DNA of 64,000 nt, taken from assembly GCA_003971905.1 (NCBI GenBank), contig RSEE01000125.1, positions 62,001 through 126,000 of the forward strand. The letters are read 5' to 3'. The position numbers and the translations under genes were made by a program. The stretch is from Moniliella sp. 'wahieum'. Taxonomy: Eukaryota. Under the pieces are notes generated by a model that was not told the origin of the DNA, did not search any database, and saw only the letters and a program-made list of their open reading frames with translations. This document shows, piece after piece, positions 1 through 64,000 of the stretch (within the stretch, counting starts at the first letter, position 1; each line of letters opens with the position of its first letter).

Positions 1-2030
1 TGATCTCCATCATGTCTACTGTCGGTGTCGGGTCTGCCTACTCGACGGACATTTTCATCACGCAGCACGCGTACTATCGCCAGCATCTTATGCTGGCTAC
101 ATGATCCTCCTCACGCTTTCGACTCAGCTGATTGGTTTCTCTTTGCCGGTTTCTGTCGCCAGATTCTGGTCTGGCCCGCCTCAATGATTGGCCTAGTAAC
201 CTGACCCAGACCGCTTTCTTGTTTTCCATGCACGATGGCACAAGAGCCAGGCCCGGTGTTTCCGTGGATGGTCGCGTTTCAAGATGTTTCGGTGGTGGGA
301 TGCATCGTATTTGTGTGGGAATTTATCCCCAACTACCTCTTCACTGGTTTGGCTACCTTCTCTGGCCAGCATGGTGTGCACCCAAGAACAAGGGGTGTCA
401 ACCTCGTGTTTGGCGGCACTGGCGGCATTGGCTTCAACTTCATTTCATTGGATTGGCTCACCATCACCTCCGGGTTGGGCTCGCCCATTTACCAACCTTG
501 GTTCGCCATTGTCAACACTTTCACTGGCTACCTGATCATCATTTGCTTTGTAGCTCCAATCATGTGGCCACCAACACCAAGTACACGGGTTACTTCACCT
601 TCAGCAGTTCTGCCTTGTACGACCGCTTTGGCCAGTCCTACCAGGTCGGCTACGTGGTCAATGACCGTTTTGAGTTGGACAAGGACAAGTACGACTCTTA
701 CTCGAAAGAGTATCTGTCGGCAACCTTATCATCAGCTACTGTGTTGGTTTCGGAGCCATCACTAGGTACGTGCTGTTCTCCTCGGTGAGGTGCTCGGAAA
801 ATGTATCACTAACCCTGCTTATTCATGTGGCTCACATCAGTACACTGCACACTGCGCTTTGTACTACTCGAAGGACATCATCCGGCAAGTCAGGCGTTCG
901 CTCAACGAGGAACCCGACATTCATGCCCGTCTTATGTCGCGCTACCCTGAGGTTCCCACTACTGGTACGGCTTCACGTTCCTCCTCTCGTTCGCCTTAGC
1001 TGTCCCTTCGGTTTACGTGTATCACACCGACCTCCCCATCTGGCTGCTGATCGTGCCATCTTGATGAGCGCCGTCTACACCATCCCCATTGGAATCATTA
1101 CTGCTGTGACATCCAACGAAGTGGGTCTCAACGTGATCGCCGAAATGATTGTGGGTTATGCTTTGCCAGGCAAGCCCGTGGCCATGATGATTCAAGACCT
1201 TGGGTACATCTCCATGTCCCAGGCCGTCTCGTTTGTCAGTGATCTCAAGTTGGGTCATTACATGAAAGTTGCCTCCCCGTGACATGTTCTGGGCTCAGAT
1301 GGTGTCCACCTTCTGGGCATGTTTTGTGGCAAGTCGCCGTCACTGCCTTCCTCTTTGGCTCGACCCCAACCTGTGCAAGATCAACCCCCACGAGAAAGTC
1401 AGTCCTGCGCACTTTACCTGCGCTTCTCACACGTTCTACTCTGGTACGTTTCTCTCCTTTCCAACTGGCAACAATGAAAGTATCTGGCATCACTGACCCT
1501 GACAAATCGTCTTGTTCAACAGCGAGTATCATTTGGGGTCTCATTGGCCCGGCCCGCACGTTCGCAGTGGGTCAGACGTACGGTGCGTTGAACATCATGT
1601 TCTTGATTGGAGCTCTGATCCAATCCCGACGTGGCTGCTGGCTAAGAAGTACCCCAAATCGTGGGTGCGCTTGATCAACTGGCCCGTCTTCTTCTCCGCG
1701 ACGGGTATGATGCCGCCCCGCGTCGGGGATCACTTCACGTCGTGGTTTGTTGTCGGCTGGTTCTTCCAGTACTACCTCCGTCGTCACTACTTTGAATTCT
1801 GGTCGGACTACAACTACATTATCTCTTCCGGTCTCGATGCCGGCAGCGCCATCATCTCCTTCCTCATCTCGCTCTGCCTCGAGGTACCCAACACTAAAAA
1901 GCTTACCGTGGACAAGTGTTCAACGGGGACAACTTTGGTGGGGTAACAAAGTTGAGGCCAATAACTTGCAGGGCTCGCTTTCTTGACCATGAAGGAGGTT
2001 CTGCCAGGGCTTTGCGCCCGCGCCTAACGG
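1..2030 (+). CDS. OPT-family oligopeptide transporter (5' end outside window; several frame breaks; introns near 766-840 and 1444-1521)
   Basis: Fragments WPSNLTQTAFLFSMH, EEPDIHARLMSRYPEVP, GLNVIAEMIVGYALPGKPVAMM, FVSDLKLGHYMK, SIIWGLIGPARTF and YNYIISSGLDAG are OPT-family signatures. 3' end is approximate. Confidence 0.92.
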
Positions 2031-2275
2031 CCAGTGGCTGCCCAACCCCTTCGCGGCATCTCTTCCTCGAGCTGATCACACTTCTTTTGTGCTTAGCTTT
2101 CCGCCCTCCTGATGATCCCTTCTTGCACCGCTACAGCCAGGATCCTTCTATCCTTTTATACACGCCGTGAATTTGCTTCCCCTTGTTAATGTTCGATGCA
2201 CTCATAGTCAGATCCCAGCTCGCAGAGGCAAGTTTCAACCATGGATCACCTCAAAACTTATTGCATAGGATGCTA

Positions 2276-3574
2276 CTAGGATAGGGCCTGCGCATGAGCC
2301 CTCCACCTGGCCAAGTCTTCGTCTGAATCGGTCGAGACCGGGAACTTCTTTCGCGCCATACACCCACATGCCCATCTGAGCAAGCCGAAATGATCGTCGC
2401 CCCTTCCAACGGATCAGGGCCAGGGAGGAAAGGGCAGTGACGGACCAGACGGTGGTGGCCATGTGGGGGAGCAAAGCCAACTGTTCCCCCGTATCGGATG
2501 CCCAGACACGCACCGTGCCGTCCTCGCTGGCGCTCACAATACGTGGCGGTTGGGCCTCTTTTCCCGGTCAGGCACAGGTCGTACACCGAACTATCGTGCC
2601 CGACTAAAATCCGCACCAGCGCTGGCGCACCTGGTACTTGCTTCTTCCCCACCTCGGGAACAGGATCTTCCTGTCCTGCTAGCACAGTGGGCGCTCGAGC
2701 AAAATCAGCTTCTCCCTTGTCCAAATCCCAGATGATAATACGGCCATCGTTGCCTGATGATGCAAACCACAGCCCCGTCTCCTCATTGGAATCGGAGTGG
2801 GGGTCGGGAGTGGGGGCCCAGGCCAGACAGCCAATGTGCGCACCACATCATCATGGGCTTGGAATTGCTTAGTGATCGTAGTACCAACAAACAAGCGTAC
2901 CCGCAGATCAGCACAGGCAGTCAACGTTCGCTCTGCATCGATCAGTTTGACACTCCACACAACGCTTCCGTGCCCCCTGAGAATACGGAGCGCGGTCCAT
3001 TCGCCTCCCTCGGCTTCCGTGCCTGACCTCAGCACGGACCAAGTGTACACCCGCACCGACTGGTCCCACGACGCGCTGGCCAGGCGCGCTTCGCCGCCTC
3101 CACACCAGGTATCAAGACTGGTCACGTTGTCCCAGTGGTCCACCAGTTCTGAGTGGATGATCCACCGGCTTCCCCCGGCCAGCAGATGGGTGGCATCCAG
3201 GCTATCCAGCGCATAGGCGCGCACCACACCGTCCAGACTGCCCGTAACCACATGCGCGGGCATTCCCAGCTTGGGTGCAGCAGGGACAAGTACAACACTG
3301 TTAACGTAGCGAGTGGCACCGGAAAACGTCGCTTGCTGTGTCCAGGGATCTCGCGCGCTGGGGGTGGGGACGGAAAAGAGACGGCTGGTCAAGTCCCGGC
3401 TGGCGGTGGCCAGTAGCGCTGGGGCGCCAGGCACACAGAGACTGCGGACACACTTAACCTTTGTGGAGGTCGGCGGGGGGGGAGGCGTCAGGGAAGCACC
3501 GGGACGGAGGAGGGCAAGGGCGCACTCACATCGCTGGTATGGGCCGCCAGCAGCTGCACCAGCTCAAACGGCAT
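2276..3574 (-). CDS. WD40-repeat protein resembling the N-terminal beta-propeller of Doa1/Ufd3/PLAA, with no PFU/PUL domains seen
   Basis: Start MPFELVQLLAAHTSDV. WD repeats LATASRDLT, VTGSLDGVVR, LASASWDQSVRV, GHGSVVWSVK, AHDDVVRTLAV, GHDSSVYDL, SASEDGTVRVW and IISACSDGHVGVW. Pieces joined across frameshifts; one frame ends DEDLARWRAHAQALS* at 2276. Confidence 0.75.
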
Positions 3575-4413
3575 CCTCGTCGTTGTTGCCACGCAGGAAG
3601 GCGAAGCACCAGCAGACAGGTGGGGTGCGGTGGATGGGAAACAGGGAAGAGGGGGACGGCTACGAGGCGAGAGTGGTGGTGTGGTGGGGGGAGAGAAGTG
3701 ACTAGTGACTCGATCATTCAGCTCTTGGTGGTGGAGCCAGCAGCCAGTATCTAGCTTGAGCCACCAGGGCCCAGTTCCGCCCGCGGCCCCGTCCTGCGAG
3801 GGGAGGCGCGATGTGATATCGCATGTCACATGTCACGTGGCCCAGGCTGGGGAGCAGTTGACGTCACATGGATGCTGAAGACGAAATACGGAGCGAAGTA
3901 ATATGTAATGGATTGAGCCATCTGCATCACGGCCTTCTCGGAGGCTACCAGGAGCAGACCAGCTGGCAGCCCTCCATCGTGCATCGACCATACATGAGAA
4001 ACAACAACGCGATGGACATCAATCTCGTTGATCATCACATTTCGGATCGTGTGAGGGACGTGCGTGTGCTTGCATACTTTTGGGGACAGTTATAATATGC
4101 ACAAAAGAAAGGGGGAAGAGAGATGTTCCCGCTACACGCTCATGCACAATGAAAGGAGGCACCTCACAGGGGATGATTGTGTGCCAGAAACAAAACGAAG
4201 TGTTTCGCAAGAAGAGACAGAAACGGTGAAGAATGGACGAGGGATGGGGATGAAAGGTGGGAAGAAGAAAGGCGGAGAAGGAGAGAAAGGGACATTCCAA
4301 AATATACAGAGATCGAGGAAGGGACACACACGTGTAAATAGGAGGGAATGTTGTTCTTCTCTCATCCACATTCATCATATCCACAAAATATGAGCAGCCA
4401 CAAATGACCCATT

Positions 4414-6957
4414 TCAAGCCTTTTCGTCTTGCTCTTGGGGGTGCCCGGGCCGGGGTGACGGGTGGTGAGCGAGTCGCCTAGGGTGAGCAGCGGGGCGAGC
4501 TTGGCAGAACGATTAAAGCAAATGTAACGCTTGAACCAGTAGGGCAAGGTCTGGGTCAACTGATACTTGATGTATACCTTTTGTGGCACGGCAAACACTT
4601 GATCAATTTCTTCGAGCGTGAGTTGCTTGGTCTCCCGCACAAAGAGGAAGATGAAGATGAGAGAGAGCACGTTGGTGCCGGCGAAAAAACCAAAGGCACC
4701 TGTTGGTGTGAATACGGCCAACTGCGCTGGGAAGCAGATGGACACACCGCCGAAAGACCGAAGCAAACCGCGACAGACCATGCCATGCCCATCGAGCGCT
4801 GGGCCAGGGAAAGACCTCGGCTGAATAAGTAAAGGGCACCGGACCCTCGCCGGGCGAATAGCGCAAGTAAAGAGGTAAATGAACAGCGCAATGAACCCGA
4901 TGCGGACGTGCTTGTTGGATTCCGTGTCGGGGATCAAGAAGCAGAGACCGGCCGCCAAAAGGAAGAGGCCCATAAAGGGGAACGTCCACAACAGCAACGG
5001 CCGCCGTCCAAACCGATCAATCGTCCAGATAGCCGGGAAGCAAAAGACAAAGTTCAAAGCACCAAAGCCGATGGAGGCATTAAGCGGTATCGACACTGCC
5101 AGTGGCCTGTTGGAAAACCTGAGGATCAAAGGCGAAAAAATATGGTGTCAGTTCGATACTAACAAGCATGGTCTTCTCACAGCATGTGCCTTGCACCGCA
5201 CCGCAGCTGGGCCGCCGAGCAAATCCCAACTGGTGTGCACACCACAGGACCACAGCAATGAGAAGAAGCCTAGTTTAGAAAAGAACGAACCGTGCTCGAG
5301 TAAAAAGCGATGATGTTAATCCCACACGCTTGTTGTGCTGCCATCACAACGCTAGAGAAGAAGAGAAAGTCAGCACCACAATGGCCCATAAAAAGGTAAT
5401 GGGGAGGCATGGATGATGAAACATGTTGGGTAGAGAAGCATATACACACCTAGCCGCCACCGTTGCGCGCCGAACTCGAGGAATGGTGAACAGTTGCGTG
5501 AACTTCTGGAAGGCAGTTACTCCCTTGTTCATCTTTTTCTCTTCTTCGAGAAGAATATGAATGTAGTACAAGTCTCGCGCAGCCTGGAGTCGATGCTTCC
5601 GTAGCCTCAGCAAGCTCTTAAACGCTTCTTCGTACCGACCCTTTCCGATGAGCCAACGTGCGCTCTCGGGCAGTAAAAGACAAGAAGCGTCAATGGGACA
5701 GCAGGGATGAAGGCAGAACCAAGCTGCAAGCGCCAGGCCATGTCCCTCCCAGTGTTTTTGACAATCACGTTGGCCACAGTTCCAATCTGGATACCAAAGA
5801 ATGAGAGCATACGTCAGTGTCCATGCTCGCCCGTCCTTTTTGACGAGACTCATTCCACAGTCCTTCTTGAGGCATTGGGTCGAATGCCCCGAAGTATGTG
5901 CCTAGCCCGATTGACAGGTGTGAAGAACCAGAGGATGAGAGGAGACGTACGAAGATACCAAATGCTGTTAGAAGTTGCCAGTTGAGCACCAGTGCGCCTC
6001 GGATTGCAGCTGGTACCTGTTCAGCGGCAAATACAGGGGTGGTTGAGCCCTTGATGCCCATTCCAACTCCAAGGAGAAGGCGGACAATGAGCAGTTCCCA
6101 CCACTTTTGGGTCAGGCCAGAGCAGATGGGGGTGATGATGAGAATAGTCCACAGAGAAAGATTGCACCACGCCGACCCCACATGCCATTGATCCAATCGG
6201 TAATCCAACATCCAATCAGTGCCGAACCGAGGTACGGCCCAGCGTTGACGATGCCCAAAAGCCAAGTGTTTCGGTACCAGTGTGGCGAGTACCCTGGTTT
6301 GGTCGGATCTGACTCGTTGGGAATACCAATAATGGTGGTCATAGTCGTGTTGGCAGCGTTGGAACCTAACATGGACGAAAAGGAAGGATGAAAAACAAAG
6401 AAGATGAGCAAGTGCACAGACATATAACAAAATCCAACGCGAGATCCTCAGAAAGAGAAGGGGAGGAAGTCACCACGTACCTGTCTGATCCCAACCCTGT
6501 GTCGCGGCACCAAGAGACAGACCAAGATGGTAATGTAGAGCGTCCACGTCTGGGACCATTGGTGGGCCTGCTCGTATTCGAGCGCGTCACGCTCATCGGG
6601 CAAAAGTTCGGGGATGTTGCTCCAGGCATGGGGAGACTGGGCCACTAAGGCGCCCCGTTGAAAAAGCTCTGTATGCTGCGCCAAGCCTTTGCTCTGGGCA
6701 AAGTTGGTTGCGTCCGCAAGTAGCTTTGTGCGTGGGACCCCCTCGAGCGGGTTACTAATCTTGCCAGACATGTTGCGACTGAGATCGAGCGAGGGGATGG
6801 CAACGTCGCTACCAGCGCCGTGCACTTTCTCCTCATCCACGCCGCGTTCATCATTGGAGGGAAATGCGTCGAGAGTGTCGAGCACGAGCGGGCCAGCAGG
6901 CCCCTCCTCGTTGGCAAGTGCCTTCTTCTCCTTGCCCCAATCGTCGACGTTGGCCAT
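4414..6957 (-). CDS. MFS sugar porter (myo-inositol/polyol transporter-like), multi-exon
   Basis: RLLLGVGMGIKGSTTPVFAAEQVPAAIRGALVLNWQL, PESARWLIGKGRYEEAFKSL, WTIDRFGRRPLLL, YSPGEGPVPFTYSAEVFP and VRETKQLTLEEIDQVF are sugar-porter motifs. End is approximate. Confidence 0.92.
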
Positions 6958-9900
6958 ATGTGCAGGGGGTGATGGAGGGGGAGGTGAAAGGGGTTGGCTG
7001 GGATATGGGTCCTCGTCACCGTCTGCCGTGTCTTGTATTTGTACTTGTGGGGCCGCAGCATTGGGGCAGAGTAACTAGGAACTCGTAACCAGTAAGGCTT
7101 AAGGACGCGCGTGTGTGTGGTGCAGCAGGCACCAAGGCACAGAGAGATGGATCGTGCCTGTGATCAGCGGGCTATACCGTGGCGGATATCGGATCGCCCG
7201 CTTCGAGGGGATTGTTATAGCCAAGGGCAGCCGTCGGGGCGCGGCGGGCAGGGGGCAGTGTTGGTGGTGTGGGGGGGCGTGCGGTGTGGTGCTGGGCGTT
7301 GGCTGGCGTTCCTCGCAGGGGTAAAACATCCGACTGCCGAAAGCCCCGGGCCGCAGCGGCGGCGATTGGCGATTTGCGGCGGCACAGGGCGGCACAAGGC
7401 GGCACACCGGCAGCACGCAGCACCCGGTGCGGGGCCAGCCAGAGTGCCCCGGGCCAGCTCAGATCTCAGAGTGCTCAGGTGCCCAGGCGATCCGGCCTCA
7501 GGCGCCCGGGCCAGCTCGCGCCGCCACTCAATGCGGGGCCCCAATCGAAGGACCGGTCTCACCTGCACCCCGCACCACAGCACTTTCGCCACGCAGGGTC
7601 TGGCCCCCGCCACCGCCATTCCGCAACCACAGGCGTCCCCAGCCGCCCCAGGCTATCCCGTGGCGTCATGTCCCCCGATTACCCGGCCATTGTACTTGAT
7701 CGCTACAGTCACTAGCCTCTCCCCCTGGTCGCTCCAGGTTTCTCCGGTTAATCCTTCCTACTATACGAGGCTTATTCGCGAGCTCCAAGTGGCTTCCCGC
7801 TTCATGGACCACAGCCAACAAAGCACTTGTAAGACAGTAATCGCCAATCACTAGCACTAGTCAAGCTAGTCGCCCAAAAAGTCACTATAGCAACTATAGT
7901 CAAGTATTCATATTCACTGGCCATACAGCAGAACCCCATGCAATGCGCGCAACCGCGGTGCATAGCGGGCGACAAAAGTGCTGCTGAGATGCGTGCCTGT
8001 GTGCCTCACAAGGCCCCTGTGAGACCTGACCGGACCCGAACCTCGAGGCTTAGCGCTTAGCCTAAGCGCTTATGTGAGAGACCGGCTTTGGCCCAGAGGG
8101 AAAAGAAGCCGCAGGGCACGAGAGTTGGGCCGAAAATGCCGTATCGTGTGAGCGTCTGTGCGAACCCACTCTGCAGCCTCTCTTGAGTTTCTCTTGTGTC
8201 CATATTCTATGCATCCCCATGATCTATGTACATGCGCCCCACACTCTTTCGCATCATGCCATCATGGCGATAGTTGAGAGACAATGCCCCCCCTTTTCCG
8301 TACGTGGGGCGTGCGGGGGTGCCGCGACGCCAGCAATTAAAGTTGGGGAACTCGATGAAGCTTGAAGCTTGAAGCTTGAAGAGCAATTTGGTCAACAATT
8401 ATTTTAAAACTGACCCCAGGCCCTCACAGGCCTGAGTCTCAGGTCCCTGCTTAATCACTTAATCCTGATACTGTGGGGTATAGGAACACGTTTTTAGGTA
8501 CCAAAGAGGAGATACTTTCGCAGCAGAGAGAAGCATTTCTCCTCCCAACATACTGTGGTTTGCGGAGAGGGTCCAACGTCTTCGGCGTTGAACGTACGTT
8601 GAACGTAGTTGACACGTTGACCATTGCACGTTTTTTAAAGCTTGAAAAGCTTGAAGCTTGAAGGGGCTTTTGTCGTCTCTCAAGTGTCGGGTGCCTCTCA
8701 AATGCTGTGTCATCGATCTACGGCATATATCCAGACTAAGATCTAAAAAGGGGCACACCCCGGAGTACTGTGGATCGATCAAAGGCGTGGCACTAGCAGT
8801 GTTGTGCTGCAGAACAGGACACTCTCCGACGAACACAGTGCAGTCTACAGGAGGAGTGGTGGCCAGTCAATCGGTCACAAAGAGCGGGAACGAGGTTACG
8901 CGTTGCGAGTGAAGTGCAGAGCAGAGCGGTGGTGTGGAGAGACAGGAGATTCACTAGCTGTATGGCATGAACTGGCTTTGTGCCCCAGAGCCATGGTACC
9001 AGCCTAAGCAGCCGCTATCCCCCCACATCACAATAACGTTTGCATCATCATCAAAAACGTTTTCCTGTAGACATGGTGATACTCACCAGTCACAACAGCA
9101 GAAGGAGCACCAATCACATGGCGCGGCTCAATTGTGGGCTGGCGGATGAACCCTTGGGGCATAAAAAATCGGGGAGAAGTCAATATGTCGGAGCTGCTCT
9201 GGTGTTAGAGTATCCATGGAGAGAGTCTCGCGCTTTCTTTTCTGTTGGGTACCCGCAAATCATGATGTTGGCTTTGGATCTCAGGAGTGCATTTATCTTT
9301 TTTCATCAGGTCGATTATCATCTCGGCATCTTATCTGCTGTGTATAAATTGTGTCGGTCGTGTATAACGGAATTGCGCAAGTGACTGAAAGGAGAGCACC
9401 CTCCCAGACTGAGTGTACTAGTATTTCGACATGTTTTCTCCATGTTAACATCCCGCCATAGTTCTTTTCTTCGTTCCTCTGCCATCGCAGCAGCTAACAT
9501 TAAACTGTGGGATGCCAGCCTTCGCCCAAGGACAAGTCCTACGTCAGTCGTTGCCCATGCGGCGCATCGACGACATCCTTGATGTACCACACGAAAAGCA
9601 GATGATGCCCCACGATATGCTGGACCTCACCTATCTCCGTTCAGATGTATCACCAATATCACCAAAGGTATTTACCCCCTATAAAGCCTTTTGAGTACTA
9701 GGCTCTCCTCCATAAGATTGCGGTATGTCAATCGCGCGTCGACGTTTCCGAATTATCCGCGCAAAGTACAGACCGTGGTGAAGTCACCAGCTCTGCTCCC
9801 ACGTCCTCAGCCGCGTGCATGGAATGGTGGATAACCACACCAGTGACTACCGGTTACCGGTTATCGAGGTTATCATCAATCATACCCAACTCGTTATCCG

Positions 9901-10965
9901 CTTGACCGGCCTGGCCGCCGGTGACCGTGACCGAAGCTGGGCCGTAGCAGGCCGCAGCACCGATCCTGGTAAGCTACTGTCAGTGAGAGTAGGAATGGAT
10001 AGGTTCAGAGATCTGATTATGTATAGCGCTTAGCTCTGTGGCTTGTTTCCCCGTCAGCTCACGGGGCTCACCACAGAACATCACATGCCCACGCTGAGCG
10101 TAACCCCTTCCGTCACACCCAGCAGCGCAGCACGCGCAGCACTCTCGTTGGTCCCATTCTCGGCGCACGATAGGATCGATGAGATATCTTCGCGAGTGCA
10201 CGGATTACACTGATAATTACGTGGGCACCGTGATCAGGTGACCACAACTCCCCACGGAAAGAATGAGCCTATTGAATTGATGAGATGCCATGGTGGACTG
10301 CGGTCGAAGGGATATACCAACGTTCAACCCGAGTTCGGGGGTGGACAGAGGATTCAAGTGGCAGCAGTGCAGGCCGACATAGAATGACAACACGAAGGGA
10401 GAACGAGCACAACAAGGGAGAAACGAGCACAACACGCAAGCGCAGGGGCAAGGTCCAAGGGTTATCTCATGCAGTCCTCAATCCTTTTGAGATTCGGGTT
10501 ACGATTAGTCGATCATCCGATCAGGGACCTCATTTGCTGAGCATACGAGCACTGAGTACTCACTGAGGGCTGCGCCTCAGCGCACTGCTCACTGACCTCG
10601 GTACTCAGGATACCCAAGCTGAGTACGAGCAGCTCTCTCTCGGCGTGACCACGGCCGACACCGAGCCGGGGTCACCCATGGAGTCATCGGCCGGTGCCAT
10701 TTCCTGTCAAAGAAAGCGGAACGTGGCAGTCACGTGGCGGTGCTCAGCGATGGATGGTGGGTGATCGCTGGAGTCTCAATATGCGCGAGGCGGCGGGTGG
10801 CCGCCGAGACACTGGCGCTGTGCCGGGGGGGGGTGTGAGACAGCCGTGCGGCCACGTGCATAACCTCAGACCAGACGAACTTCCCCACCGCCATCTGCCC
10901 ATCCCCCCCCTGCCCCCCCCACCACCTCCTCCGCCCCGCCCCCGCCCCTCGCCCTCGCCCTCCCG

Positions 10966-13900
10966 ATGCCCGCGGGCACTGGCGAGCACCAGCCGCGCCG
11001 GCAGACGGCCAAGGCGGGACTGGCGCGCACGGCCAAGTACATTTTCCATCCTGCCGCCCGCCGCCCGCGCGAGCCTCCGACCCCCACCTCGACGCCCACC
11101 ACCTCGGCGGCCTCCCCCGCCCACGCCACTCCTTCCCTCCTCGCCCGGCCCGGGCTGCAGCGCGCCCTGACCGCACCCTCCCTTGCGCAGCAACACCTTC
11201 CGCCCGTCTCCATTTCGGCGGATGTGGCTGACCCGTTGGCCACCGCAATGGTCGCGATGCCCACCCCACCCATGTCCGAGTCGGACGAAGGCGCCGACTC
11301 GCGCAGAGGGTGAATCGAGCGAAGCGGGATACACCCCAAGGAGCACAACCGAGTTGGGAAACGTGCACGTACCCGTTTGGTTTCGCTTCAGGCAGCGCCA
11401 GCCTCGCGCTTGGGCCCCCTCGTCCGAACCCGAGGATACGGCGTGGACATCGGACGACATGGAATGCGATAGCGCTGACGCGGGAGACGAAGGTTTACTC
11501 TCTGAATCGGATGCGGCAGAGCTTCCGTACCATTTGCTCGCCCACCCATGATGCCCTCTCATTCGGTCCGGTCAGCTGCTGGAGGGTGGGCAGACTGGAT
11601 TGTCGAGGAGCAGGCCGCTGCCAGCCGCTCGGATTCTCCCTCGTCGGTTCGAGGCGTGCGCAACTTGACCCTCTCACCTGGAATGACATCCTCCTCTCTT
11701 CGCCGCGGCTGCCCCGTACCTCGCAATCCTCCCTGGCCCACCCTGTACTGGATTACGTTTCGGGCGACGCTACAGATGCCCTGACAGACGTGGAATCTGA
11801 CTCGGACCAGGAACCCGACGAGTACCGGACGACTGAAGACCTAATGACCCCTAGGGGAAGGCAATCGCTCCGTCCGTTGCCCTCTTTACCGCCGTCGGGG
11901 GAATTGCGGCCTCCCCTTCCCGGCATGGCCATTCCCACACCTCAAGTCAAGGAAAGATGCATCCTCTTCACCCACACCGTCTCCGAGGGGTAGGAACGGC
12001 ATGCGCACTCTGGGTAGAGAAGTTGGCACGTTTCCGCTCAAGATGGGCCGAGGGATCACAAATGGTCCACTCGTTCCTCGAGAGGTCTTTCCGGCTCATT
12101 GATGCCCACCGATGCGCTGACGACCGAGTCGGAGCCCGAGCGTCCACTCAACCCCCAGACGGCGCCACAAGAACCCTGCCCACCTGTTCCGGCGCACGGA
12201 CATGCCACTCGAAGCCAGCCGGACCACCAAGATTGGCAAGGTGGCACGGTACGCTGTTCCCGCCGTGCCTCGCATGCGGATGCGACGTCCTCCCGAAGGA
12301 GGGGTGCCAATGCGGCACTCGCTCTCGGTGCGTTCGGTGCATTCGGTTCACACGCTGCGCTCCCACCCCCGTCGGGCATCCCAGTCGACGTCCACGTTGA
12401 TTGGCGGTCCCTCGCAGCGCAAACGTTTGTCGATGCAAAAGCGGCAGAGCAGACACGCCGCCGCCCGGAGGGTCTTGGCGACTGGCACTGCTATGAGCAA
12501 AGGAACGACTCGTACCGTGCATGCGGCCGCGTCGGCCACCAGTACCGCTGCGCCTCGCTGCTTCTGCCCCCCTGGGTCGGCGACGAACGCGTAAAGACCA
12601 CCCCCACCGGCGGCGCAGGCGACGGGATCGCCAGTTCGCCTTCCAACAGGACCTGGGCAAGACGGTGGTGGGCGTGGTGATGCTCGAGGTGGTGGGGGCA
12701 AGTGATCTACCCAAGTACCGCAACAGTATGTCCTTTCCTTTTCATCTTGATATCTTTGCCTTGCTGACTTGGGACTGCTAGTGGCGCGTACCGGCTGGGA
12801 CATGGACCCGTTTGCGATCATTCGTTCGGACGCAAAGTATTCCGGACGAGGGTGGTGCGACACTCGTTGAATCCGGTGTGGAACGAGAAGATCCTTTCCA
12901 AGTACGGAGATACGAAACGGCGTTCCGCACCACGGTGGCTGTGTACGACTGGGACCGACTGTCAACACATGACTTTGTGGGCCAAACGTATGTTCCTGTA
13001 ATGCAACTGATCGATGCGGCCCCCAAGCCCGGACCTGATGGACTATACGCGCATGTGGTCGGAGAGGGAAGGAGCCAGCAGAGAACGATGTGACGCATGT
13101 GTCAGATTGGACCTCGTTCGAGCTCCGCTACTCCCTCGCACCGACAAGTCGACGCACAGTGCCCCAGTAACCGATGCTACCGTACCACTGAGTATGACAC
13201 CCGTCGCCTCCCCGTCGCCTCCTCCCGTAGTCCATGACAGGGGGGCAAGCGAAGGTCCAAACTGCTTCACGTCAATCGCAGCCTCCCGCCGTCCGCCCCG
13301 TCCACACTGGCAGCTACGCCCATTAAAGGCCTGTCCCCCCCCAAGGGACGCCGCCTGCCTTCACCCCGCCTCACACGCCGGGCTGGGAGAAACGCCGGAG
13401 GGGTCCCGGGACAAAACGCCCATCCTCCGGCTGCGAGCCAAGTTTACCCCGTATGCGCTGCTGCGGCAAACGTTCTGGATGCACGTGTTGCGACAGTACG
13501 ATCCGCAGCACCGTGGTGGGGTGATGCTAGAGGACATGTGTGCGCTCTTATCAAGTCTGGGCTCGACACTGTCTCCCCACACTGTGCAAGGTTGGTTTGA
13601 TACAGTCCTGCCGCTCCCGTGGAGATCCTCCCATACGGCGCAGCGATCCTTGCGCTGGAGCGAGAGATTCAGCGGCCCTGGACGCAAAAGCGGCCGGTAC
13701 ATGAGTTGGTTGTGGACCACCTCGGTGTGGAGCCAGAGGAGGTGGAGGAAGTTGATCTGGAGATTGAAACTGGGTTGGAAGGTTTCTCCAGCACAGCCAG
13801 TGCCGATGACCCCTTGGCTCCTCCTCGTGAGCAAGGCCACGCGCATCCTATCGCCCGACCCACTCCATTGCACCCACGTCATGGCAGAATCCGGAGACTC

Positions 13901-15362
13901 AGGGTTCAATCTCCCCTTCTCCCTCTCCGCCACCGCCGAACCCCAGTTCACGGGAGAACAGTGTACCCTCCCCTTTGCCCACTGAGTCAAACATAACACC
14001 CGCATCGAATTACCTCTTTGCCCATCCGTCTGCTTCGCTACCCAGCCGGACCATCTCGCCCCTTGCCGAGGAGCCGATGCGGCAGAGCAGGTGGTGGTCA
14101 AGGAACAAGTCATTCGTCTTTCGCGCTGCCCACTCTGTGGTCGTGCCAGGCTGGCCCGCAAAGGCGAAGTGGACATTGTTACTCACTTGGCCGTCTGCGC
14201 GTCGCGCGATTGGGCCGCGCTCGATAAGATGGTGACCAAGGAGTTTGTTACGGCCATCAAGCTCAGCGCAAGTGGTACTTTAAGATGGTGCGCAAGTTGG
14301 GCCAAGGATCCTATGCCCTTGGCGCCAACTCGGCCAACATTATTGTTCAGGATCGAGCGACGGGAGAGATGCAAGAAGAGGCTGCCAAGGCCTATGTCTT
14401 TATCGGCATCCGTGCCCTTTATAAGGGCGCGAGACTACACGTCGAGGGAGCACGAGTAAGAAAGATGCTGCGTAACATGACACTCAAACAGGGTGCCAAG
14501 TTTGATGATCCCGCCTCTGTACGGGAGATTGCTCCGTTTGTCGCGTTCCACAAGTTAAATCTCGAGGAGATCTTGCTCCCGTTGGATCAATACAAAACGT
14601 TCAATGAGTTCTTTTACCGCAAACTTAAGCCCGGCGCTCGCCCCATCGAGGAACCCAACAACGAGTGGCGCCTCGTCTCGGCCGCCGACTGCCGCCTGAC
14701 CGTCTTTGCCTCGGTCCAAGAGGCGACGCGGGTCTGGATTAAAGGTCAAGGGTTCAACCTCCGCAATCTCTTGCGTGGTGCCCCCGGGGCGAGCGCAGTC
14801 GAACGGTTCGAGGGCGGACCAATGTGCATCTTCCGTCTGGCACCGCAAGATTACCATCGCTTCCATCTCCCTGTTTCAGGCCGTGTGGTGTGCATCACCC
14901 ACACCCCGGCGAGTACTTTACCGTCAATCCCCAAGCGGTTCGATCCAAGCTTGATATCTTTGGCTTGAACCGTCGCGCTGTCGTGGAGCTCGACACGCCC
15001 GCATTTGGAAAAGTTTTCCTTGTAGCTATTGGTGCGACGATGGTGGGATCCATCCTGTTTACCTGCGTTGAGGGGCAGATGGTCGAGCGAGGAGACGAGC
15101 TGGGCTACTTTGCCTTTGGCGGTAGCACGCTCGTCTGTCTCTTTGAGCCGGGACGGTGTGTGTTTGATGAGACTTGCTCACCAACTCGCGCGCAGCCATC
15201 GAGACGCTCGTCAAGGTGGGTAATGGCATTGGCCGCGGTACCCCGGAACACCGCACGCCTACGCCGCTCTCTACCAATCCCTCCCGTGGCCCGAGCAGGG
15301 TGGCCACCCCGAATCCGCAACTCCCGCCCGCACACGCCCAACCGGCTGGAACCCCTTTCTAG
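10966..15362 (+). CDS. PSD2: Phosphatidylserine decarboxylase 2 (C2 domain, EF-hand-like region and PSD domain)
   Basis: C2 segment VVGVVMLEVVGASDLPK...WDMDPF...VYDWDRLSTHDFVG. Catalytic region YKTFNEFFYRKLKPGARPI, AADCRLTVF, IFRLAPQDYHRFHLP, VAIGATMVGSI. Intact GGST self-cleavage motif at 15118-15129. Intron ~12727-12781; start is approximate. Confidence 0.92.
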
Positions 15363-15611
15363 CCAAGTTTCTCACCCGCGCGACTCACGAAGCCTGTCCC
15401 CCTCCCCCCCCGGCCCCAACGCTGGCCAGCGCCCTCCCGTCACCTTCCGTACACGGACCTAGTTCAACCTGCCCAACTTCCAAGGACTGCTCTCTCTCTT
15501 TTGCATTTTTTCACACTCCCCGTCCCCGCACGCTCACTGGGCTGCTCTAATTCAACTTCATCCTTTATCGCAGATCGCAGATAGAGAGCCATAGATGGAG
15601 AAACAAATTCC

Positions 15612-15801
15612 TTAGTCGACCTCGTTGACCTTAGCTGCAGCGGGCGCTCCTCGGTGGGCGCCTCCTTGGCAGGCTCCTCGGCAGGCTCCCGGCGTCCGAG
15701 TCTTCGGCGTCGCCGCCCAGGTTGGGCATGCCCTCGGCCCCACCCATGTTCTTGAGAAGCTCTTGGATGTCCATCCCACCCAGACCTTGGTCGCCGCCGC
15801 C

Positions 15802-15861
<60 letters not shown>

Positions 15862-16395
15862 CCCATGCCACCCATCATAGAGGCCATGTCCACTATCAAG
15901 TTGAGTCAGCACACATCTTCGCCTGAAAGGAACAGGGGGAGGGGGGTAATGAGGGAAACGTACTGCCAGGGGGCATGCCCGCCGTCGGGTCTTCCTCCTC
16001 CTCGTCTTGCTCATCCTCGTCCACCCACTTGTCAAAGTCGGTCTTAACGTTGTGGAGGCGAACCTTGTCCTTGGTCAGACGGGGCCAGAATTCTTCTTGG
16101 CCTCCTTCTTGCGGAGCACAGCAAACAAGCTCTTGGCACTGAGGTGCACCTTGCTAGCCTCCACATCGATAGGCGCAAAGAAGGCAAGAGAAAATGCATA
16201 GTGCTTCTCATCCACACCTTGTGCCGCCGGCACGTCCGCCTTGAACTCGAAACCCTCCGGGGTGAGGGTGAAGCTGGTGCCGGCCTGCAGCGGCGGCAGG
16301 TTGGGAGCGTTGATCGTGAGGTACACCACATTCTTCTCCGCCTCGTCGGCCGAGGAGCGCTGGGCCCAAAGAATCTCCGGAGCGACAGTAGACAT
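15612..16395 (-). CDS. SBA1: p23 / Sba1 (Wos2) Hsp90 co-chaperone
   Basis: MSTVAPEILWAQRSSADEAEKNVVYLTINAP, then KVRLHNVKTDFDKWVDEDEQDE, a GGM-repeat tail and AAAKVNEVD*. One intron at ~15924-15962. Confidence 0.92.
15796..15870 (-). repeat. 9-bp tandem repeat (GCCCATGCC)n encoding the Gly-Gly-Met tail of p23
   Basis: About 7 direct copies are visible; they translate as GGMGGMGGM on the minus strand. Confidence 0.9.
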
Positions 16396-16573
16396 GGCAG
16401 CGAGTGGTGGTGGTGGTGGTGCTGGTGGCCAGAAACAGAACCCTGGGGTTGGTGGGGAAGAAGGCAGCAAGCGGCCTAGAAGAACACATTGGCCCAAGCG
16501 AGGCCTCGCAACCCCAACACTGCCCTAGTGCGGAAGGAAGCGCCTAGAACGCGCTTGTTTTGAAACGAACAGA

Positions 16574-17752
16574 TCAGTCTGTGGCACGGCGGGCCTGTAG
16601 GGTTGGGTGCGTCGAGTATATTCTAGCGGGTCCTATCGTCGTGTCGGCTGCGCAAGACTCGTCCTGCGTTTGGAGGCGACCAGCTAGCTGCTCGTGGATC
16701 TGTTTCTGCAGTTCAGCGATAGTGTCAGTCTCCTTTTCCAGCTCAGTGTTACCAGAAGACTGGGCGGGAACACTCCCCTACCCCAGGGCTCTTACGGCGC
16801 CGACGAGTGCAGCCGCCAGCCGAGCTTACGCACCACTAGGCCACGCAGGAAGGCAGTGTTGAGAGGCTCCTCCTCCCGATGTTCTTGAGCGACAGGGGGA
16901 AGTTGGCTGATGTCTTGACGCAGCCGCGCGCGTGGCGCCAACAGGTTGTGTGTGAGGAGTCGCACATTGCTCCCCGCTAAGGTGTGGTGGTCCTTATTGA
17001 GCACAGCAAGCGGAATGCAGTTTTGCGGGGCTGGGGCTGGGCCTCCCGCGGTGACGCACGTGATGCTGCCCAAGCCTGAGGCTCAGGGGTCAGCCTGACC
17101 ATCCATCCATTCCGCACGTTGGCTTGCGGCAGATTCGCTCCCCTATGGCCACCAAGCGCAGACGCGCGGAAAAGAGAGAGCCAACTATTGAGTCTCGGCC
17201 TCCGCGTTTTGAGGGGGTTGGCCCCAGGTGTCAGTGTGACACGAAGCGCACAGACCCAGCTCTGAGGGAAGGCGCGAGAGGAGAAAGACATGCTAGTCAT
17301 GCCTCTTCTCCAGTGCAGCAAGCGTTTACGAAGAAAGATGCCAAAGCTGCGCTGATCGATCCGACACTGGGCATTTGTTGAACGTCCAGTGCGCATTGGC
17401 CAGGTGGCGGCTCCAATTGTGTTTGCATAACCAAACTGTGTATTAGTCCTTGGGGCATAGACGCGGTGCCTAAATTCATGAATTTTCCTCGTTCTTTCTT
17501 TCATTGCCGCGCATCCCCGGCCTTCCTGCTTATCTAGCTGCCTGCTTTCCCCTCCATGTGGGCCCCCAAACTAGATCGATCGATCGCCGACCCAAGCGAA
17601 AGGGCACCGGCGTCTGCGGCCGTCGGGTTCGTCTTGAGTATGTTGGCGGGGCCACCGTTGAAACAAAAACAGCCGGTGGTGGTTGGATGGAAAATGGTGG
17701 AGACACATGTTAGGGTTTCTGCACAGCGCCTGTCTTGGGCGGGCGTAGGCAT
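16574..17752 (-). CDS. Possible hypothetical protein, broken by frameshifts
   Basis: Protein-like minus-strand pieces (KERTRKIHEFRHR, HNLLAPRARLRQDISQL, ELEKETDTIAELQKQIHEQLAGRLQ) fill the gap between SBA1 and CRM1. No family recognised. Confidence 0.3.
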
Positions 17753-17905
17753 GGCGCCTGTGTAGCTAATTTCCCGGCGCCGGTGGTGACGCGGTGACGA
17801 GACCCGGCCGATCCGGCTCGGTGGTTACGGAGGTCTTGCCACCACTACCACCACCACCACCACTACCCCTCTTCGCCACCACTACTGCTCTTCTCCCGCT
17901 GCACG

Positions 17906-20900
17906 ATGGACACGCTCCTCGACTTTAGTCGGGAGCTCGACGTTGGCGCCCTCGACCAGGTCGCTGCGCTCATGTACACGGGCACGGGTGCCGACCAGAA
18001 GCAAGCGCAGGACTTGCTACGCCAGTTTCAGGACCACCCCGACGCCTGGCAACGCGTGCCCACCATCATCACCGCCAGCTCTCGCAACGAGAGCAAGTAC
18101 ATCGCCCTCCAGATCCTCGACAAACTGATCAGTACCCGCTGGAAGACCATCCCGCCCGAGCAGCAGCAGGGCATTCGCAACTTTGTCGTCCAGACCACAA
18201 TTGAGCAGTCGTCGGACGAAGTCAACCTCCGTCGCGAACGCGTCTACATCAACAAGCTCAACACCACCCTTGTCGAGGTACGTTGTACCCCACCTGTGCC
18301 CTCTCCTCTCGCGCTCGCTAACCTTCCCCCGCCCCCTCTCTCAGATCCTCAAGCAGGAGTGGCCCCAGGGCTGGCCCAACTTCATCCCGGAAATTGTTGC
18401 TTCGAGCAAGACGTCGTTGCCGATCTGCGAAAACAACATGCACATCCTCCGTCTTCTGTCTGAGGAGATCTTTGACTTTAGCGCCGGGTCGATGACCTCG
18501 GTCAAGGCCCAAGCTTTGAAGGAGCAGATGGTGTCGGAATTCTCTGAGGTCTTCCGTCTCTGCTCAGAGGTCCTGGAGAAGGCACAGAAGCCCTCTCTGA
18601 TCAAGGCTACGCTCGACACCACCCTTCGCTTCATTACCTGGGTCCCGCTTGGTTTCATCTTTGAAACGACGTTCATGGACACCCTTCTGAGCCGCGTACG
18701 TTTGATTCCGTGTGATACGTGCGTATCGGTATTAACCTGTCTGCAGTTCCTTGAGCACCCCGACTACCGCAACGTGACACTCAAGTGTCTGTCGGAGATT
18801 ACGCTGGTCAGTCTGCCGGATTATGACCAGCAGCTGTTGATTCTCTTCCAACTGTCCATGTCTGCCATTAACCGGATGCTTCCTCCGTCTGTGGACATTG
18901 CTAAGGGCTACGAGGATGGCTCGGACGAGGACCAAGAGCTGATCAACAACCTTGCCATTTTCATCTCGACTTTCCTTACCCACCACCTCAAGCTTATCGA
19001 GACGGAGGATCACCGCGCTCTGCTCCAGAATGCGCATATGTACCTCATCAAGATCGCGATGGTGCCCGAGAAGGAAATCTTCAAGATCTGTCTCGAATAC
19101 TTTAGCAAGTTGACCCAAGAATTTTACGAGGAGATGCAAAAGATGCCCGTGTCCAACCCAATCTTGGGTCTCAACTTGGGGGGTGCCTTTGGCGGGAACC
19201 AGTCCGAAGCGGCGGCACTGGTGGCGATGCGCAAGACGATGTATGCCGACATTCTGTCCAATCTGCGGATGGTGATGATTGAGCGCATGGTGAAGCCGGA
19301 AGAGGTGCTGATTGTAGAGAATGACGAGGGGGAGATTGTGCGCGAAGTGTTGAAAGAGTCGGATGCGATGGTCATGTACAAGAGCATGCGCAGTGTGCTT
19401 GTCTACCTGACCCACCTCGATCCCGTCGACACGGAAAACATCATGACCGACAAGCTAACACGCCAGGTGGATGGATCCGAGTGGGGATGGAACCCGCTCA
19501 ATACACTTTGTTGGGCGATCGGATCGATTTCGGGGGCCATGTCGGAAGACTCGGAACGCCGGTTCCTCGTGACGGTGATCCGGGATTTGCTGACGCTGTG
19601 CGAGGCAAAGAAGGGCAAGGACAACAAGGCGGTCGTCGCGTCCAACATCATGTACATTGTTGGGCAGTATCCCCGTTTCTTGCGGGCGCATTGGAAGTTC
19701 CTCAAGACAGTGGTCAACAAGAACTTTGAGTTTATGCACGAAACTCACGAGGGCGTGCAAGATATGGCGTGTGACACGTTCCTCAAGATTGCACAAAAGT
19801 GCCGGAGACACTTTATCATCCAACAGGCCGGCGAGGCCGAGCCGTTTGTCGATGAGATCCTTCGTTCGCTCCACTTTACCACCAACGACCTGAGCCCGTC
19901 CCAGGTGCACACGTTCTACGAGGCGGTCGGGTTCATGATTTCGGCCCAGACGGATCAAGACCAGCAGGAGCGGCTGATTGCCAAACTGATGGAGTTGCCC
20001 AATTCGGCGTGGAGCAATGTACTGGAACAAGCACGAGCCAACGTTGATGTCTTTAGCTCCCCGGAGAACATCAAAGTTCTGGCCAATGTACTCAAAACCA
20101 ACGTGGCCGCCTGCACTTCCATTGGAGCTGCTTTCCTCCCGCAGCTGGGCAAGATCTACCTCGACATGCTCGAGCTGTACAAGAGCGTCAGCACCATTAT
20201 CTCCGCCAAGGTTGAGGTCGAAGGTTTGATTGCGACCAAGACGCCCATGGTGCGTGGTTTGCGGACGATCAAGAAGGAGATCTTGCGGCTGGTCGAGACG
20301 TATGTGGCACGAGCGACCGACTTGGAGTATATCTCGAGCTCGATGATCCCTACGCTACTCGAGGCAGTCCTGGGCGACTATGCCAACAATGTACCGGACG
20401 CGCGGGATGCCGAGGTGCTCAACGTGATGGCGGCCATCACCAACAAATTGGGTGCGCTACTCCTGCCCCGATCCAACCGACGATCGACGCCGTGTTTGAA
20501 CCTACGCTAGCGATGATCTCGCTGGATTCAGTGAGTTCCCCGAGCACCGTGTTGGTTTCTTCCCGCTTGCTGCGGGCCATCACAGAGAACTGCTTTGAGG
20601 CGCTTCTCACTCCCTCTGCCGCCCGAGAAGTTCCGGCTCACGATGGACAGCATTATCTGGGCCATCAAGCACACGATGCGCGACATTGCCGACCAAGGCT
20701 TGTTCATCATGTTGGAGCTGCTGGACAAGATCCGGTTGGCGGACGCGTCGGTGGCCCAAGCGTTTTACCAGACCTACCTCCTGGCCGTCTTGCGCGACGT
20801 GTTTGCCGTCCTGACCGACTCGGATCACAAGTCGGGCTTTGGTGGACAATCGATGTTGCTGGCCAAGCTGTTTGAGCTGGTGGGTACAGGTGCTGTGCTT

Positions 20901-21245
20901 GCGCCACTGGGACCCGAGGTCGAGGCAGGACAGGCGGACAACAAGCTGTATGTGCAACAGTATACGGCCACCATGCTGCACAATGCGTTCCCCAACATGG
21001 ACCCGGCCTATGTGGAACAATTTGTGGTGGAGCTCTTCTTGCGCGCGGGTCAGGTGGCCGCGTACAAGCAAGTCCTGCGTGACTTCCTTATTCTCTCGCG
21101 CGAACAGAGCGGGGTGCGGTCGGACAATGCGGACCTGTATGTGGACGACAAGGAGGCCCAGGTGGCTGCCGAGATGGCCAAGGCGGGCGAGGTGCCGGGG
21201 ATGCTCAAGCCGTCCCAGATGAAGGACGAGGACGAGGAGCTTTGA
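17906..21245 (+). CDS. CRM1: Exportin-1 (CRM1/XPO1)
   Basis: QILKQEWP, ICENNMHILRLLSEEIFDFS, MVKPEEVLIVENDEGEIVRE, LNTLCWAIGSISGAM, GKDNKAVVASNIMYIVGQYPRFL and C-terminal VPGMLKPSQMKDEDEEL*. Introns 18278-18344 and 18696-18746; frame breaks near 20470-20610. Confidence 0.98.
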
Positions 21246-21423
21246 GGTGTGAGCTGTGATCTATGAGCTATGAGCCTCTGTCTAGGTTTGGCTTAGTGCA
21301 TTCATGTGCTGGTTCGTTTGTGAAACAAGTAGTCTCCCAAGTAGCACCCCCTCCCCCCCCGATGTTCCAGCAAGAACACAGATGGTGTTTGATAGCGTTG
21401 GATGGCAGTAGTTGGTGTAAGCG

Positions 21424-23759
21424 CTACGGGGCAGGGGCAGGGGCAGAGGCAGAGGGTGATGGCGACGACGCGGCGGTCTGGGCCAAAGCGACCTCATCTT
21501 GCGCATGCGCCGCACGCCGCGGGCAGCGTACCAGTCCGGGAGGAAGCCCGGCGCATCGAGGGTACCCTGCTCAATGGCGTCCAGATGCTTGATCAAATCG
21601 TAGTTGGTCTCGGCAGGCACCTGGCTGTCCTGCCGATAAGCGGGGTGCGCCTGAATGAAGTCGCGGATAAACGTGGCGGCGGTTTTGAGCTTGCCGCTGG
21701 CGCGGTCCGAAACGAGAGACAGGTAGCGTTCCAATTCACACCGCGTCTCCACGTCCATTCGTAGCCGGTCAAGGTACGAGCGGACTAGTGGCACCAAGCC
21801 GGTAAACTCGTCCTGTTCCCCGATGTGGTCAGCGCAGGCTCTGGGCGAGGTAGAACGAAAGGCGGGCAGGCAAGGCAGGCGGCGAAGGGGAGGGGGAGGG
21901 GGGGAGTAGACGTACAGTACCATTGATCAACTCGTTGAGGGTAAACTCGGCATCTTCGTCTTCCGGTGCTGGTTCTGCGTCGGGGGAGGTGGAGTGTGAG
22001 TCGGGGTTGGAGGCAAAGGCCGAGCGGGCAAACGAAGGTGGGTCCGAGACCAATTCCTTCTCCTTGCCCTGAGCACGAGCATGCAAGTTGAGCAGCGCGT
22101 CTTTGCGGTACCCTGTCTTGCTACTGGAGCTTGCCGTGGTGGCTGGCGTGGGTGGGGTGCTGGTGCGCTCCTGCTCGGCCGTGAGAGCCTCGCTAAGAGC
22201 GCGCGGGTTGGGCCCAGCGGACGCCTTGGACAGAGGCGCAGCGCGGTGCCGCGACAGATCTTTCCGGAAAAAGAAGCGCTGCGTGTGAATCGCATCGCGT
22301 TGCTGGGCACGCTGCATGTTCACGTCCACCTTGGACAGAGGCATGTAGAAGTTCAGTCCGAAACTCAGGATGGCGCGGGTGAGAAGGACGACAAAGATGC
22401 TAAAGGCGGCATTCTCAAAGTCGGTGATTTGTACTTCCATCGACCGTACCTCAACCCGCCATCCAATCTTGCCACCCAGCGGAGGCGGCTTGAAGCGAAG
22501 GGTCTGCCAGTTGGTAGATTGAATGTTCTCAAAGTGATCCAGACTCTGCCGGTCGTCGAGGTCAACCATCTCGGAGAAGATGACAAGCGGGTCGCGGATA
22601 AAGAGGTGAGCAAAGTGCCGCGCCAAGCGATCGTCCAGACCATGTTCCTTTAACCGTGCCAGCACACCCTCGTCAATGGGAAGGGGATTGTCATTGTAGT
22701 ATGCCTTGTTGGCCGCATCGGTAGAGAGGTAAGAATCGACCGAGTCGTATCGGCTCTTGTTCATGTGCATGCGTCCTTTTCCCTTTGTGAGTAGCTTCAG
22801 TCCTTTCTCCTCGTCTGTCCGGTCGTCAACAGCGGCCGAAATGACGTTCCAACGCGCATCAACATTGGCGAGCCAACCGCGGTACACGGGACTGGCCGCC
22901 GAGAGAGCAAGAAGGAGAGGGTAACAGGAATCATTTGGTCATAGATGGTGCGCGCCTCCTTGACGGAGCATGCTTGAAACGTAGCCTGGAGACAGCAGCA
23001 GCCCATGCCAAAGCCCATGGCGTCCATGTAAATGTGATCGGGCAAGGCGGCGCCTTCAAACGCCTCGTTGTCTCCGGGGAAGAGAGAACGATGGGGGATG
23101 GTGGGGTCGTGGAACGGCCGGGGCGTGTTCACGTCGTGGAAGATGGGCACGTTGATGGCGACCTTTTTGCCGCGGCGCTTGCGGATGTTGGCCGTCAAGG
23201 TGGGGAAGCGCACATGTTGGTTGATAACCTGGTCAGGCAAGAACAGGCTTTGACTTGCGGGGCCATCGGGCGCATGGTCGGGATCGATAAAAGGCCTGCC
23301 AGGGCGCGGCGCTCCGAGCATCGGGTAACTCGTCACGGTCAGCGGAAGTTCATTGGGCCGCAGATGGGCACGGATAATGAGACGGCGCAGCGCATGTCGG
23401 GTTCGACCTGGCGCAGCTTGGGGACTCGCACCAAATGGCTGTCCGGGGGTGGTCTCCAGCATGAAGCGGCCATACTCGGGGTGGAAGAGCGGGTAGGTGG
23501 CGCTGCGACCCTCGGCGGCGGCCTCAAGCTCGAGCAGGATCTCTCCCTGGCGCAAACTCAGCGGCGCATTGCGCGCAGCATCGTCGAGGGCGACCACGAC
23601 GTACTCGAGCTCGTCGCCCCAGAGCATGTGGTCGCCCTGGCGGTCTTTGACGGCGTCCCAGAGATAGAGGAACTCGGTGATGCCGTGGGTGCGGACATGC
23701 TCGGCGAGCTTCTGGGAGTCGGGCCAGTCGAGGGGCGTGCCGAGTGAGAGGAGACCCAT
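21424..23759 (-). CDS. GSH1: Glutamate-cysteine ligase catalytic subunit (gamma-glutamylcysteine synthetase)
   Basis: MGLLSLGTPLDW, LWGDELEY, FHPEYGRFMLETTPG, HIYMDAMGFGMGCCCLQ, HFAHLFIRDPLVIF, HFENIQSTNWQTLRFKPPP and GWRVE. Intron near 21830-21917; end is approximate. Confidence 0.97.
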
Positions 23760-24563
23760 GGGGGACGAACGGTGGGGGGGGTGACAGGTGGGACGGAACG
23801 GCAGCGATGGCGAGGAGAGGAGAGAAGCGAGCGGCGAGAGAGAGAAGCGAGCGGCGAGAGGAGAATGCGAGGAACGCCCGATAAAGGAGAGGCAGGGCAG
23901 AAGAAAACCAGCTGGGCAGCACCGGGGTTAAAGCGGTTAAATCCGGCTGTCAGCACGCTATCGACGGCCGCCCGTTCGACCGGAGGATGCGTTCGCCATC
24001 GTCATCGATCGTCGACCATCGACCGTCAATTATCAATCACCCACCACCGCGTCATTTAAACTGGGGCGTTATATAGAGCCGTCGGCTCCTCTATCCACCG
24101 CCTGCTGATGCGAAACTCCCCTCGCCTCAGCGCCCGCCCCGCGGTCCCCATGCTCGGGGCGTAGCAAGGGTGGGAGTGGCACCACTGGTGTGCCCTCGGG
24201 CTGACTCCGATGCCTGCCTGCCACGCAACGCTGCTCCCAGATCTCATCCTCAGCCAGTAGCTGCCATCCTGGTCTCTGACATCGGGAGGTCTGCTCCCCA
24301 GCTGGGGCCGTGCTTGGGCAGCCATAAGGCCTAAGACCAAAGGTCTAGGACCCGACGCCGCCCTCAGATCTCAGCCTTCTCTGTCGATACTCCAAAACAA
24401 GTCCCCACTCCGCCCCGCTTGGTACCTCTCGGGACAATCTAGCATGAGCCTCTCCCTCCTCACACAAAGGAACAGAGAAAAAAAGATGCATGCAGCACAC
24501 AGGCCAGCGCAAAAAAGCTAGCAGCTTAAAGCACGCTGGCCTCCCTTAAGGCCGAACTCCCAA

Positions 24564-25983
24564 TCATGCCGACGGCCATAGGCGCCCCGCTGCGTATTCA
24601 GCAACACCCATACAACGGAAGCTCACTCCGCCAGAGCAAGGGGAGCTTGTGGGGCGAGTCGTGCGGAAAGGGGAGTGGGCCGACGGGCCTGGCGAACGCG
24701 ACGCTTGTCGCCCTGCGCGTTCGAGGGCACGGCGGGCTGGAGGCGTGGGTCGAAGTGCTTCGCCGGCCATGGCGAACGAGACGGGGGACTTCGTTACTGG
24801 TTCGGGGGGCAGGACCACTTGACTCGGCCGCCGGACCAGCGGGGCATCCACTGGTGCTTCCGATCCGCGACGCGCCCACACATTGACAAAGAGCAGCCGT
24901 TTTAGTCGACGATTGTAGAAAAAGGCATACGTAGTCCACAGCACCCCACCACCAGACGAGTCCAACACACTTCGCGGCGCCACATCGTCCTCATCCTCGT
25001 CCTCGTCCGAACACGCCTCGGAGGGGGGGATTCCAGGGGAAATCCACCTGCGTAATCTTCATCAAAAAGCAGATCGCCGTCCGAGGGCTTGCGATGGTGG
25101 CGTTGGTGAATCGGCACAATGGGGACCGGCTGGGCCTCCTGAGCCCACTCGTCCGGCTCGGAGCCCAGGTCGTCGTACTCACTCCCGACGCCCATCGGCG
25201 CAGGCTCCATCTCGTCCGTGTCAATCTCGCCCGTGGCATGAGGATCCGCCTCGAGCGAGGGATGGAAGGTGAACACCTCACAGTCGTTCACGTCCATAAT
25301 GTCGTTCACGACAGAGGCTAGCTGCGGGCCCGGGCTAAGCGAGGAAGGGAAAGGGGGTTGGTGGGGCTGGATGGGCTTCCGAAGAGCGAGGGCAGGGCGC
25401 CGGGCAACGCCGAGAAGGAACGCGGGGTGCCCGAAACGGAGGACAGATGCCGCAGGGTGGTGCTCAGGCTGGACAGAACTCCATGGGGACTAGCTTCGGC
25501 GCGAAAATCAGCCGGGTTGACCGTGCTAAAGTCGTGATCGGGGAAGGCAAGATTGAGAGCGGTGATGAGGGTGAACAGGGCCTTGCGCGCCTGGGGGTCA
25601 GTGAGCGAACCAAAGGCAGAGTCGAGACTGTCGTCGTCCAGGCGCTCGGGCAGAGAAAGAGAAAGAGACAAGGAACGCGGATGGGCGGGAGAGAGGGAGG
25701 GGGAAGGGGAGTAGGAAGGAGGCGGAGAGGGCTGGCTCTGGTCCGACATGCTGAGGGGAGGCGGGTCGCGGCCATCGGCAGAGCGGGAGAGAAGCAGATG
25801 GAGGTCGCGTTGGGCGGCGGCACGGGCAGTGTACTGCTGCTCGAGGGCGCGCAGCAGACGGCGTTCGCGCGAGATGGCCTTGCACGAGTAGGCCTCGAGA
25901 CGCGTGAAGATGCGCACGTCGGCCGTCTCGAAGGTCAGCGCACGCGAGAGGAGCTCGAGCTCGGGATAGTCGAGATACTTCAT
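24564..25983 (-). CDS. MAF1: Maf1, repressor of RNA polymerase III
   Basis: MKYLDYPELELLSRAL, RLEAYSCK, RKALFTLITALNLAFPDHDFS, DCEVFTFHP and LWTTYAFFYNRRLKRLLF match the Maf1 A/B/C boxes. End is approximate. Confidence 0.93.
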
Positions 25984-26583
25984 CGGTGGTGGGGGGCGGC
26001 AGGAGGGGCGGAGGGGCACCCAGGGGGCTCAGGCTGAGCTGTGGGCTGCCATGGCTGAGCGGCTATCATATCAGCCACTTGTACTTAGTACTTACCCCAC
26101 ACCAGCGCTGTGCCCGCCTGGTGCGGTGCTGGTGCTGACATCAGCGGCGGCCCATCGCCCGATCCCAGCTGGAGCGTGGCCAGCGCTGGGCCTGCGCAGC
26201 TCCCGGCCGTGCGCACAGCCGTCCCCCGCCGTCCGCTCCCCTGCCGGCTCGTCTGGGATATGTCATCTGGGACCTCGGTCTGGCGGCGCCAGCAGCAGCG
26301 CCCAGCCGGCCCAGCCCCTGTCGGCCGACGGGCATTGCCTGTATCGTCCCACTCTGCCCAGTCATCCATCGTCCATCTCAGCCATCGTCGGCACCCGACA
26401 TTCCGCCGTGCGGGGCAACGCAGCGGAAACAGCAGCACTGGCCGCCTTCCCTTGCCGTCATTCATATCGTCACCGGCGCCCGCCGAAGCGAGGCGAATCC
26501 AGCCGAAAACATTGCCCACGCCACACACATTGCAGACGACGTTGCTGGCGCCCAGCAACGCATCCATCCCCCTCTTGCCCACC

Positions 26584-27211
26584 ATGTCCTTCGCTCGCAC
26601 CTGCACCCGCGCCCTCGCCCCCCTCGTGCGTGCCACCGCCACGCGGCGTGTGCCGCCCATGGCTCCGCTGCGCTCCCTCGCTTCGCCCCTTGCGCCTTCC
26701 CAGTATCTGGGCCTCCCGCAGCTGCGACTCTCTAGGGGCCAACCCCTCTCCACCTCAGCAGCTCAGCGGGACGCTGCGTCGACAGAAGCGCAAGGCCTGG
26801 CGTTTGAACCCAAGCTCCAGCTTACCTTTACTTGCACCGCCCGTTCCCGACTGTGGCACGCGCTCGACGCATGAATTTACGCGTCGCTCCTACGAGAAGG
26901 GCATTGTGTTAGTGCAATGCCCGGGGTGTAAGAACCGGTACGTCACTGCTCCTCCATCTGCCTGCTGGTAGCTGCACCGGTACTGGGTACTGACGCCAAA
27001 TGGAAGGCATTTGATCGCGGACCACCTAGGCTGGTTCAAGGACTCGAACGAGCCACGCACAGTCGAGCAGATGGTCGCCGCTCATGGCGGCCGCATTCAG
27101 AGGGGCACCAAGCACGTGCCTGAAGGCAACCAAGGTGAAACGATCGAGATCACCGACGATTCCCACCCCGACTTGCCCCCCTCGGAGATCCCGCCACCCA
27201 AAAAGGAGTGA
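26584..27211 (+). CDS. ZIM17: Mitochondrial DNL zinc-finger Hsp70 escort protein (Zim17/Hep1)
   Basis: Arg/Ala-rich presequence MSFARTCTRALAPLVRA, then KLQLTFTCT..CGTRSTHEFTRRSYEKGIVLVQCPGCKNR|HLIADHLGWF. Intron 26938-27006. Confidence 0.93.
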
Positions 27212-28086
27212 TGACACCCCCCCCCCTATCCTCATCGGCCTGGTAATCGGGTTGCCCCACCCTTGACTCGCTACGCTCATATTGCACCCAGCACCCCCCA
27301 CACCCCCCACGCACTACTTGGTTTTTACCTGTACTTTTTCTCCCACGAGCATCGACTCCAATTGTAATCCTCTCCCCTATGAAGAAAGCTTCTGCCCATG
27401 GGTAAACTGTGTGCTTTTCCGCTTCGGAGTGATTCCTTCTGGACATTGCCGGCCACGCTCTGAGATGGATAGATAGAGAGCACCTGTTTGCCAGCTCTCA
27501 ACGTTGTTTTAACATTCAACCGACACACTAGCTCCACCTCGTGGATGTGGCGGTTGGGTCAGGTGGCGAGCGATATGCCCCCTTGCTCCGCCCGCTTGCC
27601 ACCAAAAGCATCTTTTCCGAGTCCAAAAAAAGACTCGCTATCAAAGGGTAACCGGTCCTGGAGCGCCCAGGGGCTACCACCACCGCCTGCAGGGGCGAGC
27701 CTGGCATGAGATCTAAGGGACATTGGATTGGGCGGAGGCTTTGAGCGTTGTCTGTGCGCCTGCTGCTTGTAGTTAGTTGTTCAAGGCTGGAAGCTGGAAG
27801 CTTGGGCACTGCGCTTGCGTAATGACATGCATGACATGCATGATGCATGATGCATGACACTGGAAACTTGGGTCGGAAACGCACGGACCCGATCATCGAT
27901 CGAACATCATGCATCAACCCTCCGAATGGCTGGCTGGATTGCATTGGCGCACTGCCCCTGTGCGGGCCAGTGTCGTCCGACACTTTCCGCCGACTCCTTG
28001 CAGAGGGCCAGTCGGCGGGCAGCCAAGGCGGCACAAGGCGGCACGGCCGTGCGGCCTCGGCCCTCGAGCCGTCCGCAGCAGGAGGC

Positions 28087-28094
28087 TTTATAAG
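28087..28094 (+). promoter_or_regulatory. TATA box of the metallothionein gene
   Basis: TTTATAAG in a GC-rich context, followed by a CT-rich leader, about 100 bp before the ATG at 28192. Confidence 0.6.
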
Positions 28095-28191
28095 CAAGGG
28101 CCTTGGCCCTCCGCGCATTCTGCCCTCCCCCCATCTCCATCCCCAGCCCCATCCCCTCCACCACCTCACCTAACCTTCCACGCCTTTGATC

Positions 28192-28388
28192 ATGTCTGTA
28201 CGTCCGCCCTCCGTATCCGGCCCCGCCACCTGGCCTGCTCAGAAGCATGGCGATCGAAGCTGACCGCTGACCGTTTTGGGTTGCCACCGCAGTGCCCTTG
28301 CGGAACCGCCTCCTCGTGCTCGTGCGGCAGCGCCTCGACGTCCTGCTCGTGCGGCACCACGTGCACCTGCGAAGGATGCAAGAAGTAA
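28192..28388 (+). CDS. Metallothionein, 33 aa, 9 Cys (exons 28192-28197 and 28293-28388)
   Basis: ATGTCT|GTACGT...GCTGAC...GCAG|TGC splicing gives MSCPCGTASSCSCGSASTSCSCGTTCTCEGCKK*. It has four CxC motifs and no aromatic residues. Confidence 0.9.
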
Positions 28389-30362
28389 CTTGGCCCTGTG
28401 GCCCTGCGGTTGATGAGACCACGATGTTTGGTCTTGGTGGGCGGGTCGGACGCACCCAGGTGTAGAACCCGCCTCGGATTGCCTCGCCCCTGCCACCCCG
28501 CTTTACCGATATGAACCGCGCAATTGATGGCTTTGACTGAGTGTATACGTTCAGGGGGGATCGAGGTTCTTGCCCTGCTCGGGATTGGGAGGCTAGTGTG
28601 GGAGTCAGACGGAGCCAGACGGAGTCGTGTAGGCCATACATGCACCATGCGCATCGTGTCTGCCAATGGTGCTCAGCTCCCTCAGGCTTCAGCCGCTCAG
28701 CCTCAGGCCTCAGCCTGAGGGTTGACGTTGAGCTCAATGTCCACCCGCTCAACTCTGCCCAGATGGCAGGTCCACCTTGGCATGTGACAAGTGACAGCAG
28801 CGTAGCAACTGGGACCAGGGCTCCACTAGGGCGCCGCCTGCGCTGCCTAGGTGCGTTGCTAGTCAAGCTAGTCATTAATCATTAGTGGCTCTAGTGTAAC
28901 ATGTAATTCCCCGAAACAACGGTGATCTCCGTACGCCGTAACCACTCCACAGCCACCAACATCTCTATACTGCGACCATATCGTTGACAGAGATCTTGGT
29001 AGCATAGGATGCTCGCGTCGTCAAGGACCAGGGGGAAAACGGTTCTTGGGTGCGTCCCTCAGTGGCACTTGGCGTTCTCGTCGCGTTCTACTTGTTCCAG
29101 CATCCGAAGCAGCTCCTCCCCCCGGCATTACAAAGGAGTCGCGGTGCTCTCATGCCTCGCCTTCCGGTACGCGGCCTGTGCCTCCTGCGTTGCCGAGTCG
29201 TGCAGCGTGTGGTCCATCAGTGCATCAGCCGGCAAATATTGTGGTTCGGATACCCCGTGGTGAGGTGGCAGTGCCGGTGGCTGAAACCGGGTTTCCGCCC
29301 CGCCTCCGACCCAAGTAGTATAGACGTCTGCGGTAGGGCCGGCACGCGGTTGATTGGAAGCGTGTTCACGATTGGGACGCGGTGGGCCGGCCTGGGTGTG
29401 TCCCGCTTCACTCGGTGGCCGACACCTATTCCTGCCCAAGAATAAACACGTTCCAGCAGGGCTGGCTGCTGATGTGGCATGCTGCGCGTCCATCCCGAGA
29501 ACGAGCGGGTGAGGGTGCCGAGGGTGTGGCTGGCAGAGGGATAGTGAGTGCATGCACTGGTGGCCGACGGCGCGGGCGTCTGCTCAGCTCGGTTGCACTC
29601 GGTTCCTCAGCTGCTAGTATGCATTCAAGGCGATACAGCCAGATGCCTGTCCGAGGGGCGGTTCAGATCTGACACGAACTGCATGATGCATGATAGCCGT
29701 TTGGGAGCTGTTGGGAAGAATGCCATTCCAGGGCCAGCCACACGCAGCACGCACCCCCGTGGTGGTCTGGCGCTTGACTATGAGAATGCGAATGCGAATG
29801 CGAATGAGAATGAGAATGATGAATGACGACGCGAGGGTGCGCGGGGAGCCAGAGGGCCAAGAGGCGCTGTTGCGCGACAGGAACAAGATAGGAAAGGGCT
29901 ATCCAGATGGACGTGCCCAGGAGACGAGATGGGCGAGGGGAAGGGGTTAGCTAAGCACGTGGCCGCCACAGGGCTGGTGCGTGGCGGTGCTGGGCGCTAG
30001 GGTTGGGGGGCGCTGGGGGGCGGGAGGGCGGCAGTGGCGAGGAGCGTGTGCGAGGCCAAATTGTGGCGACGCGTGATCCAGCGCCGGGCAGAGGACGAAA
30101 CAGGCGGAGGCAGGCAGCTCGGGCGCCGAGGCTCGATGCACGAGGCTGATCGATGATCCAGCGCGGCAGCAGATAGATGGAGCAGTCGGGCGATCGGGTC
30201 GGCGTGCGGCTGTGGTGCGGCAGCAGCAACCGCAGCGGGGGACAGCAGGAGACAGCAGGCCAGAGCAGACACGGCCACATCGATCGAGCACACCCACCGA
30301 CCCAACACCGCAACCTGGCACGCGACGAACCCACCCCCTCCACCACCTGTGTTCCCACCGCC

Positions 30363-32227
30363 ATGTGGAGAAGCCCGCCCGCTGTGCCCCCTGTGCCTGC
30401 CCCTCTGCCTCCTCCTCATCGGCCTCGGCCTCGACGCCCGCATCGGCCTCCGTCCTTTCTGCCCCCTCGGCCCTCACACCCGCCTCGCCCGCCCCTGTCC
30501 CTCCTGTCCCTGCCGCACCCACCGCTGCCGCCGCAGCCGCCGGACGACGGCCTGCGCAGCCCCGCCGCCGAGGTAGACATGCTGGACGCGCGCGCCCCGC
30601 CCCGGCGCCAGCGCAGCTCCCGCTTCCACCTTGCCACCCCTGACCCGCGCGCACGCCAGCTGGAGCTGCTGCCACGTCTGGCCGAGGTGCCGGTCGAAGA
30701 GCGGGCGGCTGGCCGTGCGCAAGCTCGAGCAGGCCTCGGTCTTGTTTGACTTTACCACGGGATGACGAGGAGGGCAAGCAGCGCAAGGCGGATACACTGC
30801 GAGAGCTGCTCGAGTATCTCACCACCCTCCATGCCCCGATTCCTGATATCATCTACCCTGCCATGACCAACATGTTTGCCACCAACTTGTTCCGCACCAT
30901 CCCTCCGCCTCCTCCCAGCACGCTGCCCCCCGCAGCGGCCGATGTGTTTGAAATGGACGATGACGAAGCTGTGTTGGAGCTTGCCTGGCCGCACCTGCAA
31001 CTGGTCTATGAACTCTTCCTCCGCTTTGTCGAGAGTCCCGACTTTGTTACCAGTCTCGGCAAGCGGGTGATCGACCAAGCGTTTGTGTTGCGGCTGTTGG
31101 AGCTGTTTGATTCGGACGATCCAAGGGAACGAGACTTTCTCAAGACGACGCTGCACCGGATCTATGGCAAGTTTCTCAACTTGCGTTCCTTTATCCGACG
31201 CTCCATCAACCATGTCTTTTTCCAGTTCATCTATGAGACCGAACGACACCACGGGATTGCCGAGCTCCTGGAGATCATGGGCAGCATCATCAATGGCTTT
31301 GCTGTGCCGCTCAAGGAAGAGCACAAGACGTTTCTGGTTAGGGTACTGGTTCCCTTGCACAAGGCGCGCTCGCTGGTGCTCTACCACCCGCAACTGGCCT
31401 ACTGCGTCGTGCAGTTTCTCTCGAGAAGGATCCGGGCCTGACGCTGCCCGTGGTTCGTGGCTTGCTGCGGTACTGGCCCAAGACCTCTTCGCCGAAACAG
31501 GTCATGTTCCTCAACGAGCTGGAGGAGATTGTGGATGTGATGGAAGCGAGCGAGTTTGCCCAGGTGCACCCGCTGCTCTTCCAACAACTGGCTGCCTGCC
31601 TCGACTCGGCCCAGTTCCAAGTGGCCGAGCGGGCGCTGCTCATCTTTCAAAACGATTACCTGCTCAGCCTCGTTGCCGAGCACATCCACACGGTCCTCCC
31701 CGTTGTCTTCCCGCCGCTCTACCGCTCGGCGCGCACGCACTGGAACCGACAGATCCAGCCGCTGGTGCTGCAAGCGCTCAAGACGCTGAGCGATGAACCC
31801 GGGCTTGTTCCAGATTTGCACCGACGCCTTCACCGAATCGCAAGCTGCGTACGTCTGTCTCTGACTCTGTGTCTGTGTCTGTGTCTGGCTACGAGAGCAC
31901 ATGCTAACCAACTACCCCACCCCCCTTGGCAGCGAACCTTCGGTGCTGGCGGCCAAGGACGAGCAATGGTCGCGCCTGGCCGCGTCGGCGCTGCAGACGA
32001 GCAGCGCACTCAACCTCACCCCGCCAGCGTACCTGGTGGCCGACGTGGAGCGGCCGCCAAGGTGGCACGAGCACGCGGCGCACAGCGTCGTGTCGCCGCC
32101 CGTGCGGCCGCTGGAGGAGGCGATGGAGGTGGAGATGGACCGCTCCTCGCTGCTGGGCGGGGCGGTGGACCGGGACCCGCTGACGATGGCCGAGATGTCC
32201 TTCTCGCCCCCGAGCAACGAGCCCTGA
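30363..32227 (+). CDS. Protein phosphatase 2A regulatory B' (B56) subunit, Rts1/Par1 family
   Basis: [93 protein letters not shown] and FQVAERAL. Start is approximate; intron ~31849-31931. Confidence 0.95.
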
Positions 32228-32576
32228 GGCGGCGCGGGCGAGGCGAGGCGAGGCGAGGCGAGCAGCGGGCAGGCAGGACTAGATGCTCTCTGCGGCTTGT
32301 ACAGTACATATGCATGTAAGCACGCATGCCCCATGCATCCCCACTCATCCGCTGTGACGTGTGACTAGTGACTCGGCCTGAGCCTGAGGCCCCGTCCCAG
32401 CATGGCACGCGCCACGCACCCGCTCACGTCAGCGCGTCAGCGTCCACCCAAGTAGGGTTGCGCGCGGTGCATTGCGCTGACGTAAGCCCCCGCCCGCGCA
32501 GCGCACGGCCACATGCGCTGCTGCGCAGCCGCTCCTGCGCCTCCATCGCCCGCCGCTGCCCCTCGCCGCCGCCGCC

Positions 32577-33751
32577 ATGATCCTCCTCCCGCCCGAGAAC
32601 GCCATCATCCAGCATGTGCTGACCCAGCGCTTCGCGGTCCCCGGCGCCGTGGACCAGACCTTCAGCGACTTTGACGGTGTTGCGTACCACGTCGAAGCGC
32701 CCAAGGCCGGCCCCCTGACTCTGTCCATGGACATTCGCTGCTGGCCCCAGCTCGTGGCCCAGGGCGCGGACCAAGTGCTGGCGCGCGAGTATGGCGCCTA
32801 CCTCCTGCCTGCCTCGGAGGTGGAACAGGGCTACTCGGTCTCGCTGCGGTTCGACTATGCCGATCTGCCGAGGGCGAGGCCGCGCGCGCGCTGATCCAGT
32901 CGGTGGCCTTGCTCAAGCGCAATGCGATGGCCGCGCCGTTTGAAGCGGCGTTTGCTGCGCACAAGGCGCTCGCCGAGCAGTCCAAAGTCGTTGAGGGTGC
33001 CCATTCGGCCAGCCGCGGCGGAGCAAGTGACACGCTCGTCATCCCTTACCGGGAGGACGAGACGATCTACATCCTCCCCCTCGGCAGACCGGGTGACGGT
33101 GGTGTTCAGCACCGAGTTCAAGGACGAGACGGACAAAGTGTTTGGCCGCCTCTTCCTCCAGGTACGTGGTTTTGTTTTCTTGTCTGCCTGCCGTGGCGCC
33201 AGTTGCCAGCCACCAGGCACCAGGCACCTGCCCAGCCTCCGCTCACTGTTCTCTTGTCCTAGGAATTTGTCGATGCGCGTCGTCGACCGCAGATCCAATC
33301 CGCGCCGCAGGTGCTGTATTCCAACAAGGAACCTCCGCTCGAGATCCGGCACTTGCCCAACCTGGTGCAGGGAGACAACATTGGCTATGTTACCTTTGTC
33401 CTCTTCCCACGCCACTTCCAAACGCCCGAACTGGCCTATGCGACAGTCAGCACCATCCAGCTCTTCCGCGATTACCTCCACTATCACAGTACGTTTTTTT
33501 TTCGTCTTCTTTTTCTTTTCTTTCCTCTCTGGCATGGTGTGGCGTGGTGTACCACCGGGACCAGACCAGACCAGATCAGGCAAGACAGGATAAACATCTC
33601 CGGTGTGCCAGTCAAATGTTCCAAGGCGTACATGCAGTCGCGGATGCGACACCGTGTTTCGGAGTTTACCAAGGTGCTCAACCGGGCCAAGCCAGAGCAG
33701 GCCGACAAGGAACGCAAAACTGCGTCGGGGCGGACGTTCAAGGCGCGCTAA
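32577..33751 (+). CDS. ARC35: Arp2/3 complex 34-kDa subunit (ARPC2)
   Basis: [88 protein letters not shown] and KTASGRTF. Introns 33162-33262 and 33489-33611. Confidence 0.97.
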
Positions 33752-35862
33752 CTACCGCCGCTCCCGGGGCCCTGTCCGCCATGGCTCGGTGCAGGCGCAA
33801 GAACAATCCCATCTGGATGCGTTTTGTCTTTCTCTTGGTGCGCGGACCACGGGACGGCTGTTCTCGTGGTTTTTGGAGACAGACAGGAAGGGGGGGGGAT
33901 ACGATGTGCAGAAAGCAAGTTGTGGGGAATGGGGGAAGAAGAAGTGACAGGTGAGACTTACTTTGCGTGCAGGCCTGGTTGGCTGCTAGGGTCAGAGGGG
34001 GGCAGGCTCCAGACGAAGGGAAATGTGTAGCAAGAAGCGTTCTTGGTTATTGCTTGCTGAGGAGCACACTGGCCTGGCGGTACAGAGGCAGTACAGCGTG
34101 ACGATGCGTTTGGCGGGGACTGGACTTGGACTGAGCCAGGCGCCCTACCGAATGGCCTGCCCGACAAGCGCCGTGTCCTACTGCCGTATAGAATGCCAAA
34201 GGAGGGAGGACTAGCCGTTCTTTTCCTCTACACACAGCTCGATCGGGGGATCCAAGCCAGCGTGTGCGTACGGTAATGCCATCGCATTGCTGAGGGCGAT
34301 GAGGGCCCACGCCGCGACCAACGATCGGCATCATACACGCGGACACCAGGGCGCAAAGTGAAGACGCACAGGCCCAGACCGTGGAACAAGAAACCAGAGC
34401 AAGAAATCATTAGGGCCCCCTAGGCAGACGCCCAAGGGATGTATAATATCTGTGTGTAGGCAGGACGTTCATTGCACGCAGCTTTCCTAGCATTTCCTCG
34501 CCGTGAACAAACAGGAACGTACCCGCGTTAGCGTGTTGGCCACCCGGAATACGCGCTCTCATCATTCCCCATTCCCATTCCCAGGGCATTGGGCGCATAT
34601 TACTTTGTTTACTGTCGCAGCTAAGCGACCCTACCTAGCTCACTTCAATCCCATCCGTGCCTCTGGTTCGTCAGCAAGCAGGTTCAGAGTGGTCCCTAGC
34701 TCCGCAAGCTGTGCCGTTCCCGCGCAGCATGTGCAAGTGCGCAAGTGCGGTATCGTGGCCTCGCTAGAGCACAGCATGGGTTTCATTGCACCCGCACCGA
34801 TGCAGTCCATGTTTGGTGTATTGCAAGAGGGCAGTGCGGGATCCCATAGCCCATTCTCCAGCTCGTACGCTCCATCCCCGACGCCGTGATCCACAACGAG
34901 CCGCCCGACTGTGCAGGAGGAGGATGGAGCGGGGCGTGGGAGGGAAGCAATGCGCACTGACTACCGCGTGGTGGGACCTGGGGCAGTGGAGCAATGCGAG
35001 GATGAGGAATGGGGGTGGATCACATTCACATGTTGAGGCATGTTGCGGGGCTCGGGGACGCAGGAGGCGTTGACTACGTATAGGAAGGTAGCAGAGCGCA
35101 CCGCTACGGCATAGAATGCCTGTTGAGAGGAGAAGGAGCTGTTGCTTTGGCGGTTCGCCTGGTTGCCTATAATAACCGACTGACGTTTGGGCTGGGTGCC
35201 GACAAGCAGCACGCGCCGGGTGAGCAGGTCGGTTCAAGCGCAATGCGGGTCTTTGTCCTCTGGCAGCTGTAATAGAAGCTCAGTCAAGGATGGATGGGTG
35301 CAGTATCGAGATCTGAGATGAATACCGCGCAGGAGTGGTGAAGCTTGAAGCTTGAAGTACGGCCCATCATCGACATCATCAGAGTGCCAGCGTTGGATGC
35401 TCGACGGTTGCACGTTGCTGCGCAAGTGGGGGGCTCTCTTCCAGCTTCCCCCCAGTACAACAAGCGGTCCACCACCGTGGCATCAGTACTCTCAGTGCTG
35501 TAGAAACACCGCCCCCCTCCCGCCGTGTCGCCCAGTGCGACGGCTGTGTTTGATATGCACTCTGCTATTGACTACTGACGTACTGAGTACTGACGCGTGA
35601 CGTTATACGTTTTCCGTTTCAGGTACGGTGACGCGCTGGTGCACATCAACGCGGGGTAACATGGTAACATGGTAACAATGTAAGAGCATCATGCATCACT
35701 CTTCGACGCCCGAACCTACACGGTCCCCCCACCTCGCGCACCCTCCCTCGTTCCTGTCTACGCTTGGCCCAATCGGCCTCGGGCGTCAGATCTCAGATCT
35801 CAGGGCAGGCCAGCCTGTTGGGGGAGAGAGAGAAGCAGGAACCGAAGCGAGGGTACAAGAGC

Positions 35863-35961
35863 CCTGTCCTGTCCTGTCCTGTCCTGTCCCTGTCCTGTCC
35901 TGTCCTGTCCTGTCCTGTCCTGTCCTGTCCTGTCCTGTCCTGTCCTGTCCTGTCCTGTCCT
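35863..35961 (+). repeat. (CCTGT)n pentanucleotide microsatellite
   Basis: About 19 near-perfect tandem units. Confidence 0.95.
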
Positions 35962-36639
35962 ACAGAAGGTCGGGGAAGCCCGCCATAGGTCAGGCCACGT
36001 GGGGTACGGTTCCATTACCCCGACGCCGCGGCCTTGCCAGACCGACACCAAGCCGCTCGTCTCCCTTCTCTGCACGTCCACATGTCTTCTGCCTTCCTTC
36101 CCCTCCCCCAGCTGGCCAGGGGACGACGCAGCACGGACGCCGCCTACGCGCTACGCACAGGGCACGCGAGAGGGTGCCAAATCGCGTGGGTGGCGAGGGT
36201 GAACAACTAGGGATAAGCTAGAGCGCATCAGCCGCGCGCACTGCCAAGATCGCCTGCCATTCCCCCCCCTCTGTTCTGTCGCTGTCCCTGTCTCCCCTTC
36301 CCACGCCCGCGCCCGCGCCCGCGCCCGCACAGGTTCTCCGCACGTACGTAGCAGCGCACCCGCGCCCGGTACGAGGGCCCGGACACGAGCGGGTGTGGCC
36401 GTCGAGCCTGGGGGTGGGTCGACGCAGCATGCAGGATGAGAGAAGAAAGAATAAGGAAGGGGGAGTGAGGAAGGAAGAGTGAGGAAGGGGGGGTAAGGAA
36501 TGGAGGTGTGGAATGAGAACCCTAACGGGGGATGAGATATGCGGCGTAGTACAGGAGGCAAAGGCAGAAGACAGACCAAGGAAGGGGGAGCGAAGGGGGG
36601 TGGTACGCTCAGGTGGTGTGCCTAAGCGCTAGGCGCTAG

Positions 36640-37633
36640 CTAGGCACGGACAAACTGCACCACCTCCAGCTGCAACGGCGCGAGATCGAGACAGGTACGT
36701 GTGGTGCGCACGTACCCGGGCAAGTGACGGGGCAGAGACGGCGTGGGTGCGCCCTTACCGTAGGGCGTTTGCGTTTGCGGTTGCGTGGCAGCAGGCGCAG
36801 GCGCCTCGAGGAAACCCTCGGGCGAATCGTCCTCTTCGGGGGAAAAGACAAGGAGCGTGATCTGTTTCGGACTCAAACTGGACGCTGCCGCACGTAACAT
36901 GCTGCCCACCTCGATCGGGGGGACGCCGGTGCACTCGTACTGCACTCCCTGGGCGTAGGGCAGACCAGGCCAGACGCCCAGGGGGGCGCAGTTAGCGCCG
37001 TTAGTGACGGTACCGACGGTGCCTGCCACCGGGATCGACGGCGTACGACACGGGTGAATCCGGTGCGGCGCACGGCGCGGGCAGGGAGAGAGAGAGCAGC
37101 AACGTATTTGGTTCGGCAGACTGCGTGGGCAGACCAAAGTAGAACAGAGCGAGGCAGTCGGGGTTGGTCAGCGTGCCAAGCACGTACCGTTTTCCGGTCG
37201 GAAACCGGTGTGCAAGCCACTCTGCCGCACTGTCCGCGTGGGCAGGGGCGGTATAGATGCACCGCGTCACCTCGAGCTGGGACAGCCACGCCTCGGGGCG
37301 CAAATGCGGGCCGGAAAGAAGTAAGGTGTGGTCCGTGACGACCAGATAGCCGTCCCTGGCACGGGTGGGCATAATGTCAGCGACCAGCGTCGCCAGTCCA
37401 AGCGGCGGGGGGGGGGGGGGGGGGGACGTACGGGAAACAGTAGGTATCCCTCTCGGGGGTGCTGGTGGCGGGGGCCCCCCACAGGGTGGGCACAAGTGCG
37501 CGGCCGCCTGGGGCAAAGTGGAGCTGGAGCCGTTCAGGGCGGGCCGGAAGCGGAAGCGGAAGCGGAAGAGAGCAGGGTCGCAGAGCGTGGTATCGGACGC
37601 GATGCTGGCCGCCTCCCAGCGGTCCACGCCCAT
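36640..37633 (-). CDS. Divergent S-adenosylmethionine decarboxylase-like protein lacking the autoprocessing (ES|S) motif; probable pseudoenzyme. One frame break at ~37010-37085.
   Basis: Colinear resemblance to eukaryotic AdoMetDC as recalled: RGIPTVSR; DGYLVVTDHTLLL (cf. [22 protein letters not shown]); RCIYT; WLAHRFPTGKRYVLGTLTNPDCLALFY (cf. [25 protein letters not shown]); EPNTLLLSL (cf. PDQTLEILM); VQYECT (cf. VSFETN); MLRAAASSLSPKQITLLVF (cf. LIRKVVEVFKPGKFVTTLF); GYVRTTRTCLDLAPLQLEVVQF (cf. [22 protein letters not shown]). Confidence 0.72.
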
Positions 37634-39434
37634 GGGGTCGGGCTCGAGCAGCGTCTCTTGGGGCCCCAGGCGAGTCAGGGGAGTCCAGGCAGGCAAAGCA
37701 GGTGGTGGGAACAGAGGGCGGGCGGGTCGGACGCCGTGCCGAGGCCAGCGCCAGTGGGGCTGCTATCTGCTCTTCACGCTTCACACTTTACCTTGAAGTG
37801 AAGCTTCATCTGTAGCGCTTCAATGTTCAACCTGCCCCCCCCGGCCGCTGGGCCGCTCGGCGCCGCGCCTGCCGCGCCTGGCGCGGCGGCACACTCCCCC
37901 TGGGCTCGGCTGGGCACCGCGCCGCCCATGCGTATGCGGCGCCCACGCTCCCCCTTGGATGACGTGATTAATGACGAATGCCAAGCGCCAAGCACGCCAC
38001 ACATCTTCTGCATCCATCCGCCCAACGCAAAATACAATACAGGTGCCGCTCGGTTGGACGCGATGCGCGCCAGGATGATAAGGGCGATCAAGACGAAAAG
38101 AAATGGCCTCCAGGCTCCCGTCGGGACTCGACCAATGTGCCGCTCTCTGCGCTTCTCCTTGTCCTCTCGTGTTGGCCTAGGGAGCCGGACGGGCAGAAGG
38201 TCGATGAGGAGAAAGTGATGGATTGGAGCCAGCGTTGGGTCTGGGTGTAGAGGCATCTATATAGGAGGCCGGACTAGGCACAGGGCCAGTGAGTCACAGG
38301 AGAGAGTGCAAGGCACAGGCCGGGATATGGCAGTGACACGCTGGGAAGCAGCGTGGAAGCCGATATGGAACCGAGGCGAACCTGGTTTACCGACTGGGAG
38401 CTGGAGGATCACAGTCAACATCTCCCCCACCACATCCTTCCCTGTGCTCGCTGCGAACGCTGCCTCGGGGCTGTGTGGTGCATCGGCGTCACGGTGGTCA
38501 GGCGCACCTGAGCGGGATGCGGGGTAAGCGGTAAGCGCTTACCGCTAAGCCAGCTGGTGGCTCGTGCGTTGGCCACTGTGCCTGAGTTCCTCCCTAAGCC
38601 TAGGAGCTCGCTTTTTCTCTCCTGTGTTACTTGTTCCGCAGCGCCCCGGCGGCGACTCGCGGCTTGGTGTTCCTCTGTAGCAGGGGTAGCGGGTTGGCTT
38701 CGACCACCACCTCCACCACCAGTGCGATTGCATCACCCTCGAGGAGCCTTAGCACTCCAGGTCTCCGCAGGGGGTGGAAGGGGCATGGCTTGATCGAGCG
38801 CCCCGGGGCGGAGGCACCGCAGCGAGGGGAAGGTCACGTGCATGCGGGGGTAGGGCTAGCTGCGTGTGGATGTCATCTGCGTTGGGTGCGGGTGTGTGGC
38901 GGCGGAGTTCCGTCGGGGGAGGGAGTGGGAGGGAGTGGGGGATGGTCGATGGTATGCCAAGAACCCGTCACGTGGCTGACGCAGGCACGCACACGTGCCG
39001 TCTGGCGTGGGGGGGGCATGTCACATGTCAGTACGCCTGGCACGGCTCAAGTGCGCGAGGAACGTCCACCGCACAGGCTGAATGTTTCATCCGGCGCCCA
39101 GGCTGCCAGGGACGAGGCACACTGGGCGGGTGGGGCGGGCGCTACGTAAGCGCGTAAGCCGCCAGGCGATCGACGGGGATTGGGCTGGGACACGTGACGC
39201 GCGTGACGCAGGCAGCGGAGATAAAAACCTTTTTTAACGGCCGCAGCCAGGCACGGGCGGAACGAGAGGCTTAAGCTAAAGCTCAGCACAGCTCAGCCCG
39301 ACGCACTCAGCCATCTGCACAGCGCCGCACCGCCCAGCCTCTGCCCCAACGCCGACAAGCCCGCTTGTCGATTGCCGCTTTTCTGCTCTGCTCTTTTCTG
39401 CTCGCCGCCCGCCTTCCTGCCTCCCTCCACCCTT

Positions 39435-41272
39435 CTGGCTGCGCCCCTGTACAGTGCGTCTTTCTTTCCCCCCTCCTCCTCCTCCTCCGTTCTAACCCCC
39501 CCCCCCCCCCACCGCCAGCCACCGCCTCCGGCCAGCTCTTCCATGCCGGCCAGATCCTCGTCGCCACCGTCGGCCTCCCCGCGCGCGGCAAGACCCATCT
39601 GAGCCATGCGCTCGAACGCTATCTCATCTGGCTCGGCGTCAAGGCCAAGGTCTTTTCCCTGGGCGACTACCGCCGCAAGCGTCTCGGCCAGCCGGGCGAC
39701 CTGCCCCCCGACTACTTTGCTGTCGGCGGCGGCAGCGCCGCGACCGAAGCGTTGCGCAACCAGATCCTCGATGAGTTTGACGCCACGGTGCGCGCGTACT
39801 TTGCCTCGGGCGGCCAGGTGGTCATTTACGATGCGAACAATGGCCAGGAACGTGCGCGCAAGCAGCTGCGCGACCGCTTTGCGCCCGACCATGTCAGTGT
39901 CATGTTTCTCGAGACGGTCTGCGACGATCCGCGCGTGATCGAGGCCAATGTGCGCGCCGTCAAGCTGTCCAGCCCCGACTACCGCGGCTGGTCCCAGGAC
40001 GACGCGGTGGCCGACTTTTACGCCCGCATCCGGTCCCGCCAGGCCGAGTACGAGACGATCAACAATCCGTCCTTTCCCTATGTCAAGATCATCAATGTGG
40101 GCGAACGTGTGGTGGTCAACAACCTGCGTGGCTACCTCCAATCCCGCATCTGCTTCTTCCTCATGAACGTCCACAACCGCGACCGTACCATCTACCTTGC
40201 GCGTGCGGGCGAGGCGCGGATCGAGCACCTGTACAAGGCCGATGCTGATCTGAGCTCGCTCGGGTGGGAGTATGCACAGGAACTGACGGCGTTTGTGGAG
40301 AAGCTGCGCGACCCTACGCTCGTCTCGCCCCCGCTTTCTGTGAGCGACAAAGCTGCGAGCGATAAGGGCGCGAGCCAGACCCCCAGCTCGGCGGGCAGCC
40401 CGACCGAAGCCAAGTTCGCCTCGTCCCGGCCCCACAGCACCTTGTCTGCCCAGAGTGGCGGGAGCGAGACGCGGCGCTTGGAGGTATGGACGTCGAATCG
40501 TCGGCGCGCGTCGCATTCGTGCTTTTACTTTCGCGAGCAGGGGTACAAGGTGGTGGAGAAGAGCCAGCTGTGTGAACTCAACCCCGGTACGGTGGATGGT
40601 CTGAGTGAGGAGGAAATCCAAGCGCGTTATCCGGAAGACTATGCGCGGTTGCAAGCCGAACCGTATGGAGGCCGCTACCCGCGCGCCGAGTCGTACCATG
40701 ACCTTTGCGTGCGCATCGAGCCGGCCATCCTGGAGCTGGAACGGACGACGAAGGATACGCTGATTGTGGCGCAAGCGAGTGTGCTGCGTGTGCTGCTGGG
40801 CTACTTGCAGGGCAAGCCGCCGCACGAGATCCCCCACCTCGACTTTACCGAGGGCGAGGTGATTGAGATTCGTCCGCAAGCGTATGGGATGCAGACTACC
40901 ACGCACCGGTTTTGGGACCCGGTGGAACGACGTCGGGTACGCGACCAGCTCTGGGCACGACAACGCTCCGCACACAAGTTCCGCTCCGCCCTCCTTCCCC
41001 TCGCCTCGCTCCGGACCGGCCTGAGAAACTGTCGGGCCTCTTCCCACTCGCTCCGGCTACCGCCCTTCCCTCCCCCGCCCCGCGCCACACCGTTCTCCCC
41101 TGCCCGTGTCCATTCCGCCATTGCGCGCTGCCGCATGCGGACCGCTCCAAGGCCTAACCTAGTCCCTTGTCTGGCTCCCTCTGATTCATCTCCTCTCCCT
41201 CTCCCTCTCCCTCTCTCGCCCTGCGCCTCCGTCTCCGCCCTTGCTCCCGTTCCCTTTCGCGCTAGACCTTGA
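39435..41272 (+). CDS. 6-phosphofructo-2-kinase/fructose-2,6-bisphosphatase family protein (YLR345W-like); intron 39454-39518; no ATG found
   Basis: TASGQLFHAG, Walker A VGLPARGKT, FSLGDYRR, VVIYDANN, VKLSSPDY, YVKIINVG, GYLQSRICFFLMN and RYPRAESYHDL. C-terminus is uncertain (41157-41272). Confidence 0.93.
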
Positions 41273-41810
41273 CCCACGCGTAAGCGGCGGGGACGGTGGG
41301 CGCCTACTCGGCCCTCTTGACCTCGGTAGGCACCGAGGATCAGATGGGGTTCTCTTCTTGTCTCTTTATTGTTTGGGCATGTGGACGATGGCCTCCCATG
41401 GTCGCCCCCCCCGCCCAGGGGGCTGTAATCTGTATATGTATCTATGGCCGCGCCAGCGCCGCTACACTGTTTGTCTTGTGTCTTGTGTCTGTCCCCCAGC
41501 GTGCCATGTGGTATGGCGATTGATGAGCTAGGCTAGCGTGGCAGAATGGTCTGCACACGGCGGGGCGCAGGAGCCGCGGGGAAAGCGAAGGGGAACACAA
41601 GTGACTAGCCACTAGCCAGGCGAGCACGTGAGAAAATGCAACATTGAATTCATACCCTCCTTGTCCGAGGGGAGGGGTGATGACGATGGATGACGATGGT
41701 GGATGACTCGGCCGACTGTTCGTTTGATGACTCGGACTGAAGAGTGACGAGTGGCTGGCCAGAAGTGGCAACCAACACCTCTTCTCTCCGCCCATCGCCT
41801 GCGCCTGCCC

Positions 41811-43255
41811 ATGCCCAGCCGCCCCCGCAACCCCAACATCATCGACCTCACCTCGCCCTCGGACGAAGCAGGCGGCCGCCTGCCCGCCGCCTCCACCTCC
41901 ACCTCCACCTCCACCTCCACCTCCACCTCCACCTCCACCTCCACCTCCACCTCCACCTCCACCTCCACCTCCACCTCCAGCACCAGCACCGCTGCCTCCG
42001 GCTCTGCTGCCCCCCGCGCCGGATGCTGCGTTCCAGCCGACAGATCCGGTTGGCCTTGCCTGCTGGCGGCTCGGACGACACGCCGGCCGACAGCCCGCCC
42101 CCTGCCGCTGCTTCTTCGTCCAGGCCTCCCCGCCCGGAAGCTGTGAATGTAGAGGAGCACGATGCGGAAGTGGTGCGGCGGGAGGAACGACGTGCGCGCG
42201 CTCGTCGTCCGCCTGCCCACACTTTGCCCGGCTCGGGCGGGTCGGAGGAGATTGTGATTACCAATGTGCGCGAGGCACCTGTTGTACGTCCCCCCCCCCT
42301 CTTGTTCCCCAAACCCCTTACCCCCTCCCCCCCCCCTGCTCTGCCTCTCGCTTGTCTGTGCGCTGTGCAAACGAGGACGAGAACGAGACAGAGACGAGAG
42401 ATGAGAGGGCCGGATCGGGGACCCCGTGCGGGTGGCTAACGTTTCAGCATCTGGGCAGCGCGTCGCAACGTGCTTCGGAGGGAACTTGCCGAGCTGCTGC
42501 AAGAGCAACTGGATGCGATTCGGCAAATGGGGCCGATGGCTGGAGCAGCAATGTTACCACCGGAAGGCGGGTTGCCACTCATGTCGCACCAAGAACTGCA
42601 CTTTCACCATGCGGTGCAGACGTTGGTCCAAACGGGCCAGTTGCCACTGAACGACCCGATGGTACGTAGCATGTTGCGTGACGCGCGGCGCGACTCGATG
42701 GGCGCACGGTTGCGCGAGGTGGACCGGCGCATCCAAGCCTTGCCACGAGGCAAGTACGTGCGGACCAAGTACAAGCAACACTACACCCACCGCGGTGGGG
42801 TCAGCGCGCCATTTACCGCGTCGCTACCGCCGCCAGCGGTGGAGGTGGACTTGTTATCGGACGCGCCGCGCATGGGCCAAGCGGGCTTCGATTGGTCCAG
42901 CCACCAAGCGCGCGAACGCGAGCGAGAGTTGGAGCGCGCGTCCCAGCCCATGGGATCAAATGTACCCGTATGTGCCGGGTGCGATTGTGCGCTGCGCACG
43001 GCCGCCGAACAAGAGTCGCTCTTCCTACTTTTTGCCGTGTGGGCATGTGATTGATGGTGCGTGTCGCGAGCGCTTGGGCGGACCAGCCGCAGCTACCCAC
43101 CCCGATCCCAACGCCCCCACGGCCAGGCACACGCCCCGCTCGGTAAACGCAAACGCGCCGACGCACCGTCCGTTGCCTGCCCCGTGCCCGAGTGCGGGGA
43201 ACAGTGGACCGCCGTCCCGGGTCTCCCCCATTCGGCCACCAGGCTCTACGTCTGA
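41811..43255 (+). CDS. SIM-containing RING-variant protein, putative SUMO-targeted ubiquitin ligase subunit (Slx5/Slx8/Rfp/RNF4-like)
   Basis: SIM-like IIDLT, EEIVIT and VEVDLL. C-terminal VCAGCDCAL...LPCGHVIDGAC...CPVPEC...RLYV*. Joined across frameshifts. Confidence 0.7.
41890..41979 (+). repeat. (CCTCCA)n hexamer repeat encoding a Ser-Thr run
   Basis: About 14-15 perfect units inside the 5' part of the RING gene. Confidence 0.95.
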
Positions 43256-43532
43256 CGCTCGTTTGCCGTGGCTGTCGTCTGTCTTCTGTCGCTCTTGCTC
43301 TTGCTCTTGCTCTTGCTCTTGCTCGCGCTCTTCCCATCCTAGGTACCTCGTCTTCTTCTGCCTCCGCCCCCCGGGAGCTAGGAGGCAACCTATGTTTTAG
43401 TCTATGACCTGTTGTGCCAAAACGAATGTTCTAGTTAAATGATGGCATTGGAACCAGCCAGAGTCAAAGGGAGGCGCGTGCAGGGGGGCGTAGAGGGGGG
43501 GGGGTCCACAGGTCCACAGTGGTCCAGTCACA

Positions 43533-46165
43533 TTACAAGCCCAAGGTAAGCATGATCAGCACGCCGAGGGTGGCGATGATGAAGCCACAGAGCAAGGTGG
43601 CCACTCCGCCCGACTTGACGAAATCCTTGACGGCCAAGTACCGTTCGCCCATGCTGTCCTCGAGCGAAGCGGCGGTCATGTTGGGGAAGCCTGAGACGGG
43701 CAGGCCCATGGCCGCGCTCGCGGCCAGGGTGGAGGCCATGATGAGCAAGCGCGGGTGGGGAACGTCGAGGCTCTCGCCTACCTGCGCCGCGATCGGCAAT
43801 CAAGACGGCTGCAATGGTGTGGGAGATGAAGGTGGCAACGATTAGCGAGAGGGCGAGCAGGCTGCACATGACCTGGGCCAAGGACATGGACTTGACGTAG
43901 CTCTGGATCAGTTCGTCCAGGCTCTCCAACAAGCCCGAGGCGGTGACGGCTTTGCCCAGTGCGATGCCGCCATGGCGAGGAACAAGACGGTCCAGAGAAA
44001 GTTGTTAAAGTCCTCCTTGCTGAGGATGCCCGTGCCAAAGAAAATGATAATGGGAAGTAGAGCCACAACGCCCATGTCGCCAAGAATGTACTCAAAGTTA
44101 CGCTCCACGCACCAGAGGAAAATCGTACCAACGCACACGGCCGCAATGAACCATTGCAATCGCGAAAACGACTCCGAGGGCGGATTGACCTTGCGGATCA
44201 CCACCCCTTTGCCCGACCGTAAATCCGTAGCAGCAACAGCCACACACCACCACGCTCACCCCGGACACGGGAGCGTAATGGCAAACCACTGGAGCCAACC
44301 AATGGGGTCTTTCATGTACTGCAGCGCAATCAGGTTCTGCGGCGAAGCAATGGGCGACGTTTGTCCACCAATATTCGCGGCCAACGCAATGCCCATGATG
44401 AGCGCACGCGCATAGGACGAACCAACGGGCAAGGTACGCAGAATGGGTTGGATCAGACTAAACATGAGCACCGGCGCAGCCACGTTGGACACCCACATGC
44501 TGGCAAAGGCGGCTACTGCCATATGGGCAAGGAGCACGGTGCTGGGTCGGGTACCGGCCAGGCGAAGGACCTTGACAGCGATCACCTTGTCAATCCCGTA
44601 CTTGCTCAGTGCCGCAGCCAAGGTGAACCCACCCAGGAGCAAACACATGTTGGGCGCAAACATTTGGAGGAAAATCCACTTGGCCGTCTCGTTGGCTTCG
44701 AGGCGTCGGTCCTTACCATCGTCGCTACGTGCGACGCGGAGGACGACGACCAAAAGAGGCACGAGGAACGAAGTGACAAAGAGCGGAATCACCTCGGTCG
44801 CCCAAAGGATGGTGCAAAGAGTCAAGAGCGCAAGGCAATTTTGTTCTTCGACCCGATCAAAAAAGCGCAGCATGGGCAGCTTGAGCACCGCAGCAAACAC
44901 CCCCAGCGCCACGAGTAGCTGCACAGTGCTCACCCCCAACCAGCTTGGCAGCGTGACCGCACCCACAAGCGGCACGCGCACCCTCCACGGAGTCACTTGC
45001 GCCTCTTCTTTCCTCCCGCCGCCCATCACGTCGCGACCCAACGTTGCGCCCTGGGCCTTGCGTTCGATCCCAATCATCTCACGCCAGACAGTTTGCGCTG
45101 CCAGACGACCTCTTCGCGCAAATGGGTTTTGAGCTGGTTGAGGCCAGCTCGAGTTGTCGTGGGTGTTGACCGTAGCAAAGAGGGCGACGACGCGGGTGAT
45201 GCGTGCCTGGAGCACGTTCTTAGCAGTCTCGGTGAACGGGTACTGCTTGTCCACCACCGTAGTCAGGTACCCATCCTTCAAGGAGTGACAAATCTTGTCG
45301 TACTTTTTGAGGATCTTCTTCATGCCCAAGCGGTTGAGGTGGACAAACTGTTGCAGCTCACTGAGCGAACAAAGAGGTCGGTCAGACGACGCTTAACGTG
45401 ATCCGCACATCAATTGCATAGTCGTCCTCTGACTCCCAAATCGAAACGCCCCTCCTGGTCGAGGCGGACGCGGCCGAGGCTTCGGTGCGTGCGGCCGAGT
45501 GGGAACGAACGGTGCGCAGCGGGTTCCAGCTGCCGGTTGAGGTGGTGCGTTTGCGCTGCGACTGGGTGCGCGCGCGGCCGGACGTTCGGAAGCAGTGCGG
45601 GACGCAGCACGTGCATGTGCATTGGCCGAGTGGTCGTAGGCCAAGGCACGAGCATGGTCCGCATGCACACTCGACTCGGACGAGCGGCGACGACGGCGAC
45701 TGGCGTACGGCGGCAGCGGGCGGTTGGACAGGCCCGATTCGTTCGGCTCCCGCGCCTCCAATCAGCTTCTTCCTCATCACTGTCCTCCTCCTCGTCCGAG
45801 TCGAGCGCCAGCTCCTCCTGCTCCGCCAGCTTCACGTCCTCCTCCACATGGTCCACGTCGGCGGCCAAGCGGCGCTCCTGGCTCTGGTAGAAGCGGACAA
45901 TCTTGCCCAACTCGGCATCGAGCAGCGGAACAAACACGGCATCGGTCTTGCTGCCGAGCGGGTCCTCGTGCTGGAGAAGGGCGGCGCTCTCGCTCTCAAT
46001 GTCGTGGTCCGGCTGGCTGGTCGGGGTGGTCGTGGTAGGGGGCGGGGTGGCCATCGTACAGCCCCTTTCGAGGGTGTAGATGGTTTTCTTGAGATGGTCG
46101 TAGTCCAGATACGCGTCCCGCCACTCGGGGACGCTGTTGAACTGGAGGCTGTGGGAGAACTTCAT
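43533..46165 (-). CDS. SPX-domain low-affinity phosphate transporter (Pho87/Pho90/Pho91 family)
   Basis: MKFSHSLQFNSVPEWRDAYLDYDHLKK, KKILKKYDK, ILWATEVIPLFVTS, ASMWVSNVAAPV, ALAANIGGQTSPIASPQN and MGLPVSGFPNM. Confidence 0.95.
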
Positions 46166-47593
46166 GGTCCTCGCAGGCCAGCGACGGTGGGGGCAGAGCA
46201 AGCGAGGGCAGCGGCAAACCAAGGAAGGGGTGGCGCCACGCCAGGCGTCCCCTGGCGTCCCTGGGCGCGGCCTGGTTAGGCCAGGCGAAGGCGTGCTGCC
46301 CACTGCAAGGTTCAACTTGCTGCTGCTCAGCCCGCCTGGGGCGTCGCACACACTGGCCCCGCGGCCCACCCCCCCCCCCCCCCCCGCAACACCCACACTG
46401 CCCCTGTGCCCCACGCCACGCGGTGAAACCCGTGCTTAGCTAACCAAATGCAATGGGCGATGCACGGCGGCGGGCGCTGCATGGGTGGGTTTAACGTAAA
46501 ATTTACCCTCCAGCCCTTTTGCCCTGATCGAGATCGAGGCTGGAGGGCCACCAGGCAACTTCAACACCAGCTCCAAGCACCCCCAACCGCCATCAACTCA
46601 CCAGGCACTGTGACATGCTAGCGGGCGTCGTCTCGGTTTGGAATGGGTAGGTAAGCGTAAGCGCCCCACGTAGCCACCCCCGTCTCTCCGCCGCGCCAGA
46701 CGATGTAGACGGACGTCGAATGTGCCGCAGCGCATCTCATATCCATGACATTGACAGTCGGTCCTAGTCAGAACAGTAGCTTTGTATAGATCCCCCTGTT
46801 CCGATTATTTATCTACTTTGGCTGCTGCCTGTGCCTGCCGTTTCTGCGTGGTATATGAAGCTAGCCACTCCTGTCGGCACGAGATCACGATCGCACTACG
46901 CCGGAGATCAGAATCGAGGAGCACTCGTAGATAGACAGTAAGCAAGTATGCTCTCCGCAACTCGCTCTGGCCGCGCATTCGACCTGCCCGTCTGGCATTC
47001 TGAGATCTGAGACCGGATTGATGGAAGGAGATGATTTACGCACGGGCGGCGTGGCGTGGCATGCGCGTGGCCCTGTCGGGATAGTCGATATAGCAGCGAG
47101 ATGGTCATCCATTTGCGACGAATGATCGCCCCCGTCCAGAGCGTGAGCGCCGAGACACCCGCCGGCGCGCGTGCGTGCCTCAGGCCTCCGACCCCATACA
47201 GAGGCGCTTTCCAGCGTCCTTGTCCATCCGTCACGCGTCGCATGTCACCGCCGCCGCTCTGGCTTGGCGCTGTCGCAGAGCGTAGACAGCACGCCCGCCG
47301 CCAAGGTGCGCCCAGGTGGAACAAGCGGAGAGCGATGCGAGCATCTGCCGTGCGTTCTTTGTACATACCCCCGCGTCTGCCCGTCTGATGCGTCTGCGTA
47401 CTTGTACGCACGCTTCAAGCTTCCGCTTCAAGGCACACTGGCTTGGCACTTGCCACACTCGCCCCTGCCGCCTGCTCCCCTTGCTATCAGTGTGGCTCCT
47501 CGGCGGCGCGCATGGTGCTGATGGCGGTATAAGCGCAGCGCAGCCGAGCCGGTACTTCCACCATCACCCTCATCCCCCCCCTCCAAGGCAGAG

Positions 47594-49558
47594 ATGTTGG
47601 CCTCAACCGCGCTCAAGTTGGCTGCTGCGACGGGCATCGTTGCCGCCGCCTTGCATCCTGGCCCTCCTGTCCGCCGCCCTCTGTCCCATCCATCAGGGGG
47701 CTCACTGGGAATAACCCCTCGCTCGAATCCCAGGGCGACGCCTGGCTTTCTCTGGCTCACACCATGGATCCGCCGATGGGACCGCCGATGGGACCGCCGA
47801 TGGGACCACCAACGGATCCGGCTCAGGCTCCGACTTGGGCGACCCAACTGGAAGCGGAAGTCCCTCCTCCTCTTCTGACTCCTCTTCTTCAGGGGGATCC
47901 GACTCAGACGACGACGTGCCTTACCTAGCCAGTGAAGTATGGAACGCCAGTGTCTATGCCCGCGATCGCTACAGCCCGGGGGACACCATCCCTGGCGCAC
48001 GGCAGCAAGATACCTGGAACCAAACTGCCATTCTCACCATTGACGGTACGGATGACATGAGCCAGAATCCCAGTGCGAAACGGTGTTTATTGCCACCGCC
48101 CCCAACACGGGCTCCTTTCCATCGGTTGGGAAACGCTGCCGTCAGTCTTGGGATTTGACCTGATGCGCGACCTTTGGGTGTCCTCGCCCGATGAGGAGGC
48201 GGCTTTCCGCACCAGGCCGAACCGGGCGAGTCGCCGTGCTGGTTCTGGTTCTGGTTCTGGTTCCGGCCCCGGCTCCGGCTCTGGCTCCGGCTCTAGTACT
48301 AGTGCCAGCTCCAACTCTAGATCGGGCTCCGGCTCTGACTCGGATGCTGATGGACAAGGGGCTGTTTTCCCCTACTACATTGAGCATGGGAAGAATACAT
48401 CGCTCATTAAGAGGGCAGTCATTGCGATTCCTGGGGTTCCGCGGGACACTTGGAAAGCAGTGAATGAAGTACGCAACTCGCTCATCTGCACCGCCTATGC
48501 CAACGACACCGACCTCGACCTGTCCGAAATTTTGATCCTCGGTCCGACCTGGTTAACGCAGGACGACATCAAGGCCGGTGCGGGCGAGGCCAAGGATTGT
48601 ACTGGCCCTCGGGAAATGGGTGGGGCACGGGCATTCCTTCGGCCGGACCCAATGGGGTGAGCATATCCGCCTTTAGTGCGCTCGACGCGTTGGTCAACAT
48701 GTTGTTTGACAACTCGAACTTCCCTCGTTGAACAATGTCGTGATTGCGGGCCATTCACTGGGAGGTTCATTGAGCCAGCGCTACGCTACCATTCGTGGTG
48801 TCACAGATGACGATCCTGATCTGATCTACTGGGCAGGAAACCCGTCGGTGTATACCTGGCCCTCGCCCCGCCGGCCAGTGAACAAGATCAAGGGCTCGTC
48901 ATGCAATAGCACACGCAACCAATGGCCGTATGGTCTGGACCTGACCAACTCATCTTTGACCCTCTCGTACAATCCGGTGCCGCCACGCGTTGCCGGAGCG
49001 CAAGGCCACCTCTGCCACCCTCCGGAGTCAGTACCTTGCCCGTCATGTCCACTTTGCGTGTGGCCTCAGTGATGATCTGGAGGGAGCACCGCAGTGCGAG
49101 GCCGCTTACCAAGGCAACACCCATCTTAACCGCTGCCGAAACTTCCAAGCCAAGTGCTGGCTGAACCTGCGGGCAACAATCAGACTTGGAGCTACGTCCC
49201 CAACGTCGCTCACCAAGAATACCTCGTACGTCCTCTCTGCCCTTTCTCTCGCGGTGACTTTTTACGGTTGTAGAATTCAGACTAATGCAGAACCCGAATC
49301 CAGATGTTCTCGGCACCATCGACGCAGAAAATTTTGTTTATCAATTCCCTCAACGATCGTTTTGCCGCCGTGCGCTCCACCAACTCATCTGCCGGTCACT
49401 CGGGAAATGGATTGACGGGTACCCGGTCCCCCGGAGAAAATACCACTACGACGTCGCCAGAGCAACAGAGCAAGCGCGGCCTCGTTGATGGGTCTCCCTG
49501 CTTCACCTTGGCTTGGGCCTCTGCTTTGCTGGTGATGGGTCTGACATGGCGGATTTGA
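47594..49558 (+). CDS. Secreted, possibly GPI-anchored alpha/beta-hydrolase-fold protein
   Basis: Signal-like MLASTALKLAAATGIVAAA, Ser/Gly linkers, nucleophile elbow VVIAGHSLGGSLSQRYA, AGNPS, NQWPYGL and a hydrophobic C-terminus LAWASALLVMGLTWRI*. Several frame breaks. Confidence 0.72.
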
Positions 49559-50657
49559 ATTAGTACCATACTGTCCTCTCATTTTTCTATTCCATACCCT
49601 CTGTCTCGTTTGCTTCCGTACACAGTTGATATGGACACGGTTCCGCTTGGCTCTACCCTGCTTGCGAATACAGTCAGGCTAATCGTGTCCTTCCTCTCGA
49701 CATGTCGCAGTAGCACTCCCCCACCCGCCCCGCTGATGCCCCTGATAGATGCCCCCATGACCGAGACGTCGTCCGCGTTCCCAGCGTATGACCACAGCTT
49801 TCCAAACTGATTACTCTGTACCTGCCTGGTAGGCAGCACCCGATCGTCGCTGCACTCGAGCAAGCTCGACGGCCTGTGCCACTGTGCTCTATACACAACT
49901 CAACGCTTGTGCTTTGCCCCATCTGTTCCTTCCCGGGGCGCTACCGCTCCCTACAGGGCACGGGCACATTTGTTGGACGCCACCGACTTCTCTAAGTAAG
50001 ATCAAGCGCGTTAGCGGTGGTGGTGCACACGCAGCTATACAAGTGGCAGAACCGCTGGGCCAGATTATGGGGTTGAGATGGCGAATTCCGTTCGCCGCTT
50101 GCACCCTCGCTATTCAGTGGTTTGATAGGAAACTAAGAATGCGCCAATGATGGAGCTCACTGGCAGAGCGTGATCCACCATGAGCGCGGCCCAAGGGGCA
50201 AAAGATATATGCCCCTGCGTCCTTGACTTCCACCCGTTGTCGCGATACGAATAGTACGTCATGCTCTCTCCCATCTCCAAAGCCAGTACTGGGTCTTGGT
50301 CTAGGAATTCGACCTACTCCCCTCCCCTTGCTCACCGTCTCGGCTTCAGGCCCAAGCACAGACGTGGGGAAGAGCCGCTGCCTCGCTCTCTCCTTTTGGT
50401 CTTGGCCCAGACGGGCCAATGACGATGATGGTCCGATTCCCTCGTCCCCTCATTGCTTCGCCTCCCGGCTTCCCCTTCGGGGACCTTCGGCGACCTTCGG
50501 CGATGTTTTTTTTTTCTTCCAAGACGCCCCGCTCCCCTCTGGTGTTCCTCTCCTATCTGTATGTGAACCTTCTCTCTCACTCGGCTGTCAAAATGATCAC
50601 GTAGCCCACCAGAGCCAGGCGAGAAGGAGAGGAAGAAGATAGTCATCAGCCAGCGCA

Positions 50658-51834
50658 TCAGCCAGCCCGCTCCGTCCCAAGCGTGGTTCCCGTACTTCCA
50701 CGCCCACGCCCACGCTCACGCTCACGCTCACACCTCTGCTGGGTCACGACCATCCGCGGTACCGGGGAACGAGGGAGGAGGACTAGCATCCTGGGAAGGG
50801 GTCGAACTTTCCGACAGTTGCCAGGCTGGAATGGTAGGTTTGGGCGCGTCAGGCACTGGTGTTGAGCCGAGGCAGAAGGCGCAACGGGGGGAAGGGCAGA
50901 TCCCAAACCCATTGGGTGCCTCGTTATCCTTCTTGTCGTCGTCGGGCAGCTGTTGCCAGGCTGGGATGGTTGGTTTGCGGCCAACTGCCAGCTGGGCACC
51001 GAGGGGCGAGGCATCGATGGCCTGGGTGGCGCCGAGGAAGCGGTGGCAACGCCGCTGCCTGGGGAGGCAGGCGCTGCGGTGCGCGATACAAAGAGGGTCT
51101 TGAGGCTCTTGACTTCGGTGGTGATGCCGTCGAGCGCGGCTTTTGGGCCTCCTTGTGCGCATCAAACATACGGTTCAGCTGCGCGTTCACATCGTCTACT
51201 TGGCGTTGCAACTGGCGGATTTCTTGGTCGCACTGCGCCTCGCGCTTATCAGCTTGCTTGAGTGCGTCGTGCACGTCCTGCGTAGCAGCGAGCACGAGCG
51301 CTTGCTGCGCGTCCAGACCGGCCTTGGCAGCCGCGTGGCACTGTCCAACGACGCCAGCTGCTTCTCCACCGCATCGTACCGCGCCGTCAGCGCAGCCAGT
51401 CGGCTTCCAGCGCATTGTTCGACGGCGGTTGGAGGTACGGGTAGAGCCAGCGCTTGCCCAGCGCGTACAGGCCATACCCCACCCCACCACCAACGAGACA
51501 TGATGAACCAGTCGCGCCAGTCGCTCGGAGCGCGCGCGGCGGCGGTGGTGGCGCATACCCAGTGGCAGGGGCGGGGTAGCCATACGCACCGGCCGAAGCA
51601 GGGCCAGGCGCAGGCGCCGCACCGGCACGCGAAATGGCCGCGTCGACTTCGCTGGAGGAAGACCCTTGGATTCGAGAAAGGCGATGGCTGGGAGAGGGGG
51701 GCGGAGGCCACGCTCGGGTGGCGGAGGAAGCTGAGAGCGACTGGACAACTCGGGGCGCAGGCTGGAGGGCGAGGGCGCAGGCGCGATGGCCGGCGCCTCC
51801 TCGGCGGGCGGCAGGCCACAGCAGCGTCGGACAT
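50658..51834 (-). CDS. PEX14: Peroxisomal docking protein Pex14
   Basis: SFLRHPSVASAPLSQ..IAFLESKGL, DWRDWFIM, GGGVGYGLYALGKRWLYPYLQPP, a coiled coil, and C-terminal PSVPSWQL/KPTIPAWQ repeats. Confidence 0.93.
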
Positions 51835-52841
51835 GGGGGGGCGCGAGCCCAGCGGCGCCTTCGGGTGGATGACTGCGGGCCGGCTCGCGTCGGCCCAACT
51901 CGGCTCGGCTTGGTCCGAACAGCCAGAGGGGCAGGGCTGCCAGGGAAGCACAGTGGCTCCCACGAAGAACCCGCCACTCGGTAAAAGTTTCACCCGCCCA
52001 GCGCGTGTGAATGGCAGACGCGCCAGATCGAGACAGCTTCTGGCTGGCTTCAACCCCCAGGTATATAAAACACAACCCAGGTATAAAGCACACGTCCCCT
52101 CCCACAAGCTACTGGTATAGGATTGACGTTCATGCATGCACGTTCTTGGATCATCGCTCATATGACTGCCCTCATTCATGTGCACTCGCTTGTCGCACCC
52201 AGTTTGGAAGCGAATGGCCAGAGCCAGAAAAGGTCCAGACCTTCTGGCAACTCCATCGGCCTCTTGGTTGGGTTAGCAAGAGCTAGCAGCACACGTCCGA
52301 TCAACGAGCCCGGTATAAAGGCGTAGCGTTTCTTTTCCTCCCTGTCTTAATTCAGCTTCTTGCAAATGATGTCAATGCAGGCGTAAGACCGCGTGAAACT
52401 GTCTGACGCAACACGCGCTCCACCCGACAGTAATAGAAGAAGTGGACAACTCATTGAAGCTGAACAAGAGGGTCAATAACAGCGTCCGACATAACGGAAG
52501 GGCGCGCGAGCGCATTTGCAACAGTTAGGAGGAATTCCATTGCGGGTCGTTGGGAATCCAACCAAAGTGAATAATGTGGCGGCAGCGCCTCCCATCTGGC
52601 TAGGCCGAACCGAGGACTCATTAACACCCAACTGAGTGTACGCTCTCTAGGGGCGGGGAAAGCAGGTATTTGATTCGGGGAAAAGAAAACTGGGAGAAGG
52701 TGCAGAATGTGCCCGAGGTGGACATGCAACACCACAGAAGAGAGTTTGTTTACCGTGGCGTTCACAAGACCAAGACCGATTGGGCACCATTAGGAAAGAG
52801 ATGAGGAAAGAGAACCAGTGCGGGTCGTCTGGAGACGTGTG

Positions 52842-53286
52842 TTAGGCCAATGGGCTGAGGATCCTACGTTGGCAGTCACGGGCCATGGATGGAGGTGTGG
52901 CAAGAGGCCAAGGAGGCGGGAGGGCGGCCGGCCGTGTCAGTGAACAACTCAGACACCTACATCTACCGTAGGCGGAGGGCTGGGATGACGTACTTGATCA
53001 AGTTAGGCTGGGGGTTGGAGCTGGTCCAGCCGAGGTAAACAACGAACGGGACCCAGGCGTAGTGCAGCACATCTTTGCCCGTCTCGATGGCGGTGGAGAT
53101 ATAACCCTACAGGATATGAGGAAAGTGGGAAGAAGTCAACATGTTGTCAACAGAGGAGGTTTTCGCGCGCCTCGCCATTCATGCCCATCATGTTTGTAGC
53201 CACAGCGAGGCTCAGGAAGACGGGGGGGGAGCGATGCACAGAGGGGATAAGAATCGCACCTTTTGCTCTTCGGACAGCAGCGCCAT
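52842..53286 (-). CDS. TOM7: Mitochondrial import receptor subunit Tom7 (exons 53286-53260, 53106-52994, 52863-52842)
   Basis: Canonical splice sites give MALLSEEQKGYISTAIETGKDVLHYAWVPFVVYLGWTSSNPQPNLIKILSPLA* (53 aa), matching the Tom7 pattern HY.W.P..YLG...LSPLA. Confidence 0.92.
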
Positions 53287-54373
53287 TGTGAGAGAGACGA
53301 GGATGGGGGTGGCAGAGAGAGGTGGCGGTGTGTGAAAGAAGGCTGGCCGAGCGCGAGACTGCGAAAAGCTCAGCCGGGGCGCTTCCATCGACCATCGTTT
53401 TCCGCTGCCACGAATCGCATGATCGCTGACCGAGATGATGTCGACAATCCTAGGGAGGAGGGGCAGCCACGAGCAGCTGTCGATGATCGATGACGTCGAT
53501 GATGTGGGAAACTTGAAATCAACCAAGGACCATCCAATTCCGCCTCCCCATAGCATGGCCCAGCCTCTGAACGTTCAGTTGAACAGAGCAAGCACCATCC
53601 AGCAACGTTGGATGGGTCAAATTTGCTTCTGCCGGTCACGCGCCAAGTCGCACAGGCCATCCCACACGCCATAAGCACACGCGCCCAGACTCTCGCTCAC
53701 CCCGGAAGAGACTCGCGAGGACGATTAATGATTTCGCTCGTTGGCTGCATATGCCCAACAAAGGACTCGGACCCCAGGAGGAATCGTGGTGGGCACGGCC
53801 CATCCAAAGCCGAGGTGCCACCAGTAATAGTGGCATAGTAGAGCTGCCCAACCGCCGTGTCCACTCGGCCTGCTCGCTGGGCGTGCACGGTCGAAGATCT
53901 GACTAGTGACTGTCGGTGCAACAAGCCATGCGGTGATGACGCGATGACGGCCATGAAACGCCGTCCGTTTGGGGGGAGAGGCGGTTTATTTGTTGGCCAG
54001 TGAAAGTTACAGGACCCGAGTGCAATGCCAGACGGATCGGCGGTGGGACTACATGGGGCCCATCAGGCACGGCTACTGCTGCACGACACTCCCTCGGCGA
54101 CGCTCGGCCGAGACGTCGGGGGAAAAGCAGGTTGGCGCGTGAAGGCCAGCTTGCACACCCGCACCTGAAATCCCCAGTTTTAGGGCTGCCTTGGCCGAGC
54201 AACCCTTGGCGCCGCCCCTCGGCACGCACTGCGCCAGTCTCTCTCCAGCCGTCCCAGGCGGTCCCCCTCGCGCATCTTCTCCCTTCCCCCATCCCGACGC
54301 CCCCACCGCCGTTGGCTGGGTTGCTCCTGCCACCATCTCCCCACCCCCACTCCCTCCTCCTCCTCCTTCCAGC

Positions 54374-56169
54374 ATGCCCCCAGCGCGTGTCGCTGTCGTC
54401 GGTTCTGGCCTTGCTGGCCTGGCCTGCGCCCACCGTCTAGCGGCGGCATGCGATGTGCACGTCATTGAAGCCGCCCCGCTCTGGGCCTCGACAGTGCCTC
54501 CATTCTTGTCCGCCCACCTACCCTTTCCACCTCGTCCGACGCCTCCACCCCAGCCCCACCCCGGATGCACACCCAGCAGTGCGAGTGGATGTACCGATGC
54601 GCGCACTCAACTATGGATACTATCCCGAGACGTGCGCGCTCTACCGCCAACTGGGCGTTTCGCTCCAGCCAACCGAGTTCACCTACTCCTTTGCCACCGC
54701 CGCTCCGCGCAACCCACTGTCGCCCCGTCAAGCATCCGTGCCCTCCAGCTCGACCGACAGTGTTGCGGGCGCGTCCGAACCCTCACAGACCGCCCGCCCC
54801 AACAGTTCTCAGTGGCAAGCCCCGCCGCCCCACACATTGTACAATGGCGCCTCGGGGCTGCGGGGGTGGGCCTGCCTACGCAGTACCGTTGGAAGGCGGC
54901 CCGGCAGCGTGCTATCACCCAGTGGGGCTCTCTCCCTTCCCCCCTGCTCCTGATCGCTACCGCCCTGGATATCATTCTCGGCTTGGGACGGTATACTCTT
55001 TGGTGGGGCGGGATGTTGTGGTCCTATGTATTGTTGTTGGTCTATGCACTCTATCACCACCATCTCGGCCACTTGCGCGACTCGTCGCATGAGTTGACCA
55101 AAACCCACGTGGCAAGTTGGCTTGGTATCCCGCTTCAGCGCAAACTCGCTCAGCCCCCACGCGGCTGGGGGTACGGCCAGCTGTTAATGACGGACTTTAC
55201 GCACACATGCTGCTTCCGCTCATGAGTGCCGTGATGACCTGCCCCATCTCCGAGGTGACAGAGGCGCCTGTGGCCGATATCCTCGAGTATGTTGCGGCTA
55301 CTTTCCTCCGCTCCCACGCACGCGTGCGAGGTGGCGTGACCCGGGTTCAAGCTGCCCTCGTTGCTTCCATCCCTGAGGACAACATTCATCTTTCCACACG
55401 CGTCGTGGGCATGACTCCGACCCCAGGTGGGCGAATGCAGCTTCATGTCTCCCCTTCGGACGGAGGCGCACCAGGTACGCTCTGCCCCTCCTGGGCAGAA
55501 TTTGATCACGTTGTGCTTGCCACCCCGGCCGATTTGGGCGGAGAATTGGTGGAGCACTACCTGCACTCCTACCTCGATAAGGGTGGTAACGAACACGCTG
55601 CGTTGCTCCGATCCTTTGCAAACGCTCTCGCCTCTGTCCCTTACACAGCAGTCACGGTAGTCAACCATACTGATCGTCTCTTGCTCCCCCCCGCGCCGGA
55701 GGACTGGAGAGACCTCAACCTGATCCTACCTTTGCGGGGGGGGCAAACGATGGCCACCCACCTTTTGGCTCAAGATTTCCCCTCGCCCAACGGTCCGCAA
55801 CTCTTGCTCCAAACCACGGCACCACAAGAACAGAGCGGCATGGCTCCGCGTTCGGCTACCGTGCTTTCGACCGCAACCATGCGCAGAGCACGCACTACCC
55901 TCGCATCGCGCCAGATCCAAGGCCGCACCCTGTTCCAGTGGACACGCCGGCCATACGGACGACTGGTACACTGCCTCTCTTCCCTGCTGGGCTTGGCGCA
56001 ATGGGACCTCTCCCTCGGTGCAGCGCAGGGGGTACCGCTGGTAGAGCATGGCACCGAAGCTCGCATTTGGGCGTGTGGCTCGTGGTCCCCTGGAATCCCT
56101 TTGTTGGAAGGATGTGTCCGCTCCGCCCACCTGGTCGCCGACGCTATTATTCAGTTGGAGCAATCCTAA
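54374..56169 (+). CDS. FAD-dependent oxidoreductase (amine-oxidase-like / predicted NAD-FAD-binding protein)
   Basis: Rossmann motif RVAVVGSGLAGLACAHRL...VHVIEAA, then RVDVPMRAL..GYYP, FDHVVLATPA, VVNHTD and C-terminal IWACGSWSPGIPLLEGCVRSA. Confidence 0.85.
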
Positions 56170-56289
56170 GCCAAGCCGGCTGGCGTGATGATGGATGTAA
56201 CGCCCTTGCGGGTAAGAGTTGATGGGCAAGTGGGAAGATCCTGCCAAACTCTTTTTGGTTGATGCGGGGCTCACCAGGACTGCAGTGTT

Positions 56290-56620
56290 GGGGAGTTGCG
56301 ATAAAGAGTGTTCGCCAGCCCAGTGGACGAGGTAATAATTCACCAAAAGCACGTGTCGTCCTTTACGGATGGTCGATGATTCTGTCCAAAACCACCTCTT
56401 CGTTGCCCATGGCATTACGGTCTTCGTCTTATACAACCACGGAGTTTCAGACTCTCCTATAGGAGAAAGTGAATATGGCAAAACGTTCTACTGCAGCATA
56501 GCCTGCTACACAAAGGGTAACGGCATGAAAAGGTTCACTATTGCGTCATCTATTGGGTAGCCTCAATGTAATAGGCTGTTGTTTGGCACTTTGATGGGCG
56601 CGTTACTTTTTGTGACTCGA
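56290..56620 (-). mobile_element. Possible decayed Ty3/gypsy (chromovirus) integrase tail / chromodomain remnant
   Basis: Minus strand reads GNEEVVLDRIIDH then, after a frame shift, NYYLVHWAG, resembling chromodomain EYEVERILDHR...YLVKWKG. Upstream pieces TTAYYIE and PFHAVTL. The region is AT-richer and interrupted by stops. Confidence 0.35.
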
Positions 56621-56985
56621 CGGTATTGGAAGCCTGTGGGGGAAGAGAGGGGATCATCATATTGATGGGTACTAACTGAGTCACAGTGTGTATACTTTTC
56701 ATGTGTCAACGTTGTCCAGACTGTTCCAGCCCTGTCATGTCTCCCTTCGATGAAGACCGTATTCGGATGGTAAGGTCTTGGCTCGATACACTCACAAGAA
56801 ATAAGTATACGATGCCGCCGGTGGTCCCAAACATATGTACGTTCTTGACATTATTCAAGAGCGTACAAGCTATATACGAACTATAGTTCTTCTTTCGCCA
56901 CTGGGCCCTCGGTTAACCAACAAAAGTGTATCGAATTGACTTCCTCATGGCGTACATGAAGGAAAGGAGTCCAAAACTATCATTA

Positions 56986-58436
56986 TCAAGTGTACCAGGT
57001 GGGGGTGGGAAGGCCATCAGGGATGCCCTGCAGCGCAAAACGACCCACTTCAGCTTTCTTGTGAGCAATGGGGTCGGGAGGATATGGGTGCGCAAGTCGC
57101 GTCCGGCCACATCCAAGCCATACTTGGCTGCAATTGACCGGGCGCCCTGCAACTCCCAAACTTTGGTCGTCACCTCCAGTCCAACTTCGGCAATGACCAC
57201 TTTGGCTGCCGCAATGCGTACTGCCCATTCCCCCCGCGTGACCGCCGTGAGCGCTTCTCTCTCAGCCACGTGAATGATCGGAACACTTTCCTTGACCACT
57301 TGTTCGATCAACGCGGCAGCAGCCCAGACTTTGCCCTGCAAGACACCGTAGTCAATCTGGATGTACGCCTCGTCGGTCCCGCGACTGACGCGCGTTGGCT
57401 CGGGCACAAAAGGCCACGCACGGGTTGTTTCTCTCGTGTAGGCCAGGCCACGGGCCAGAGCGCCTTCAGTAATGCCAAAGTAGAAGGAAGTGAAGACCAA
57501 TTGGATCACGGGGAGATTGAGCGTGTTGTACGGTCCCAAAGGGGTAAACGTGAACTGACCCCCTTGTTGGCTCCAACCAAAGGCTTCCTCAAAGGGCACA
57601 CGGACGTTGGAAATGGAAATCCCGCCACTCTGCGTGCCACGCATCCCCAGCGTATCGACCCATTCGTCACCATACACAATCCCTTCTTGTTTATGGGCAC
57701 AGCTACAAACACATGCTGGCCCGCATGCGCTTGGCCCGCAGCGAACACGCCCTCCAAGATGGTCAGGTCCGACACCTTACTTCCTGTTGAAAAGGACTTC
57801 TTGCCATTGAAGATGAGCTTGGTGGGGTCTTGCGGGTCTTGCACCACGCTCAGATCCGTATCACGCGGGTTCACTGCGCCTCCAAAAAAGAGTTGGTTCC
57901 GGGTCGCATGTTCCTGCAGCCTGTGAATCTGCGCTGACGTGCCAACCAAGTTCACAGCCCAGAACCAAACGTAGTGGTACCTGATATCATAATAGCCTTG
58001 ATGTCAGCAGCCTGGCCCCGTCGATCACCTCAGATCTCATCGTCGAGAAAAAAGGGGAGAGACGAGAAGAGCAAGCAAAAACTTACCCCAACAGCTGGGC
58101 CAAACTTCCATCGCCCCGAGCCACTATCCGAACCACTTCGTAGGCCACATCCCACTGTTGTCCGCCTCCGCCTACAGCAGTCGGGCCGAGAAGACCCGTG
58201 AGACCAGCGTCTTTGAGAAGTTGGACCTGGCGGTACGGCACCACGTTGCCCGGTCCCGCACTGCCTCGTCCTTGTGCAGCAGCTCGGCCACTTCATCGGC
58301 ACGCTGGAGAAACTGCTGCCGTGTGGTAGGGGATGAGAAAGGCGGGTAGGTGACCAGCTCGGGATCGGCGCTGATTCGCTGGGCCCCGAACGGGCGGGGA
58401 CACCACACTGTACGCGCGGGGAGGGGGGAGGGACAT
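56986..58436 (-). CDS. Acyl-CoA-dehydrogenase-fold flavin monooxygenase of the DszC/SfnB type
   Basis: FLQRADEVAELLHKDEAVRDR, FFGGAVNPRD, FNGKKSFSTGSKVSD, WVDTLGMRGTQSGG, TRAWP, VTTKVWELQGARS, RDLRTH and C-terminal PTPTWYT*. Intron ~57981-58086; TATA (CTATAAAA) at ~58520-58527. Confidence 0.85.
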
Positions 58437-59328
58437 GCTTGGAGCTCGTGGGGGATTGACGCTGGAGGTGAGGGTGGTCGGTGGTACGGTAAGTGGAGCC
58501 AGATGACAGCTACTCCCAGTTTTATAGCATCTTTCCCCTCCCCTCCCCTCCCTCCCCTCCTACAGCGTCGCGCGCAAGAGCCTTGTTCTGGGGTATCAGA
58601 GCGTGGGGGGGTCATCGGACCGGAGCCGACCACCGGAGCCGACCACCGGAGCAGAGCGACGTCGAGTGTGTCATTGTTGTTGAGGAATGCACGATAACAT
58701 GGGATTGGCGCTTGACGCCTTGACACGGAGGCTGCCCAACATCCTCTCCGCACGCCAACCTCTGACGACAACGTGCTTGGCTGTAGCGATGCGACGGGGT
58801 GGTGTAAGGAATAAGGCCCAGTAACGAGAGCGGTTCCCGTGGGGCAAACGTCAAACGAGCACCTGGGGGACGCACGCCATGCGCATCATGCAATCCGTGG
58901 GGCTGCGGCACAAGATGGAATCCACAACGGCCTGCGTTTTGTCCACGTCTATCTCTCTTGGGATGATTGGTCGATGGTCGATAGTCGCTTATCTCATCCG
59001 TCGGACCAATCAAGCACGCGAATCACGTACCCATCTCCGGCGTCTGATTGATGCGATTGGAAAGTGCTGATTGATGAGAGCGTGGCACGTGCGCCCATTG
59101 AAACTTTGGGCAGGCGTCCCACCAACCCTAGCAACAATGGGCGCAAGGAATGTGCCACACTCCCCCCGCGCCAACACCCGGGCCACAGCAGCGCCACGCG
59201 AGACAGGCTAACCCTAGCTGGCAGCGGCGATCGCATGCGCTGGTCCGCAGGCCGCCAGCCGCTCGGCCCACCCATCCGCACGCGGCGGCTGCGTTCCCGT
59301 TCTTACCCGACCATCCTCCACTGCTGCC

Positions 59329-59698
59329 ATGAGCCGTCTGTACGTCAAGGGTCGGATCCAGGGCCACCAGCGCTCCAAGCACGTCTCGCACCCGCACACC
59401 TCGCTCGTGCAGATTGACGGGGTGGCGAGCCAGGCCGACGCGCAGTTTTACCTCGGCAAGCGCATCGCCTACGTCTACAAGGGCACCAAGCAGATCCGCG
59501 GTACCACCGTGCGTGTCATCTGGGGCCGCATCACGCGTGCCCACGGCAACTCGGGCATTGTCCGCGCCAAGTTCGCTACCAACATCCCTCCCGCTGCGTT
59601 TGGAAAGAGTGTGCGCGTCATGCTCTATCCCTCGAACAGTATGTCCTGCCTTGCTTTCTTTCTGGACCGGCGCTCACCCCCGTCTCTGCACAGTCTAA
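59329..59698 (+). CDS. RPL33: 60S ribosomal protein eL33 (L35a); intron 59639-59693 and a 5-nt coding last exon
   Basis: [17 protein letters not shown]...[12 protein letters not shown]...[25 protein letters not shown]...[10 protein letters not shown] after GTATGT..GCTCAC..CAG splicing. Confidence 0.97.
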
Positions 59699-60043
59699 TG
59701 TACAACAAAATGAGTCGTCTTGCTGGTGGGGCAGCTGGGTCAGAATACAAAGAGAGTGTGGGAAAAGTGACGACCCCCAAGTCAAAAATCCGGGCTGACA
59801 TACCTCACCATTGGTTGCATGATCGACAATCACTGATGTAAAACAGTCCCGGAAGACTAACCGAGGGTTGCAGATCGAGCCGGACTTTGCATGATGGCCA
59901 CCGTTTTGAAGCCCCCGTACATTGCGTCAACCCGATGAAGCCGAAATACGATGCGCCGCAACGCGGACTATACCATCTATTGCTCGATCTACATATCTAT
60001 CTATCTAGCGTGTTCATTTTTGTGTGGGCAGTTTTGTTGTATT

Positions 60044-60834
60044 TTACAAGTCGAGATCGAATGCATCGTCGCCCACGTCTTCGAACACGGGCATGGTTTG
60101 CGGCGCCTCGCGCACCTCGACCTGTTGGGCTAGGCTCCTCCCTCACCTCGCCCCCCTCGGCCGGGAGAGGGACAACTGTAGCGACCGGGCCCAGTGCGAA
60201 GGCGCTGTTGCGAATCAAGCCTTCGTCGGGGAAAGGGTAGTGCGCCGTTCGGCTGTCCTTCTCCTTGTCGGCCTCTTCCGGCGGAGCAGCAGTAACGCCG
60301 GCCAGCCTGGCGGCGTAGGTGAGTGTGTCTCCCAACGGCAATGGGTCTGCGGGGCAGATCAGGCGGTCAGTTACCATTGCATCCCATCGCATCCCATCCC
60401 ATAGCATAGCATACCAGCCTCGTTACGAGAGCCAGCTGAGACGGCAACGTACGCGCTTCCGCATGGTGAATCTGCTCCAACTCTTTCGCCCCGGCTTGGG
60501 TTAGGTCGAGCAGGCTGGACTGGCACAAGGCCAAGTGAGAGAGCGTGGCTTGCATCCGTTTCTCGCGCAACTTGAGCTCGCTCTCCAGCTGCACCATGCG
60601 CGTATGGTCGCGTTGGTGTTGGTGAGCGAGGTGGACATGTGCACCAACGGTGCGTTCGAGCTGGTCCACTTGGCGCAGCAGCGCTTCCACCTGTTCGCGC
60701 CTCTTGGTCAGCGACGCACTGTCTACCCTGCCTGCCCTGGAACAGAGCAGGTCCAGCACGCCCTCGCTCAGCTCCGAAAAACGTTCGGCATCCCGCCGCA
60801 GGAGCACCGACATGGCCACCCGCTCGTCGGCCAT
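60044..60834 (-). CDS. MED4: Mediator subunit 4-like protein (intron ~60347-60452)
   Basis: N-terminal coiled coil, then TLTYAARLAGVTAAPP, YPFPDEGLIR and an acidic C-terminus DDAFDLDL*. Confidence 0.78.
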
Positions 60835-61991
60835 GGCGATTGGCGATTGGCGATTGACGATTGGCGATGAGCGATTGGCGATTGGCGGTGGGGGTGCAAG
60901 TTGGTCAACGTACGTTCAACTTTCAGGGGGAACGGTGAACAAATGAAATGGAAATGCACTTTTGACCGCACCGCATGGAATCAGTTGCAGCGAATCCTCA
61001 GATTACCCTGGGCACGTACGAAATGGGAATGACATGTGACATGGACACTTCCCTCGCCAAATGAGTAGGAACCACTCCGCCTATCCGTGCAACCAAGCCC
61101 CGCTTCGCTATACCTAAGTAGAAGGTCTCGATCACGGCGTCGACCACCAACTCCTTTCGCACCCTATCATCTCTATATATCCCAACAATCATGATGGCCT
61201 TTAGGCCCTACCTTTTCCACGTATCATCGGTATCTGTGCCGGCCTTTCTACGTCAAAAAACACTTGGCCAAGCGAAGGGAACTACTACGACTTGACTATA
61301 GCGGATGATCATTCATCGTATCGTAGTGGGTAATCCTACAGCGTTTTTTCTCCCTCTTCACTACTTCGCTCTGCATCACTACTACTGTCACTCCCCTGTT
61401 TGGCCCCTCCCCACTGGGCCCGAATCCAGAGAAAAGCGAAAGGGAGCCGAGACTACACGGACTACGAGTGCCAAAAGGGCGTCATTGCGAATTGCTCATT
61501 GCGAATTGCTAATTGCTACTTGCTCATTGCTACAGCGTACAGTGCGGAACGAGGGGAGAGGGGAGTAGGGGGAAAGGGGGAAGGGGGAGCAGGAAACAGA
61601 GCATAGAGCGGCCGGCTCAGCCTGAGCTGAGCGTCAGCTGAGGGTTCAAGCTTCAAGCTTCAAGCTTCAAGTTCAGTTCAACCGAACATTGTTCAGCCTC
61701 AACGTCCCGCTTCAACATCAGCTTGAGCGCACAGACAGGCCACAAGCGCAGGCGGGGGAGGCCGGACGAGGGGCTCCCAAGAAAGAAGAAAAAAAACAAA
61801 AACAAAACAAACAGAAGCCAAAACCAAATACGAAACCAAACGCCAACCCCGCCCAAGGCGAATTCAGATAAAACGTAACGCGGAACGAGGCTACAAGATG
61901 AGCGAGTGAAGGACGTGAGGCGGGGAAGGATAAGGTGAGGGGCGGGAAGGATCGGAAGATCAGACGATCAGACGATCAGACGATCAGACGA

Positions 61992-64000
61992 TCAGATGGG
62001 TCCCGCGGGGCGGTGGGCGGGGAGCAAGTCGGCTTCGGAGCGAGCGCGTAGGCGGCGCGGATGGACGCTCTGAACAAGGGTGAGAATGGTATTCTGTACC
62101 ACCTTGAGCGCCTTGGCCGGGGGCAAGGGACCTTCCTCGGTCGCATGTGCCGGGACAAAGATCGCGGGCACGGCCAGGTCGGAAGAGGCAAAGAGCTGAG
62201 CGATCCGTTGGGCACTAGCTTCTTGCGGTACCTCCTTGGCTGCAGGCGGCGACTCGGCCGACCCAATCCGTTCCATAACATGCGCCAGGTGCTCTTTCCA
62301 CGTCTCGTGGTTCGCACGCGCCATGTTGTGAAACACTTGCAGATCTGCGCGTGCGCAAGGACAAAGGTCAGTAGTCTGGAGCAAGACGCGCGGTCCAAGC
62401 CCCCGAGAGGAGGAGGAACCGAGAACCAAAACCAAAACCAAAAAGAAGACGTACCAGGAAACGCGCCTGCCAACGCTTCAAAGTGCGGCACGGCAAACAC
62501 CTCCATAAAGTAAATCTGGCCGCGGGCCAGGGCAAACTCCTCGGGCAATTGACGGAGGGGAACCGAGTGGGCGGCGTACAAAGTGCCAGACATGTGGTGT
62601 CCGCCGCCGCCACCGGCACGACACACGCTTGAGCGGCACTGCATCGTCGTAGCGAGCTTTCGGACGATGGACAGTCCGATTCGTCCCCTTCCACCTCGGC
62701 GTCCGACTCGTCGGTTGAGCAAGAGGGACTGTCGACCTGCGCTGGCGCCGCACCCACCGTGACGGGCAACGCGCAGCCCTGCTCCAAATCACGTTGTCGT
62801 GCCCACTCCCTCCGAAGCGCAACGGACCAGTGCCGGCCGATCGGAAGGCGGCGCAGCGGATTGCATATGTCACTCGACTTGAGCAAGGCGCAGCACAGAA
62901 GCGTGACCTGGTCCGTGGTAAAGCACGCATCATGGCACCTGTCTCGTGGACCGAGGTGGTAGCCTCCGTCAGGTGCGGCGTCAAACTCTGCAGAGCAGAG
63001 AGGTAGTTAAAGTGCAAGGCCATGTCGGTGGAGAGGATGCACATGTGCATCAGTTCGCCCAGCCGCGTGCGCTTTTGCGCACGTCGGGGCGCACAGGGCA
63101 GAACCAAGTTGGCCAACACGTCGCTCGGCGGCGGAGGCTCGTCGTACGCGCACGCCTCAAAAATAAGAGTGTCGAGACCGTAGGCAGCATGCACTCCTCC
63201 AGCATCAGCGCGTGGTAGTTTTCCAACGGCGACTTGCCCTCGAACGCTTGGCTCAGGGGGGCCTTGCCGTTGACGAGGAATTTATTGGATAAGCCCATGT
63301 GGCCTGCATCGTGTCCAATCGCGGCAAAGAGAACCATCAGCACATCCGCTGGCTCCAGCGGGGAGCGGACAATGTGGGCAGCGGCCTGGGCCCACTGCCG
63401 GCCCATGTGGGGCACTCGCTCAATCAAGAACTGCGTGGGCGGTATGGCGCCAATCTGGACAAGAAAGTAGTAGGATGCCTGGAACACGTCAACAGCATGC
63501 ACAAAATTGTGGTAGGCCACCGCGGGGCGTAGAGGCGTCGGATCGAGTGCAAAAAGCCCGAGATGGAGGAAAGCGTGATGCCCAAGTGATCGCCCAAGGT
63601 CCGATAAGGTGGCAGGGGCGTGTCGAGGGGCGTATCGAGTCGCGGTTCCCTTCCACCGAGCGAGGCGAGATATCGTTCGGCTTCGGCTACGCTGGCAGGC
63701 ATGTAGAATGCCGTTTCAAACACCAGCTCGCACAGCATGGCCAATTCGTTCTCTTCCAACCCATGTGGCGCAAATTCCCAGGAATTGGTTAGCGCCGCCA
63801 TCTCGACCCGCGACCGAGGCATCCGCGTTCTCCGTGGCCGAGATCGGCTGCGATGCGTGCGGGGCCTAGGCCCCGTAGAATCATTACTAAATGCACGCGT
63901 CATCGCTCGTTCGGTGGGGCAGGTGAGGGTGGCGGTGGAGCTACGATGCGAGGGAGCCGAGGGAGCAGCATTAGGGATGATGGGGGGCTCCCCAACGGCA
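61992..64000 (-). CDS. Class I cyclic-nucleotide phosphodiesterase, 3' portion (gene extends beyond window)
   Basis: AYHNFVHAVDVFQA, AAIGHDAGHMGLSNKFL, SPLENYH, ILSTDMALH, LKSSDICNP, EWARQRDLE and GQIYFMEVFAVPHF. Confidence 0.93.

Follow-up and report, generated by a model that had tools for sequence, protein, structure and literature searches.

A probably coding orphan gene with sub-threshold, colinear resemblance to S-adenosylmethionine decarboxylase

The window analysed here, i.e. the whole stretch of 64,000 nucleotides, has a G+C content of about 60% and a eukaryotic gene content, with Pfam-recognised housekeeping genes (Table 1) and short introns that bear CTAAC/CTGAC branch motifs. The gene set and these introns suggest a fungus. 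CRM1 gave no closer placement, since its best PDB entry, 4fgv (884 bits), scored little more than other exportin-1 entries (833 and 794 bits). The gene under study lies on the minus strand in a 5-kb gap that extends from ARPC2 to 6-phosphofructo-2-kinase (6PF2K). A sequence-only reading of the locus had proposed that it encodes a catalytically dead homologue of S-adenosylmethionine decarboxylase (AdoMetDC), maintained as a regulator of polyamine synthesis. The letters are as it described them. The start codon ATG and the stop codon TAG are both present at the two ends of the gene (Table 1), two minus-strand frames are open (37001..37762, 253 codons, and 36640..37167, 175 codons), the strings DGYLVVTDHTLL (from 37354), FPTGKRYVLG..NPDCLALFY, VQYECT and SPKQITLLVF are all found, and a run of 19 G is present at 37407-37425. 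About 700 bp downstream of the stop codon lies a (CCTGT)n microsatellite (35863-35961, 19.6 copies), and more short repeats are found nearby at 36300-36328 (CCCGCG) and 36437-36500.

Table 1. Features of the minus-strand gene and of the surrounding window (positions are those of the window).
Feature	Position	Strand	Basis or remark
Candidate start codon ATG	37631..37633	-	codon starts at p mod 3 = 1; codon score positive 37700-37580
N-terminal region, Pro/Ala-rich, low-complexity	37432..37630	-	no AdoMetDC likeness in any frame
Putative intron A, 76 nt	37356..37431	-	GTACGT donor 37431-37426, CTGAC 37380-37376, CAG 37358-37356
Core exon (exon 2), DGYLVVTDHTLL...FPTGKRYVLGTLTNPDCLALFY...TLLLSLSL	37052..37355	-	codon usage 0.248 bits per codon
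AdoMetDC-like block 1 (exon residues 28-77)	37124..37273	-	hhalign columns 121-181, end of the enzyme's N-terminal half
Putative intron B	36949..37051	-	GTACGC donor 37046, ACTAAC 37005-37000, GCTAAC 36996-36991, CAG 36951-36949
Last exon (exon 3, 102 codons), GVQYECTG..SPKQITLLVF..(Pro/Gln-rich insert)..LPGYVRTTRTCLDLAPLQLEVVQFVRA	36643..36948	-	codon usage 0.224 bits per codon
AdoMetDC-like block 2 (in exon 3)	36646-36945	-	hhalign columns 296/309-381 of 415; exon residues 12-101 against columns 309-381
Stop codon TAG	36640..36642	-	read in sequence
CRM1	17798-20510	+	Pfam
Glutamate-cysteine ligase	21829-23927	-	Pfam
ARPC2	32675-33750	+	Pfam
6-Phosphofructo-2-kinase (6PF2K)	39275-41272	+	Pfam
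Maf1, B56, SPX-CitMHS transporter, phosphatidylserine decarboxylase, OPT and sugar transporters	in window		Pfam

The frame-consistent gene model encodes 296 aa, with the ATG frame read straight through putative intron A and a 103-nt intron B spliced out. The sequence-only reading had taken the region at about 37010-37085 as an indel and had asked for both this site and the poly-G run to be repaired from reads. Each of these sites lies inside an intron-like stretch with a GTACG. donor, a branch motif and a CAG acceptor. Putative intron A contains the G19/C19 homopolymer and, if unspliced, is read through by the ATG frame as poly-Pro. An exon 1 in the frame required by splicing of putative intron A was rejected, as no ATG occurs in that frame and nothing in it resembles AdoMetDC. 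The reading frame of the N-terminal region, which includes a (CGGAAG)4 repeat at 37545-37568, is uncertain: the ATG frame stays open, and codon usage favours another frame from about 37540 to 37432. At putative intron B, use of the well-formed signals (GTACGC donor at 37046) would remove 98 nt and lead to the wrong phase and a stop at 36873; the sole frame-consistent intron, of 103 nt, has a weak GTGTCG donor at 37051. An assembly indel near putative intron B is a plausible alternative to this weak donor. A crude intron search missed most introns of known genes as well and so says little on donor usage. Further upstream, a possible mini-exon at 37792-37809 (minus strand) has an ATG at 37809, six codons and a GTAAAG donor-like site at 37791, followed on its 3' side by CTGAC (37678-37674) and AG sites (37658-37655), and judging from these signals it could form an alternative 5' end of the gene.

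How the frame breaks are read depends on the quality of the assembly. Three conserved genes of the window switch frame with no room for an intron while their Pfam positions run on, i.e. OPT at about 573-585, B56 at about 31418-31424 and phosphatidylserine decarboxylase at about 14905-14915 (all plus strand). Short G runs coincide with two of the three switches and a CTCTC repeat with the third, and uncorrected indel errors in the assembly are the most likely cause. Because three conserved genes carry such intron-less frameshifts, we did not read the frame breaks in the gene under study as decay; indeed, these frameshifts undermine frameshift-based pseudogene calls anywhere in the window. Homopolymer runs of at least 8 bases number 26 in the window. 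Among the homopolymers, C runs at 39496-39510 (15 bases) and 46369-46385 (17 bases) lie inside or adjoin the 6PF2K and SPX-transporter ORFs.

The window contains 111 stop-to-stop ORFs of at least 170 aa, so open frames of the length seen here are no evidence of a gene. We therefore scored codon usage by log-odds, with six ORFs of the window that Pfam supports as the training set. The two cores scored 0.248 (37049-37354) and 0.224 (36643-36948) bits per codon, both higher than all 189 stop-free wrong-frame control windows (maximum 0.207 bits per codon) and both inside the range of 213 true-frame control windows (mean 0.391, 5th percentile 0.111 bits per codon). The G+C content by codon position was 0.66/0.52/0.75 and 0.68/0.53/0.73 for the two cores, respectively, in the order GC3 > GC1 > GC2. 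Within the gap from ARPC2 to 6PF2K, codon scores of at least 0.1 were obtained only for the two ORFs of the gene and for one 90-codon ORF. This sole other coding-like ORF of the gap (34964-35233, minus strand) scored 0.161 bits per codon and has a GC3 of 0.71. Taken together, the codon scores, the G+C content by codon position and the comparison across the gap indicate that the minus-strand locus is probably coding, or was coding until recently.

Searches that were blind to the protein family gave no relatives. For the two ORFs Pfam returned no family even at E<=10, and the single exons likewise drew a blank at E<=1. Thus, at standard thresholds there is no match to the SAM_decarbox profile, the outcome that the sequence-only reading had itself named as speaking against the homology. 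PDB searched by phmmer yielded nothing at E<=10. A word-index search for homologues in 5.8 billion clusters gave no match at E<=0.01 among 677 candidates scored and none at E<=0.1 among 264 candidates scored. The lone phmmer match of exon 2 in 1.84 billion representatives, P0002 (1111 aa), was discarded as spurious, since a weak 32-residue match to an unrelated protein was summed over 9 tandem repeats. ESM Atlas placed exon 2 with bacterial hypothetical and PH-like clusters (0.88-0.90) and exon 3 with PDZ and hypothetical clusters (0.76-0.78), with no PF01536 cluster for either exon. No orthologue was found by the word search (5.8 billion clusters) or by phmmer of exon 2 (1.84 billion representatives). 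As these searches gave no orthologue from which to compute dN/dS, the maintained pseudoenzyme described by the sequence-only reading is unsupported.

Targeted comparisons with AdoMetDC used reference sequences collected from metagenome contigs, which were scanned with a degenerate pattern of two motifs to give 74 loci and 39 full-length ORFs (38 distinct). A further 120 AdoMetDC proteins, those with a source name being mostly fungal, were collected by means of one fungal-type ORF. All of the 42 sequences in the working alignment, A1, match PF01536. HMMER was run with its filters off on every six-frame ORF of the window of 25 aa or more (1447 in total). Under the 38-sequence profile the exon-2 ORF came 2nd (E=2.6), under the 158-sequence profile it came 1st (E=2.3, 3.3 bits), and the exon-3 ORF had a colinear match at hmm 306-376 with the latter (E=21). 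The window-wide E-values of 2.3-2.6 are not significant. Our own AdoMetDC HMMs gave the gene 3.3-5.7 bits, which does not reach the curated PF01536 threshold of 22.2 bits. The spliced model scored 3.8 and 5.2 bits (single-test P 1.4e-3 and 4e-4), values matched by none of 2000 within-exon shuffles; exon 3 alone scored -1.9 bits with the 38-sequence HMM. When the spliced model was used as query in phmmer --max, real AdoMetDCs reached a maximum of 11.8 bits versus a decoy maximum of 2.9, and with exon 3 alone decoys scored up to 7.1 versus 11.3 for real sequences.

Profile alignment with hhalign against A1 recovered two blocks. Block 1 (HMMER 3.3-5.7 bits) aligned over 49 columns with a score of 26.0, a P of 8.4e-4 and a probability of 23.9%; the profile consensus there is FYSRK..PH..E..LD..F..G.AY.VG..NGDHW.LY. 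Block 2 aligned over 73 columns with a score of 28.2, a P of 6.8e-4 and a probability of 26.9%, against the consensus SFETNVP..LI.RVL.IF.PG...TLF...Y.R.D.I...F..YDL.FA.F, and its alignment reaches both C-termini. The controls scored lower: shuffles of exon 2 and of exon 3 (n=138 each) had maxima of 22.4 and 20.0, respectively, natural 102-aa segments of the window (351 of 402 run) had a maximum of 20.5 (mean 12.3, sd 2.5), the 52 of these natural segments that come from Pfam-supported proteins had a maximum of 18.7, reversed profile or reversed query (n=4) gave 10.2-11.6, and the other 51 of the 53 ORFs in 36300-38300 gave at most 17.4. A Gumbel tail fitted by hand to the mean and sd of the natural segments places the two blocks at about 5e-4 and 2e-4. 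Global hhalign of the gene against the AdoMetDC profile gave P=0.45. The sequence-only reading had counted about eight blocks in AdoMetDC order. Two regions were recovered, one with FPTGKRYVLG..NPDCLALFY and the other with VQYECT, SPKQITLLVF and GYVRTTR to the C-terminus, but the N-terminal blocks and DGYLVVTDHTLL are at background.

The likeness in the recovered regions extends to single residues. Block 1 keeps the consensus H, L, F, G, Y, G, N and D, and block 2 keeps E, P, Y, R, L and F; the two blocks are colinear with columns 121-181 and 296-381 of the 415 of AdoMetDC (Spe2/AMD1, class 2, PF01536), and the alignment ends at the C-terminus of the gene product and of the enzyme alike. As judged from these alignments, the colinear, better-than-control resemblance of the two blocks to AdoMetDC is weak but specific. 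With Pfam blank at E<=10 and only 3-6 bits from our own HMMs, the evidence for homology stays below threshold. The statistics should also be read with caution, because the hypothesis came from these same motifs and out of a very large scan; given the multiple testing involved, the P values are nominal.

The nearest alternative is that the resemblance arose by chance, in a real but unrelated orphan gene, young or fast-evolving, that was noticed when an ORF was compared with many remembered families. Consistent with this, every family-blind search (Pfam, PDB, ESM Atlas and phmmer) was blank, the window-wide HMMER E-values were 2.3-2.6 and the hhalign probabilities stayed below 30%, and four claimed equivalences (LSESS, KTCG, the FEGxEK type and PCGYS) are at background or absent. 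The 45-aa DGYL stretch discussed below fits another part of the profile equally well, so such matches arise easily. On the other hand, the two highest hhalign scores belong to neighbouring ORFs that share a strand and follow the order of the enzyme, and they exceed those of the 351 natural segments and the 51 other ORFs; the second block ends at the C-terminus of the AdoMetDC family; shuffled and reversed controls never approach the scores of the gene, and the Gumbel-tail estimates are small for each block. Going by the alignments, two adjacent, same-strand, colinear top scorers in one window would be hard to get by chance. The gene resembles orphan fungal genes with low-complexity sequence in that it has no detectable homologues in 5.8 billion clusters and 1.84 billion representatives, has microsatellite and Pro/Gln-rich stretches and gives low single-sequence AF2 confidence, yet orphans do not normally resemble one enzyme family in a specific, colinear way and with scores above those of natural, shuffled and reversed controls. 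We regard a chance resemblance as a possible but rather unlikely explanation, and descent of the gene from AdoMetDC, on the alignment evidence, as somewhat better than an even bet.

What the gene does not contain is as informative as what it retains. The sequence-only reading had placed DGYLVVTDHTLL where the enzyme has YxLSESS. This equivalence failed: the 45-aa stretch around DGYLVVTDHTLL, which holds DGYL, scored 13.4, i.e. at background, as controls reached 15.4 (60 of 1652 segments run), and its best alignment fell elsewhere in the profile, on another DA[YF]L site. No Glu-Ser pair is found at the DGYLVVTDHTLL site, where the self-cleavage site of the proenzyme (consensus DAYLLSESS) was claimed. 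The LSESS and KTCG columns are gaps in the greedy hhalign alignment, and KTCG is also unaligned at default settings. For PCGYS and TIHVTPE, profile columns of about 232-295 (about 65 columns) have no counterpart, only about 100 nt lie between the two blocks, and no other frame in 36300-38300 scores above 17.4. The three frames upstream of 37355 gave hhalign scores of 10.3-11.2 for the N-terminal FEGxEK strand, which is background. The A1-invariant columns with no counterpart in the gene are E38, G39, E41 and K42, E99, S100 and S101, T113, C114 and G115, P383, C384, G385 and S387, and T411, H413, T415, P416 and E417 (P0106 numbering). It had been said that KTCG, PCGYS and TIHxTPE are unrecognisable; no catalytic motif was found, but the segment from PCGYS to TIHxTPE is absent outright.

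These absences decide two further claims. The product cannot be an AdoMetDC enzyme, as the term 'catalytically dead' had it, with the cleavage-site, KTCG, PCGYS and TIHVTPE segments all gone. Because these catalytic segments are missing, not mutated, the product cannot form the pyruvoyl group or decarboxylate AdoMet. The scaffold, on the other hand, is not kept as had been supposed: some 100 positions of the profile are unmatched, with no DNA available that could encode them, the N-terminal FEGxEK region has gone as well, and in all about a third of the AdoMetDC fold is missing. As to the four-layer alpha-beta-beta-alpha sandwich of the enzyme, single-sequence AF2 gave a mean pLDDT of 35.2 (194 aa) and 47.2 (102 aa), values that do not warrant a fold search, and the low-confidence model of the last exon has the helix/strand order H-E-E-E. 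From the alignments and these models, we infer that the retained parts may be the last strand-helix-strand-strand unit of each AdoMetDC half.

We propose that the locus is a lineage-restricted, probably coding gene of about 296 aa, most likely the eroded, non-catalytic remains of an AdoMetDC, and we give this reading a probability of about 0.45. The N-terminal 90 or so residues would be Pro-rich low-complexity sequence, and the remaining 200 or so would form two strand-helix-strand-strand-like blocks, most likely the eroded ends of both halves of eukaryotic AdoMetDC. The gene probably originated as an AdoMetDC duplicate and is presumably still functional; its product, if it acts at all, would act by binding, not by catalysis. 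Compared with AdoMetDC, the gene has no Pfam match and none of the invariant catalytic columns, its AdoMetDC-like part is about 200 residues whereas the shortest full-length enzyme collected has at least 324 aa, and its N-terminus is Pro-rich and of low complexity.

The same remains could instead be a decaying relic, i.e. a partial, non-functional AdoMetDC duplicate in which the frame changes and the lost core segments are traces of pseudogenisation. Deletion of about a third of the fold fits such a relic, as do the frameshift and stop at 36873 that follow from the well-formed intron-B signals, the switch of frame in codon usage in the N-terminal part, the microsatellites within the ORF and the failure to find orthologues in the searches. 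The frame breaks, however, are unreliable in an assembly with frameshifts in OPT, B56 and phosphatidylserine decarboxylase. Moreover, had the sequence diverged so far under neutrality, neither open frames nor codon bias should have survived, yet open frames of 253 and 175 codons persist with gene-like usage. A neutral relic is therefore the less likely reading, and we consider it improbable.

A functional AdoMetDC relative with no catalysis of its own has a precedent in trypanosomatids. The prozyme, a catalytically dead AdoMetDC paralogue that forms a heterodimer with AdoMetDC in a solved complex, is confined to trypanosomatids according to the available text of PMC5201418. The gene described here would resemble the prozyme as a non-catalytic AdoMetDC relative encoded apart from the enzyme, and would differ from it in that its fold is truncated, about 100 profile positions and the N-terminal region being absent, not substituted. 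Literature searches over 8.1 million PMC papers and 0.36 million preprints turned up no AdoMetDC-derived non-catalytic protein in fungi. In the 64-kb window there is no PF01536 gene (SPE2) by Pfam or by our own AdoMetDC HMMs.

It is highly unlikely that the gene is a maintained, catalytically dead paralogue of AdoMetDC and, through binding to the active Spe2 or to a polyamine/AdoMet ligand, a prozyme-like regulator of polyamine synthesis: this reading can draw on the evidence for AdoMetDC descent and coding status, on retained blocks that are sheet-forming elements (low-confidence secondary structure) and on the trypanosomatid precedent in the available text of PMC5201418, but the gene is not a full-length paralogue, its product having neither the N-terminal strand nor the cleavage-site region nor the strands from PCGYS to TIHVTPE, the searches gave no orthologue, no SPE2 lies within the window, and the prozyme is, in that text, confined to trypanosomatids. 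Binding to or regulation of Spe2 by the product is unsupported. A bolder version, also very unlikely, is a minimal AdoMetDC-derived pseudoenzyme in which only the terminal strand-helix-strand-strand unit of each half of the enzyme is kept, fused to a disordered Pro-rich arm; by binding to Spe2 or to a polyamine/AdoMet ligand it would adjust polyamine synthesis, as an independent and more reduced counterpart of the prozyme.

At present, the locus is an orphan gene that lacks annotation, its similarity to AdoMetDC is sub-threshold, and the assembly around it has indel errors. If both its AdoMetDC descent and its maintenance are true, it would provide the first case outside trypanosomatids of a non-catalytic protein derived from AdoMetDC and would show how far an enzyme fold can shrink and yet be retained. 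The main practical value of the analysis is a caution, as comparison motif by motif had made the homology look more extensive, and the scaffold better retained, than they are.

Elsewhere in the window, two adjoining ORFs at 54143-56169 (plus strand) encode a flavin amine oxidase domain (PF01593, E=9.3e-7) together with an NAD/FAD-binding motif. From these domains, the pair, about 17 kb from the gene described here, could be a polyamine-oxidase-type gene.
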